Made by a program: the position numbers and the translations under genes
Shown: piece by piece, positions 1 to 64,000 of the stretch
Numbering within the stretch: the first letter of the stretch is position 1
How the letters are laid out: the number at the start of each line of letters is the position of its first letter
The notes under the pieces: generated by a model
Told to the model about the DNA's origin: nothing
The model's database searches: none
The model's input: the letters and a program-made list of their open reading frames with translations, nothing else
Assembly: GCF_044704955.1 (NCBI RefSeq)
Contig: NC_091980.1
Location: 50,964,001-51,028,000 of the forward strand
Direction of reading: 5' to 3'
From: Pristiophorus japonicus
Taxonomy: Eukaryota
DNA: 64,000 nt

Positions 1-500
1 AAGTCAGGAGTGTGATAGAATATTCTCTACTTGCCTGGATGAGTGCAGCTCCAACAACACTCGAAGCTCGACACCATCCAGGACAAAGCAGCCCGCTTGA
101 TTGGCACCCCATCCATCACCTTTAACATTCACTCCCTCCACCACCAGTGCACCGTGGCTGCAGTGTATACAATCATAAGATGCACTGCAGCAACTCGCCA
201 CGGCTTCTTCGGCAGCATCTCCCAAACTTGCGACCCCTACCACCTAGAAGGACAAGGGCCTGCATCTACAAATTCCCCTCCAAGTTGCACACCATCCTGA
301 CTTGGAAATATATTACCGTCCCTTCATCGTCGCTGGGTCAAAATCCTGGAACTCACTCCATAATAGCACAGTGGAGTACCTCCACCACAAGGACTGCAGC
401 AGTTCAAGAAGGTGGCTCACCACCACCTTCTCCAGGGCAATTAGGGATGGGCAATAAATGCTGGCCTTGCCAGCGATGCCCACATCCCGAAACAAATAAT
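1..500 (+). mobile_element. 3' end of a non-LTR retrotransposon (LINE family B, CR1/L2 group), degraded
   Basis: End-of-ORF2 residues (LDTIQDKAARLIG...SLHH) followed by a 3' UTR ending GGGCAATAAATGCTGGCC...AAATAA. The same family recurs at 32800-33722 and 43880-45035. Confidence 0.75.
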
Positions 501-1177
501 TTAAAATATGCACCAAGCAATTAGAGTGCATATGAGGCTTTTAGTGGGGTGATAATTTGCACGACTGTAGTGCACATTCTTACAAGTACATTAGCTGCCG
601 ATTCCTCATCTTATCTGTCAGAATAATGTAATTAAACTTTGTGCGGCACTGAGATGCTATTTAGGATGCGCTCGCTGCCTTGGCCACCTCCCTGCCACTG
701 TTGCTGCCCTGCTCTCTTTTAGGGCGCACATCTTTCTGCCCCAAACAGTGCGGCCCTCCTCGGCCTAACTTTGTGGAGAACCTCTTTCACAGAACGGGGG
801 GGGCTCTCCTGCAGATCTTATTAACAGTTTGAGTTATGCTGCCACAAGGTTTATTGGTGTGTTGGCCACTTTAAACTGTTGGAGACATTTAAATCCTGTA
901 GCAGCATACACATTCCTACCCATCCCCTCCAAATGGTGAGCTCCCAATCAGAAGCAATATTATTGTCGGGGGCTCCCCAGGATTGCTAAAATTACACTGA
1001 ATCTGGAAACTACTGGGATCACCCCACTTGAGTTTAGATAGGCACGAATGCCGCCTTGCCATTATTCTGCCCGAGCAGAAAATCTAAGCTTGGGTGTCAG
1101 AAGTTTTACATTGCCTAGCAGTGACAACCCACTCACCCTGATGACCACAATATTCAGCAGAAAAATTAAATATTTTA

Positions 1178-4100
1178 TAGAAACATAGAAAATAGTGCAG
1201 GAGTAGGTCATTCAGCCCTTCGAGCCTGCACCACCATTCGATAAGATCATGGCTGATCATTCCCTCAGTACCCCTTTCCTGCTTTCTCTCCCTACCCCTT
1301 GATCCCTTTAGTCATAAGGGCCATATCTAACTCCCTCTTGAATATATCCAATGAATTGGCTTCAACAACTCTCTGCGGTCGGGAATTCCACAGGTTAACA
1401 ACTCTCCGAGTGAAGAAGTTTCTCCTCATCTCAGTTCTAAATGGCCTACCCCTTATCCTAAGACTATGTCCCCTGGTTCTGGACTTCCCGCATATAATCT
1501 GTCCAATCCTGTCAGAATTTTATATGTTTCTATGAGATCCCCTCTCATCCTTCTAAACTCCAGTATATAAAGGCCCAGTTGATCCAGTCTCTCCTCGTAT
1601 GTCAGTCCAACCATCCCAGGAATCAATCTGGTGAACCTTCGCTGCACTCCCTCAATAGCAAGAACGTCCTTCCTCAGATGAGGAGACCAAAACTGAACAC
1701 AATATTCCAGGTGAGGCCTCACCAAGGCACTGTACAACTGCAGTAAGACCTCCCTGCTCCTATGCTCAAATCCCCTAGCTATGAAGGCCAACATACCATT
1801 TGCCTTCTTCACCGCCTGCTGTACCTGCATGCCAACTGTCAATGACTGATGAAGCATGACACCCAGGTCTTGTAGCACCTCCCCAATCTGCCGCCATTCA
1901 GATAATATTCTGCCTTCGTGTTTTTGCCCCCAAAGTGGATAACATCACATTTATCCACATTATACTGCATCTACCATGCATTTGCCCACTCACCTAACCT
2001 GTCCAAGTCACCCTGCAGCCTCTTAGCGTCCTCCTCACAGCTCATACCGCCACCCAGTTTAGTGTCATCTGCAAACTTGGAGATATTACACTCAATTCCT
2101 TAATCTAAATCATTAATATCATTAATGTATATTGTAAAAAGCTGGGGTCCCAGCACTGAGCTCTGCGGCACCCCACTAGTCACTGCCTGCCATTCTGAAA
2201 AGGATCCGTTTATCCCGACTCTCTGCTTCCTGTCTGCCAACCAGTTCTCTATCCACGTCAGTACATTACCCCCAATACCATGTGCTTTGATTTTACACAC
2301 CAATCTCTTGTGTGGGACCTTGTCAAAAGCCTTTTGAAAGTCCAAAGACACCACATCCACTGGTTCTCCCTTGTCCACTCTACTAGTTACATCCTCAAAA
2401 AAATTCCAGAAGTTTTGTCAAGCATGATTTCCCTTTCATAAATCCATGCTGACTTGGACCGATCCTGTCACTGCTTTCCAAATGTGCTGCTATTTCATCT
2501 TTAATAATTGATTCCAACATTTTCCCCACGACTGATGTCAGGCTAGCCGGTCTATACTTACCCGTTTTCTCTCCCTTTTTTTAAAAGTGGTGTTACATTA
2601 GCTACCCTCCAGACCATAGGAACTGATCCAGAGTCGATAGACTGTTGGAAAATGATCACCAATGCATCCACTATTTCTATGGCCACTTCCTTAAGTACTC
2701 TAGGATGCAGACTATCAGCCCCCGGGGATTTATCGGCCTTCAATCCCATCAATTTCCCTAACACAATTTCCCGCCCAATAAGGATATCCTTCAGTTCCTC
2801 CTCCTCACTAGACCCTCGGTCCCCTAGTACTTCCGGAAGGTTATTTGTGTCTTCCTTCATGAATACAGAACCAAAGTATTTGTCAGTCATTTCTTTCTTC
2901 CCCATTATAAATTCACCTGAATCTGACTGCAAGGGACCTACATTTGTCTTCACTAATCTTTTTCTCTTCACATATCTATAGAAGCTTTTGCAGTCAGTTT
3001 TTATGTTCCAAGCAAGCTTCCTCTCATACTCTATTTTCCCCCTCCTAATTAAAACCTTTGTCCTCCTCTGCTGAATTCTAAATTTCTCCCAGTCCTCAGG
3101 TTTGCTGCTTTTTCTGGCCAATTTATATGCCTCTTCCTTGGATTTAACACTATCCTTAATTTCCCTAGTTATCCATGGTTGAGCCACCTTCCCCGTTTTA
3201 TTTTTACTCCAAACAGGGACGTACAATTGTTGAAGCTCATCCAAGTGATCTTTAAATCTTTGCCATTGCCTATCCACCGTCAACCCTTTAAGTATTCTTT
3301 GCCAGTCTATTCTGGCCAATTCACGCCTCATACCATCGAAGTTACCTTTCCTTAAGTTCAGGACCCTAGTTTCTGAATTAACTGTCACTCTCCATCTTAA
3401 TAAGGAATTCTACCATATTATGGTCACTCTTCCCCAAGGGGCCTTGCACAACAAGATTGCTAATTAGTCCCTTCTCATTACACATCACCCAGTCTAGGAA
3501 GGCCAGCCCTCTAGTTGGTTCCTCAACATATTGGTCTAGAAAACCATCCCTAATACACTCCAGGAAATCCTCCTCCACCGTATTGTTACCAGTTTGGTTA
3601 GCCCAATCTATATGTAAATTAATGTTGCCCATGATAACTGCTGTACCTTTATTGCACATGTCCCTAATTTCTTGTTTGATGCTGTCCCCAACCTCACTAC
3701 TACTGTTTGGTGGTCTGTACACAACTCCAACTAGCGTTTTCTGCCCTTTGGTATTCCGCAGCTCCACCCATACGGATTCCACATCATCCTTCCTTACTAT
3801 TGCGTTCATTTCCTCTTTAACCAGCAACGCTACCCCACCTCCATTTCCTTTCTGTCTATTCTTCCTGAATGTTGAATGTTGAATACCACTGGATGTTGAG
3901 TTCCCAACCTTGGTCACCCTGGAGCCTTGTCTCCGTGATGCCAATTATATCATATTCATTAATTGCTGCCTCTGCAGTTAATTCATCCACCTTATTACGA
4001 ATACACCTTGCATTGAGGCCCAGAGCCTTCAGGCTTGTCTTTTTAACACACTTTGCCCTTTTGGAATTTTGCTGTAATGTGACCCTTTTTGATTTTTGCC

Positions 4101-5175
4101 CTGGGTTTCTCTGCCCTCCACTTTTTCTTTCCTTCTTTCTATCTTTTGCTTCTGCCCCCATTCTACTACCCTCTGACTCCCTGCTTAGTTTCCCATCCCC
4201 CTGCCACATTAGTTTAACCCCTCCCCAACAGCACTAGCAAACACTCCCCCTAGGACATTGGTTCCGGTCCTGCCCAGGTGCAGACCGTCCGGTTTTTACT
4301 GGTCCCACCTCCCCCAGAACCGGTTCCAATGTCCCAGGAATTTGAATCTCTCCCTTCTGCACCACTCCTCAAGCCACGTATTAATCTGAGCTATCCTACG
4401 ATTCCTACTCTGACTAGCATGCGGCACTGGTCGCAATCCTGAGATTACTACCTTTTGAGGTCCTACTTTTTAATTTAACTCCTAGCTCGCTAAATTCATC
4501 TTGTAGGACGTCATCCTGTTTTTTTACCTATATATCATTGGTACCTATATGCACTACGACAACTGGCTGTTCACCCTCCCGCTCCAAAATGTCCTGTAAC
4601 CGCTCCGAGACATCCTTGACCCTTGCACCAGGGAGGCAACATGCCATCCTGGAGTCTCGATTGCGGCCGCAGAAACACCTATCTATTTCCCTACCACTAA
4701 AGCTTTCCTGTCCTCCTGTGCAGCAGAGCCACCCACGGTGCCATGGACTTGGCTGCTGTTGCCCTGCTCTGATTCATCCCCCCCCCCCCCGCCTCCCAAG
4801 CAATACCCAAAACGATGTATCTGTTTTGGAGGGGGATGACCACAGGGGACTTCCGTACTACCTTCCTTCCACTGCTCTTCCTGTTGGTCATCCATTATCT
4901 GTCTGTGTAACCTTTACCTGCGGTCTGACCAACTCACTAAACGTGCTATTCACAATATCCTCAGCATCGCGGATGCTCCAGATTGAATCCACCCGCAGCT
5001 CCAGTGCCGCAATGCGGTCTGTCAGGAACTGTAGCAGGATACACTTCCCGCACATGTAGTCATCAGAAACACTGGAAGCATCCCTGAGTTCCCACATAGC
5101 ACAGCAGGAGCATGGCACATGTCCGAGCTCTCCTGCCATGACTTAACCCCTAGATTAACTTAATTTGGCACAACA
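1178..5175 (-). mobile_element. Near full-length CR1 LINE with frameshifts and stops: ORF1 (zinc finger + SGNH esterase) and ORF2 (APE + RT)
   Basis: ORF1 CSCCAMWE...YMCGKC and an esterase DGLHL motif near 4280. APE motifs GITET, GGGVAL, GVVYRPP, SDHNM. RT motifs LDFQKAFDKVPH, SGVPQ-SVLGP-LF-IYIND, RPHLEYCVQFW. (CTATGTTT)n-type tail at ~1178. Confidence 0.93.
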
Positions 5176-6107
5176 ACGATAAAGGTTACCTACTGATAAG
5201 GACGTTAGTGAACCAGATGGGGTTTTATGACAATCCGGTAGATTATGTTCTTCTATTGCCTACTGTATTTCAAGCGACACCCAAAAACATGATTTAGCAC
5301 AAATGCTCACTTGTACAAACCAAGCAGAATAGCACACAGTTTAAATGGAAGGGTCAGTAACATTACTTCAGTCACATCCTTTTTGTGTTGGTCACTCAAA
5401 TTAGTTAAACCTTCCTAAAAATAGACATTTTACTATTATGACAAAGGGATACTTTGTGGGCACGCCTTACACTTTTCTACCTATTCTTTGATATTTTCAC
5501 TGTCTCTTATCGGAATATCTATGCAAAATTAAAAACCTTAAAAAAAAGCGATCGTGCTGCCAAGGTCACATGTATTGCCTATCTGTAGTTGCCCTAAGAA
5601 GATGATGCTGAATGCACCATCTTGAACTGCTGTAGTCATTGTAGTGATAATACTATCCATTGTAACCATCACAAATGCATGAACCATAATAATTCATAAA
5701 CAATTAACTGTTTCACACATTTGGGGTGGTTACAATGGTTGCTGCAATGTTTGTTTTCTAAATAGTTCCCCTTTTGAGTCCCAGCAAAGTTCAGTTGAAA
5801 AACAGGTGAAACTGCAGACGTTTTGCAATTGAAAGACTTTTTGCAAAGATTTTTTTATCATTGATATTTGATGTAATATGCAGCAAAAATGTAAATTAAT
5901 TTTTCAAAAAATTAATTTAGGAAATTTTTTTTTGCACAAATTTTAAATGAGAATTTGGCTTTATATATTCCTGGTTCAGAAAGTATAATAAGTCGACTAA
6001 ATATCAAAGTTCCATCAATAAATGTTAAACCTGTGACCGTTTATAATACTTTTATAATAACGCTCAAATTTATAAAACATATATTTACTGGGAACAAGTG
6101 ACCAATT

Positions 6108-6545
6108 TAAAAAAAAAAAAAAATAATAATTCATGGGATGTGGACGTCACTGGTAAGACCAACATTTATTGCCCATCCTTACTTGCACTTGAGAAGATGG
6201 TGGTGAGCCACCTTCTTGAACCGCTGCAGTCCATATGGTGATGCTTCTTTGTAGCAATTTGGTACAGGACAGTTAAGAGTCAACCACTTTGCTGTGGTTG
6301 CTCAGTCACATATGGGCCAGATCAGGTAAGGATGGCGGATTTCCTTCTTTAAAGGACGTTGGTGAACCAGATGGGGTTTTACGACAATCCGGTAGATTCA
6401 AGATTCATTCTAGCTTGTTGTTCTAGATTTATTTATTTAATTAATTGAATTTAACTTCCTCTGCTGCCGTGGTGGGATTTGAACTCATGTTTCTGGATCA
6501 TTAGTTCAGTCCTCTAGATTACTTGTCCAGTAACATAGCCACGTT
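6108..6545 (-). mobile_element. tRNA-derived SINE with a LINE-family-B-derived 3' tail
   Basis: Minus strand has a B-box-like GAGTTCAAATCCCACC near 6470-6487. 6130-6240 is the reverse complement of the LINE 3' end at 380-490. A related copy lies at 43615-43830. Confidence 0.65.
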
Positions 6546-7310
6546 CCTGTTACCCTCGAATTAGAGCAATTGAAAGTACAGTATTTCGTATTTAAACCTG
6601 ACTAGATCTAACAATGTGCTTTATGTAGAGGTTTCAGATCATTTAAGAACAGACTTTTAACCTTTCCCTAGTGTAAGTAATGCCAAATAAGGTGCTGCAT
6701 TTTTATTCTGTTTTGATGACGTTGGCTTTTTTTGCCAGTTCTCAATCATCTCTAATATATTCAAAAATTGACATAAAACAACATCTATTTATACTTCAGT
6801 GGTAAGGGATTAATCATCCCAATAATCTAACCTGCATATTTGGTAGTGGACCCAAACACTATGCATCATAGAGCAGATGGAAGGGAGAAGAGTAGGAAGA
6901 TGGATATAATTAAAGATGTCAGAAGAGACTTGCACTCTGAAGAAAAATAATTTCTGATAGGTCCACGTAGATGTTAAGTAGGGTGAGAGAGTAAATAGGA
7001 CTACCAAAGTTTGTTGCTGACAAATATTGAGTCCAGTTTCTGTACATGCCTCTAATGGGGCACTTAAATGATATATCATGGATTAGTGCATAGTGTTTTT
7101 CATATCCCACTACAAGGTGAGCAGTGTGACTGCAGGATAAATCTGCGGAATCACTTCTGTTTTGGTGTTTTTCTACATCACCTTTGATTGGTTGGAATAT
7201 AATCACAACTGGCATGAAACCAGATTCGAATATTTCAGGTAGTCTTTTGAAATGCCCTTAACCCTAAACTGTTAAGTTTTTAAAGGTAGAAAATAACTGG
7301 TGAGATCAAT

Positions 7311-8480
7311 GGGGTAATTTTAATCCCAAAAACGGGTGGGTTGAGGTCAGGTCAGATGTAAAAATGTTTTAAATCTCAAACGCGACTCTAACCCGCGCAC
7401 TTCCAGGTTCTTGCTATTGAGGGAGTGCAGCGAAGGTTCATCAGACTGATTCCAGGGATGGCTGGACTGACATATGAGGAGAGACGGGATCAAGTGGGCC
7501 TTTATACACTGGAGTTTAGAAGGATGAGAGGGGATCTCATAGAAATGTATAAGATTCTGACGGGACGGGACAGGTTAGATGTGGGAAGAATGTTCCCGAT
7601 GTTGGGGAAGTCCAGAACCAGGGGACACAGTCTTAGGAGAAGGGGTAAGCCATTTAGGACTGAGATGAGGAGAAACTTCTTCACTCAGAATTGTTAACCT
7701 GTGGAATTCCCTGCCGCAGAGAGCCGTTGATGCCAGTTCATTGGATATATTCAAGAGGGAGTTAGATGTGGCCCTTACGGCTAAAGGGATCAAGGGGTAT
7801 GGAGAGAAAGTGGAAAGGGGTACTGAGGTGAATGATCAGCCATGATCATATTGAATGGTGGTGCAGGCTCGAAGGGCCGAATGGCCTACTCCTGCACCTA
7901 TTTTTCTATGTTTTTATGTTTCTATGTTAACAGAGGTGGGACAGGGGGCGGGCAGCCAACCGCTCCCAGGAGGTGGTGGGTTGGCCATTTAGGCTGAGAG
8001 CCTCACTTTTAATCTTACAGGTTTAACCTTGTCTGGCTGGGTTTCCCAGGCAGCTTAAAGGAGGCGAGGACTGCCTCGGGCAAAGGTTAAGTGCCCTTAC
8101 ATCACTGCTTGGGGCCCAGGAGCAACAGGAATGCTTCCCCCCATCCCAGGCTGGCTGCATCTTTGCCAACGGATCCCCGCCCCCTCCCTCACTCTGGACT
8201 ACGGAGCGGACTCCCCTGCTCCGGGTTCGGGGATCGGACCCACCCAGCTCCCACTAGCAGCAGCAGGCTCTCAACCAGCTCCTGCAGCGTTCCCTGCCCA
8301 ACTTGGGAGACAAGCCTGTCAATCAGACTAATTTCCAGCAGGGGCGAGATCCTGTTGAAAAAGAAAGACGCATGCTTTGAAGTCAAAACCCCACAGCATA
8401 TGGGGCAATCCTGACCAAAACCTCTCTTCTCTCCATCTCCCCGTGCTGAGAAAACCTGCCGTTGTCAATTTCGGGGCCCA
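7311..8480. mobile_element. GC-rich MITE-like element (probably Harbinger-derived), interrupted by a CR1 fragment
   Basis: Ends GGGGTAATTTT... and ...AATTTCGGGGCCCC are loosely inverted. GC-rich island within an AT-rich intron. Confidence 0.4.
7410..7926 (+). mobile_element. 5'-truncated CR1 fragment
   Basis: QRRFIRLIPGM...TRGHSL...RRNFFTQ followed by a CTATGTTT tail. Confidence 0.9.
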
Positions 8481-8709
8481 TCTCTTTTCTACTTCTTAAA
8501 TTTCACCAGTTAATGCAGGTAGTTGACCAGATCTCTATGAATGCTTTTAAGTACATGCGCACAGGCCTCTGCTTGCCTGATTTAAAAAGTAGTGCGATGG
8601 CCAGTGTAACTCCCATACTGTCTACTTGCCCTACTACAAAAATAGTAGCAGTGTCAAACCAGCACCTGCAGCACAATTGCATGAGTCTAAACTTGTATTT
8701 TATGTTTAG

Positions 8710-8935
8710 CTTTGGCTCTGGCTCCGATTACAAGAATCGACAATTTCTCCGACTCAAGTCACAGTGAAATCTCATCGCGCTCCAGCATTGTCAGCAATTG
8801 CTCTGTTGACTCCATGTGTGCTGCGATGCAGGATGAGAGATGTTTTCCGCCATCCCTCAGTATCCCCGATACAGTGGAAGCAGCTGGAGGGAGAAACGTG
8901 CAATCGACAGCCAGATCTGTGCAATCCTACACAAG
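8710..8935 (+). CDS. RAPGEF6: Rap guanine nucleotide exchange factor 6, internal exon (phase 1 to 2)
   Basis: Acceptor tatgtttag|CT and donor ACAAG|gtaag. Encodes DNFSDSSHSEISSRSSIVSNCSVDSMCAAMQDERC, matching the RAPGEF6 C-terminal region as I recall it. Confidence 0.9.
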
Positions 8936-11008
8936 GTAAGATGGCAGTCATCATGTAGTGGGATTTACTTGAAATTGGATATGCAGTATTTATCGTATTA
9001 ACAGGAATAGCATTAAATGGCAATTCAATGCTTTCAGTTACATTGCTGGGAGTCGATGTGGACCATAAAAAAGTTTTCATGATTTAGGACTGCACATTTG
9101 TTCAAATGTTCAAGGAGAAAAATACTTCAGTAAATCTTAGCTACTCAACGAAGCCTGGCTGTTTTATTAATAAGAATTTGAGAATGTAATTACTGCTGTA
9201 GCCCAAATGATTAATAGCAACTCCAGCATGCAACAGTAATAGTAAAATGAATAATTAAATCTTTCATCTTGGGTTAGTGGTGCTCCGTTATTGTTGATGG
9301 TCTTTTTTGCTACTATTTTAATAGATTGACTTCTTTATTGCTTTATTTGTAATAACGTAGATCCTTCCAAAATAATTCAGATTTGTTTTGTAATTTCCAC
9401 CCTGTTCTGTTCTCTCATTTGTATTTTTATAATCATTTGCATTTTTGCAAACTAATAGGAATTTATTAACATAAGCTGCTTGCCAGACAGTATAGGTCAA
9501 TATTTTTCGAGATCCTGTATCATTATGCATCACTGCGAGGTAGCAGCAGCAGATGATGAAAAAATAAGTTGTGTAAAACACTGGGTGGGTGACAGAGTAT
9601 TCCTGGCAGTGACTCTAGCGAGGCTCGAGGAACCAATAGCTTCCCTTGTTTCATTCTCGTACTTTATGATCTCATCTGAATTCTGCGCTTAGTTTACTAT
9701 TTTGTAATACACTCCCATTTGTCATGTAGGCTTTACTTGTGTTTAGTGTGGCTTTTGCCTTCATCGAGCTGCATTTAAAAAGTTGGCGGAAGATTCTTTT
9801 TGTAAACTGCCCATTCCGAGTGTGCGTCCTATTTTACCATGTTTGGAATTATAAAACATTTGGAGGTGGCCTTTTTTTTTGTAAACTGGCTATTTCGGGT
9901 CACTTGAAGTCACCATTGTATCACTCTCCAGCCTTTCATTCAAAAATAATTTCAAGAAAAAGTCAAATTTTTCATAGATAAAAAACAGTTGTGGAATGAT
10001 ACTTTATGCAATGTAAACCATTCTAGCTATGCCCATTGTAAACAGCTTGTATTTGGGGTTGGTTTATTTTGCTTATCGTTTGTCTACTCTGCATTACTAT
10101 TAATGAGTTTGTTGTCTTTGAAAATAGATGTAATGAATGGTCTGAGTGTCTAGTAACTGGTCCCATTTATCTGTATTTGAATGTAGTTAAGGAATAGAAT
10201 ATCTTATGTCATTGATGTTCATAGTCATATTCGTAAAGTTGCTCATGTTCAATCTGTCTATTGCAATAGAATTAATTGTACAACACGACCACCATCGCAT
10301 TTGACATCTACATGAGCATATTGGTGGACAGAATTGTGATCATTTCATCCCTATTCTTCAAAACATTATATAAATCTCAGATACTAGCTTGCACCTCTGT
10401 GTAACTCGCTCTTCTGTACTTATTGGGGTTCAAAGGGATATCAAATATAGAGTGTACACCAGATTTCATAACAGAAATGTTACAATGGCGTAGTAGTGGC
10501 AGTGATATTTAGAGATTTGTGTAAAAGAAGTTACTGAGACAATGGAAGGAGACCAAATTATGGCTTTGGTTTTGCCCCTTTCTGAACAAAGTCAGATTCA
10601 AAATGAGTTCTCTAGCATTGTCATTCATCAATGCAGTACACATAACTAAATGCATATACCAACATTGTCTGTATTAATGGACCAGCAGTTGCCCTGTCAT
10701 GTAGATTAAAATAATCTTAGTGAAATATATCAGAGTGTAATTTTAACATTGTGTTTTTCAACAATGATCAGTAGCAAATATCTATTTTAAATCATTTCAT
10801 TCACATCAAAGCTAGACTTCTAACGTTCCCCCTTCCCCTTACAAGATATTGCTTGAGTGAGGGGAGAGTTATTCACTCTGAAAATTTGCAGAAACATCAA
10901 AACTCTTAGGGCATCTGGGTTTTAGCCATAGAAGGTTAATCAACAACGCAGCTAAAGATTGGTCAACCATAGGCTAAATAATAGTGACACATTTGTTTTC
11001 CCCTTCAG

Positions 11009-11565
11009 TTCTTCTGTAATTTTAAGTACTGAAAAGCGAGGGTGCCTGGTTATGGATACAGCAGTTACATCTTCAAGTAATGAAGAGTTGGCCCGCGAAC
11101 ACAATGATCACATCTCAATTGATGCAGCGGACAGTGGCCGTGGAAGCTGGACTTCCTGCTCCAGCAACTCCCATGACAACATCCAGACAATCCAAAATCA
11201 GAAAAGCTGGGACCTACTAAATGCATCTAAATATACTCATACTTTAGATGGACCAATTGCAGAAATTGAACTGACACACTGTTGGACCACAGGCTGTCAC
11301 TTGTACTCTGGAGGCCTGACTAAAACCACTAGTCCGATTCAGTCTAAAGACACCATTGAATGTGTTCATTCCAGGGAAAGCTGGATGTCTTCAACAAATT
11401 CACATTTGGACAAGTTTGAAACGGACTGTGGGACCGTAAAACGAATAGGCTTGCACGAGACTACAGCTGAAGCACCTGGACGCAGTGCAAGCGTTATAAA
11501 CTCTAAGCCAAACATTGATGCCTCTTGCAAAGCTGTTACTTCAAGCACAGAAAAGGGTCTTATAG
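11009..11565 (+). CDS. RAPGEF6: RAPGEF6 internal exon (phase 2 to 1)
   Basis: Acceptor ccccttcag|T and donor ATAG|gtaag. Encodes DAADSGRGSWTSCSSNSHDN (DSGxxS degron), KSWDLLN, GTVKR and TSSTEKGLI. Confidence 0.92.
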
Positions 11566-11809
11566 GTAAGAGAAATTGCATGTAAATATCTTGCATTTAC
11601 AATGTATTTTAATTTAAATTAGTTATGAAATAACAGCAACAGGTGCAGAATTTAGAGTGCTCCTGTAGTGAACCCGATTTCAAATGTTTTATCATCCTCA
11701 GTTATTAAATGATTGCATTACTAAAGATTTTGTTAGACTTGGAAGCATTAAGTTACTGAAAAGAATATTTGATACAATAGCATGTATTTGGGGTGCAAGA
11801 GATATTTAT

Positions 11810-12838
11810 GGCCCAGAATTTATGATCCTGATGACCGCGAACTAGCAGCGTTTGACGTCATTTCGCCTTTGAAAGTGACCACAACTTCAGAATTTAATGC
11901 TTGCACAGCCTAATGCGGAAATCCTGAAATTGTGGTCTATCATTCACTACTCCTCCACAGACTGTGCTGTGCCCCGTCCCACAGAGCCGAATCAGTGAAA
12001 TCTCTGAAATCATGGAAACTGGAGAAATCATCAGCTCTTCCACAGGAGCTACGCAGTTAAATACCCCAATAAAAATTGGAACCAAAGGGATTAGGTGTAA
12101 CTGGGGTTTTAACAGCGTTTTGATTGCTTATTGACTGCTAAAACAAATTTTAATTTTGTGCAGCGCCAAATTTATCGAAGAAAAATTTTAAATTTTTTTT
12201 GTTCATCTTTATTTCAGGTTTGCCTTTTCCCCATGTAAGAGTCCCAATCTTTGTTTTGATCTCTAACATTTTTTAAAAGTTAGAATTTTAAAAGCTTAAG
12301 CAATTCCTGGTTCGCTGTCTGTAAGAATTCTGCATTTTGATTGGCTGTTTAGACAGCTTGTTAACGTCACAGCAGCTCGCACTATGGGCTTCCCACTATA
12401 AAAACATAGAAAATAGGTGCAGGAGTAGGCCATTCAGTCTTTTGAGCGTGCGCCACCATTCAATATGATCATGGCTGATCATGCAACTTCAGTACCCCAT
12501 TCCTGCTTCCTCTCCATACCCCTGATCCCTTTAGCCGTAAGGGCCACATCTAACTCCCTTTTGAATATATCTAATAAACTGGCCTCAACAACTTTCTGTG
12601 GTAGAGAATTCCACAGGTTCACAACTCTCTGAGTGAAGAAGTTTCTCCTCATCTTGGTCCTAAATGGCTTACCCCTTATCCTTAGACTGTGACCCCTGGT
12701 TCTGGACTACGTTGATTTGAATTACATGTTGGAAAACCCAAACTTCTTGGCACGGAAATCGCAAGATGTCTGTGTGAAGCTTATTTTGGGGCCAGTGGCG
12801 AATGTCTTTCCTTCACTGCTGATCACAAATTCCGGGAC
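11810..12838. mobile_element. Non-autonomous DNA transposon (Harbinger-like MITE), interrupted by CR1
   Basis: Terminal inverted repeats GGCCCAGAATTTATGATC and GATCACAAATTCCGGGAC. Confidence 0.6.
12402..12709 (-). mobile_element. CR1 3' fragment
   Basis: Closely similar to 1180-1487, with the AAACATAGAAAATAGG tail. Confidence 0.9.
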
Positions 12839-13074
12839 AATATAATTTAGCAGTAGATGACTGGCAGTAAAGTACAGGGCGGTAATTCATACGTGAGGGA
12901 AAATTTATCTCATAGTGATCATAATATGATCAAGTGTAACATAGTGTTTGTAAGGGAGAAACGCAAAACGGCTACTTAGATTCTAGATTTAGATAGGGCT
13001 GACAATGCGATGAAACAGAGACTGTCAACAGTAAACTGGGCAAATCTGTTAATCGGTAAAACAACAGATGATCA

Positions 13075-15432
13075 GGAGTAGGCCATTTGGCCCCTCGAGC
13101 CTGCTCCGCCACCATTCAATAAGGTCATGGCTGATCTGATCATGGACTTAGCTCCACCTCACTTCCCGCTCCCCATAACCCTTTACTCCCTTGTTGCCCA
13201 AAAATCTGTCCATATCTCTGCTTTAAATATATTCAACTACAGCTCTCTAGGTCAGAGAATTCCATAGATTTACAACCTTCTGAGAGAAGAAATTTCTCCT
13301 CATCTCAGTTTTAAATGGGTGACCCCTTATTCTAAGATTATGTCCACTAGTTTTAGTTTCTCCTATGAGTGGAAATATCCTCTCTGCATACACCTTGTCG
13401 AGCTCCCTCATTATCTTATAAGTTTCAATAAGATCACCTCTCATTCTTCTGAACTCCAATGTGTATAAGCTCAACCTATCCTCATAAGTCAACCCCCTCA
13501 TCTCCGGAATCAACCTAGTGAACCTTCGCTGGACAACCTCCAATGCAAGTATATACTTCCTTAAACACGGAGACCAAAACTGTACGCTGTACTCCAGGTG
13601 TGGCCTCACCAATACCCTGTACAGTTGTAGCAGGACTTCTCTGCTTTTATACTCTATCTCCCTTGCAATAAAGGCCAACATTCCATTTGCCTTCCTGATT
13701 ACTTGCTGTACCTGCACATACTAACTTTTTGTGTTTCATGCACAAGGACCCCTAGGTCTCACTGTACTGCAGCACTTTGCAGTTTTTCTCCATTTAAATT
13801 ATAATTTGCTTTTCTATTATTTCTGCCAAAGTGGGTAACCCCACATTATACTCCATCTGCCAAATTTTTGCCCACTCACTTAGCCTGTCTATATTCCTTT
13901 GCAGATTGTTTGTGTCTTCCTCACAATTTGCTTTCCCCCCATCTTTCTATCATCGGCAAACTTGGCTCTCTTACACTCAGCCCCTTCATCCAAGTCATTG
14001 ATATAGATTGTAAATAGTTGAGGATCCAGTACCGATCCCTGCGGCACCCCACTAGTCACTGTTTGCCAAATGGAAAATGACCCATTTATCCCGAATCGCC
14101 GTTTTCTGTTAGTTAACCAATCCTCTATCCATGCTAATATATTACCCCCAACCCCGTGAGTTTTTATCTTGTGCAGTAACCTCTTATGTGGCACCTTATC
14201 GAATGTCTTTTGGAAATCCAAATACACCACATCTACTGGTTCCCCCTTATCCACCCTACTCGTTACATCCTCAAAGAGCTCCAGCAAATTTGTCAAACGT
14301 GACTTCTCTTTCATGAAACCATGCTGACTCTGCTTGATTGAATCATGCTTTTCCAAATGTCCCGCTACTGCTTCCTTAATAATGGACTCCAGCATTTTCC
14401 CAACGACAGATGTTAGGCTAACTGGTCGATAGTTCCCTGCTTTTTGTCTGCCTCCTTTTTTAAATAGGGGTGTTATATTTGCGGTTTTCCAATCTGCTGG
14501 GACCGTCCCAGAATCCAGGCAATTTTTGTAGATTACAACCAATGCATCCACTATCTCTGCAGTCACTTCTCATAAGTCCCTAGGATGTAAGCTATCAGGT
14601 CCAGGGGACTTGTCCACCTTTTGTCCCATTAGTTTACCTAGTACTACTTCATTAGTGATAGTAATTGTATTAAATTCCTCCCTCCCTATACCCTCTTGAT
14701 TATCCACTATTGGGATGTTTTTAGTGTGAAGACCAATACAAAATATTTGTTCAACGTCTCTGCCATTTCCCTGTTCTCCATTATTAATTCCCCAGTCTCA
14801 TCCTCCAGAAGACCAACATTTACTTTAGCCACACTTTTCCTTTTTATATACCTGTAGAAACTCTTACTATCTGTTTTATATTTCGTGCTAGTTTACTTTC
14901 ATAATCTATCTTCCCTCTCTTAATCATTTTTTTAGTCGTTCTCTGCTGGCTTTTAAAAATTTCCCAATCCTCTGGCCTCCCACTAGTCTTGGCCACATTG
15001 TATGCCTTTATTTTCAATTTGATATCTCCCTTATTTCCTTAGTTAACCACGGATGGTTATCCCTTCTCTTACAGTCTTTCCTTCTCATTGGAATATATTT
15101 TTGTTGCGAGTTATGAAATATCTCCTTAATTGTCTGGTGCTGCTCATCAACCGTCCCATTCTTTAGTCTATTTTCCCAGTCCGTTTTAGGCAACTCTGCC
15201 CTCATACCTTTGTAGTCTCCTTTATTTAAGCTTAGGACCCTGGTTTGAGAACCAACTTTCTCAGCCTCCAACTGAATTTGAAATTCAACCATATTATGGT
15301 CACTCATTCCTAGAGGATCTTTTACTATGAGATCATTGATTAATCCTGCCTCATTACACATACTAGATCTAAGATAGCCTGCTTCCTAGTTAGTTCCATA
15401 ACATACTGTTCAAGGAAACTATCCTGGATACA
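13075..15432 (-). mobile_element. CR1 LINE, 5'-truncated ORF2 (end of APE + RT)
   Basis: [52 protein letters not shown]. Confidence 0.92.
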
Positions 15433-15435
15433 CTT

Positions 15436-18365
15436 TTTGAATATATTTAAGGTAGAGATAGACAGACTTTTGAGCGATAAGGGAGTGAAGAGTCTAATGT
15501 CTTGAGACTGACTTTCTTTTATTGTTAGATAATACAGCCCAGTTTGTAATTTTAACAGGCAGGGAAGTGGAGCTGAGCCCAAGATCAGATCAGTCATGAT
15601 CTTATTGAATGGCGGAGCAGGTTCTGGGGGCCAAATGGCCTACTGCTGCCCCTATTTCTTATGTTCTTATGTAACAGAGGGGGTTGATGAGGGCAATGCG
15701 GTTGAAATGGTGTACATGGATTTCCAACAAAGTTCCACAAAGTGCCATATGCAAAGCTAAAGCCCATGGAATAAAAGGGACAGTGGCAGCATGGATATGA
15801 ATTTGGCCCAGTGAAAGGAAACAGAGTAGTGATGAATGGTTGTTTTTCGGACTGGTGGAAGGTATACAGTGGTGTTCCCCAGGGGATCGGTTCTAGGACC
15901 ACTGCTATTCCTGATATATATTAATGGCTTGGATGTGGGTGTACAGGGCTCAGTTTCAAATTTTTCAGATGACCCAAACTTGGAAGTATAGTGAACAGTG
16001 AGGAGAATAGTGATAAACTTCAAGAGGACGTAGACAAGCTGGTGGAATGGCGGACCCGTGGCAGATGAAATTTAATGCAGAAAAGTGCGAAGTGATACAT
16101 TTTGGTAGAAAGAATGTGGAGAGGAAATAAAAACTAATGGGGACAATCCTAATGGGAATGCATGAATAAAGAGACGTAGGGGTACATGTGCACAAATTGT
16201 TGAAGGTGGCAGTGTAGGTTGAAAAATTATGACAAACCTGTATAAAACACTGGTTTGGCCTCAACTGGAGTATTGTGTCCAGTTCTGGCCATCGCATTTT
16301 AGGAAAGATGCGAAGATCTTGGAGATGGTGCAGAAAAGAGTTACGAGAATGACTTGAGGGATGAGGGACTTCAGTTATGGGGGTAAACTGGAGAGACTGG
16401 GGTTGTTCTCAGAGCAGAAAAGATTGAAAAGAGATTTAATCTAAATGTTCAAAATCATAAGTGGTCTGGACAGTGTAGATAGAGAGAAAATACTCCAATT
16501 GGCAGAACGGTCGAGAACCAGAGGACACAGATTTAAGGTTATTGGCAAAAGCACCAAAGGCGACGTAAACCTTTTTATGCAGCGAGTGGTTTGGATCTGG
16601 AATGCACTGCCTGAAAGGGTGGTGGAGTCTGCCTCCATCATGGCTTTCAAAAGGGAGTTGGATAAGTACATGAAGGAAAATAATTTGCAGGGCTACGGAG
16701 AAAGGGAAGTGAGACTAGCTGAAATGCTCGTGCAGAGAACCGGCGTGGGCTCGACGTGCCAATTCTTCCTTGCTGTAACCATGCTATGATTCTATGACCA
16801 CACATGACATTGTGTGAGCAGTTTTGGGCACCACACCTTAGGAAAGATATATTGGCCTTAGAGGGTGTGCAGCGTAGATTTGCCAGAATGATACTTGGAC
16901 TCCAAGGGTTAAATTATGAGGAGAGGTTAGGGTTGTATTCCCTGAATTTTCAAGCTGTTGAGGGGAACTGATAGAATAGATAGAGATAAACTATTTCCGC
17001 TGGTAAGGGAGTCTAGGAATAGGGGGCATAGTCTAAAAATTAGAGCCAAGACTTTCAGGAGTGAAGTTCGGAAGCACTTCTACACGCAAAGGTTGGTAGA
17101 AGTTTGGAACCTTTTTCCGCAAACCGCAATTGATGCTAGGTCAATTGATAATTTTAAATCTGAGATTGATTTTTTTTAACCTAAGGTATTAAGGGATATG
17201 GGGCAAAGGCGAGTATATGGAGTTAGGTCACAGCCCTGATCTCATTGAATGGGGGAACAGGCTCAAGGGGCTAAATGGCCTACTCCTGTTCCTAAGATAT
17301 TCTAGCAAACACTGCTCTTGTCACCCCAAGGTTGAAGCTTTGTTGAAAGCATATAGCACAACGGAATTTAAAGCATGTCTGGAGTACTGTTGAGGTATGG
17401 TGATATAGGTAAAAGGCATAAAGATTATTGTGACATTGGGCATATATGATATTGTCATGTCACTTAGTGCATCACAATATAGCAGCAGTCTCGGGTTCAG
17501 TTTAACTGATCTCAATTAGAGCAGTGGTAAGCTATTAGTTACATTTTAATTATTGACAGGCATAACAGGATTTAAGTTTATCTTCATAATTTTTCTCATG
17601 GTATATTCTTCAATATACCAAGGTCATGAAAGGATAGCACCAAGCAGAGATGAGGCATTTCCTGGGGTTCACATGCACAGATCTTTGAAGGTGGCCGGAT
17701 TAGTTGATAAAACTGTTGAAAGAACATCTGGGATCCTTGGCTTTATAAATAGAGGCATAGGATACAAAAAGAAGGAAATTATGCTAATCATTTATAAATC
17801 ACTGATTAGTCCTCAGCTAGAGTATTGTGCAAATTCTATTCACCACACTTTAGGAAGCACATCAAGACCCTGGAGAGGGTGCAGAGGAGATTTACCAGAA
17901 TTATACCAGTGATAAGGGACCTCATTTAAGTGGAGCGACTAGAGAAGCTGGATTGTACTCTTTAGAGCAGAGGAGGTTAAGGGAAGATTTAATAGAGGTG
18001 CTGAAAATGAATGAGGATTTTGATCGAGTAAATAAGGAGAAACTATTTCCACTGGCAGGTGGATCGGCAACCAGAGGACACAGATTTAAGCTAATTGGCA
18101 AAAAGAACGCAGAGGAGATGAGGTGAAATGTTTTTACGCAGTGAGTTGTTATGATCTGAAATTCATTGCCTGAAAAGGTTATGGGAGCAGATTGAATAGT
18201 AACTTTCAAAAGGATTTGGATATATACTTGAAAATGAAAAATTTGCAGAGCTGTGATGAAAGAGCAAGGGGAGGTGGGACTAATTGATAGCTTTTTGAAA
18301 CAGCTGGCACAGGCACAGTGGGCCAAATAGCCTGCTTCTGTGCTATATGATTTTATGATTCTATT
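15436..18365 (+). mobile_element. Cluster of several + strand CR1 fragments (~15436-15670, 15672-16796, 16800-17293, 17660-18365)
   Basis: Repeated CR1 RT and C-terminal motifs (TRGHRFK, WNALP, QLEYC) and CTATG-type tails. Confidence 0.85.
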
Positions 18366-18619
18366 TCTTTATCTAAATCTGAAGCTGGTTTTTGTGGAGA
18401 ACCTAATATAAGGAAATGCTAGTTTTCTTTGCATGTTATAACTCTGATAACACCAGTATATTAGATTAGATTTTGCTGCTGTTATTTTATTTCAGTTTAG
18501 AAATTAATCATTTTATATTTCTTAACCTCCTAACAATTCATATCTTTATATTTTTTAATCTCATTGACTTTTCCTTTCATGAACCTCATTAACGTAACAA
18601 TGATTATCTCTTATGCTAG

Positions 18620-18955
18620 TGTATTGTGTTACTGCAGCCCAAAGGGATGGTAGGTATAGAGAGCCACCACCCACTCCTCCGGGATACGTGGGAATTCCAA
18701 TAGCAGATGTTAAGGAAGGAGGACATCACCATCCGCACTTAAAACCTCCAGACTATAGCGTGGCATTGCAAAGGTCACGGATGGTAACACAGATGTGTGA
18801 CCCAACTAGACTGCCGCCGATTCCCATTGCTAGCCAACCTACGTCAAGCAACCAACCTAAAGGTCTGGGCCTACCTCAGTGGCGTAAACTCTCTGAGTCC
18901 GACCCTAGACTAGTACAGCCTAACCACCAGGGTTTTCAAGATAACGAAGATGATG
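18620..18955 (+). CDS. RAPGEF6: RAPGEF6 penultimate coding exon (phase 1 to 1)
   Basis: Acceptor atgctag|TG and donor GATG|gtagg. Joins to give EKGLI-VYCVT. Contains [12 protein letters not shown] and [14 protein letters not shown] (two PY motifs); ADVKEG and [10 protein letters not shown] favour RAPGEF6 over RAPGEF2. Confidence 0.92.
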
Positions 18956-20676
18956 GTAGGTTGCCCATTCGTAAGAACCCTTAGAAGTAAAATAAGTAGC
19001 CTCTAGTAATTACTCAATATTCATTGGTCTAACTTTAATTCAGTCATTTTGTGTAGTAGCTGAAGTCACTTGATTAGTAAATGACATAGAGCATCTTGTG
19101 TTATAAAGTAGAATTAAGTATTCTAAAATTTAGTCATCTTTGAGCAAAATCCTTTAAAACATCTTTGTACTCAAAGTTTTCACCTGTATTTTTGGAATAA
19201 ACCCCAACATATCTCTTTTGTCTACTCAGCGACACACAAATCTCAGCTATGAGTGTGAATGTAGTGATGGTTTTTTGAGTGGTCTATTTGAAGTGCTCTA
19301 CTAAAACCAATCTAAGCAGGCTGCCAGAAGGTTCTCCGCAAGAGCCCAGAGACAGCTCTCCTGCTGATTTTCTTCTCCTTCTGCTCTGACGAGAAATGTC
19401 TGGCCTAGGCTTGACTTATTTTCATGACAAAGCAACAGAGGTCAGGGATTCAGCACTGTGCCAGACTATGCCTGTGCCTCCCAACTCCATGATACATTGG
19501 GCCCCAAAATACTGTACTATCCAGAATTGTATTTATTTCTAAAGGATTTATCATTAAAAAATAGTTCTTGAACCAAACTAATTAGCAAGTTTTTAAAATT
19601 CTGAATATATAGATCATTGTTGAAGTTTTTATTGATTCTGCTACCGGCCCAATTTCGAGGTCTTTCTGTCCCCAGTCATTCTCAAACTAACTGAGTTTCT
19701 GTTAAATTTTGGATCTGGTGACAACGAACACAATTAGTGAGGAGGACGCGCCTCATTTCATATACCATGTAACTCCTCTCATTGCGAGACCAGCACAAGC
19801 TCAGTTTACATGAAGATCCCAGTGTGAAAGTAATTTTCAATCCAACAGTTGCTAAATGGTTTCCATTTCCATTTGTAAATATTGTTCACTTTTCCATTTA
19901 ACACACGTATTCCATTTTAGCCTCCCTGTTAAATGTTTATTTTACATTTAAAATCTAATTACTGTTTCATTGTTACACTATTCGTATTCTGAGGTGATTT
20001 GTGTTATTTTTCTGTTTAATTCAGTAATGTGTTGTAATTGAATGCACTGAAGTGCTAAGCTCTATCATCTTGTTACAATCCTAGACATAATAGAATTATT
20101 CAATCATAGTTAAATAAGTGTATTTAGTTTCTAAGCACATTTTTGCAATTCCCAATTTCTTTAGCAGTAGTTGAAGTGTTCTGTCTCATGCAAGGTTATA
20201 AGTATGATTTGTCTATGTTCACCTATTGCAGATAACAGGATTCTGTTACTCGTTTTTAAAATATATATTAGATTAACAATTGCCTGCTAATCAACCACAA
20301 ATTATTTTTCAAACTTTCAAGAATTATAGCATAATTGTCAATTAGCTATTAGTCCTTCAGTGTGAACATTATGACACATATTGTCAACACTAAAAAGATG
20401 TAACATTGAATAAAACCACCTACTGCAGTCAACAGTAGAGATAATTTATATGGTTCTGATTTCAAAGCAATAATCTAATCTAAGCAGATTACTGCTTTAT
20501 TTCCGATTATTTCTGAATGTGGTAACATTTATCTTTATGCATAAAATGGCTCCATTGAAATGAATTTCCGCTCATTATCCTAATCGCTTCTTTAAATCGA
20601 AATGTCTCACGTTTACAGTTTAGTCTTGGTACAAAATTGGGTAGTGAAATAATGAAATATCTCCTCCATTTTACAG

Positions 20677-20702
20677 AAGACGAGCAGGTTTCTGCAGTTT
20701 GA
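20677..20702 (+). CDS. RAPGEF6: RAPGEF6 last coding exon
   Basis: Acceptor ccattttacag|AA. Completes E-D-E-Q-V-S-A-V-TGA, the class I PDZ-binding C-terminus of RAPGEF2/6. Confidence 0.92.
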
Positions 20703-21446
20703 TACTTGGAACCTTTCAGGTTACCACTGCGACAGTGGAACACAGGACAGCTAAGGACCACATTTATCTTTTTCAGAATGCAGGCAGCTGCTTTTTTCAT
20801 TCTTTCTGCCTTAAAGTACACCTTCTGCGTGTCATGTGCTGCATGTGGCAAGACCATGAAGACCCGTCCACGTTGTCTTTGAGTAAACAGTAATTAAATC
20901 AAATACACTTTAGTTTTCCAAGCTTGTAAAGCAGCATTCAACCCTGCTATCTGAAGTACAGTACTTGGTAAATTTAAGTTTGCCAAATTCTTTTTCATTT
21001 TGGAAGTATTAGATGTTAGGCTGTAAGGTAGTTTTAATTAATGAATTGTATTGTAATTTAATCTCTTGTGCATATTTTGAATATGAGCATTAGTATACAA
21101 ATAACTAGACTGGTTTGGGTTAGCAATCCTTCAGCCACGAGATGCTACATAGGTAGTAGCCAAATAACAATGGTAAATTATATATTGCGCACCCCAAACA
21201 GGATATAACATTCTCCATTGCTCCTCAATGTGTATTCTGTTTATACCACAGTTTAGTAATTAACATTAAAATACAAATTAGTGTCTATTCAATTTTAATG
21301 GAAGCCGCATTGACACATATTTGGCACACTGATTTTAGTGGCATCAGTTGTAAATTGTTCTTGTTGCTCACAGTGCCTTGTGCTGTCAAGTAGCAGAATA
21401 CATAATCGGTTGGTATAAATTCAGTTATAAGCTTCTAAAACACTGT

Positions 21447-22062
21447 GGGAGAGGAAATTGCCCTATTTTTGGCAGATAATTTGAATTTTTGCCACCCGGC
21501 GGGAGACGGATAAAAGCGCGGGGAAATTGAGCTGTTAGTTTTGAAAACCGGCTCCCAGCGCTTTTGGGCGCTGTTCGAGGCAGTGGAGGGGCAGGAGCGG
21601 GCTGGTGTCCATCAGTGCCACGCAGACGGTCGCATTTACGCGTCGCACCATCCCTCCCCTTCATTTAAAGGGGAGGGACACTGTGAGGCCTCCGTGGCAT
21701 CCACTGAGCCATCAGGGAGGGGTTTGGCCAGGCCAGTGGCCCAGCACGCAAGTTGGCGGCCCGGCCAAACCAGCAGCCGCCATTGTCGGACCAACTGCAG
21801 AGTCGGCTGACAATTTTTTTAAAAATGGTGGCCGTGGCGGTGCACCCTCCCCTTTAAGAGGGGCCGCACCGCTCAACCACTCACAAAGCTGTCAGTGGCA
21901 CCAACCAGCGGCAGCCCGCTCCCACAGGGCAATTCCCCCCACAGGGTTAGGGCGGGGCGGGAAACATGAGGTGCAGCGGAAACTTGTTTCCGTCGCCAGT
22001 GGGTGGAAAGGCCTTACCGTCCTGTTACCTGTTGGCTTTAAAAAGGGGGCAATTTTGGCCCC
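21447..22062. mobile_element. GC-rich Harbinger-like MITE inserted in the 3' UTR
   Basis: Imperfect TIRs GGGAGAGGAAATTGCCC and GGGCAATTTTGGCCCC, with TGT on both flanks (possible 3-bp TSD). Confidence 0.65.
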
Positions 22063-23588
22063 TGTGTGCACAAACAAGATAGGAGTCTGTCTGGATTAGA
22101 CAGCTGTTCTGCACTAAGCCAAGGCCAGATGAAGATGGTCTATTTATAGCTACAGAAGTGGCTTATGAGGAAATCAATGGTTCCTTATTTCACTGTCAGA
22201 GCAACACTGCAGATATGCTAATCATTGAAAGCATTTGTGTTATGTGATTGCTTAAAATTCTATTTAAATATGCCAGTGTTTGCTTGGGCTGTTGAGCTAT
22301 GCAGGAAAATAAATTGCAGTTTTTTAGTTACCTAGGATGCAGTTTAGCTCACATTGTTAATTTTTAATCATTGCATCTTCATTCTTTGCATTAGTTAACT
22401 AATCCTATCTTCTCCAAAACTCTATTGAACAGTAGATACAGATTATTCATCCCTAGAATTACTTCTTTAAGGCATTCAAAATCTAGTAGTTTTTAATTAC
22501 TTATTTGATGGTCTAGTTATTTGTATGTGTATCTGATCATATATGTGACTGGAAAAACTTTACTTTCATCAAGAGCAGCCTCTGACGTCTTTATTTCTTA
22601 CATTGGATAGTAGTTGTGTAATGACATTACTTGACTTTTTAAAAAATCATTTAACTGTGGCATTGTCTTCACACCTTAATTGGTGAGGAAAGTTTACAAG
22701 GTGAGCAAGGTAAAGTTATTATATTTAATTTTTTGCCAGAATTAATTTTAGTTTCCCAGATTGTGATTGGCCATTATTTATGGTCAGGAATCTTGGGAAT
22801 GGTTCCTTGTGCCTTTATTTAATAGTAGGGGCAGCAAGGTTTTTGAAACCAAATAGTAAATTAAAACAAGTACAGTATTATGATCGCCAGAAACTTCCTT
22901 CTTAAAGGACTAAAAGGCTTCCTGCCCCTTAAGTGTAAATAAATGGAGATATAAAAAGATAAATAAGAAAAAAACTAAATCCTGATTAGTTTTCTTTATA
23001 TTCAGATTACAGTGTGGCTTGCGTCTGCTTGTCCTACTCTGTGACTGTTTGGAAATTTAGCTGATCATATTGATCAGTTTGTTCAACAAAGATTGTGTAG
23101 AATTCATAGTAGCAAATCTTTTCAGTGCTTTATTTAAATCTAATTTAAAACTCTTCAGCATTAGGTGATTGTTTGCATTTTTCACAATCATTTGTTAATG
23201 GTAATTTGGGCTTTATTTTTGATATATATAAATATATATAACTGGAGTGCACTTCATGGACTATGTATTCATATCAAATCGGGCGTAAGGTGTATTGAAT
23301 AAGCTGCACAATCATTGTAAGCATACAGGTATTAGAGAAATATTCAACACATGTCCATTCACAAAGAAAAAAAGTAATTGTAAAGTATAATGTAATATCA
23401 ACTAATGTTTTTTTCTCATACTTTTGATACTACTTGTAACTTATGTCTTTTAGAAAGACAGTTGGTGTCTGTATGCTTTTTTTGTACTTTTATCAGTGAT
23501 TGTACATATTTGTTATATTTTTGTTGAACAAATGTTATAAAATGTATTGTTTATTTCTTCAGATTCCATTGAAATGAAGTTGTAAACC

Positions 23589-23598
23589 AATAAATAAA
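23589..23598 (+). terminator. Polyadenylation signal (overlapping AATAAATAAA)
   Basis: Located at the end of the UTR-like tract, with downstream T-rich elements. Confidence 0.55.
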
Positions 23599-25005
23599 TG
23601 ATGTATGACCATAGTCTTTTTTAATAGCATATTCATGTTTTTTTTTAAATCATGTTCTGGGTGAATGTTGGAACCTAGTTTGTGCCCATGATTTCCCATA
23701 TTGTAACTTAGTGCATGGTATGAAAGAAAGTGAATTTAAAAACAAAATAATTAGTCAACTTCAAAGCCATATGATTACACAAGTCAGGGTTAATGTTATA
23801 AGTGAATGGAATGGAACACTTTCCAATTTCAAGTGCTCGTTGTCCACATCAAGCACTCCCAGGTGACAGCTGACAGGGAAGCTCTCTCTACTCGACCACA
23901 TCAATATGTCTTCACTCCAGCCTTAGAACAGCACTTCTTACTGCACAACTGTGACATATCCATTTCCCATCCCCAAGGTCCTTCTAAATGTTTCCCTACA
24001 TTACAAAAGTAACTGCATTTCAAAAGTACTTCATTGGCTGTGAAGTGCTTTGGGACATCCTAAGGTAATGAAAGGCTCTATCAATATAAGTTTATTTGTT
24101 AAATTAGATTGAAAAATTCGGGCAGTTTTGAGTTGTGGGCCCATGCTCACTTGGGATTGAGTTGGAATTTCCCAAATCCATGTTAGATTCTCTGACAGCT
24201 AGAAATAGAAAAGTGCCATGGTGGAAGAGCAGCAGTATGCTAACACACTACCCATCCTCTTTTTAAGGTGTTTTTCTCATTATTGTTTCAGTCTCATCAC
24301 TTAACCCACAATCCACTGTTGGGAAAGTGCAGGAATAACGAGCTATTCAAAACATCAATGCAAAGGAGCTATACAAGAACAGGCACAGAATTTTTTTTCT
24401 TTGCCTTAAATTACATAATTTACAGGGGGTATTGCTGTTTGAACAGGAGTGTCAGCGCAAAAGATGAGTTACAGTATGACTCAAACAACAACATTATTGT
24501 TATGTGAGTGTCTGAAACTTGAAAGTATCAGCATCACACCTGATCAATTTTCGGAAATACTTTACAAGAAGTGAGGATATCCCTTCAATGCGTATCCATG
24601 CTCCGAGCTTTCTGTTCTCTACTTGGATTTCCTAAAGAAAAGGAGCATCCTGGAAACTGCCATCTATCCAAACCTGCATGTCTCAAAATTTACTACTATG
24701 TTTAATGACTCTCAAGTGCTTTCTACAGATGCTCATTTAATCTTTTCTCTAAACACATTTATTTTTTTTAAAAAGATGTCCTCTGAGACACATTTTTTTC
24801 ATAACTCAAGTTGATACTGATATTTTTTGCACCAACAATTGGGATGGGACTGTTTCCCATTGCTCTACTGGAATTTATGTTTTTGCAAAGCAGGATTAAG
24901 AGATTTAGTGTACAGAGATTGTTAAAATGCTTTCATAATTAAAGTATAACTATTCAGATTTTTTTTTTGTATTTTACATAGATCAGTCAGTACGCTACAT
25001 TCATT

Positions 25006-25361
25006 TACAACGTCTCAAATCCGGCTATCCAAAAATTGGAATTGTCCAAAAACCGGACATTTTTGAGAAAATCCCATTTGATATTCAGTAAAATAAAATC
25101 CGGAATTATTGTTCAAAAATCGGCGAACCGGACTAGTTATCAGCTTCGGGGATGCGGAGGATCCTCTTTGGAGAAATCTTGACAGATCGGAAAAGCTGGT
25201 TTTCGACGCATGCGCATTGCGCCCCGCCAGTTCCGTGTGCATGTCATACGGACCTAGCGAGGAATTTTCGGGCTATAGATTTTCTTGTCTGAAATCCGGA
25301 AAAATATGAAAACCAGCATGGTCTCGGTCCCAAGGTTGCCGGATTTGAGACGTTGTACCTG
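25006..25361. mobile_element. Tc1/mariner (Tigger-like) MITE
   Basis: Inverted termini TACAACGTCTCAAATCCGGC and GCCGGATTTGAGACGTTGTACCTG, with TA after the right end. The left end has lost its outer bases. Confidence 0.7.
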
Positions 25362-28300
25362 TATATTTCCTAAGACGACACACCAGCTGCAGTCAAGAGG
25401 GTCAGTTGGGTCATTTGCTCCTAGGCCTCCACGAATGAAAATCTCATCTGACTATTGGAAAGTACACACAAGTGGCTAAAGAAAAAAGGGAATTTGCCAT
25501 CTTCCCTGTGAGGAAAAATCTGATGACTTTCACAAGGAATGAAACTAAGATTCAGAATCCCTTGGCCTGGGGTAATCAAAGCCGCATTGTTTTACACCAA
25601 CGTGCTGCATAATCTTACTAAATAAATAATGTAAAATATATATACAGGTACTCTTAATGTAAGCCATGTTTCCCAGTTAATGACCACTCTGCTGACACCC
25701 CTATATTTGCTCTTATTCCTCATGTATTCTAAAATGTTTGTCTTTGAAGGAACCAGCTGTTTACTTGGCTATAATTATCACTGGGAATTTCCTCGGGTTT
25801 TTCCGATTGGCCTCTAACTTTGGTGGAAAAATGGCGGAAACCACGGAAATGGGGTTTCTGCCGATCTGCAGGGGAAAATTAAATGTACACTATAGATATA
25901 TCAAGAGTTGCCATGTTGGGGGAAAAATCAAACGCAACTCTTGAAGCTATACAAACACTACAGTGAAATGTTATTTATTAGCACAAAATTTACTTATATT
26001 AGAAAATTGTAAAATGAATATAATTGACAGTTTGCATGGAAACAGTAACAAGTTCAGTTATCTGAAGTTGATCTTATTTTTCAAAACAATTGTGATCCTG
26101 ACCTGGACTAGTTCCTGTAGTTGAAGTGGTATGAATGTTTTTTTCCACCTGCTGGATTTGAATTGGAAACTGGTGCTTTTTAAGGTGCTATCGTTCAGTG
26201 CTAAATTGACCATCAAACTCAGAGGAAAAACATTTGAGCTGGTGTGGGAAATGAAAAAATGTCGCACTGGTGCGGTAGGGTGTGTTCTCCTGAGTTTGGG
26301 GCTGAGGTACCATTGTTGGGTTGAGTAGAGGAAACTTTATTCTGCATCGAAATGTGCTATTACCTTGCTTAGTTGCGAGTGCTTGATGATGATGCTGGAA
26401 ATAGAAATTCTTCCATTCCCAACATGCCTCAATGAACACAAAAGGTTCCTCCTCTGGAAAAAGTTTTTTTTTTAAAGCCCTGTAGTCGAACTTCAACAAA
26501 TGCTTTTTACTTTTTTTTAAAAAGATGTGGTTGAACTGTAATAAATGTTTTTAAAAGATGGAATTAAAAGAATGAGTGCACACACAGATTAACTTCCCCT
26601 TTGTGGCTGGAGGGAAACATTCCAATTGAATTATGAGACACTATTTCTCCTGGTGATCTAAATGATGAGAGACTGTGGTTTTCATGTGTTCTAGCAATTA
26701 AATTCTTGTATGTATTCATTCTTTCTGATCCCTTTGACTTTGTAAATAAAATTGAGGGAGCTTGGAACAAGGAAAATCCTAATAATTTTCATTTTGGCGA
26801 TGAAAGCTGTGGTTTGACACCTGCTTTCCCTCCTTTGCTTTATGACACTGCCAGGAAAGGGGCATGCTCCATGAAGTGAATTTAAACAAGCTTACAGTGT
26901 CTGCTTTTGATGGACAATTTGTTTATTGAAATGGACATATTTAGAGCTCGTCTATTACTGCAGGTGAGATTGATTTTATTATGAATTCCAGACTTTCGCG
27001 TCTCACCCCTTCGAAGGATACAAGATTGTGCCATTTGTCACAGGGACACAAAAGAGAATGATCCTATGTATGAAATTCCCAAGATCTTGTCTTGCATGCA
27101 AAGCTTAATAGCAAATCGAGTTCCATTCGGGTATATCCAGCACCAAAATGGCCATTTAATTTTCTTTTCGACTATGTTGAATTTGGGAGAGAGATGCAGT
27201 GCTTTGCGAGATTAAAAAAAGTGCCAAGAAGACCAGGTCTTCTCCTGGAGCTCAAACTCGTAGTTTGGCATTTGTGTGATTCTACATAAACTGATATATC
27301 CTCCCTTTGAACTTATCATGTGTAGTTTCAGATATGAGAAACTTCCAACTCTGTTGGCTTAAGGATGGCCAAAAGGGAAAACCAGCTGCATTATGGGGAG
27401 TAATGTACCGTAGTTGCTTAAAAATCAGTCTGCTTAAAATCTTCTGATTTTGTTTATTTGTCAACATGGCATTGTACTAGGATTTTTTCCAAAAGGTAAT
27501 TTTATGTTGTCAGAATGCAACCTGTTCTATGGGATAGGTGTTTTCTTTCCAGCTCCCTAGAGATTTGAGACATAATGTAGAATCTCTCATACTTTTGTTT
27601 AGCAATTGTCATTAACCCTTAAACTACCAGCAAGTCCAGGGAAATCCTAGTATCCAAATTGGCAATCTCACACACTGGCACCAGTCGGCAGATCACAGAC
27701 AGATGTATACATTATCTGTGGTGCAGCAAGGGTTTAAGTTTGTCAGAAGCTTAAACAAGTTCAGAAAAATGAATGAAGAAGGTGAAGGTCTATGCTAAGT
27801 GTTCATCTGTTCCTCTGCTACCTTATTTATCATCTCTGAAAGATGATACGCATGGACGAGTTACTGTCTCATAGCCTCATGGTTCTACATGGACAGTATT
27901 AAAGATTCCTAATTGCTTTTCTGTGAAAGTGTTTTCTTTACACTTGGTGTTTGGAACATAAAGATTGTGATCCATTAAACTTTAAATTGACTAACATTCA
28001 TTCACATTCAGTAATCCTCGGTATAAAGTAGGTGTTTCAAACTTATTTGGTTATTGTCTTATCATTTGGTGATTGTTCACCTTGAAAGTGCAGCACTCCG
28101 TGCACAGCTGGGCACCTGTAAAACACCATTAGCTGGTATTGAGGTTGATGGATGCAGCCATATTTGTTTTAATAATCACCCTTGTTTTTGCTGACCTACA
28201 TTGGCTACCAGTCCCCCAACACCAACAATTTAAAATTCTCTGCTTTGCATTTAATTCCCTTAATGGCTTCACCCCTCCCTATTTTGAAATATCTTCAGCC

Positions 28301-28916
28301 ACTACCGCTAAACTATTCATTCCTCCGACTCTGGTCTTTTGTGCAGCCCCCTCCCTTCGCTGCACCATTTGTGGCTGTGACTTAAGCTGCCTACTCTGCA
28401 TGAATTGATGAAGTAGTTAAAGAGCTACACAATTGTTTCATAACAAAAGCCTTGCACAAAAAATGTTTGAGACTTTGAAAATAATGGACTGTTCAAAGTA
28501 AATCCATTTTTAATTGGAGAAAACCTTATGGGTTTAGGTTGGTACTCATCCTAACAGGAACAGATTTTCTGCTTCTTGCGATGTAAGCGCATTGACCTGT
28601 CATACAATACTGAAGCAAATACACGTCATTTGTGCCTGTGCAAATCCACTTATAATCTTCCAAGGATATGGTCGGAATAAAAAGGATAAAGGCCATTTCT
28701 CTGGAAGCTTAATATCTGCAGGTGTGATGAAAAACTTGCAGTGCCTGTTATAAAAAGACAATTATTTTTAATTGAACAGAGCATATGGTTTGATTTATGG
28801 AACTAATAAATAGAAGGCAGAATATGCAAGGGATCAATACTTTGGATTTATGAAATCCCCATGCAAAATCATAATACCATTACTCATTACTGATCCGTGA
28901 ATTAACTTGGACATCA

Positions 28917-29365
28917 GAAAGAAAAAGGAAGACTTGCATTTATATAGTGCCATTCAGAGCCCCAGGATGTCCAAAAGTGCTTTACAGTAAATGAGGTACC
29001 ATTGAAGTGTAGTCACTTGTAATGTAGGAAATGCGCCAGCCAATTTGCACACAGCAAGTTCCCACCAGCAGCAATATGATAATGACCAGATATTTTGTTT
29101 TTGTTAAGTGATATTGGTTGGGGGATAAATATTGGCCAAGACACCGGGGATAACTCCCCTGCTCTTCTTAGAAATAGTGTAATGGGATATTTTACGTTCA
29201 TCTGAGAGAGCAGATGGGGCTTCGGTTTAATATCTCATCCAAGAGACGGCTCCTTCAACAGTGCAGCGCGCCCTCAGTACAGTACTGGAAAAGCAGCCTA
29301 GATTTTTGTGCTCAAGTCTCTCAAGTGGAACTTGAACCCACAACCTTGTGCCTGAGCCACAGCTG
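28917..29365 (-). mobile_element. Deu-domain SINE (SacSINE1-like)
   Basis: tRNA-like head (ACTTGAACCCACAACC on + = B box), Deu-like core, and GACTTGCATTTATATAG tail on +. A degraded + strand fragment lies at ~23985-24085. Confidence 0.65.
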
Positions 29366-29439
29366 ACACTTGTGTTATTGTACAAAATAAGTGTCGTCTT
29401 ATGTTGGTGTTTGTAACACACACTGACTTGCTCACAGGA

Positions 29440-31625
29440 ATCGCACCGTGAGCAGAGTATACAGAATGCTAAATTGAAAGAAGTACAAGTAAATCGCTGT
29501 TTCACCTGGAAGGAGTGTTTGGGGCCCTGAATTGTGGGAAGGGAGTAGGTAAAACGGGCTGGTCTTGCATCTCCTGCGCTTGCACAAAAAGTGCCGTGGG
29601 AAGAAGAGTGGGAGATGGCGGTGATAGAGGAGTAGACCAAGGTGTCATGTAGAGAACGGTCCCTTAGGAATGCTGAATGGGGAGGGGAAGATGTGTTTGG
29701 TGGTGGGATCATGCTGGAGGTGGCAGAAATGGTGGAGTATGATCCATTGAATGTGGAGGCTACATAACGTAAGAAATAGGAACAGGAGTCGGCCATTTGG
29801 CCCCTCGAGCCTGCTCCGCTATTTTATAAGATCATGGCTGATCTGATCTTGGGCTCAGCTCCACTTCCCTGCCCGCTCCCCATAACCCTTCACTTCCATA
29901 TCGTTCAAAAAATCTGTTTTTCTCCACCTTAAATATATTCAGTGATTCAGTCTCCACAGCTCTCCGGGGAAGAGAATTTCACAGATTTACGACCCTCCGA
30001 GAAGAAATTCCTCCTCCTCTCAGTTCTAAATGGGTGACCCCTTATTCTTAAACTATGCCCCCTAGTTTTAGATTCCCCCACGAGTGGAAACATCCTCTCT
30101 GCATCTACCTTGTCGATCCCCCTTAGTATCATATGTTTCAATAAGATCACCTCTCATTCTTCTGAACTCCAATGAGTATAGCCTCAACCTCTCTTCATAA
30201 GTCGACCCCTTTCATGAATCAACCTAGTGAACTGAACTGCCTCCAATACAAGTATATCCCTCCTTAAAATGAGACCAAAACTGTACGCAGTACTCTAGGT
30301 GTGGTCTCATCAATACCTTGTACAGTTGTAGCAGGACTTAATTGGCTTTTATACTCCATCCCCCTTGCAATAAAGGCCAACATTACATTTGCCTTCCTGG
30401 TTACTTGCTGTACCTGCATACCAACTTTTTGTGTTTCATGCATAAGAACCTCCAGGTCCCTCTGTACTGCAGTATTTTGTAATCTTCATTTAAATACTAA
30501 TTTGCTTTTTTATTTTTCCTGCCAAAGTGGATAACCTCACACTTTCTTACATTATATTCCATCTGCCAGATATTTGCCCAGTCACTTAGCCTGTCTATAT
30601 CCCTTTGCAGATTCTTTGTGTCCTCACAACTTACTTTCCCACCCATCTTTGTATCATCAGCAAACTAGTGGGGTGGAAGGTGAGGACAAGAGGGGAACCC
30701 TGTTGTGGTTCTGGGAGGGTGGGGAAGGGTGAGACCAGTATGTGCAGGAAATGGAAAGGTCATGATCGAGAATCCTGTCAACCACAGTGAAGGAGAATCT
30801 TCAGTTGAGGAAAAAGGAAGACATATCGGAAGCACTGGTATGGAAGCTGGCATTGTCGGACCAGATGAGATGGAGAAACTAGGAGAATGGAATAGAATCC
30901 TTACAAGAAGTACGGTGGAAGTGTAGTCCAGGTAGCTGTGGGAGTCAGTGGTTTTATACTGGATATTGGTCGATAACCTATCCCCAGAAATAGAGAGAGA
31001 GAAGTCGAGGAAGGGAAGAAAAGACACCGATGGACCATGTGAAGGGTGGAAATTGGAAGCAAAGTTTATGGTATTTTCTAGTTTGGGGCGAGAGCAGGAA
31101 ATAGCACGAATACAGTCATCAATATACCAGAAAAAGAGGTGAGGGAGCGGACTTGAGTAAGATTGGAACAAAGAACGTTTCACATATCCCATGAAAAGGC
31201 AGACAGAGCTAGGATCCAGGCGAGTTCCACAGCAACACCATTTATTTGGAGGAAATGAGTGATGTCAAAGGAGAAGTTGTTCAATGTGAGAATAAGTTTA
31301 CACAGGTGGAGAAGGGCGGTGGTGGATGGGGACGGGTTGGGCCTCTGTTGAAGAAAGAAGCAGAGAACCCTCAGGCCGTCTTGGCGGGAGAAGGAGGTGT
31401 AGAGGGATTGGACATCCTTGGTGAAAAGGGGACAGTTAGGGCCAGGAAACTGTTAAAGTAGCGGAGGGCGTCAAGAGTCGTGGATGTAGGTAGGAAGAGA
31501 CTGGACAAGGGGAGAAAAAAAAAAGAGTCGAGATGGGAAGAAATCAATTTTGTGGGGCAAGAGCAGGCTGAAAAGATGGCAGTCCTGTTTGTGAACTATG
31601 CGGGGTTGGGGGGGACTATGAGGAA
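29440..31625 (-). mobile_element. Penelope-like element (RT + GIY-YIG remnants), split by a CR1 insertion
   Basis: RT FWYIDDCI...NFHPS...FLDFSLSI...YKTTDSHSYLDY. Start of the GIY-YIG region FQVKQRFTCTSFNL-FCI-CSRC. Confidence 0.82.
29762..30666 (-). mobile_element. CR1 3' fragment nested in the Penelope-like element
   Basis: CR1 tail ACATAACGTAAGAAATAGG, DKVDAERMFPL...TRGHSLRI. Confidence 0.88.
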
Positions 31626-32799
31626 ATCAGGAATTTACACGAGGACAGGTGGGTTATTTTCTTTGGAAAAGATGAGATTTAAAGGTGATCTGAGGTTTTC
31701 GAGATTCTGAAGGGAATTGATCTAGGTAAATTTCTTATGAAAAGCTCAAAGAAATTAAATATGAGCAGCAAGAAAGTAGGTCAAGCAGAACTTTTTCACC
31801 TAAAGTGTATCAGGATCATAGAATAGGTTACTAAGGAAGGCCATTGAAGCAGACTGTATAAATAGGTTGAAGGCAATTTGATATGCTTTTGGAGAGAAAA
31901 ATGATTAAAGCATATGGTCAGAAGGCAGGTACATGGGTTTGAATAATGAAAATGGCAAGCTTATTGGCCCTAATGACCATTTCCTGTTCATTAATATTTT
32001 TATGTTAATACTCAATTGCTAAATTGTAACAAAGAAAGCTGAAATCCTGTGAATCAGTGTCTCTGGTTGATCTAACCTGCTTCACACCAACCGACATACT
32101 TCATATAATATGCAAATAGATTCCTTTCAAACTGGTAATTGCTCATCAACATAGGAAGTGTTGGACCCCTCACTGTGAGGAAGCAATATATGGACCCTGT
32201 CCCAGTATCTGTATCCAGTTGAATTTCATCCTTGTTACTCAAGAATTTATACAGCCTGGAAATAGAAATCTGCCTTTTATCTTTAATTTTGCTAGAATAG
32301 TGGAATAATTTCATTTCTGTCTGAATGTTTAGGAGCATTCATGATTCCTCACCATTTTTTCCCACTAAACTGCACTTGCATGAGACAATGACTTTGAAAA
32401 GGCCATTTCAATGTAAAGAAGATACTTCATGGTAAGTAAGTCTGGAATTTGTCCCACATACATGATGGAGTGGGAGGACAAAGTAACTCACAAGCTGTAG
32501 AGCTGCATAAATTATGTAAATGACAGACTATTAAAATACATTATTGAGTCCTTTGTGAGTGATAAGAGGAAAGCTTTGCTACTTGAACCCCAAGGTTTGA
32601 TTCGTAGTCTAAATTCAAACACAATTTTCTATTATTACTACTATATAAGGTAGTGAACTTTGTTTACACTTTTCATAGCACTGTGATGCTGTTTCCGTTA
32701 TCATCAGTGCTTTGAGACATAGTGTGATGTCGGGTCTGAAGAACTATTGTACTTGTAATGTAGGAACTGATCAATTATTGGATTAATGGGTGGGACACG

Positions 32800-33722
32800 T
32801 TACTTGCCACTTATCAGCCCAAGCCTGGATGTCGTCCAGGTTTTGCTACATGCGGGCATAACCTGCTTCATTTTTTTCTGAGGAGTTGCGAATGGAATTG
32901 AACACTGTGCAATCATCAGCAAACATCCCCACTTCTGACCTTAGGATGGAAGGGAAGGTTATTGATGAAGCAGCTGAAGATGATTAGGCCTAGGACACTG
33001 CCCTGAGGAACTCCTGCAGTGATATCCTGGGGCTGGGATGATTGACCTCCATCTTCCTTTGTGCTAGGTATGACTCCAGCCAGTGGAGAGTTTTCACCCT
33101 GATTCCCATTGACTTCAATTTTACAAGGGCTCCTTGATGTCACACTTGGTGAAATGCTGACTTGATGTCAAAGGCAGTCACTCTCACCTCATCTCTGGAA
33201 TTCAGCTCTTTTGTCCATGTTTGGACCAAGGCTGGAATAAGGCCTCTAGCCAAGTGGTCCTGCCAGATCCCAAACTGAGCATCGGTGAGCAGGTCCTTGG
33301 CGATTAAGTGCCGCTTGACAGCAATGTCAATGACACTTTCCATCATTTTGCTGATGATTGAGAGTAGACTGTTGGGGTGGTAATTGGCCACATTGGATTT
33401 GTCCTGTTTTTTGTGGACAGGACATACCTGGGCAGTTTTCCACATTGTCGGGTAGATGCCAGTGTTGTAGCTGTACTGGAACAGCTTGGCTAGAGGCGTG
33501 GCTAGTTTTGGATCACAACTCTTTAGCATGACAGCTGGGATGTTGTCGGGGTCCATTGCCTTTGCTGTATCCAGTGCGCTCAGCCACTTCTTGATATCAC
33601 GTGGAGTGAATCGAATTGGCAGAAGACTGACTTCTGCGATGGTGGGAACCTTCGGAGGAGGCTGATATGGATCATCAACTCGACACTTCTGGTTGAAGAT
33701 GGTTGCAAAGGCTTCAGCCTTG
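32800..33722 (-). mobile_element. LINE family B ORF2 fragment (RT); its upstream continuation lies at ~43502-43615
   Basis: [48 protein letters not shown]. Confidence 0.85.
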
Positions 33723-34423
33723 ACCGAACATACAATCATACGAAAAATGACGGACAGGTAAAGACCATTTGGTCCATCGAGCCTTGTGTATCACAACATA
33801 TACAGCCCACCCCACCTTAAACCATGTGATCTACTGGGAGCGTCAAAAAAACATTAAAAAAACCCAGGCCAATTTGGGGGAAAAAATCTGGGAAATTCTT
33901 CTCCAACCCATCTAATTGATCACTCTAGCCTTGAATTCCCTGCAGTACACCACCTAATGTAAGAGTGATCACCGTCCCAGCCAGAAACAAATCCAGATTT
34001 CGCTGAAGGAATTCAGTGAGTCTGCATCCACCACACGAAATAGCAGCTTGTTCCAGAGGTCTCGTATTCTCTGGGAAAAGAACGACCTCCTGATGTCTAA
34101 CCTAGATCTAGCCCTATACAACTTAAATTTATGAATCCCGGTCCTGCCTAACTTATTTATTTGAAATAAACCGTCAGCTGGAACACCATCTATTCCCTTC
34201 ATTATCTTATGAACCTCAATCAGATCCCCCCTAAGTCTACGCTGCTCTAAGGTATAGAGTCCCAACTCTTTTAGCCTATTTTGATAATTCAGATGTGTTA
34301 GACTTGGAATTCGTCCAGTGGCCCTCTTCTGCACCCTTTCCACAACCTCTGTCACCCAACATGTGAGACGACCAAAACTGGACAGTATTTAAGTACAGCC
34401 TGACTGAGGTCTTGTACAAAGAC

Positions 34424-35840
34424 TGAAGGGTGCAAAATTTGTGGGAGAACCCCCACCCCCCAGTGTTTGGACTCATTGGAAAGGAAATTTAATTTGGAAC
34501 TATCTAACAGAAAGTTTGAAATCCTAAAGTGCACATGGAAGAAACTACGAACTTTAATCAAATTTGGGATTTTACAAGACAAATTTAGTCTGTGTGGACA
34601 GGGCTATAGAATTAAAGGATAACTATCCTGCAAAGAAACCAGTTTGAGTATTGAAGCTGTCTGAGGTATTGAAACTAAAGTAAATTGTCTGGAAAATTAT
34701 GGATATTCGAAAACCCTTCTCCACAAGAGACATTAACATAGTGACAATTAACCCAGAGAAGCTAACCATCATCCTGAATGCATAATAACAATGGCCCATC
34801 CAGCCCGCATGAAAAAAAAACTAAGCACAGACAGACATTGCAAATACCAAGCTAATATTTCCATCAAGAAACAGATTTAGAAGATCAACCCACCCGAGAT
34901 AGGTTAACATTTTAATGAGCCCACCAAAATATGACACAGAAATATCAAGCCCGCCAAAATTAAACAAAGAATCCAGGCTGATTTGGCGTGAAGATTAGAA
35001 CAGCTCCAAAAGTATAACTGGGTCCTGCTTTAACAAAGGGTATGCCATGCTGAACAGAAGGTATGCACATAGCAGCATAGCCTCATAGAGGATCAAGAAA
35101 GGAGAGAGACCACCGCAGCAGTTGTAACCAACTTCTCCAGCCTCGATGTCATGCTATCAAAAAGGAAGGAAGAGCATCACCATCGCGGCAGCAACTGACC
35201 ACAGCCAACGTGGTACCACCAAAAGAAACACCGCGATCGACCAACTTCGAAACAAAACTCCACAAGGAAGAAACCGAAGAATCGAAAGTTTCCACTCCAC
35301 AACCTGGACCTGACTACCAACAGGTGAAAACATTATGTAAAAAGACTTTGAAACCTATTTCTAATGAAAGAAAATGGGCACTTACCCCATAAGTCCAAAA
35401 CGCATCAGCGGACACCACCCAACTGAAGATTGCGGAGTAAGAAGTCTTCTCCGACGTTCGGGGTATGACAAGCAGAACCTACAGAATCCAGCGAAGCCTG
35501 AAATCGCGAACTACCGCCAACTGACCATAAAGGATTGGTAAGCATAGGCCCTGTTTGCACTGGAGTCTAATCTAGTCAGTGTTGGGTATTGGGAGGTGTA
35601 TTATTCACTCTAACCTCTTTGAATGTGTGATGTACTGTTCTTTATTAGAGTAATTATAACTTTGACATTGTATTTTCTTATCTTTAATAAAATCAAAGTT
35701 CTTTCGCACCAAACCAGTTGTCTCTTGCACTTTATCACATCCCCCAAATAAATCCAGAGTCTAGAACTCAAGGGAGTGGGAGCGATTTGAACCGCTCAGA
35801 AGGTCAGAGGTGAACCTGACCCCCGAGACCACCCCTTACA
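34424..35840 (+). mobile_element. Solo LTR (~1.4 kb)
   Basis: Termini TGAAGGGTG and CACCCCTTACA, flanks AGAC/GGAC (near-identical 4-bp TSD), internal AATAAA near 35686. The CR1 sequence resumes on both sides. Confidence 0.6.
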
Positions 35841-35884
35841 GGACAAAACAGTATGCATCATCTTATACTCATTTGTCCTATGGA

Positions 35885-36413
35885 TACACGCTAACTTGGG
35901 CCCAGGAGCAGCGTGGAGGCATACCATTGCAAGATACAGTGCGAGCTGGTGTAGGAGGGTGACGGCTGTGAAGAGTGATGTCATCAAGATTCAGGTCGGT
36001 GATTGGAGCGCGGGCAGATACAGCAGGAGCAGCGAGGTCGGGGTGAAAGAGCGGTGAGAGACTGTAGAGGGACGTGATTGGGACCCGGGGAGGCGTCAGT
36101 TCGGGGCCAGGGGCTCGGGGCAGTTCGGGCCAGCCCACACTGTGATATGTATGCGCACTAAGTCCGTGCAGCAGCGCTGGTCTCCAGTCGTCTTGCGTAA
36201 TCCTTGCCACTGGACCAAGACCTAGCTCTGTCAAGCACGTGTGGTGGCTGGTGTGCAACGGCCACCCCACGTTAAAAAAATTCACGCGCCGGCATCTTCC
36301 ACCCTTAAGGATGGAGTTCGGGTCCTTCATTGAAACACCTGTGAACTCGTCCTTTTTTGGCATGGAAGCAAGTCATCCTCGTTTCGAGGGACCGCCTGTG
36401 ATGATGATGATGA
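35885..36413 (+). mobile_element. Non-autonomous retroposon with an RTE-type 3' end and (TGA)n tail
   Basis: Ends GGAAGCAAGTCATCCTCG...GAGGGACCGCCTG(TGA)5 and has no RT-coding sequence. Confidence 0.55.
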
Positions 36414-38133
36414 CACCCTAACACCCTATTGGCTCTAGCTATCGCTACATGGCATTGCTCATGTACCTTTCAGGATGCATGCACTAGAATGCCCAAATTT
36501 CTTTTTATCTCCACCATCTTTACTGCCTTTCCCTGAAGTGTGTATGAATGTTGAGCATTTGCCCTGCCCACTTGCATAATACTGCAATTATCTAAGTTAT
36601 GCATCATTTTCCAGTCTTGAGCCCGATCTGCTAGAAGCAGACGAGCATCTTCTACAGTTTTAACACAGATCTTGGTATTATCTGCAAATTTGAAAATTGT
36701 GCCTCCAACCCCGAAATCCAGATCATGAATAAAAATAGTAAAAAGCAATGGTCCCAACATCGATCCTTGTGGGACACCACTGGTGACTGGTCTCCAAACA
36801 GATTCAAATCCATCTATAATTACTTTTTGCCTGCGTCCTGCCAGCTAGTTCTGAATCCAACTCAATATATTACCACTAATACCAGAGGCTCCGATCTTAG
36901 AGAAGCCTCTTATGCAGTATCTTATCGAAAGCTTTTTGGAAATCTAAGTAGACAATGTCTACTGGGCTTCCCTCATCCACCAATTTTGTAACTTCTTCAA
37001 AAAATACAATTAGATTTGTAAGGCATGACCTTTTTTTTTTAATGAAGCCATGTTGGGTGTCCCTAATATGTCCTTCCCTATCCAAGTATTCATATATTGC
37101 ATCCCTTATGGTTCCTTCAAGCATCTTACCTATTCCTGATATTAAACTGGTGGGCTATAGTTACCCGGGTCTGTTTTGTTACCTCTTTTAAAAATGGGGA
37201 CTACATTAGTTAGCCTCCTTCCAATCCGTAGGAACCATTCGAATGCAGTGAGCTATTAAAAATACAGGCCAGGGGCTCGCACAACACATGTCCCGTCTCC
37301 CGGAGGACCCTTGAGTGAATATCATCCGGCCCCGCTGCTCTATCTATTTTCAAGTTCTTAATCCTTACTAAAACAATAAATTTATCTGTGTTAATGTTAC
37401 TAAAAAAAATTGTATTAAATTCTAATAGTCGAGCATCATCTTCAAGGGTGAAGACTGATACAAAAGTACTCATTTAATATTTCCGCCATTCCTAGTGAGT
37501 CTTTTGTAGCCTATCCTTGAACACTGTTCAGTGGCCCAACATAGTCTTTGATAGTTCTCTGAATCTTCACAACTAAAAAAGCTCTTCCCATAACTACCAC
37601 AGTTGAATACAATCCTTTTTTCAATTATCCTTTTTGCTAATCTAATAGCAGCCTTAGTTTTCTTTAGTCGTTCCTTGCATTCAACCCTGTTTAGTTGAGT
37701 ATTAAATGTTTTTAATTAATAGAAACATTTCTGTTTATATTTATCTTATTTATATTTGTACATAGCCAGTCAGCCTCCTTGGCTTTTTCTTACCACATTT
37801 CCGTCTTTTGATTTTGGGTACATGTTTGTTTTCCACATTTTAATCTTGTTCTTAAAAACTTTCCATTTATATTCAACATCGGTCTCATCACCACCGAGGA
37901 GGGAAACCCAATTTACCCGTTCCAAATCATCTGCCATTTTTGGGGAAGTTTGCTCTTCTGAAATCTGGTACGAGTTGCAGGTTCTCAGTAACTATAGTTC
38001 TACTCGCCAATTGGAACCGTATAATGTTATGATCACTGTTGCCCAGATGTTCCCCCACATGGAGGCCTGATATGAGGTCAGGCTCAATACTAAACACCAG
38101 ATCCAATATATGATTATCCCTAGTTAATTCTAT

Positions 38134-41100
38134 TGTGTTCCTAACACAGATGAGGCTGCACACAGGGAGGTTACAGTAACAGTGACCTCAGTCTTTAATA
38201 AGATACTCCAGAGCGAGGAACAGGCCTTAGGGGCTGGCTTATATACAGTGCTCCCAAGGGATGCTGGGATCCCTTGGGACTTCAGGGGATGAGCTCCCTG
38301 GTGGCGGAACATGGGAGTGCATGCTTTACATATACACAACATCACTCCCCTGCCAAAGTCAAAGTGAAAACTATTTACAAGGTGAGGCGGTCGGGAGCCA
38401 TTCTTTCCCTGGTGGATTGCCTCGGTATAAATGTCTGTTCTGGTGTGTTGGCTGTCCCCTCGCTGGGCTGGCGTGTTGTTGGCCTTGCAGGGCTGCTAGG
38501 TGAGCCTGGGCTATTGGGCGTGATGGGTTCGATTTCCTGGTCAGGCGTGGTGTCGTTGATCCTTTGGGTGTGTGTTGTGGGCTCGAAAAAGGTGGTGTCT
38601 GCTGGGTAGTCTGTGAACCGCAGCCTCGTTTGGTCCAGGTGCTTTATGCAAATTTGTCCATTGTCTAGTTTGACTACAAACACCCTATTCCCTTCTTTAG
38701 CTATCACTGTGCCCGCGATCCACTTGGGACCATGTCCATAGTTGAGCACATACACAGGGTCATTCAGATCAATTTCCCGTGACACAGTGGCACAACCATC
38801 GTTTACATTTTGTTGCTGCCGCTTGCTCTCTACCTGATCATGCAGGTTGGGGTGAACCAGCGAAAGTCTGGTTTTAAGTGTCCTTTTCATGAGTAGCACA
38901 GCCGGGGGCACCCCTGTGAGTGAGTGGGTTCTCGTGCGGTAGCTGAGCAGTACTCGGGACATGCGGGTTTGGAGTGAGCCTTCTGTGACTCGTTTTAAGG
39001 CTCTGTTTGATTTGTACTGCCCGCTCTGCCTGTCCATTGGAGGATGGTTTAAACGGGGCCGAGGTGACATGTTTGATCCCATTGGGGGTCATGAGTTCTT
39101 TAAATTCGGCACTGGTGAAACATGGCCCGTTGTCACTGACCAGTACGTCAGGCAGGCCATGGGTGGCAAACATGACCCTCAGGCTTTCAATGGTGGCGGT
39201 GGCGGTGCTTCCAGACACTATTTCACATTCAATCCATTTTGAAAAAACATCCACCACCACCAGGAACATTTTACCGAGAAACGGGCCCACATAGTCGACA
39301 TGGATCCTCGACCATGGTCTGGAGGGCCAGGACCACAAACTTAGTGGTGCCTCTCTGGGCGCGTTGCTCAACTGAGCACATACGCTGCATTGCCGTACAT
39401 AGGACTCGAAGTCAGAGTTGATACCGAGCCACCACATGTGGAATATGGCTATCACTTTCATCATTACTATACCCGGGTGTGTGCTGTGGAGATCGAGATG
39501 AACGTCTCCCTGCCCTTTTTTGGTAGCACCACGCGGTTACCCCACAACAGGCAGTCTGCCTGAATGGACAGCTCGTCCTTTCGCCGCTGGAACGGCTTGA
39601 TTGACTCTTGCATTTCAACTGGGATGCTGGCCCAGCTCCCATGCAGTACACAGTTTTTTACTAGGGACAGCAGAGGATCTTGGCTGGTCCAAGTCCGAAT
39701 CTGGCGGGCCGTGACAGGTGGTTTATAATTTTCAAATGCTTCCATGACCATCAACAAGTCTGCGGGCTGCGCCACCATCAACAAGTTTGCAGGCTGCGCC
39801 ATTTCCACCCCCGTGGTGGGCAACAGTAGCCGACAGAGCATCCGCACAGTTCTCGGTGCCTGGCCTGTGGCAGATGGTATAGTTATACGCTGATAGTGCG
39901 AGTGCCCACCTTTGTATGCGGGCTGAGGCATTAGTATTTATCCCCTTGTTTTCAGCGAACAGGGATGTGAGGGGCTTGTGATCGGTTTCCACCTCAAATT
40001 TGAGGCCAAACGGGTACTGATGCATTTTCTTTACCCCGAACACACACGCTAATGCCTCTTTCTCAATCATACTGTAGGGGCTCTCGGCTTTAGACAAGCT
40101 CCTGGAAGCATAGGCAACAGGTTGCAATTTCCCCGCAACGTTAGCTTGTTGTAATACACACCTGACTCCGTACGATGACGCATCACATGCTAGCACAAGT
40201 CTTTTACACGGGTTATACAATACAAGCAGCTTGTTGGAGCATAAAATGTTTCTGGCATTCTCAAAAGCAATTACTTGTTTTTATCCCCATACCCAGTTCT
40301 CACCTTTGCGCAATAACACATGTAGGGGCTCTAAAAGGGTGCTTAAACCCGGTAGGAAGTTACCAAAATAGTTGGAGTCCCAGGAACGACCGCAGCTCCG
40401 TGACGTTCTGTGGCCTGGGTGCGTTCCTGATAGCCTCTGTCTTGGCGTCTGTGGGCCGAATGCCGTCCGCCGCAATCTTTCTCCCTAAAAACTCCACTTC
40501 TGTTGCCATGAAGACGCGTTTTGACCTCTTCAGCCGCAGCCCTACGCTGGAAGACCTCCTCCAGGTTTTGCAGGCGCTCAGTGGTGTCCCAACCCGTAAC
40601 CAATATTTTGTCCTGAAAGACTACTGTGTGTGGTACCGACTTGAGTCGGCTCTCTATGTTTCTCTGGAAGATCGCTGCAGTCGCCTGAATTCCAAACGGG
40701 CATCTGTTGTAGATGAACAGTCCTTTGTGCGTGTTGATGCAGGTGAGGCCCTTCGAAGAATCCTCCAGCTCCTGCGTCATGTAGGCTGAAGTCAGGTCGA
40801 GCTTGGTGAACGTCTTGCCTCCTGCCAGCATCGCAAATAGGTCATCTGTCTTAGGTAGCGAGTATTGGTCCTGTAGCAAGAAACGATTAATAGTTTATAA
40901 TCTCCGCAAATCCTGACCGTGCCATCACTTTTGAGTATTGGCCCACTCACTACATTCCACTGGGGAGATGATGCCCTCGCGTTGTAGCTTGTCCAGCTCG
41001 ATTTCCACTCTCGCTCATCATGTGAGGTACCGCTAGCGCCTTGTGGTGAATGGGTCATGCCTCTGGGACCAAGTGGATCCGCACCTTCGCCCCGGAAAAG

Positions 41101-41295
41101 TTTCCAATGCCTTGCTCAAAAAGGAAAGGAAATTTGTTAAGAACCTGGGTACATGAGGCCTGATCGACATGTGATCGCACTCGGATGTCAGTCCCAGTTT
41201 CAGTGGATTTTGCCCAGCCATCTCCTTCCAAGCAGGTGGGGCCATCGCCCGGGACAATCCAGAGTGGCAGTTCATGCACCGTGCCCTCGTAGATC
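38134..41295 (-). mobile_element. Ty3/Gypsy LTR retrotransposon, 3' half (end of PR, RT, RNase H, IN, PPT, 3' LTR 38134-38341); gag and 5' LTR missing
   Basis: RICGDYK, FTKLDLTSAY, LACDASSYG, EKEALAC, TDHKPL, RIHVDY, SDNGPCF, SNGQAER. LTR has TG...CA termini, with PPT GGGGAGTGA adjacent on the minus strand. Confidence 0.92.
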
Positions 41296-43501
41296 TCATG
41301 CCATGTCATCCTGTCCACTTTTACAGAAGAAGCTATCGACGATGAGGTCCGTGCAGAGGCAAACGGGTGGGTGTCCACCAGTCTCCAGCAACATCAGAGA
41401 TGGAGGAGCGAGTGCTCGCACTCATGGGAAAGCATCCCCGGACAGCCACAGACACATCTGCAGACCCTGAAGTGATGTGAGTAAAGCTTACACCATTGCA
41501 TCATGCAAAGTCTATACATGTCACACCAACTCGTATCTGAACAATCATGTATGATAGATGATTTCTAAAAGTGTCATAGAAATAATGCTGGCCTAATGAA
41601 AATCATTGCAATGCACAACGGTCATGAAATGTGATGTCTGTGATGATTTTGAAAGCAGTGGTGCTTTTGTTGTGCATATGCTGTGTGTCGCGCTGGACTC
41701 ACCTTGTCACTCGAGCACCCGCTTCTCCTCTAACAACCCCATTTGTGTCTGCTGCGAGGCCCCAGGCAAGGCCACAGAGGCCAGAAGGTGATGGCGCGGG
41801 GCAGGAGTTGGTGGACGATCCTACTACATTTGGTGCTGAGGAGCTCCAATTGTTGCCCGTCAATCCGCTGGGTCTGTTCTCGACGGATGAGAGTGTGGCC
41901 TTCGAAGAACCTGCATTGGCGCACTCCAGAACCCATTCAACCCCAAGGCCATTTATTTGTCCTCCGGTCATTCCCGCCTCCACTCTGGAGATGCAGGCCC
42001 CAAGCACCTCTCCACAGGGCACCCCATTTGTCCCCAGGATGGCGCCGACCCTGCGGAGGCCACGTGGATGCGGCAGATCTGTTCCAGGAGCGCGATATGA
42101 CAGCAGACAGATGGTTCAGTTGTCCAGGAGGATTGTAGACATTGGTGAACAGTTCATCGAAGCTTTGGGGGGGCATATCCCGACATCAGGCCACCATGTC
42201 AGAGTACATTCCGCGCATGGCGGAGTCCCTGGATGTGATAGCCAGGAACACTGCTGCCACAGCCCTCCCAGTGATCCCAGAGCACGGCACTCCACCCCTA
42301 GGTTCAGCACCACCATTGCGAATGACAGATGCGAGCAAGGACCAAGATCCTGCTTCTGCATCAGAGAATGTTGCCACCTCGGCAACCCCCCCCCCCGCCA
42401 CCCCTGGCTCCTGTACCCGTCTAACCACCGCATCTGCCTTTATCCCCCCCAATGAGGCACCGCCTGAGGAGCTTCTCGGCCAGGCCCCATGAAGCGAGGA
42501 GGGGAAGGGATAGAGGTGGGGAGAAGAAGGGGAGGGGGGATGGAAAGTGAGGTGCATGTGCGTAGGTGATGGCTGTGTTATATTTCCATCTGGGTGTATG
42601 CAATTTGTTGCAATGTATGGGGGCTGGGCCCTGCTCCTGCTTTGCCTTTGTATTCTGTGTTGCTGGACATAGTGACCATGTGATTTATGTCAATGGTGGA
42701 AAAAGTGGGATGTGGGTGGGGGTTGGGTGTTATTGCTGTATTACTTAAGATTTCAGACCAATGTTGGTATTAAACTTTTGCTGTTGAACATAACCTTGTT
42801 GCGCATTGTCTCAGATAGCTAGACCATTACACACTGGTGATTCTTTACCGTCAAAGGGTTAAATGCAACTTAACATCAATCGATATAAACTTTAACTGGC
42901 ACCAAGGTGATGGGCACCATTGATGTCTTAGCTGCACACACACAAAGCAGTGTGTCAGCGTTGTCACTCATATCAGCGCCCTCTCAGGCAAATCTTTCCG
43001 ATATCAGCTCCTCATGTAAGAGTGGGATTTAATGAATGCCAGCCACACAGCTGCCATCCGTCCCGGTTAGTTCCACTTTTTGTGGGCGGTTTTTTGAGCG
43101 GGCGATATTCTGGGCGATATGTGTGGGAGGTGGTGAAATTGATGGTGGGCGATCTCCATGACCACTAGTTTGGGTAAATATGCTCTTTATGACAAAAAAC
43201 AGTTGCCAGGCGTTATTATTGAATCTCGGCATTAAGTCCGTGAGGAAAGTAACGCTGGGCGATAATATGGGTGTTGAAATCGCCCATTCTGCTGATGCCG
43301 CCCAAAAAAAGTGAACGGACGGTAATATTTTTTCTCTGCGTTCAGTCCATTGGGAAAATAACGCTCGGTGATAAGTCTCCTTAAAAAAAAAAAGCCCGTC
43401 AGTTTCCACTTTGTGCCAAAATGGGCAATGTCTGGGCGTTATATGTCATTTCAATGATTAAGTGGCCGTTAAGCAGGCAAAAAACGTGGAGGTTCTAGCC
43501 C
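41296..43501 (+). mobile_element. Harbinger-like transposon, right part (Myb-gene exon 2 onward, transposase C-terminal stub, right TIR)
   Basis: Acceptor ttttacag|AAG then KKLSTMRSVQRQTGGCPP...EMEERVLALMG. Minus-strand stub LHEELISERFA* at 42984-43019. Ends GTGGAGGTTCTAGCCC, similar to the TIR at 61661-61677. Confidence 0.7.
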
Positions 43502-43614
43502 TTTGTCTTTTGCACTTGCGTGCTGGGCTCCACCATCATTGAGGATGGTGATATTCATGGAGCTGCCTCCTCCCATTAGTTGTTTAATTGCCCACCACCA
43601 TTCATGACTGGATG

Positions 43615-43830
43615 ACCTTCCCTAAAGGACATCAGTGAACCAGATGGGTTTTTACGACAATAAGTAGTTTCATGGTCACCATTACTGACACTAGCTTTTT
43701 ATTCCAGAATAATTTAATTACCTGAATTTAAATTCCCCAGCTGCTGTGCTGGAATTTGAACTCTCCGTATAATTAGTCCAGGCCTCTGGATTATTAGTCC
43801 CGTAACTTAACTGCTATGCTACCATTCCCA
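43615..43830 (-). mobile_element. 5' part of the same tRNA-derived SINE as 6108-6545
   Basis: Shared CCTAAAGGACATCAGTGAACCAGATGGG and GAATTTGAACTC...ATTAGTCCA blocks. Confidence 0.6.
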
Positions 43831-43879
43831 ATATACTACAAATATATTATTTATGATGTACTAGAAGGCAAGTTTTAGC

Positions 43880-45035
43880 TGGACAAATCCAATCTGGCCA
43901 ACTACTTCCCTATCACTCTACTCTCAATCATCAGCAAAGTGATGGAAGGTGTCGTCGACAGTGCTATCAAGCGGCACTTACTCACCAATGACCTGTTCAC
44001 CGATGCTCAGTTTGGGTTCAGCCAGGATCACTTGGCTCCAGACCTCATTAAAGCCAAACGTAGACAAAAGAGCTGAATTCCAGAGGTGAGGTGAGAGTGA
44101 CTGCCTTCGACATCAAGTCAGCATTTGACCGAGTGTGGCATCAAGAAAGCCTCGTAAAATTGAAGTCAATGGGAATCAGGGGGAAAACTCTCCACTGACT
44201 AGAGTCATACCCAGCACAAAGGAGGGTGGTTGAGGTTGTTGGAGGTCAGTCATCTCAGCCCCTAGACATTGCTGCAGGAGTTCCTCAGGCAGTGTCCTAT
44301 GGCAAACCATCTTCAGCTGTCTCACCAATGACCTTCCCTCCATCATAAGGTCAGAAGTGGGGATGTTCGCTGATGATTGCACAGTGTTCAGTTCCATTCG
44401 CATCTCCTCAGAAAATGAAGCAGTGTGTGCCCGCATGCAGCAAGACCTGGTCAACATTCAGGCTTGCACTGATAAGTGGCAAATAACATTCATGCACACG
44501 AGTGCCAGGAAATGACCATGTCCAACAAGAGAGTATAACCACGACCCTTTGACATTCAATGGCATTATCATCATTGAATCCCTCCCTTTCAACATCCTGG
44601 GGTGTCACCATTAACCAAAAACTTAATTGGACCAGCCACATAAATACTGTGGCTACAAGAGATGGTCAGAGGCTGAGTATTCTGCAGTGAGTGTCTCACC
44701 TCCTGACTCCCCAAAGCCTTTCCATCATCTACAAGGCACAAGTCAGGAGTGAAATGGAATTCTCTCCACTTGCCTGGATGAGTGCAGCTCCAACAACACT
44801 CAAGAAGCTGAATAACATCCAGGACAAAGCAGCCCGCTTGATTGGCAGCCCATCCACCAGCTTAAACATTCACTCCCTCCACCACCGGCGCACCGTGATT
44901 GCAGTGTGTACCATCTACCACCTTCCAAATCCGCAATCTCCACCACCTAGAAGGACAAGGGAAGTAGGCGCATGGGAGCGCCACCACCTCCAAGCTCCGC
45001 TCCAAGTCAAACACCAGCCTGACTTGGAAATATAC
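43880..45035 (+). mobile_element. LINE family B RT/3' fragment
   Basis: Inverted homolog of 32800-33400 and direct homolog of 1-310 (IYKAQVRSEMEFSPLAW, IQDKAARLIG). Confidence 0.85.
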
Positions 45036-45344
45036 AGCTGTTTCTATGGGAGGAGGATTGGATGGGTGAATCGGGCCGGAGGATGATCAGGAGATGGAGG
45101 TGCATTGGAGGGTGTGGCTGGCATTCAGGGGATGCTGGGGGGACCAGAGGAACATTGTTGGGACAGGGGGAGTGTGGCTGGAAGCTGGCGGACAATCGGG
45201 CCTACAGGTGGGACACTGGAGGAGCGTCGGGGTTGTTAGGGGCCGGAGGAGCATCAGGGCTGGAGGGGTGGGGGGTGGCCGGGAAGGTGATTGGAGGCAT
45301 CAGGAAAGGGGGGCAGGGGAGGTCATGGGGAGATCAGAGGCCTT

Positions 45345-45715
45345 AGTCGAGTGGATCTTTGGGTATCTGATATGGAGGGGAGCGGGCAGGTCGGTGGGCC
45401 TCCTCGTTGGACTGCTCTTGGGCCTGATCAAGATGGCCATTAACAGGTCCAGGCAGCGGGTAGTCGAGGGGGTTGTTTGGCTTGACTGCCTGCCTCTCTT
45501 CCGCAGCTACGTTCGAGCCAGGGAGATGGAGCGCGTGATGTATACTGGTATGGTCACAGCCTTCCGCGACAGGTGGGCACTGGAGGGACTGGAGTACATA
45601 ATTTCAGCAGGAAACAGAATTTTAATTTGATTTGTTAAGGTTCCCTTAAAGTTTATTTGTTAATTTGTGGGTTCTAGTGCCCTTACCAAAGGGGAAACTT
45701 GGCTTAAAGTAGTTT
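45345..45715 (+). mobile_element. 3' end of a Tx1-like (L1 clade) retrotransposon
   Basis: IFGY...GLLLGLIKMAINRSRQ...DCLPLFRSYVRAR...F-DRW resembles the Tx1 ORF2 C-terminus. Confidence 0.65.
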
Positions 45716-45928
45716 CCTTTAATGAGAAGGCAAATGCAAGTGGAGCACAGTAAAGAGATATACCGGCAGCGTGATTTCCAAATGAGAGGCTGGTAGTACC
45801 ATTTTTTTTGGAGAGTACTGAACAGGGTTGAAGTGACAAAAAGAGCTTGTGGAAAGCCATTTATTTTAATTGAAAACCAATTCAAGATTATTGAGAGTGA
45901 TTAACGGCTATTAAGCTAAGAAGGCAAT

Positions 45929-48900
45929 ATGGATGTGACAACGAGTTATATCAATAACTTGGGAGCCTTTGACAAGAATAAGGAATCATTTAGATCCTGC
46001 AGTGAAAGATTACTAATGTTTTTTTTAGTGCTACTGATGTCAATGAAGTCCCAGTAGGTGTAGTAAATTCACAAATAAGGAATCAAGCAGTGCTCGAGAA
46101 GATGAAAGCTATTCTGTCAGTCATGATTGGTGCAGAGAATTATGGTATCTTAATGAATTTGTTAACCCTGAGAAAGATTAAGGGTGCTTCATTCTCAGAC
46201 ATACTACAAATATTGAAGAATCATTTTAGTTCGCAATGAGAAACCAAAGACCTGATGAAACCATTGGTGAATACATTGTTGCCATAAGAAAATTATCTCT
46301 ACACTGCAATTTTGGAGGATTCCTAGATGGGGCTCTTCGAGATAAATTTGTATGTGGACTAACAGATGAACACATCCAATCAAAATTGTTAGGTATGGAT
46401 GATCTTTTGAGAAAGCTTGCAAGATAGTCACCTCCATGGAGATGACAGAGAAAAATATTAAGGAATTTCACCCAGTATCGGCAGTTCACAGTGATGCAGA
46501 AATGCAGAAGATTATGAGCCCTGGTCAGAGGGAGAGTTATGAAACCAAGGAGAATAGATGTCAATGGTGTAATGGCAACCATACTGCACATCGGTGTCGG
46601 TTCAAGTGGGCAAGATGCTACCGGTGCCAAGTAAGGGGACACATTGCATCCGCATGTAAATCCAAGGACAGGCCCAATGATGATCAAAGACTTCACTGGG
46701 TGGAAACCAATCAGAACAGCGTAGGTTTTGGTGTATATACAGTGACAGGCAAGGCAGTGCATTCCTTGTCAGGATTTCAGAACGATAGTACTGATTAATA
46801 ATCGATGGATTAATATGACAATAGATACTGCAGCTGATGGCTCAATAATCAGCCAGGATGTGTATTTCAAGAATTTCAGGGGCATAAAACTAAATGCGAG
46901 TTCAGCAGGACTGAAAACATATTCAGGGGAATAACTGTAGAAGCTTGGACAAGTGGAGTGTATAGTACAATACCAGGAGCAACAAGCAATATCAACTATT
47001 ATAGCGAAATACATCAATCGGACGACACTTGTGGGCAAAGATTGGCTAAGCGTGCTTCATTTGGATTGGTACAGCGTCTGTGGTACAGAAATGGTTAAGT
47101 CTCGGCTAGCTACTCTACTGGAGAAATATGCTAACATGTTTGAGGACTCGTACGAGGGTATCAAGGGATACAATGCACATATTCGGATTAGATCGGATGT
47201 CAAACCTATTTTTTATAGAGCAAGGCCAATACCATATGCATTAAAATCACAGGTCTAAGTTGGAGAAAAACGGAGTTTGAGTGAAGATTGATGTGAGTGA
47301 CTGGGCCACCCCGTTAGTTGTAGTTCCGAAAATGGACAAAACGTTACGGCTCTGTGGCGATTATAAAATTACTCTGAATCAAGCAGTTGATGACGAACAA
47401 TACCCTTTACTGACATCACAGGAACTGTATGCAGAACTGACAGGAGCCAAAGTCTTCACAAAACTGGATCTCTCCCAAGCCTATGCTCAACTCATTGTCA
47501 GATATTGCTGACTATCCTTGTCAACAATTAACACACATACAGGTTTATATTCATACACTAAGCTGCCCTATGGTATTAAGTCCTCACCAAAGATATTTCA
47601 GGCTACCGTGGATCAGATCTTACAGGGAATGAATCACTGTGCAATAAAGATGATGTGTTTCTAGCCACCGGCACAGCGAGGGAAAACCTAGAAATCTTAG
47701 AAGAAGTATTCAGACCATAATCTGAAGCTGAAGAGGGGTAAATGTGCATTCATACAGCATGAGGTGGTTTATCTAGGATTGCAGGTTGATGAAAATGGTC
47801 TCCAAGCAGTTAAGGAGAAAGTGCAAGCCATCATGATGGCTCTGGAACCAAAATATTTTACTGAATTACAATCATTTTTAGGAATGGTCCAATATAATAC
47901 TCTCTTTTTTTTCCTGGACTATCAACGGTGCTCGCTCCATTCTATTATTTATTAAAGAAAGGGGTGCGTTGGATATGGGACAAAGAGCAACAGAATGAAT
48001 ATGACACATGCTAAGACTAGCATGTGATGCCTCTGGGAATGGATTGGGAGCAGTGATCAGCCATGTTATGAATGTTGGGCAGGGAAAACTGGTTGCCTCT
48101 GCACTGCGTACGGTCAACAAAAGCCGAACAAAGTTTTGCCCAGATTGAGAAAGAGGCTTTGGCAATTATATTTGATATTAAAAAGTTTCACCAGTTTCTT
48201 TTAGAGTGGCAATTCACGCTAGTAACTGAACACAAACCGTTACTAGCTATCCTCGGCCCAAAGACGGCAATTCAATCAATGATGACTTCCAGGATGCAAA
48301 GATGGGCTATTTTATTCTCTCAGTATGATTACAAAATTGAGTAATGTACGTTGAAGCAGAATGCAGTGGTGGATACCCTTTCAAGATTGCCTCATGAAAA
48401 CTCTGAACTTGGTCGTGAACAGTCAACTCTAGATGTCATTGATGAGGACTTTCTGGTCACCGCCCCCGTTATTGCAGAGCACACACAGAAAGATGCCATG
48501 TTACAGTGGGCCTATGAGCACACCCTGAGAGGAGCTCTGAAGATCAAACACATTTAGATGAGGGGATAAAGCCATTTTATCAACATTGGCACGAATTATC
48601 ATGTGAACAGGGATGTCTAAAATGGGATCTGAGAGTAATCATTCCCAGTGCACTATGAGCCAAATTCTTGACAGAACTTCACGGTGAGCATATTGGCATC
48701 GTAGGCATGAAAGCGGTGGCCCAAAGTTTTGTTTATTGGTCTTGATTGGATAAAGACAGTGCACTTACTTACTAATACTTCTATCTGTCAAGACTGCAGG
48801 AGCATGCCAGCTAAAACGTCCCTGCAAACTTGGACTTGGCCAACGACATCACTCCAAAGAATACATATTGATTTTTGCGAGAGGAGCAGTGCTAATTTTC

Positions 48901-50394
48901 TGGTTTTAGTCGATAGCCATTCGAAATTGCTGGAGCTACAGCATATGGGGTCATCTACAACTATAGAGCCTACATTGGATGAATTGTGGAACATTTTTGC
49001 ATGCTATGGTCTGCCGAAGAAATGGTGTCAGATAATGGGCCGCAATTTCAGTCCATGCATTTTGCGAATTTTGCCAGACACACCGGTATCAAACACACAT
49101 TGGTAGCACCATATTAGCCTGATTCGAATGGTACAGCTGAAAGGTCGGTCAGGATTGTCAAGGAGGCTTTGTGGAAACAAGTTCTACAGACTGGATCGTC
49201 GGTGAGCATGAAACATAGATTAGCGAATTTTCTTTTCAAGTACAGAGCTACGCCTCATTCTACAGCAGGGTACATTATTGATGTAGCCAAATTATTGATG
49301 TAGTGTAGGCTGAGGACACGTCTCAATTTATTGCAACCAAACTTGCCTGATAAGGTAGAGAAGGCACAATCAGCGCAGAAATGTTATCATTCCGGTACGA
49401 AAGAGCGGTGCTTTCAGAAGGGTGATCAAAGTTCTCAATCCATCGAAAAGGAAAGTCCATGCAAATGGGACATCGGTACAATTATTTGGGTATGTTGCAC
49501 GAAGCAGTACTTGATCAAAATTGGTGAATACATCAGGAAGGTTTACGTGGATCAAATATTACTAGCAAGTGAGGCACCTTCGGTACCATGAGTAGTTAAT
49601 TATGAGCCTGACTTGGACGATGATCAGAGTGAGTTGGCAAGTCCAAGTACTTCATTGGACACAATGGTCACAACGTCCATATCCTCACCAATCCAGATGC
49701 AGACGATTAAAGGCAGTTCTGCAGGTATGGGACAATCTCGAAGAGACTATCTTCCATCGGGGGAGGGCTGGCGTAAGGTGGAGTTGGGGTTGAGCTGAAG
49801 CGAACATCGAGGAAATGCAAACCAACTAGATAGGATATTGATAACTGGGAATATCAAGGTCTTAGGAAGAAAGCTAACACTAAGATGGATGTAAAGGTTC
49901 CAAGGAAACTCAAGAAATCCTGGGCTACATGCCCTGAAACCAGAAATTCCCCAAGATGGTCTCCAGAGTCAAATAAGAATATAGAAAACTGGCACAGCCA
50001 GCCAATTGCAAAGAAATGGAGATTGGAACATGAGGAAGCTAAAAGCTTACAGCAAGATACTCAGGCTCAGCAGTCGAATTTGTAAAATTGTAATCATAAG
50101 TAAACTTTTGAAATATTGTATAAATACCTCGCTTCTAAAAGAAGGGAAAGCAGTGTAAGGTATGCAAGTGTTGTAAAGCTTATAACGTTGCAAAGTGTTG
50201 CACAGAATTGTAAAGCTGTTGAGTTGGGAGTGGCTTAGCCAGTCACATGCTGCTCACAAGACTCAATAAAACCCCCAACCAGTTGGGTTCAGGGGATCCA
50301 CGATGAGGTAAGTGGTTGTGAGCCTGGTGGATGAATTGGTAATGTGATTGTTAAACCTTTGCTAATAAACCAACCATTTCTTTGGGCAGGACAT
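45929..50394 (+). mobile_element. Degraded Ty3/Gypsy LTR retrotransposon (gag-PR-RT-RH-IN plus 3' LTR from 50154)
   Basis: Gag LRDKFVCGL and CYRCQVRGHIASAC knuckle; protease IDTAADGSII; RLCGDYK, FTKLDLSQAY; IEKEALAI, TEHKPL; QRIHIDF. PPT AAAAGAAGGGAAAG precedes TGTAAGG. Confidence 0.9.
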
Positions 50395-51649
50395 AGCATA
50401 CAAAAATGTCCCGCAATCTTGAATTCTTTAACCTTCCACGTGACCCCACCCATTTTTTGAGATTAAAATTGCCCCCTCGGTCTTTGAGAATTTCTTCCAT
50501 TGATGTAGGTGATGGGTTTGTGTTGTTACACTCTGATATGTTTACTTGGAGCACCCACATGTGGCAAGGAAAGGAACTACAGCATTTCATAACATAATGG
50601 GAGATTTGCAGTTTGTGTGCAGTTGTAACTTTATACCAAACTAGGTCGGACCTGAACAACATCAGTGAGGAGATAGGTGCTGGACTGAGTAATCTACTGA
50701 AGCTCGTTCTCATCAACCTATCTGTCACAGAAATGTTTAGCTATGATAGCATTGGTCGATATGAACATCGCACAGTTCTTGTGAACATAAAGTCTCGTCT
50801 TCTCCATTGTGAACTGCTTTCTATACTTTCAGTCTCTGAGTTTTCCAAGTTGCATTATTTATCTTAGCCTATTGGCCATGGAGTCTGCTTTTAATTTGAA
50901 TGACAGTGGCAACTGCATCCAAATATCTTGAAAAGAGCAAGGCCGAGATTGAGCTGGAACTAATTGGAATGAACAGCCAGAATGTTATTTGTGATATTAA
51001 TATAAAATTAATAAAGTGCCAAGATGAAAATGCCATGCATTTAAAAGCATTTGTCAGAAAGGCATATTATGCAAAGGTCAGAGAGGGAAATTAAATCTTA
51101 AACGAATAGTGAAGTCATTCTTTTCATTACACCACTCGCACATCTTTCTCCATTTTAAATATTAGCTTTTTCTCAATTCTTTGGCCAGAGTGTAGCAATA
51201 CATTTTGTTGTATGGGAAATGCACACAGTGATACTTTGATTAAGTATAATTTTTTTGTCCCCTTTCTGCCCCTCTCTCCTGAAGGCAATAATTTGTGTTG
51301 GGGCATGAACATAAGAAAAGTTAGGAATGAGAAAAAGCCATTTGGGTCATCAAAGTTTATCCTTCCAGTGTCTGATCGATTTTATTGTAGCATCCGCAAA
51401 TCTGAATAGCTCACTCAGTTGGCCATTTTATGCCTGAGCTTCGGAACTGAGTTCAATCAACAGTACTGGGCACGTCACAAACAAGCCCGATTTTGTTCTC
51501 ACTCATTGGACGTGTACATGTACATTTTACTGCAATGGTCGCTGAATTCTTCACCCTGGACATTATTGTGATGTTGTAATGAGCTTTTTAAGGATGTATT
51601 TGTTTTGTTTCTGGCCACAATTTTTCATTCCTCAAATAAGCAAACTGTA

Positions 51650-52194
51650 TCATGCCATGGGACTGAAGTGTAGCTAATGTGATACCCTTGCTCAAGAAAG
51701 ATAAACTGGATAACTATAGATTAGGTAGTCTAATGCCAGCTGTTGACATACACACACAATCCATAGTACAAGATAAAACTAGCAAGCATTTAGAAATGAC
51801 CACCAGCATGGATTTGTTAAATGCAAGTCATATTTGACAACTTTAACATGGAATGCAGTAGATGCAGGGTATATGGATTTCCAAAAGATGTTCGATAAGG
51901 TGTCTCACAAGAGGATTGTTAGCAAAATTCAGGTGTATGGTATAACTTGGTATGCTATAGACTTGTTAGCAAAATTGAAGCTCATGAGATTAAAGAGCCA
52001 GTTGCAGTGTGGATATGAAATGGGCTAAGGAGCAGAAAGCAAAGAGTAGTGGTGAATGGTTGTTTTTCAGACTGTAGGAAAGTACACAGTGATGTTCCCC
52101 AGGGATTGTTATTAGAACCACTCATCTTTTTGATATAAATTAATGACCTGGACTTGGGTATACAGGGCATAATTTCAACGTTTACAGTTGACAT
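51650..52194 (+). mobile_element. Degraded CR1 RT fragment
   Basis: YMDFQKMFDKVSH and a VPQG-like block. Confidence 0.75.
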
Positions 52195-55100
52195 GAATTT
52201 TCCCCAGCACTGGGTGCCGTTTTTTCGGTGCCCAGTGACTTTTTTGGCGTTGAAGATCAGTTTAAAGATTCGCCAATGTTAGTGCGCCGGCATCTACTAC
52301 CAATGCCAGAATGTTTGGCGCCAAACATTCTGGCGCTGGTGTACCTGAAAAGAAGGCTTCCGCGCCATTTCTGGGTATAGGGCCACCTTTCCTCCCGAAA
52401 TACAGCTTTAGAACTGGTGTACAGACCCTCCAAGCACCGTAGGAAAAACCCTTCCCTTCACTTACAGAAATCCATGCTGGCCCGCTCCTATCCCTGGCCG
52501 AATGGACTCCCTGACTCTTAATTTAAGTTTTAGCAAAATTAAAAATTCAACAGGAGCAACTCTGAGTAAAAAAAATAATGTCAAATCTAAACTTACTAAA
52601 AATGCTGCTCCTTCGATATTGTGTATAATCAGGCCATACTATTGAAGAAAATTTAAAAAAAATGTTTCCAGTGTTATGTCTCTGGGTCCAAAAATCTTCT
52701 AAGAAAGTTCCAACCAAGGTAATCCAACAGTTTCCAGAATCTTCGTAGACATTCACCAGGTTTTCAAAGCAGTCTTCTCTTCACTGCACAATAAGGGTAG
52801 CCTTCTACCCTTTCTCGATGTCGACTGCAGCTGCTGCTAGCCCCTGGCTGAAGGTCCTCCACCCATGTGGTCTGCTGCTATCCCAGGCCGAAGGTCTGCA
52901 CACAAAGGACACTGCAAGACACTCCAGGTTCATAGGGAAGCAGCAGTGATTTCTAATAAAGGTGGAACATTACATTGTATTAACAGATTTGTGGTGGGAT
53001 TATTTTTTATGTTTTTATGGAGTATTGGAGTGCTTGGGTGGACATTACATTATGTTAAACCTTCCCACCACAAATCTTGAATGTTTAACTGGAGTTTGGG
53101 TGTGTTGGAGTGCTTAGGTGGACAATAAGACTAAGTTGTTCATGGATCTAGACTGGGTGAAGGTCACTGATATATGCACCATGGTTCTTCGTTGGGGTAC
53201 TGAGGGAATGACCAGCCATGATCTTATTGAATGATGGTGCAGGCTCGAAGGGCCGAATGGCCTACTCCTGCACCTATTTTCTATGTTGCATGCATCAGAG
53301 ACCAGAACAAAGCAGGATCCATGAACACCTTAGCACTGGAACCTGCCCCTGTATCATTTAAACCAATAGGTTGCAAGGGATGAGGCCATTTTACATGTTC
53401 AGTCTGGTTATCCTGTAATATTTATTAGTGCAGCATTAAAAAATGAAGTGCAGGAGTCAGGTTTAAAAAGTCCAAAATTAAAATGTTTATTAAACATTTG
53501 TACAGCACAGTTGTAATTAGCGTTACTTTACTTTCCTTAAACCTTCATAACTTTAAAAACTTTATTCAAGACTGTGGCAAACTTTACAAAGAACAATCAA
53601 CTAAAGCAACCAAAACACAAAAGACATCTATCCTCCTCCTTAGCGCTGTGCGCCACTCCTGCCCCAGTAGATGCCGTTACGCCTGCATGTGCCCGTAGTT
53701 GCAGACTTCTGCTTCCTTCCCCCCCCGTACCCCCAGGTGTAATCTGTTCCTTTTCCAGCACAGCGTTTCTTGTTGCTGGGCTACAACAGAGACAGAGCCA
53801 AAATGTAACATAGTGGAATGCCCGGGTTCCTCTTTGTAGTCAACCTCAATATCAACTCTTGAATTTGGTACAGAATGGATAGCACTCCTCGCATTAAGGA
53901 CAGCCTGAGTGAGATCACCTATTGCCGATACTACTTCATTGAACCATCCCGAAAGTCTTTCAACCTGTAATGACAGTCCCCCCTACTCTGCCATCACCCC
54001 ACCAAAGGCTTCCAGGAGCAATCGAGATTGTTGGATGTTCTCTCCGCTCATCCCCACAAGATAGAAACATAGAAACATAGAAAATAAGTGCAGGAGTAGG
54101 CCATTCGGCCCATCGAGCCTGCACCACCATTCAATAAGATCATGGCTGATCATTCACCTCAGAACCTCATATCCCTTGATCCCTTTAGCCATAAGAGCCA
54201 TATCTAACTCCCCCCTGAATATATCCAATGAACTGGCATCAACAACTCTCTGCGGTAGGGAATTCCACAGGTTAACAACTCTCTGAGTGAAGAAGTTTCT
54301 CCTCATCTCAGTCCTAAAGGCTTACCCCTTATCCTTAGACTATGTCCACTGGTTCTGGACTTCCCCAACACCGGGAACATTCTTCCTGCATCTAACCTGT
54401 CTAAACCCGTCAGAATTTTATATGTTTCTATGAGATCCCCTCTCGTCCTTCTAAACTCCAGTGAATACTGGCCCAGTCAATCCAGTCTCTCCTTATATGT
54501 CAGTCCTGCCATCCCGGGAATCAGTCTGGTGAACCTTCGCTGCACTCTCTCAATAGCAAAATCGTCCTTCCTCAGATTAGGGGACCAAAACTGAACACAA
54601 TATTCCAGGTGAGGCCTCACTAAGGTCCTGTACAACTGCAGTAAGACTTCCCTGCTCCTATATTCAAATTCCCTAGCTATGAATGGTGCGGTTCAACCTC
54701 AGAGGCTGACCAGGAAGTGGGTTGCAGTCAGAGGAAGTATATGATATTAACACCCGTGAGTTCTCATATGATATTAACACCCATGACTTCTAGTTTATGA
54801 TATTAACACCTGTGAGTTCTAGTTTGATATTAACACCTGTGAGTTCTAGTATATGATATTAACACCTATGAGTTCTAGTATATGATATTACCATAAATTT
54901 AAGTGTATGATACTAATATTCATGAATTCAAGTATATATTAACACCCGTGTGTTCTAGTTTATGATATTAACACCCGTGATTTATAGTGTATGATATTAA
55001 CACCCATGAGTTCTAGTGGTGCTGCAGCGTTGAACAGAGTTTTTCTAAGTGTAGCAATAGTGGTGCATTTTCCGTACACAAATCCCTTCCTACTGACGTA

Positions 55101-57000
55101 ATAGCGCAACCAAGTTTCACTCTTCCTTCAGATGGGCTACTGTGAACATGCTTCTGTCACTGGCAGCCCTAAGGACAATCCTCTTCAGTCAAATGCAAAC
55201 AACCATACAAATTTGATGTCTTATTATTGTGTACCTACTGTGTACATAGATGTCCTATGTTCTCAGAATCCGGTGTTTCTGCATTAGGTCTGGAGTTCGC
55301 CCTCCTACGATGTCTCTCAAGTGTGGCTTGCTGCGACACACTTGTACCCGCAGCCTCAGCCGTCACACCGAGAAAACTCCTCTCGTTTGATTCACTCTTG
55401 AAAGGACTTGGAATCCTCATGGGGTTTAGCACCTCCAAGTCCAGGTTAATAATCTCATCATCTATGACTTGCTGCCCATCATTCTCCTGAGTTGGAATAT
55501 CTGATGTGCCATTTTCTTGAACATTCTCTCCTTCAACTTCAGGTGCACTTTCTGTCTCCTCCTGATGCTCAACCTCTGCGAAACAAAAGATAGATGCTTG
55601 GTTAGCAGCATTGAGGAAGGAGAAGTGTAGGAAGCACACACAGTACGTAACATTTAGCCAACCCAGACTATGCAATTTGCAGGGCTTACCCTTGAATGGA
55701 AAACTGGGCCCTGCTTCCGCGTTGATTGTTGGTCATCTTCTGTGTCATTTAATCATTGATGCTATCCTCTGCTCTATGGCTGTTAGTTGCAGCCTATTTG
55801 GCGGACCTCCTCCATTTATGACCATTCTCGGTTGATCGATGACACCATCTTCTGCAAAGATGAAAATGGAACTTTTTAAGAGAGGGTCCTTCTGAACACA
55901 CATGCACACATTTACATAAGAACATAAGAAATAGGAACAGGAGTAGGCCATACTGCCCCTCGAGCCTGCTCCGCCATTCAATAAGATGACTGATTTGATC
56001 ATGGACTCAGCTTCACTTCCCCGCCCGCTCCCCATAACCCCTTATCCACTTATCATTTAAGAAACTGTCTATTTCTGTCTTAAATTTATTCAATGTCCCA
56101 GCTTCCACAGCTCTCTGAGGGAGCGAATTCCACACATTTACAACCCTCAGAGAAGAAATTTCTCCTCATCTCTCTTTTAAATGGGCAGCCCTTTATTCTA
56201 AGATCGTGACCTCTAGTTCTAATCTCCCCCATCAGTGGAAACGTCCTCTCTGCATCCACCTTGTCGAGCCCCCTGATAATCTTATACATTTCGATAAGAT
56301 CACCTCTCATTCTTCTGAATTCCAATGAGTAGAGGCCCAACCTACTCAACCTTTCCTCATAAGTCAACCCCCTCATTCCCGAAATCAACCTAGTGAACCT
56401 TCTCTGAACTGCCTCCAAAGCAAGTATATCCTTTCGTAAATATGGAAACCAAAACTGCACGCAATAAAGATGTTATTGCAGTGAATAAGTATACATAAAC
56501 TTACATTATATTTTAAAGCCCAAATAAATGTATTACTTACAGTCACTGCTTGTCCGAGGTCCTGCCACTTCTTTTTCAGCTGCGCACCAGTTCTCGGGGT
56601 CATGGACATTCCATTAAACTCGACTGCAACCTGGTCCCAAACTTTTGCGAGTGCAGACGGTTTAAGCTTATTTTTACTGAAGCTTCCCTTGTTCTCGAAC
56701 TCCCCATCTACTCTCGATTAAGTTTAGCAGGGGTTCAATTTCTTCCACAAGAAATCTCTTCATCCTTACGGTTTCCCCTTCTCTGTCTCTGGCCCTTTCG
56801 CCTTCTCTGCGCCCTTCCATTGCAGCCATCTCGTGATCAGAGCTGTATTTCCTACCTGCAAATCCACCTCTGTCACCAATGGATTCTCAATGGTGGTCCA
56901 CACAGTCCCCACACGTGCTGTTTTTTTAAAAATTCTTTGTACTGCACATGCGCAGTGGGTTTAAAATTTAAAAAAAAATTTTTGCACCTGCACGGCGCCC
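52195..57000 (-). mobile_element. Harbinger-like element with a decayed spliced Myb/SANT gene, interrupted by CR1 fragments (53190-53287, 54060-54683, 55913-56462) and a minisatellite
   Basis: PRTGAQLKKKWQDL...VT|gtaag at ~56540-56609, NGGGPPNRLQLTAIEQRIASMI at ~55750-55830, and an acidic exon at ~55240-55575. Boundaries approximate. Confidence 0.62.
54739..55017. repeat. Minisatellite, ~10 copies of a ~29-30 bp unit (TATGATATTAACACCYRTGAGTTCTAGTD)
   Basis: Direct tandem copies with two degenerate central units and no unique spacers. Confidence 0.9.
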
Positions 57001-57880
57001 TGTAAGTGATTTTGCCCCTGGTGATTTTGAATCATCCCTCTTAACAATAGTTCTAGACACTGGAATTATAGTCGTGAACAATAATATACAGTCATAGATA
57101 GATCTTCTCAGTCTTACCATCTCAATGCTTTTATTCAAGTTAAAACATACCTGCACCCAGTAAAAAAACACTCTGGTAGTGTAATACAAGCAAACACAGT
57201 ACAACACACAGTCTGGCCTGTCTAAATGACCCCTAACACTAAGTATCTATGTCTAAACCACCCCTGCTCAGATTCAAAATTGCACCACTGAAATCTATCC
57301 AACAGAATGTGTGTATGCTTATGATCCTTGCAAAAACCTCCCAACTAAAACCCCTAAGGCTTGGTTGGGACACACGACACCCTTTCACACTATGCAGTGG
57401 TTTAAAGATGCGTGGGCTGGGATAAATGCTCACCAATTAACCCTCTGGCTTACTCGCTGCTTCTCCCGATGAGGTGTATCTTGTGGGTCTTCAAGTCCAA
57501 TCTAAAGGTCAGCTTCCCAGTTGAAGTAGCAAGGCTCTCTGGTGTTTCTTCTCTCCACCCCAGATGGAGTGCTTAGTCCTTGTGCGTTGCAAGCAGGCAT
57601 AGAAGAGGGGAATAAGAGAGTGAGATGGCAGCCAAAATTGCTTCTCTTATACTTGCAAAAATGATAATTTTCGTACCAAAAATCCAACTGTCCTTCCCAC
57701 CTGAGGCTGTGCAACTGAAAAGCAAACTCAAGTCTGTGCCTGTTCCTTTGTCGTCTGTGCTGTACCTCGATGTGTGGCTCCGATGAGTTTGTGGTCAAAT
57801 AGCTTTCCTTTGTCTTTCGATGGCCTGAAACCCCGGCCACTTTACTTAATGTCTCACTGATGGGTTCCCATTCCATAACA
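57001..57880 (-). mobile_element. Possible solo LTR
   Basis: TGTAA...TAACA termini. On the minus strand a TATAA (~57650) precedes AATAAA (~57130). No TSD found. Confidence 0.4.
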
Positions 57881-58314
57881 AAAGGCGCCCATCAACCATG
57901 ATGTTCCTGCTTTCAGCCATTCTCATTCCCGCTCAGCTAATGTGTATTCAAGTTAAACATGTTTGGACCTGCCCCAGCCAGCCCTTCTGCTGTACAGAGA
58001 ATATAGTAGCAATGTCCAAAAAGTGTTTGCATTGAAATCTTATAGTCGCCCCTATGATATTTAAAGAATCCTTCTGGAATATTAAACGTCTGCTTGTGAA
58101 AACACGTCGTGGTCTCCAATCAACCCTATATACTTTACGCTTAAACACCCCGAATACATCCCTTAAAATACAACACGAAACACATTCATATAACATATTT
58201 ACAGAGAAAAACATTCAGGTTCAACCTTTAACCAAGGCCTCCCACCGACTTCAGAGCGCCTTGTTTTGCCTTTTGCAAGTCAGCCGCAACAAATACATCA
58301 CAATGAGAAACTGT

Positions 58315-61300
58315 GGGCTAGACTTTCCACTAGGTGGCTAAGGCCCCAAAAAATGGGCCTTATTCCAGCGATGTGTGATGTATCGCCCATGCTGATTGCC
58401 GGCATAAGGCCCATTATTTTTTTTGCAATTTTCCACTCGACTTTACCACAGCGATATCAAATGGGCGATCTGATTTCTCAGTGATCTCACGATCGCCCAA
58501 AAAAAGAGGAAGTGAAACGGAAGTCCAAAAAAAAAACTTCCCTAGCAACGATATTGTGCGCATGTGTGGGATGTTTTTTTTTGGATCGATTTTTTTTGCC
58601 GCGTTTGGAGAGTTCATGGGTCATCGCGCATGCTCAGAAGAAAAGGGAGGGTTGGTGAGAGCGGGAAAGAGGAGTTCATCGGTAGATTGTTATCAGTTAT
58701 CATTACAGATGTTTCAGCAATGGCCATGTCGAATCAAAATCCAAATGAAAGTGAAAGAAGGGCCAAAGCCTTCAGTGAGGAGGCTAATGAAGCACTAGTC
58801 CATGTTGTATCAACAAGGTGGGAGGATTTGACACGGGGTGGCCTTGGGAAACCTTCACCCCGTGCTTGCAGGCGGATCTGGCAGGAGATTGCCGATGTGG
58901 TGACATCGGCATCCCATGAGGTGCGGACGTCTGACCAGTGCCGCAAGAGGTGGAACAGCCTCCTGGCAGCTGCCAGAGTAAGTTTGATTCTACTATGTAT
59001 TTAAAACATATAAACAACTCGTGTTTATAAATTATTATGCATTATTTACTTGATGTTTATTAATTGCAAAAAAATTCCTCAATTTTAATTATTTATAATG
59101 TGAAGTTCAAAAACTACATTAAATGAAAAAAAATTACATTACCAATTACATTTATTCACCCTAACACTAAGTTGCATGTTATAATATAAAAAATTATTCA
59201 CATGCAGCCACCATAGTAAGTTGCACTGTAATATTTAAATAAATATTTTAAATATATTTAAAAGATATTTAAAAGTCATTTAAAATCATACGTACATATG
59301 TATTGTATACTTACTGTGTATAATTAGAATAATAATTATTCATATGCAATACGAGGTTACATAATAATGGAACATTTAAATCAGTCTTCAATGTTTATTG
59401 TCAGGAAAGGTAGCTTATGCTATGCAATGTTAAATTATCATTTGCAGAAAAATATAAGTTTAAACCATGTGGAGCAAAGGAGGATGGGTGGCGGCCCTGT
59501 GGCAGTGCACATTCTCAATCCATATGAGGAGCTTGCGGTGGCCTTCGTATTGCATATGAATAATTATTATTCTAATTATACACAGTAAGTATACAATACA
59601 TATGTACGTATGATTTTAAATGACCTTTAAATATCTTTTAAATATATTTTAAATATTACAATTTAAAAAAAATATTAATATATTTAAATATTACAATGCA
59701 ACTTACTATGGTGGCTGCATGTGAATGAAAGCGGTTACGACGCGTGGCATGGCTGAGCCCACCCTTGAGCCTGGTGAGTAATGCGGAATGTGCAAATTAT
59801 CAAACATTACTAATAACATACGCGAAATGTCGTAGTTACGCATTTGTTATGCAATTACAATTCATTAGTTCAGATGTAGTCTGATCTATGAGTGAGGTCA
59901 TGTTAACGCTGATGAACCCTTGTGCATTTGTGGTTTTGCAAAGTATTGCAATGTTTTGCATTACATTGGAATTATTGATATTGAAATATTGAAATATATT
60001 GATATGTATTGTTATGAGTTGTTTAGAAATTTCATTCATCTTTCTCGGGTGAAGTGTCCGTTGAACACTGTTCTGTGCCACTCGCAGAGCCTGGTTCTAA
60101 CAGCTCACAGGAGGGTGAGATGGCGGAGGAGGAGAAGGAGAATGATTTTTTGTGAGGGGAGTGAACAACCTATGGTTGAGATGGAAGAAGCACCGGGACT
60201 AAGTGGTGTGCAGGTGGCGATGCCAAGGCGTGTCATATTGCAAATGCTGACCCCACGGAGGTCCGGTCAGCGCGGCGAGCAATTGCCTATCTTGGAGGGC
60301 CAGACAGAGAGCTTGATTTCCCTGTGCAGGGAGACGGTCGCAATTGGTCGCGACCTTATCCAGGGGTTCGCAGGATTCTTTGCGAACTGGAGCCAGTTCT
60401 CTGCGAACTGGAGCCAGTTTCCAGCATCCTGGAGCGAGTTCTGCACGAACTTCTTGAACTGGTCTTCTGAGCAGTCACAGACTGCAAGGGAGACCTTGGA
60501 GGCTATTTGGCAGCAGACAGCCGTAAGCAATGCCCTACGGCATGCATTGCTGGCTGAACACGGCGCTGCACCTCACGATGTCGTGTCTGCTCACAGCGAG
60601 ATCCCTAACACGCAAGCGAGTACGGAGGACACAGGCTTCCGCTTCTGCTCTGTCACCTCTACCACGGCAGGAAATCTTGCTGTCCCAGTCTGCACGATGT
60701 CTTGGTGTTGGTCTGCGTAGACCAAAATGGGCGAGTGGGGTGTGAACATGGGGTGGAGCTGGACCTGGAGGGAAACGTGGCCGCAGGTAGGGAGGGGTGC
60801 GTTTTTTCACAGTTTGTTTAGTTGTTCTTGTTCCTGTTTTGTTAGTTTTGTTTGTTGTTATTGGTTAATTGTTAATTGCTAAGATTTTGTATTTGAGGGA
60901 AGGGTGGGTTGATGTGGGGGGGTGGCGGGGTTGGAGAGATAGTTTTTCAATTTTTATTTGCGTTTTTGTTAATAAAAAAAACACTTCTTTAATTCAATAA
61001 ATTGTGGTGTCTTCTCTCTTAGTTAGTTACCAACTATATAGATGTTATTCCATATCTGAGCATTCTATTAATATACAAGTACTTTAGTAACACCGTCTAA
61101 TAAATTCTATTATATAAAACCTATTCACTAAAAACAATAATACCTATCTGAAAAATTATAGCGCTCATCCTCATTAAATTCTATTATATAAAACCTAATG
61201 ATATAAAACCAAACGTAATGATAACTGTATGAAAACTTACAGCTCTCAGTAAATTATACTATATAAAACCTATTTAATAAAAATAACGTAATAATACCTA

Positions 61301-61677
61301 TTTATATTCCCTGTCTCAATATTCTGAGTACAACTACCTCTCTAATTAAATCACAACTAATCCTCTACCCTTCCATTGAAGTCCGTAGTGCCCATTTTCC
61401 TTCTCTGAGGTCCAGAAAAAGCAACTATTTCTCAGCACTGTTTTGGACCTTACATCGGCCCAGCGAAGTGCTAGTTAGGTGCTGAAACTTGGGATGGGCC
61501 TTGTGTGGGCTATAATTTCGGCGATCTTCTCGGCGATCAAAGTGGAAACTTAGGCACCTGTTTTTCGGGCGATATTTTGGGCCTAGTTTCCACTTTTTGT
61601 TCAAAATGGGCGATAGAAGTCCGTTTTGGGCCATATATGGGTCATAACTGGCCGATGTGAAGTGGAAAATCTAGCCC
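58315..61677 (+). mobile_element. Non-autonomous Harbinger-like transposon with both ends intact (3.36 kb)
   Basis: 17-bp TIRs GGGCTAGACTTTCCACT and AGTGGAAAATCTAGCCC (1 mismatch), perfect 3-bp TSD TGT (58312-58314 and 61678-61680), and a Myb/SANT gene inside. Confidence 0.85.
58720..60790 (+). pseudogene. Three-exon Myb/SANT-like DNA-binding protein gene of the Harbinger element (disrupted)
   Basis: Exon 1 58720-58977 RAKAFSEEANEALV...WQEIADVV...RTSDQCRKRWNSL|gtaagt. Exon 2 59448-59773 RRMGGGP...LNPYEE, interrupted. Exon 3 from 60088, acidic then helical, with frameshifts. Confidence 0.78.
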
Positions 61678-61845
61678 TGTATAATTACAAGAGCCTGCGA
61701 ACAAATCTGGACCCGTGGAGGAACTTCCACATTCAAACCAAGGTCCCACCAGGGCGTGGAATTTATCCCTTTAATTTCCTCCCCTATTTTCTGGTTTGTC
61801 TGTTCCAATGTAAAATAATGTTTCTGCAAGAGCTCAACGGCTTTT

Positions 61846-63112
61846 AAGAATATAAGAACATAAGAAATAGGAACATACGACCCCTCGAGCCTGCTCTGCC
61901 ATTTAATAAGATCATGGCTGATCTGATCATGGACTCAGCTCCACTTTCCCGCCCGCTCTCCATAACCCATTCTCTCCTTATCTATTTCTGTCTTAAATTT
62001 ATTCAATGTCCCAGAATCCACAACTCTCTGAGGCAGCAAATTCCACAGATTTACAAACCCTTAGAGAAGAAATTGCTCCTCATCTCAGTTTTAAATGAAC
62101 AGCCCCGTATTCTAAGATCATGCCCACTAGTTCTAGTCTCCCCCATCAGTGGAAACATCCTCTCTGCATCCACCTTGTCAAGCCCCCTCATAATCTTATA
62201 CGTTTCGATAAGATCACTTCTCATTCTTCTGAATTCCAATGAGTAGAGGCCCAACCTGTTATGTATGCAACCCTAGGTAACCTGTATCATACCGCCACCA
62301 GAGGACATATCTGTTGGAGTCCCAAGGGATCCCAGCATCCCTTGGGAACACTGTATATAAGCAGGCCTCCCACACTGTACCAGCACTCTGGAGTTTGAAT
62401 AAAGGAGCTAAGGTCACACTTACTCATGTCTACAGTACTCAGTTATTTTATTATGAGCTTAACACAACATACTCAACCTTTCCTCAAAAGTCAACTCCCT
62501 CATCCCTGGAATCACCACAGTGAACCTTCTCTGAACTGTCTCCAAAGCAAGTATATCCTTTTGTAAATATAGAAACCAGTACTGCACGCAGTATTCCAGG
62601 TGTGGCCTCACCAATACCTTATATAGCTGTAGCAAGACTTCCCCGCTTTTATACTCCATCCCCTTTGCAATAAAGGCCAAGATACCATTGACCTTCCTGA
62701 TCACTTGCTATACCTGCATACTAACCTTTGTGTTGCATGCACAAGTACCCCCAGGTCCCACTCGTACTGCAGCACTTTGCAATCTTTCTCCATTTAAATA
62801 ATAACTTCTTTGATTTTTTTTCTGCCAAAATGCATGACCTCACACTTTCCAACATTATACTCCATCTGCCAAATTTTTGTCCACTCACTTAGCTTGTCTA
62901 TGTCCTTTTGCAGATATTTTGTGTCCTCCTCACATTGCTTTTCCTCCCATCTTTGTATCGTCAGGAAACTTGGCTACGTTACACTCAGTATCTTCTTCCA
63001 AGTCGTTAATATAGATTATAAATAGTTGGGGTCCCAGCACTGATCCCTGTGGCACCCCACTAGTTACTGGTTGCCAACCAGAGAATTAACCATTGATCAC
63101 GACTCTCTGTTC
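61846..63112 (-). mobile_element. CR1 3' fragment interrupted by a solo LTR
   Basis: TAAGAACATAAGAAATAGG tail, RPHLEYCVQYW, LYSLEFRRMR. Confidence 0.9.
62257..62464 (+). mobile_element. Gypsy solo LTR (208 bp), related to the LTR at 38134-38341
   Basis: TGTTA...TAACA termini, TSD CAACC/CAACA, TATATAA then AATAAA, and a shared CCCAAGGGAT-N6-ATCCCTTGGG hairpin. Confidence 0.85.
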
Positions 63113-63142
63113 TCTTTATTTATTATTTATTATTTATTATTA

Positions 63143-64000
63143 TTATTTATTAATGTTGAGGTGTTTGAGCAGAAAAAGAATCTGATACCCAAACTGTGTG
63201 ATGTACTGCTGCAGATTATGGATTGTGTTGTTCACCGTGATGTGTACCGTGGATGGCTCTGGGATTGGAAGGATGTGCTCTTGGGCTACTTGAACTTTGG
63301 TGTGGGGTTTGAAACAGAAAGTTGTGTCAGTGACCGGACACCAAGTGTCGCGATGCACCCGATACTGGTCCACGCTCGTCGTGACGCAGTATGTCCCGTT
63401 TCCCGCATATGCTACCAGAGGTGGATTGTGGCTCCAGGCCATCACCTCCATGGTTCAAATTAATAGGCTCTGCACTCTCTGATTCAAACCTGCACTCTGG
63501 CTGATCGAACGAGTTCAAATGCTGGGGGCACAATATGATGTGTGCGCCCCTGCTCTGGCACCCCTTGAAGTCAGTGCCGGTCATGGCGTGCCCCCACTTT
63601 ATTGCAAATGGTGGGGCCCCATGGTACCGTACGTGCACCCCCTCCAGTAAGACGCCAATGTTCTCCACCCTGTATACCGGCGCTGGATGTGGTGTACTGC
63701 CCATCACCGGCATACGCAACACAATCCCCATAATCGAGTGGTTGACCCAACCGCAATCCACTAGGACTGGGTAGGCTTCGGAAGCTAAACCAAGATGACA
63801 CGGACTCATTGAATTATGATACGGGCTGAGCGCTGCGAGGTGCCGGTTGCTGACCCACGATGGGATGCGACCTTGCCGAGGTCCTCCAAATTACTGCGTT
63901 CCTCGCCTAGCAACCAGGCACCGTACAACACTTCATTCATGGCTGCCTGTGCCGAGGCATTCCTATCCTCCCGTATTAATTCAATAACTGTTTTAGCATC
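63143..64000 (-). pseudogene. Fragment of a viral-type class I fusion (F-like) envelope glycoprotein gene, frameshifted and running off the window edge
   Basis: Joined frames read ...LGEERSNLEDL/RQGRIPSWVS...IVLRMPV...VYRVENIGV...DFKGCQSRGAHIILCPQ...PEC/...VAYAGNGTYCVTT...CPVTDTTFCFKP...VNNTIHNLQQYI. Cys spacing and N-glycosylation sequons (NAS, NHS, NGT, NNT) fit an F-like ectodomain. Confidence 0.6.

What the first reader, a model, noticed from the sequence alone, without database searches (positions are those of the whole stretch)
63143..64000. F-like envelope glycoprotein fragment: probable endogenous lokiretrovirus-type or env-bearing LTR element
Seen: three overlapping minus-strand frames join, with two frameshifts, into ~285 aa. 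The order is an amphipathic helix, L..L..GRIP, a beta-rich stretch (VLRMPV, YRVENIG), a Cys-rich region (GC..RG..IILCP, GNGTYCVTT, C...TFCFKP) and a heptad-like end, with four N-X-S/T sequons. Established: lokiretroviruses carry env genes related to paramyxo/pneumovirus F proteins rather than classical retroviral TM. Inference: this is the distal env of such an element, with the rest to the right of the window. It is the only viral-envelope-like coding sequence here.
Basis: partly seen in the sequence, partly recalled or inferred. Interest (0 to 1): 0.72.

Follow-up and report, generated by a model that had tools for sequence, protein, structure and literature searches.

The report
Dead shark provirus, F-type envelope
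This is the rear half of the envelope gene of a dead, much-interrupted retrovirus copy in a likely shark genome; its relatives are predicted to fold like the fusion protein of measles- and RSV-type viruses, yet their polymerase resembles that of snakehead-type ordinary retroviruses rather than lokiretroviruses, so this envelope type is likely more widespread among retroviruses than the papers I read state.

Summary
Observation confirmed; interpretation half right. The three frames are the 3' half of env of a decayed LTR-gag-pol-env provirus of a multi-copy family (150 of 13,205 candidates scored, 59-84% identical). Env continues inside the window past a LINE and a DNA transposon to a 3' LTR at 57,001-58,044; gag-pol lies to the right. 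This copy has privately lost about 0.68 kb holding the furin site and fusion peptide. A model of another copy's natural open frame matches paramyxo/pneumovirus F (Foldseek E 3.6e-9; Z 13, 337 residues), so 'F-like' holds. 'Lokiretrovirus' does not: the family's RT has the canonical LPQG motif (24 of 24 published loki RTs have PFG) and the nearest named virus is snakehead retrovirus (SnRV), whose Env is detectably homologous. One clade with SnRV was not recovered, and no loki sequence could be put in my trees. Extras: tRNA-Arg primer site, a UGA-CUAG gag-pol junction (16 of 27 copies), env-less relatives with 94-99% identical LTRs. SnRV-type ERVs are known from elephant shark; an F fold for their Env was not found in ten paper searches. 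This scan reached the same reading three times before on other genomes.

The parts
63863..64000 (-). env piece A: end of the first heptad helix (HRA); frame break near 63,870
   Evidence: E 6e-11; corresponds to about residues 298-347 of the modelled copy P0004
63459..63878 (-). env piece B: beta-rich head domains (DIII/DI equivalents) and first Cys cluster; frame break near 63,457
   Evidence: E 2e-56; P0004 residues 342-480, pLDDT blocks 62-93
63146..63454 (-). env piece C: DII equivalent and linker towards the second heptad
   Evidence: E 1e-38; P0004 residues 482-567
61847..63145 (-). CR1-type LINE 3' fragment inserted into env, itself interrupted near 62,255-62,441
   Evidence: env of L023 jumps from 63,146 to 61,846; RVT_1 E 4.9e-6; tandem tail at 61,850-61,880; 'CR1' is recalled from the sequence, not from a library hit
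61684..61846 (-). env piece D: second heptad (HRB), WW motif, start of the transmembrane anchor
   Evidence: 91% DNA identity to L023; E 2e-16
58315..61683 (.). DNA transposon inserted into the env transmembrane segment: 17-bp terminal inverted repeats (16 of 17 complementary), 3-bp target duplication, Myb/SANT ORF; Harbinger-like (name recalled)
   Evidence: junction sequences against L023; Myb_DNA-bind_5 E 8.5e-9
58218..58314 (-). env piece E: end of the anchor and a short basic tail of about 20 residues, with one premature stop
58045..58060 (-). purine-rich tract directly before the 3' LTR
   Evidence: same sequence precedes the 3' LTR of copy L022+L021
57001..58044 (-). 3' LTR (1,044 bp, ends ...TTACA; first TG decayed). 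Its 5' partner, the primer site, gag, pol and the 5' end of env lie right of the window (G000:C4, window-frame positions 64,001-101,522)
   Evidence: 78% to the LTR of copy L022+L021; K2P distance 0.11 to the three pieces of the 5' LTR over 1,014 sites

Best explanation
The stretch is the rear half of the env gene of a dead endogenous provirus in a likely shark genome, from a multi-copy family whose polymerase is of the canonical retrovirus type and likely belongs with snakehead retrovirus (SnRV)-related ERVs, and whose envelope is predicted to have the paramyxo/pneumovirus F fold. Shown from sequence: order LTR, tRNA-Arg primer site, gag with one CCHC knuckle, in-frame TGA, protease-RT-tether-RNase H-integrase, env, purine tract, LTR; in other copies env reads signal peptide, about 200-residue Cys/Trp-rich N-terminal module, proline-rich hinge, F2-like segment, R-X-R-R site, hydrophobic fusion peptide, heptad A, beta domains, heptad B, anchor, short tail. 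Inferred mechanism of the ancestral virus: Gag-Pol made by occasional readthrough of UGA-CUAG; Env made as a trimeric precursor, cut by furin, receptor bound by the N-terminal module (placed as in coronavirus spike rather than inserted as in foamy Env), then F-type refolding into a six-helix bundle to fuse membranes. The family spread in the germ line; relatives that lack env have the most similar LTR pairs seen and likely went on copying inside cells. This copy does nothing now: furin site and fusion peptide deleted, two frame breaks in the finding, stops in the N-terminal part, four insertions.
For: Architecture. Fold: AlphaFold2 on the natural open frame P0004 with 54 rows, pLDDT mostly 80-96 over residues 131-200 and 321-540; Foldseek best PDB hit hPIV3 F E 3.6e-9, all 39 listed rows are paramyxo/pneumovirus F; VIA-align Z 13.0, 337 aligned, rmsd 19.1 to 1ztm_B and Z 12.6, 322 aligned, rmsd 6.6 to 8tvg_A; ESM Atlas features 0.90 to Baculo_F and Fusion_gly clusters (weak on its own). 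Furin site R-X-[KR]-R in 18 of 26 distinct places found by a fusion-peptide pattern. Pol: LPQG and QYVDD; 40-46% to frog pols over RT-RNase H and 35% to SnRV, the best named virus, 320 bits against 297 or less for all lower rows (P0023 matches the SnRV row, and L063 has SnRV's published length of 10,688 nt); two careful trees put it on the retrovirus side of a 100/100 split from Gypsy, outside the starred class I clade and outside foamy viruses. Env homologs occur in the same host groups as the pol homologs: sharks, skate, frogs, coelacanth. A 34-row env profile without SnRV finds SnRV Env at E 3.2e-6, 11.6 bits, best of 500 shuffles 1.8 bits; hhalign 86%, 284 columns. SnRV also has an in-frame gag-pol stop and a primer site starting TGGCGA. 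Primer site 18 of 18 to a host tRNA-Arg(TCG) in L042, 14 of 18 here.
Against: One clade of shark ERV + SnRV + frog/coelacanth pols was not recovered: they form an unresolved basal grade in both careful trees and had support 45 in the quick tree. No lokiretrovirus, Odin, ERV-L/S or class II sequence is in the trees, so the exclusion of loki rests on motifs and a by-eye identity count. The window copy's own motif is decayed (LPEG, YVND). No Pfam Fusion_gly or Baculo_F hit for any family member and no F protein in sequence searches of PDB. A shark-only profile missed SnRV Env entirely. The fold was predicted for another copy (76-86% identical to the window's pieces), not for the window's own. No target-site duplication is recognisable around this provirus. 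Readthrough, cleavage, trimer, receptor role are untested.
Confidence: 0.84

Rival explanations
1. It is a lokiretrovirus, the first in cartilaginous fish, with a divergent RT.
For: F-like Env, dual RNase H, LTR-gag-pol-env. Loki-Xtr Env shares motifs by eye with this env (PGP.SG.ML at the start of the F2-like part, DL..GRIP). Basal position on the retrovirus side of trees that hold no loki rows. RT identity to Loki-Lch, about 37% by eye, is not far below class I values.
Against: 24 of 24 loki RTs have PFG and a W-P-x motif where this family, SnRV and the frog pols have LPQG and PTVA/PVV; SnRV is closer (45%). Loki-Xtr Env has no N-terminal module. Five short motifs of the frog and coelacanth env homologs were absent from the held part of the loki supplement. 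0 of 6 chondrichthyan genomes had loki.
Confidence: 0.06
2. It is a separate, unnamed basal lineage of canonical retroviruses (sharks, frogs, coelacanth), only a neighbour of SnRV, with F-type Env; 'SnRV-like' is a grade, not a clade.
For: Trees give a grade, with SnRV joining foamy + class I at 88/88 in the RT-tether tree. Env identity to SnRV only about 20%; SnRV Env is 1,134 aa in frame with a long tail and accessory ORFs, here about 750 aa with a short tail; different stop codon context.
Against: Shared readthrough junction, Arg-type primer site, single zinc knuckle and detectable Env homology; deep RT nodes are generally weak. This rival changes the label, not the mechanism.
Confidence: 0.3
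3. The family is a recombinant: an SnRV-type gag-pol that captured its F-like env from a lokiretrovirus or a negative-strand RNA virus in fish, so it says nothing about the ancestral retroviral envelope.
For: Env swapping is common in anamniote retroviruses (10.1101/2021.11.23.469661, parts 1-2 read). Best structural hits in BFVD are arthropod and fish negative-strand virus glycoproteins (E 1e-12 to 1e-9), ahead of retroviral Env.
Against: Homologous env goes with related pol across sharks, frogs, coelacanth and SnRV, so any capture was ancient; foamy, WEHV1 and WDSV Env also match the model (E 6e-5, 1.1e-7, 1.1e-3).
Confidence: 0.25
4. It is a foamy-like ERV or a stand-alone endogenous paramyxovirus F gene, or a host gene.
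For: Foamy-like ERVs exist in cartilaginous fish (reference title seen); integrase best PDB hit is PFV integrase; some database gene models fuse such env pieces to host genes.
Against: Foamy RTs form a separate starred clade; Gag has a CCHC knuckle; env is embedded between pol and an LTR in many copies; frame breaks and stops everywhere.
Confidence: 0.02

Closest known systems
Snakehead retrovirus (SnRV) and the SnRV clade of ERVs of fish, amphibians, reptiles and birds (PMC12193657, passages), including CmiERV lineage I of elephant shark (PMC4422223, part 1 of 2 read)
   Same: Nearest named RT (45%); in-frame gag-pol stop; one zinc knuckle; primer site starting TGGCGA; homologous Env core with an N-terminal extension before the F2-like segment.
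   Different: UGA-CUAG instead of UAG-GGC; Env about 750 aa with a tail of about 20 residues against 1,134 aa in frame and a 136-residue tail; no accessory ORFs noticed; one clade with SnRV not shown. No passage I read calls SnRV-type Env F-like.
Lokiretroviruses (PMC7947760, parts 1-3 of 4 and supplement parts 8, 67, 70, 71; PMC9040795, part 1 of 4)
   Same: LTR-gag-pol-env, tether plus RNase H, Env of the F family with RXKR-type site, fusion peptide, coiled coil and anchor; motifs shared by eye with Loki-Xtr Env.
   Different: RT motifs of canonical retroviruses; extra N-terminal module in Env; no PF00523 hit at sequence level; host class in which none was found (0 of 6 genomes).
Foamy virus Env, subclass Ib fusion proteins (PMC11468914, listing and passages)
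   Same: F-like core in a member of Retroviridae; feline foamy Env matches the model at E 6e-5.
   Different: Foamy receptor-binding domain is inserted between the two subunits; here the extra module is N-terminal, as the paper describes for coronavirus spike. RT outside the foamy clade; Gag has a zinc knuckle.
Paramyxo/pneumovirus F, baculovirus F and errantivirus F-type ENV (PMC12583693 section 9; PMC13524379 passages)
   Same: Predicted core fold and order of elements.
   Different: 8-14% identity; carried by a vertebrate retrovirus with dual RNase H, not by a negative-strand virus or a Ty3/gypsy element.
UGACUA(G) readthrough signals of alphaviruses and human genes (PMC13517186, passages)
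   Same: The heptamer UGACUAG at an in-frame stop upstream of the polymerase.
   Different: Retroviral contexts listed there are UAGGGA, UAGGGC, UGAAGA, UGACGA, UGAAGU; UGACUAG in a retrovirus was not among the passages seen.

Membership tests
Lokiretrovirus | LTR-gag-pol-env-LTR with protease, RT, tether, RNase H, integrase | tested here: met
   shared with all retroviruses, so not diagnostic
Lokiretrovirus | Env related to paramyxo/pneumovirus F, with RXKR-type site, fusion peptide, coiled coil, anchor | tested here: met
   by predicted fold of another copy and motifs; the sequence-level PF00523 hit reported for loki Env is absent here
Lokiretrovirus | RT sequence of loki type (PFG motif, W-P-x motif; closer to loki RTs than to canonical ones) | tested here: not met
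   24 of 24 loki RTs PFG; family has LPQG; 45% to SnRV against about 37% to Loki-Lch (count by eye)
Lokiretrovirus | Placement inside the loki clade in an RT tree with loki references | not testable with these tools
   no loki RT was among the proteins fetched (motif tally); trees hold none
Lokiretrovirus | Integrase closest to CGIN1/NYNRIN; RNase H grouping with foamy viruses | not tested
   'NYNRIN-like' names on frog relatives are also carried by snake and bird class I-type pols, so they decide nothing
SnRV clade | Pol forms one clade with SnRV | tested here: inconclusive
   nearest named virus; unresolved basal grade; support 45
SnRV clade | gag and pol in one frame, separated by a stop codon | tested here: met
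   TGA at the junction in 25 of 27 loci, TGACTAG in 16 of 27; SnRV TAG-GGC
SnRV clade | One CCHC zinc knuckle in Gag | tested here: met
   SnRV has one (PMC2717909 passage)
SnRV clade | Env homologous to SnRV Env | tested here: met
   (E 3e-6 to 5e-6, above 500 shuffles); missed by the shark-only profile; blastp E 0.004
SnRV (the virus itself) | Long Env tail (136 residues) and accessory ORFs | tested here: not met
   tail about 20 residues; accessory ORFs were not searched for systematically
Spumaretrovirinae / foamy-like ERVs | RT in the foamy clade; Gag without zinc knuckle; receptor domain inserted between the fusion subunits | tested here: not met
   only three mammalian-type foamy RTs were in the trees, no fish foamy-like ERV
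Class I ERVs (gamma/epsilon) with gamma-type Env | RT in the class I clade; TM with immunosuppressive domain and CX6CC | tested here: not met
   outside the starred class I clade (100/98, 100/99); no TLV_coat or other retroviral Env Pfam hit
Subclass Ib (F-type) class I fusion proteins | F2/F1 core with cleavage site, fusion peptide, HRA, three beta domains, HRB, anchor | tested here: met
   model residues 143-549 align with F residues about 26-435; holds for the family, this copy lacks the cleavage site and fusion peptide
Immunoglobulin-like domain (N-terminal module of Env) | Ig fold | tested here: inconclusive
   pattern C..W..DxGxYxC by eye; Ig_3 E 0.58 for P0011, V-set E 0.045 for P0156, a UniRef name for P0138; PDB profile search blank, hhalign to SnRV N-terminus 2%; model pLDDT under 50 there

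The most novel reading that the evidence does not exclude
The F-type fusogen is the ancestral envelope of retroviruses: kept by lokiretroviruses, foamy viruses, SnRV and its shark, frog and coelacanth relatives and by walleye epsilonretroviruses, and only later replaced by gamma- and beta-type Env; in the SnRV-type branch it carries exchangeable, partly Ig-like receptor modules at its N-terminus, as coronavirus spike does, and in this family Pol is made through an alphavirus-style UGA-CUAG readthrough.
Probability: 0.4. Interest if true: 0.8.

Novelty: new variant of a known kind. Interest (0 to 1): 0.56.

Why it matters
The locus itself is a dead fossil. The family matters because it uncouples F-like Env from lokiretroviruses: a canonical-type polymerase travels with an F-type envelope in sharks, skates, frogs, coelacanth and in the living virus SnRV, and the same model matches walleye epsilonretrovirus and foamy Env. 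PMC7947760 left four scenarios open for the origin of retroviral Env; these sequences fill the gap between loki and foamy viruses and make the choice testable by comparing Env-core and Pol trees. SnRV has an infectious clone (PMC12193657), so its Env structure can be solved. Practical point for annotation: an F-like env in a vertebrate genome does not identify a lokiretrovirus. The conserved UGA-CUAG junction adds a readthrough context not listed for retroviruses in the review passages read.

Tried and rejected
Pfam scans of the window pieces, of longer natural frames, of SnRV Env and of 21 homologs gave no fusion-protein family. Sequence and profile searches of PDB gave nothing for env. AlphaFold2 with 10 close rows failed. 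A shark-only env profile did not detect SnRV Env: the best eight scores were all shuffles. ESM Atlas on the full-length bamboo shark homolog gave only an unnamed cluster at 0.82. The idea that the 0.68-kb deletion marks a non-autonomous subfamily or a spliced transcript was dropped: of 40 scored places only this copy spans the junction (457 candidates, so a rare shared form is not excluded). A stimulatory RNA structure in the 100 nt after the gag stop was not supported: z from +1.6 to -2.5 in 9 copies, only 1 of 9 below -2. An Ig fold for the N-terminal module stays a lead. The first RT tree used all 121 rows over 200 aa with a quick search; the careful trees used 63 rows (62 of those 121 plus the window provirus' longest unbroken RT piece) and 35 rows, chosen by hand to keep each lineage. 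No SnRV entry appeared among the 50 listed BFVD rows, which is no evidence either way. Dating was not pressed: LTR distance 0.11 gives about 25 million years at the mammalian rate and about 250 at the tenfold lower rate assumed in PMC4422223, and CpG decay inflates it. Expression in sequencing runs and a complex prediction were not attempted. Not seen, and able to pre-empt the novelty claim: Calcraft 2024, Nino Barreat and Katzourakis 2024, Hart 1996, Hayward 2015, Xu 2018 (listing only), the cartilaginous-fish foamy paper, Repbase entries, and all bioRxiv supplements; the loki supplement was cut at 72 parts, before its RNase H and integrase alignments.

Full report
1. Observation. The finding is real. 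The middle piece finds 150 of 150 scored places in the own genome at 59-84% identity (13,205 candidates; candidates are not copy numbers). The genome has 5.9 billion bases and the closest named homologs come from sharks and a skate, so the host is likely a shark (inference).

2. Anatomy of the locus. Mapping against other copies (positions beyond 64,000 are counted on in the window's frame along G000:C4) gives one provirus on the minus strand. The 5' LTR runs from 101,522 to 69,313 in three pieces, split by a 26-kb nested ERV block (75,029-101,365) and a Gypsy-type element (69,491-74,077). A primer site follows five bases later; then gag (about 69,250-68,450, CCHC knuckle E 0.0013), an in-frame TGA, pol (about 68,380-64,530; RVT_1 E 2.8e-21, tether, RNase H), and env from a signal peptide near 64,480. 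At about 64,025 some 0.68 kb is missing compared with L017, L023, L024 and L049: the end of the N-terminal module, the proline-rich hinge, the F2-like segment, the furin site, the fusion peptide and the first half of heptad A. Only this copy spans that junction among 40 scored places. The two LTRs differ by K2P 0.11 over 1,014 sites. No target duplication is recognisable here; one other copy shows a 4-bp one with a mismatch. The copy is dead: deletion, two frame breaks in the finding, three stops in the N-terminal env, one in the tail, many breaks in gag and pol. Among the 150 + 150 env places scored the longest open frames were 645-709 aa, and the long ones I translated are all partial or change frame.

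3. What the envelope is. Other copies keep the middle of env: R-X-[KR]-R followed by a hydrophobic, Gly/Ala/Thr-rich peptide in 18 of 26 distinct places, and a 19-residue anchor (mean hydropathy 2.45). Sequence libraries do not recognise it. A profile of 18 natural frames run over 1.84 billion representatives gave 37 hits; the 10 + 4 that I looked up are from Mustelus, Chiloscyllium, Heterodontus, Scyliorhinus, Pristiophorus, Pelodytes, Xenopus and Latimeria, one unnamed. With 54 rows AlphaFold2 modelled the natural open frame P0004, which is 76-86% identical to the window's pieces, at pLDDT mostly 80-96 in the core and under 50 in residues 1-128 and 209-251. Foldseek returns paramyxo- and pneumovirus F in all 39 listed PDB rows, best E 3.6e-9. 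VIA-align gives Z 13.0, 337 residues, rmsd 19.1 (hPIV3 F) and Z 12.6, 322 residues, rmsd 6.6 (Langya F head); the large rmsd values go with long helices placed differently, and post-fusion forms rank first. In BFVD the best rows are lispi/arli-type and fish filovirus-named glycoproteins, then paramyxovirus F, baculovirus F, WEHV1 Env (E 1.1e-7), feline foamy Env (6e-5) and WDSV Env (1.1e-3). 'F-like' is therefore supported as a prediction.

4. What the virus is. A natural 1,110-aa pol frame of the family (P0012, 79% identical to this copy's longest unbroken RT piece) has protease, RT, tether, RNase H and integrase. Its RT-RNase H finds one close unnamed relative (83%), frog pols at 40-46%, a coelacanth pol at 42%, then SnRV at 35% and 320 bits, ahead of all class I, foamy and Gypsy rows. 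Over RT alone: frogs and coelacanth 44-53%, SnRV 45%, class I-type 31-41%, foamy 33-35%, Gypsy 28-34%. All 24 lokiretrovirus RTs in dataset S3 of PMC7947760 have PFG where this family, SnRV, foamy and class I/II viruses have PQG; Gypsy rows have mostly PFG/PMG/PLG, so PQG is likely the derived state of canonical retroviruses (inference). My by-eye count against Loki-Lch is about 97 of 262 (37%). Two careful trees put the family on the retrovirus side (100/100), outside class I (100/98; 100/99) and foamy viruses, in an unresolved grade with SnRV and the frog and coelacanth pols. They hold no loki, Odin, ERV-L/S or class II row, so they neither prove an SnRV clade nor formally exclude loki. Independent links to SnRV: an in-frame gag-pol stop, one zinc knuckle, a primer site starting TGGCGA (that SnRV's is for tRNA-Arg is recalled), and Env homology: a 34-row profile without SnRV scores SnRV Env at 11.6 bits, E 3.2e-6, against at most 1.8 bits for 500 shuffles, hhalign 86% over 284 columns, while a shark-only profile missed it. 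In this family the primer site matches a host tRNA-Arg(TCG) at 18 of 18 in L042 and 14 of 18 here.

5. How it most likely worked. Shown: gene order, motifs, junctions. Inferred: genomic RNA translated into Gag, and at a low rate through UGA-CUAG into Gag-Pol (TGA at the junction in 25 of 27 loci, TGACTAG in 16 of 27, with differing flanks; UGACUAG supports readthrough in human genes and UGACUA in alphaviruses according to PMC13517186, passages; no downstream structure detected). Reverse transcription primed by tRNA-Arg. Env cleaved by furin, receptor bound by the N-terminal module, fusion by F-type refolding (established for F proteins, untested here). Env-less relatives with near-identical LTRs suggest later intracellular spread (biased sampling).

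6. Comparison with what is known. SnRV-related ERVs in cartilaginous fish are known (CmiERV lineage I; PMC4422223, part 1 of 2; PMC4977317 and PMC12193657, passages). F-like Env is in print for lokiretroviruses (PMC7947760, parts 1-3 and four supplement parts; PMC9040795, part 1) and foamy viruses (PMC11468914, passages). A 2026 paper still contrasts canonical retroviral Env with the F-like Env of lokiretroviruses (PMC13524379, passages); Viro3D's F-seeded survey names Metaviridae among reverse-transcribing viruses and expects more in Retroviridae (PMC12583693, section 9); the anamniote Env survey looked only for gamma- and beta-type Env (10.1101/2021.11.23.469661, parts 1-2 of 6). PMC4299795 leaves SnRV-related ERVs unclassified (passages); PMC2717909, PMC12440569, PMC13709493 and 10.1101/2024.03.17.585361 (passages) add nothing on the fold. 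Ten searches found no statement that SnRV-type Env is F-like; the library lacks most subscription papers, and several key papers and bioRxiv supplements were not seen. It works like a lokiretrovirus at the entry step and is not one by its RT.

7. Earlier notes of this scan. After my reading was formed, one search showed three follow-ups on other genomes with the same conclusion (e1-9837919, e1-7806250, e1-7805280). They are AI notes and are not counted as evidence. A search by sequence found no look-alike note, and none of the eight notes shown for this genome concerns this family.

8. Verdict. Real feature, dead copy, new variant of a known kind: an SnRV-related (or neighbouring basal) shark ERV with a predicted F-type envelope and a UGA-CUAG gag-pol junction. 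Confidence 0.84 in the overall reading, lower (about 0.6) that 'SnRV clade' is a true clade including it. Interest 0.56: nothing functional at this locus, but the family bears directly on the open question of which envelope the first retroviruses had.

Noticed in passing
G000:C4, window-frame positions 75,029-101,365 (L014, L064, L065): A 26-kb block nested in the 5' LTR of this provirus, bounded by 0.68-kb direct repeats (91%), holds remnants of a second ERV family: two env remnants (about 77,600-76,000 and 90,250-88,300) only 24-26% identical to this family but scoring with its profile, and pol remnants with LLQYVDDIL, scoring best with P0021. A second F-type lineage in the same genome.
   Followed up: partly
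L027-L042: 16 of 16 loci chosen for long pol frames had no env hit in the 10 kb held; in 9 both LTRs are in view and 94.5-98.5% identical, against 83-94% for the repeat pairs around env-bearing copies (one verified as LTRs besides this one). Fits spread after env loss, but the two sets were picked differently.
   Followed up: partly
gag-pol junction, L013 about 5,400 and 26 other loci: TGACTAG is kept in 16 of 27 loci across subfamilies whose flanking bases differ on both sides.
   Followed up: partly
P0138 (Chiloscyllium punctatum), P0148 (Pelodytes ibericus), P0156 (unnamed): Uninterrupted 723-749 aa env-like ORFs of the same F-type stock with differing N-terminal modules, one with a weak V-set hit; candidates for young proviruses or co-opted genes.
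   Followed up: no
BFVD rows 18 and 45: Walleye epidermal hyperplasia virus 1 Env (E 1.1e-7) and walleye dermal sarcoma virus Env (E 1.1e-3) match the F-type model; one paper search found nothing on this.
   Followed up: no
G000:C4, window-frame positions 69,491-74,077 (L013, L014): A Gypsy-type LTR element with 0.2-kb LTRs (92%) inserted into the 5' LTR of the provirus; similar short repeats lie at 62,255-62,441 inside the LINE and at about 77,955.
   Followed up: partly
window 56,385-56,717: A second Myb/SANT ORF remnant (E 2.7e-7) just beyond the 3' LTR; the provirus may sit inside an older DNA transposon.
   Followed up: no
P0009, P0136, P0008: Database gene models in sawshark and skate fuse env pieces of this family to Niban-like and cadherin-like sequences or skip its middle; likely annotation artefacts, not checked.
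   Followed up: no
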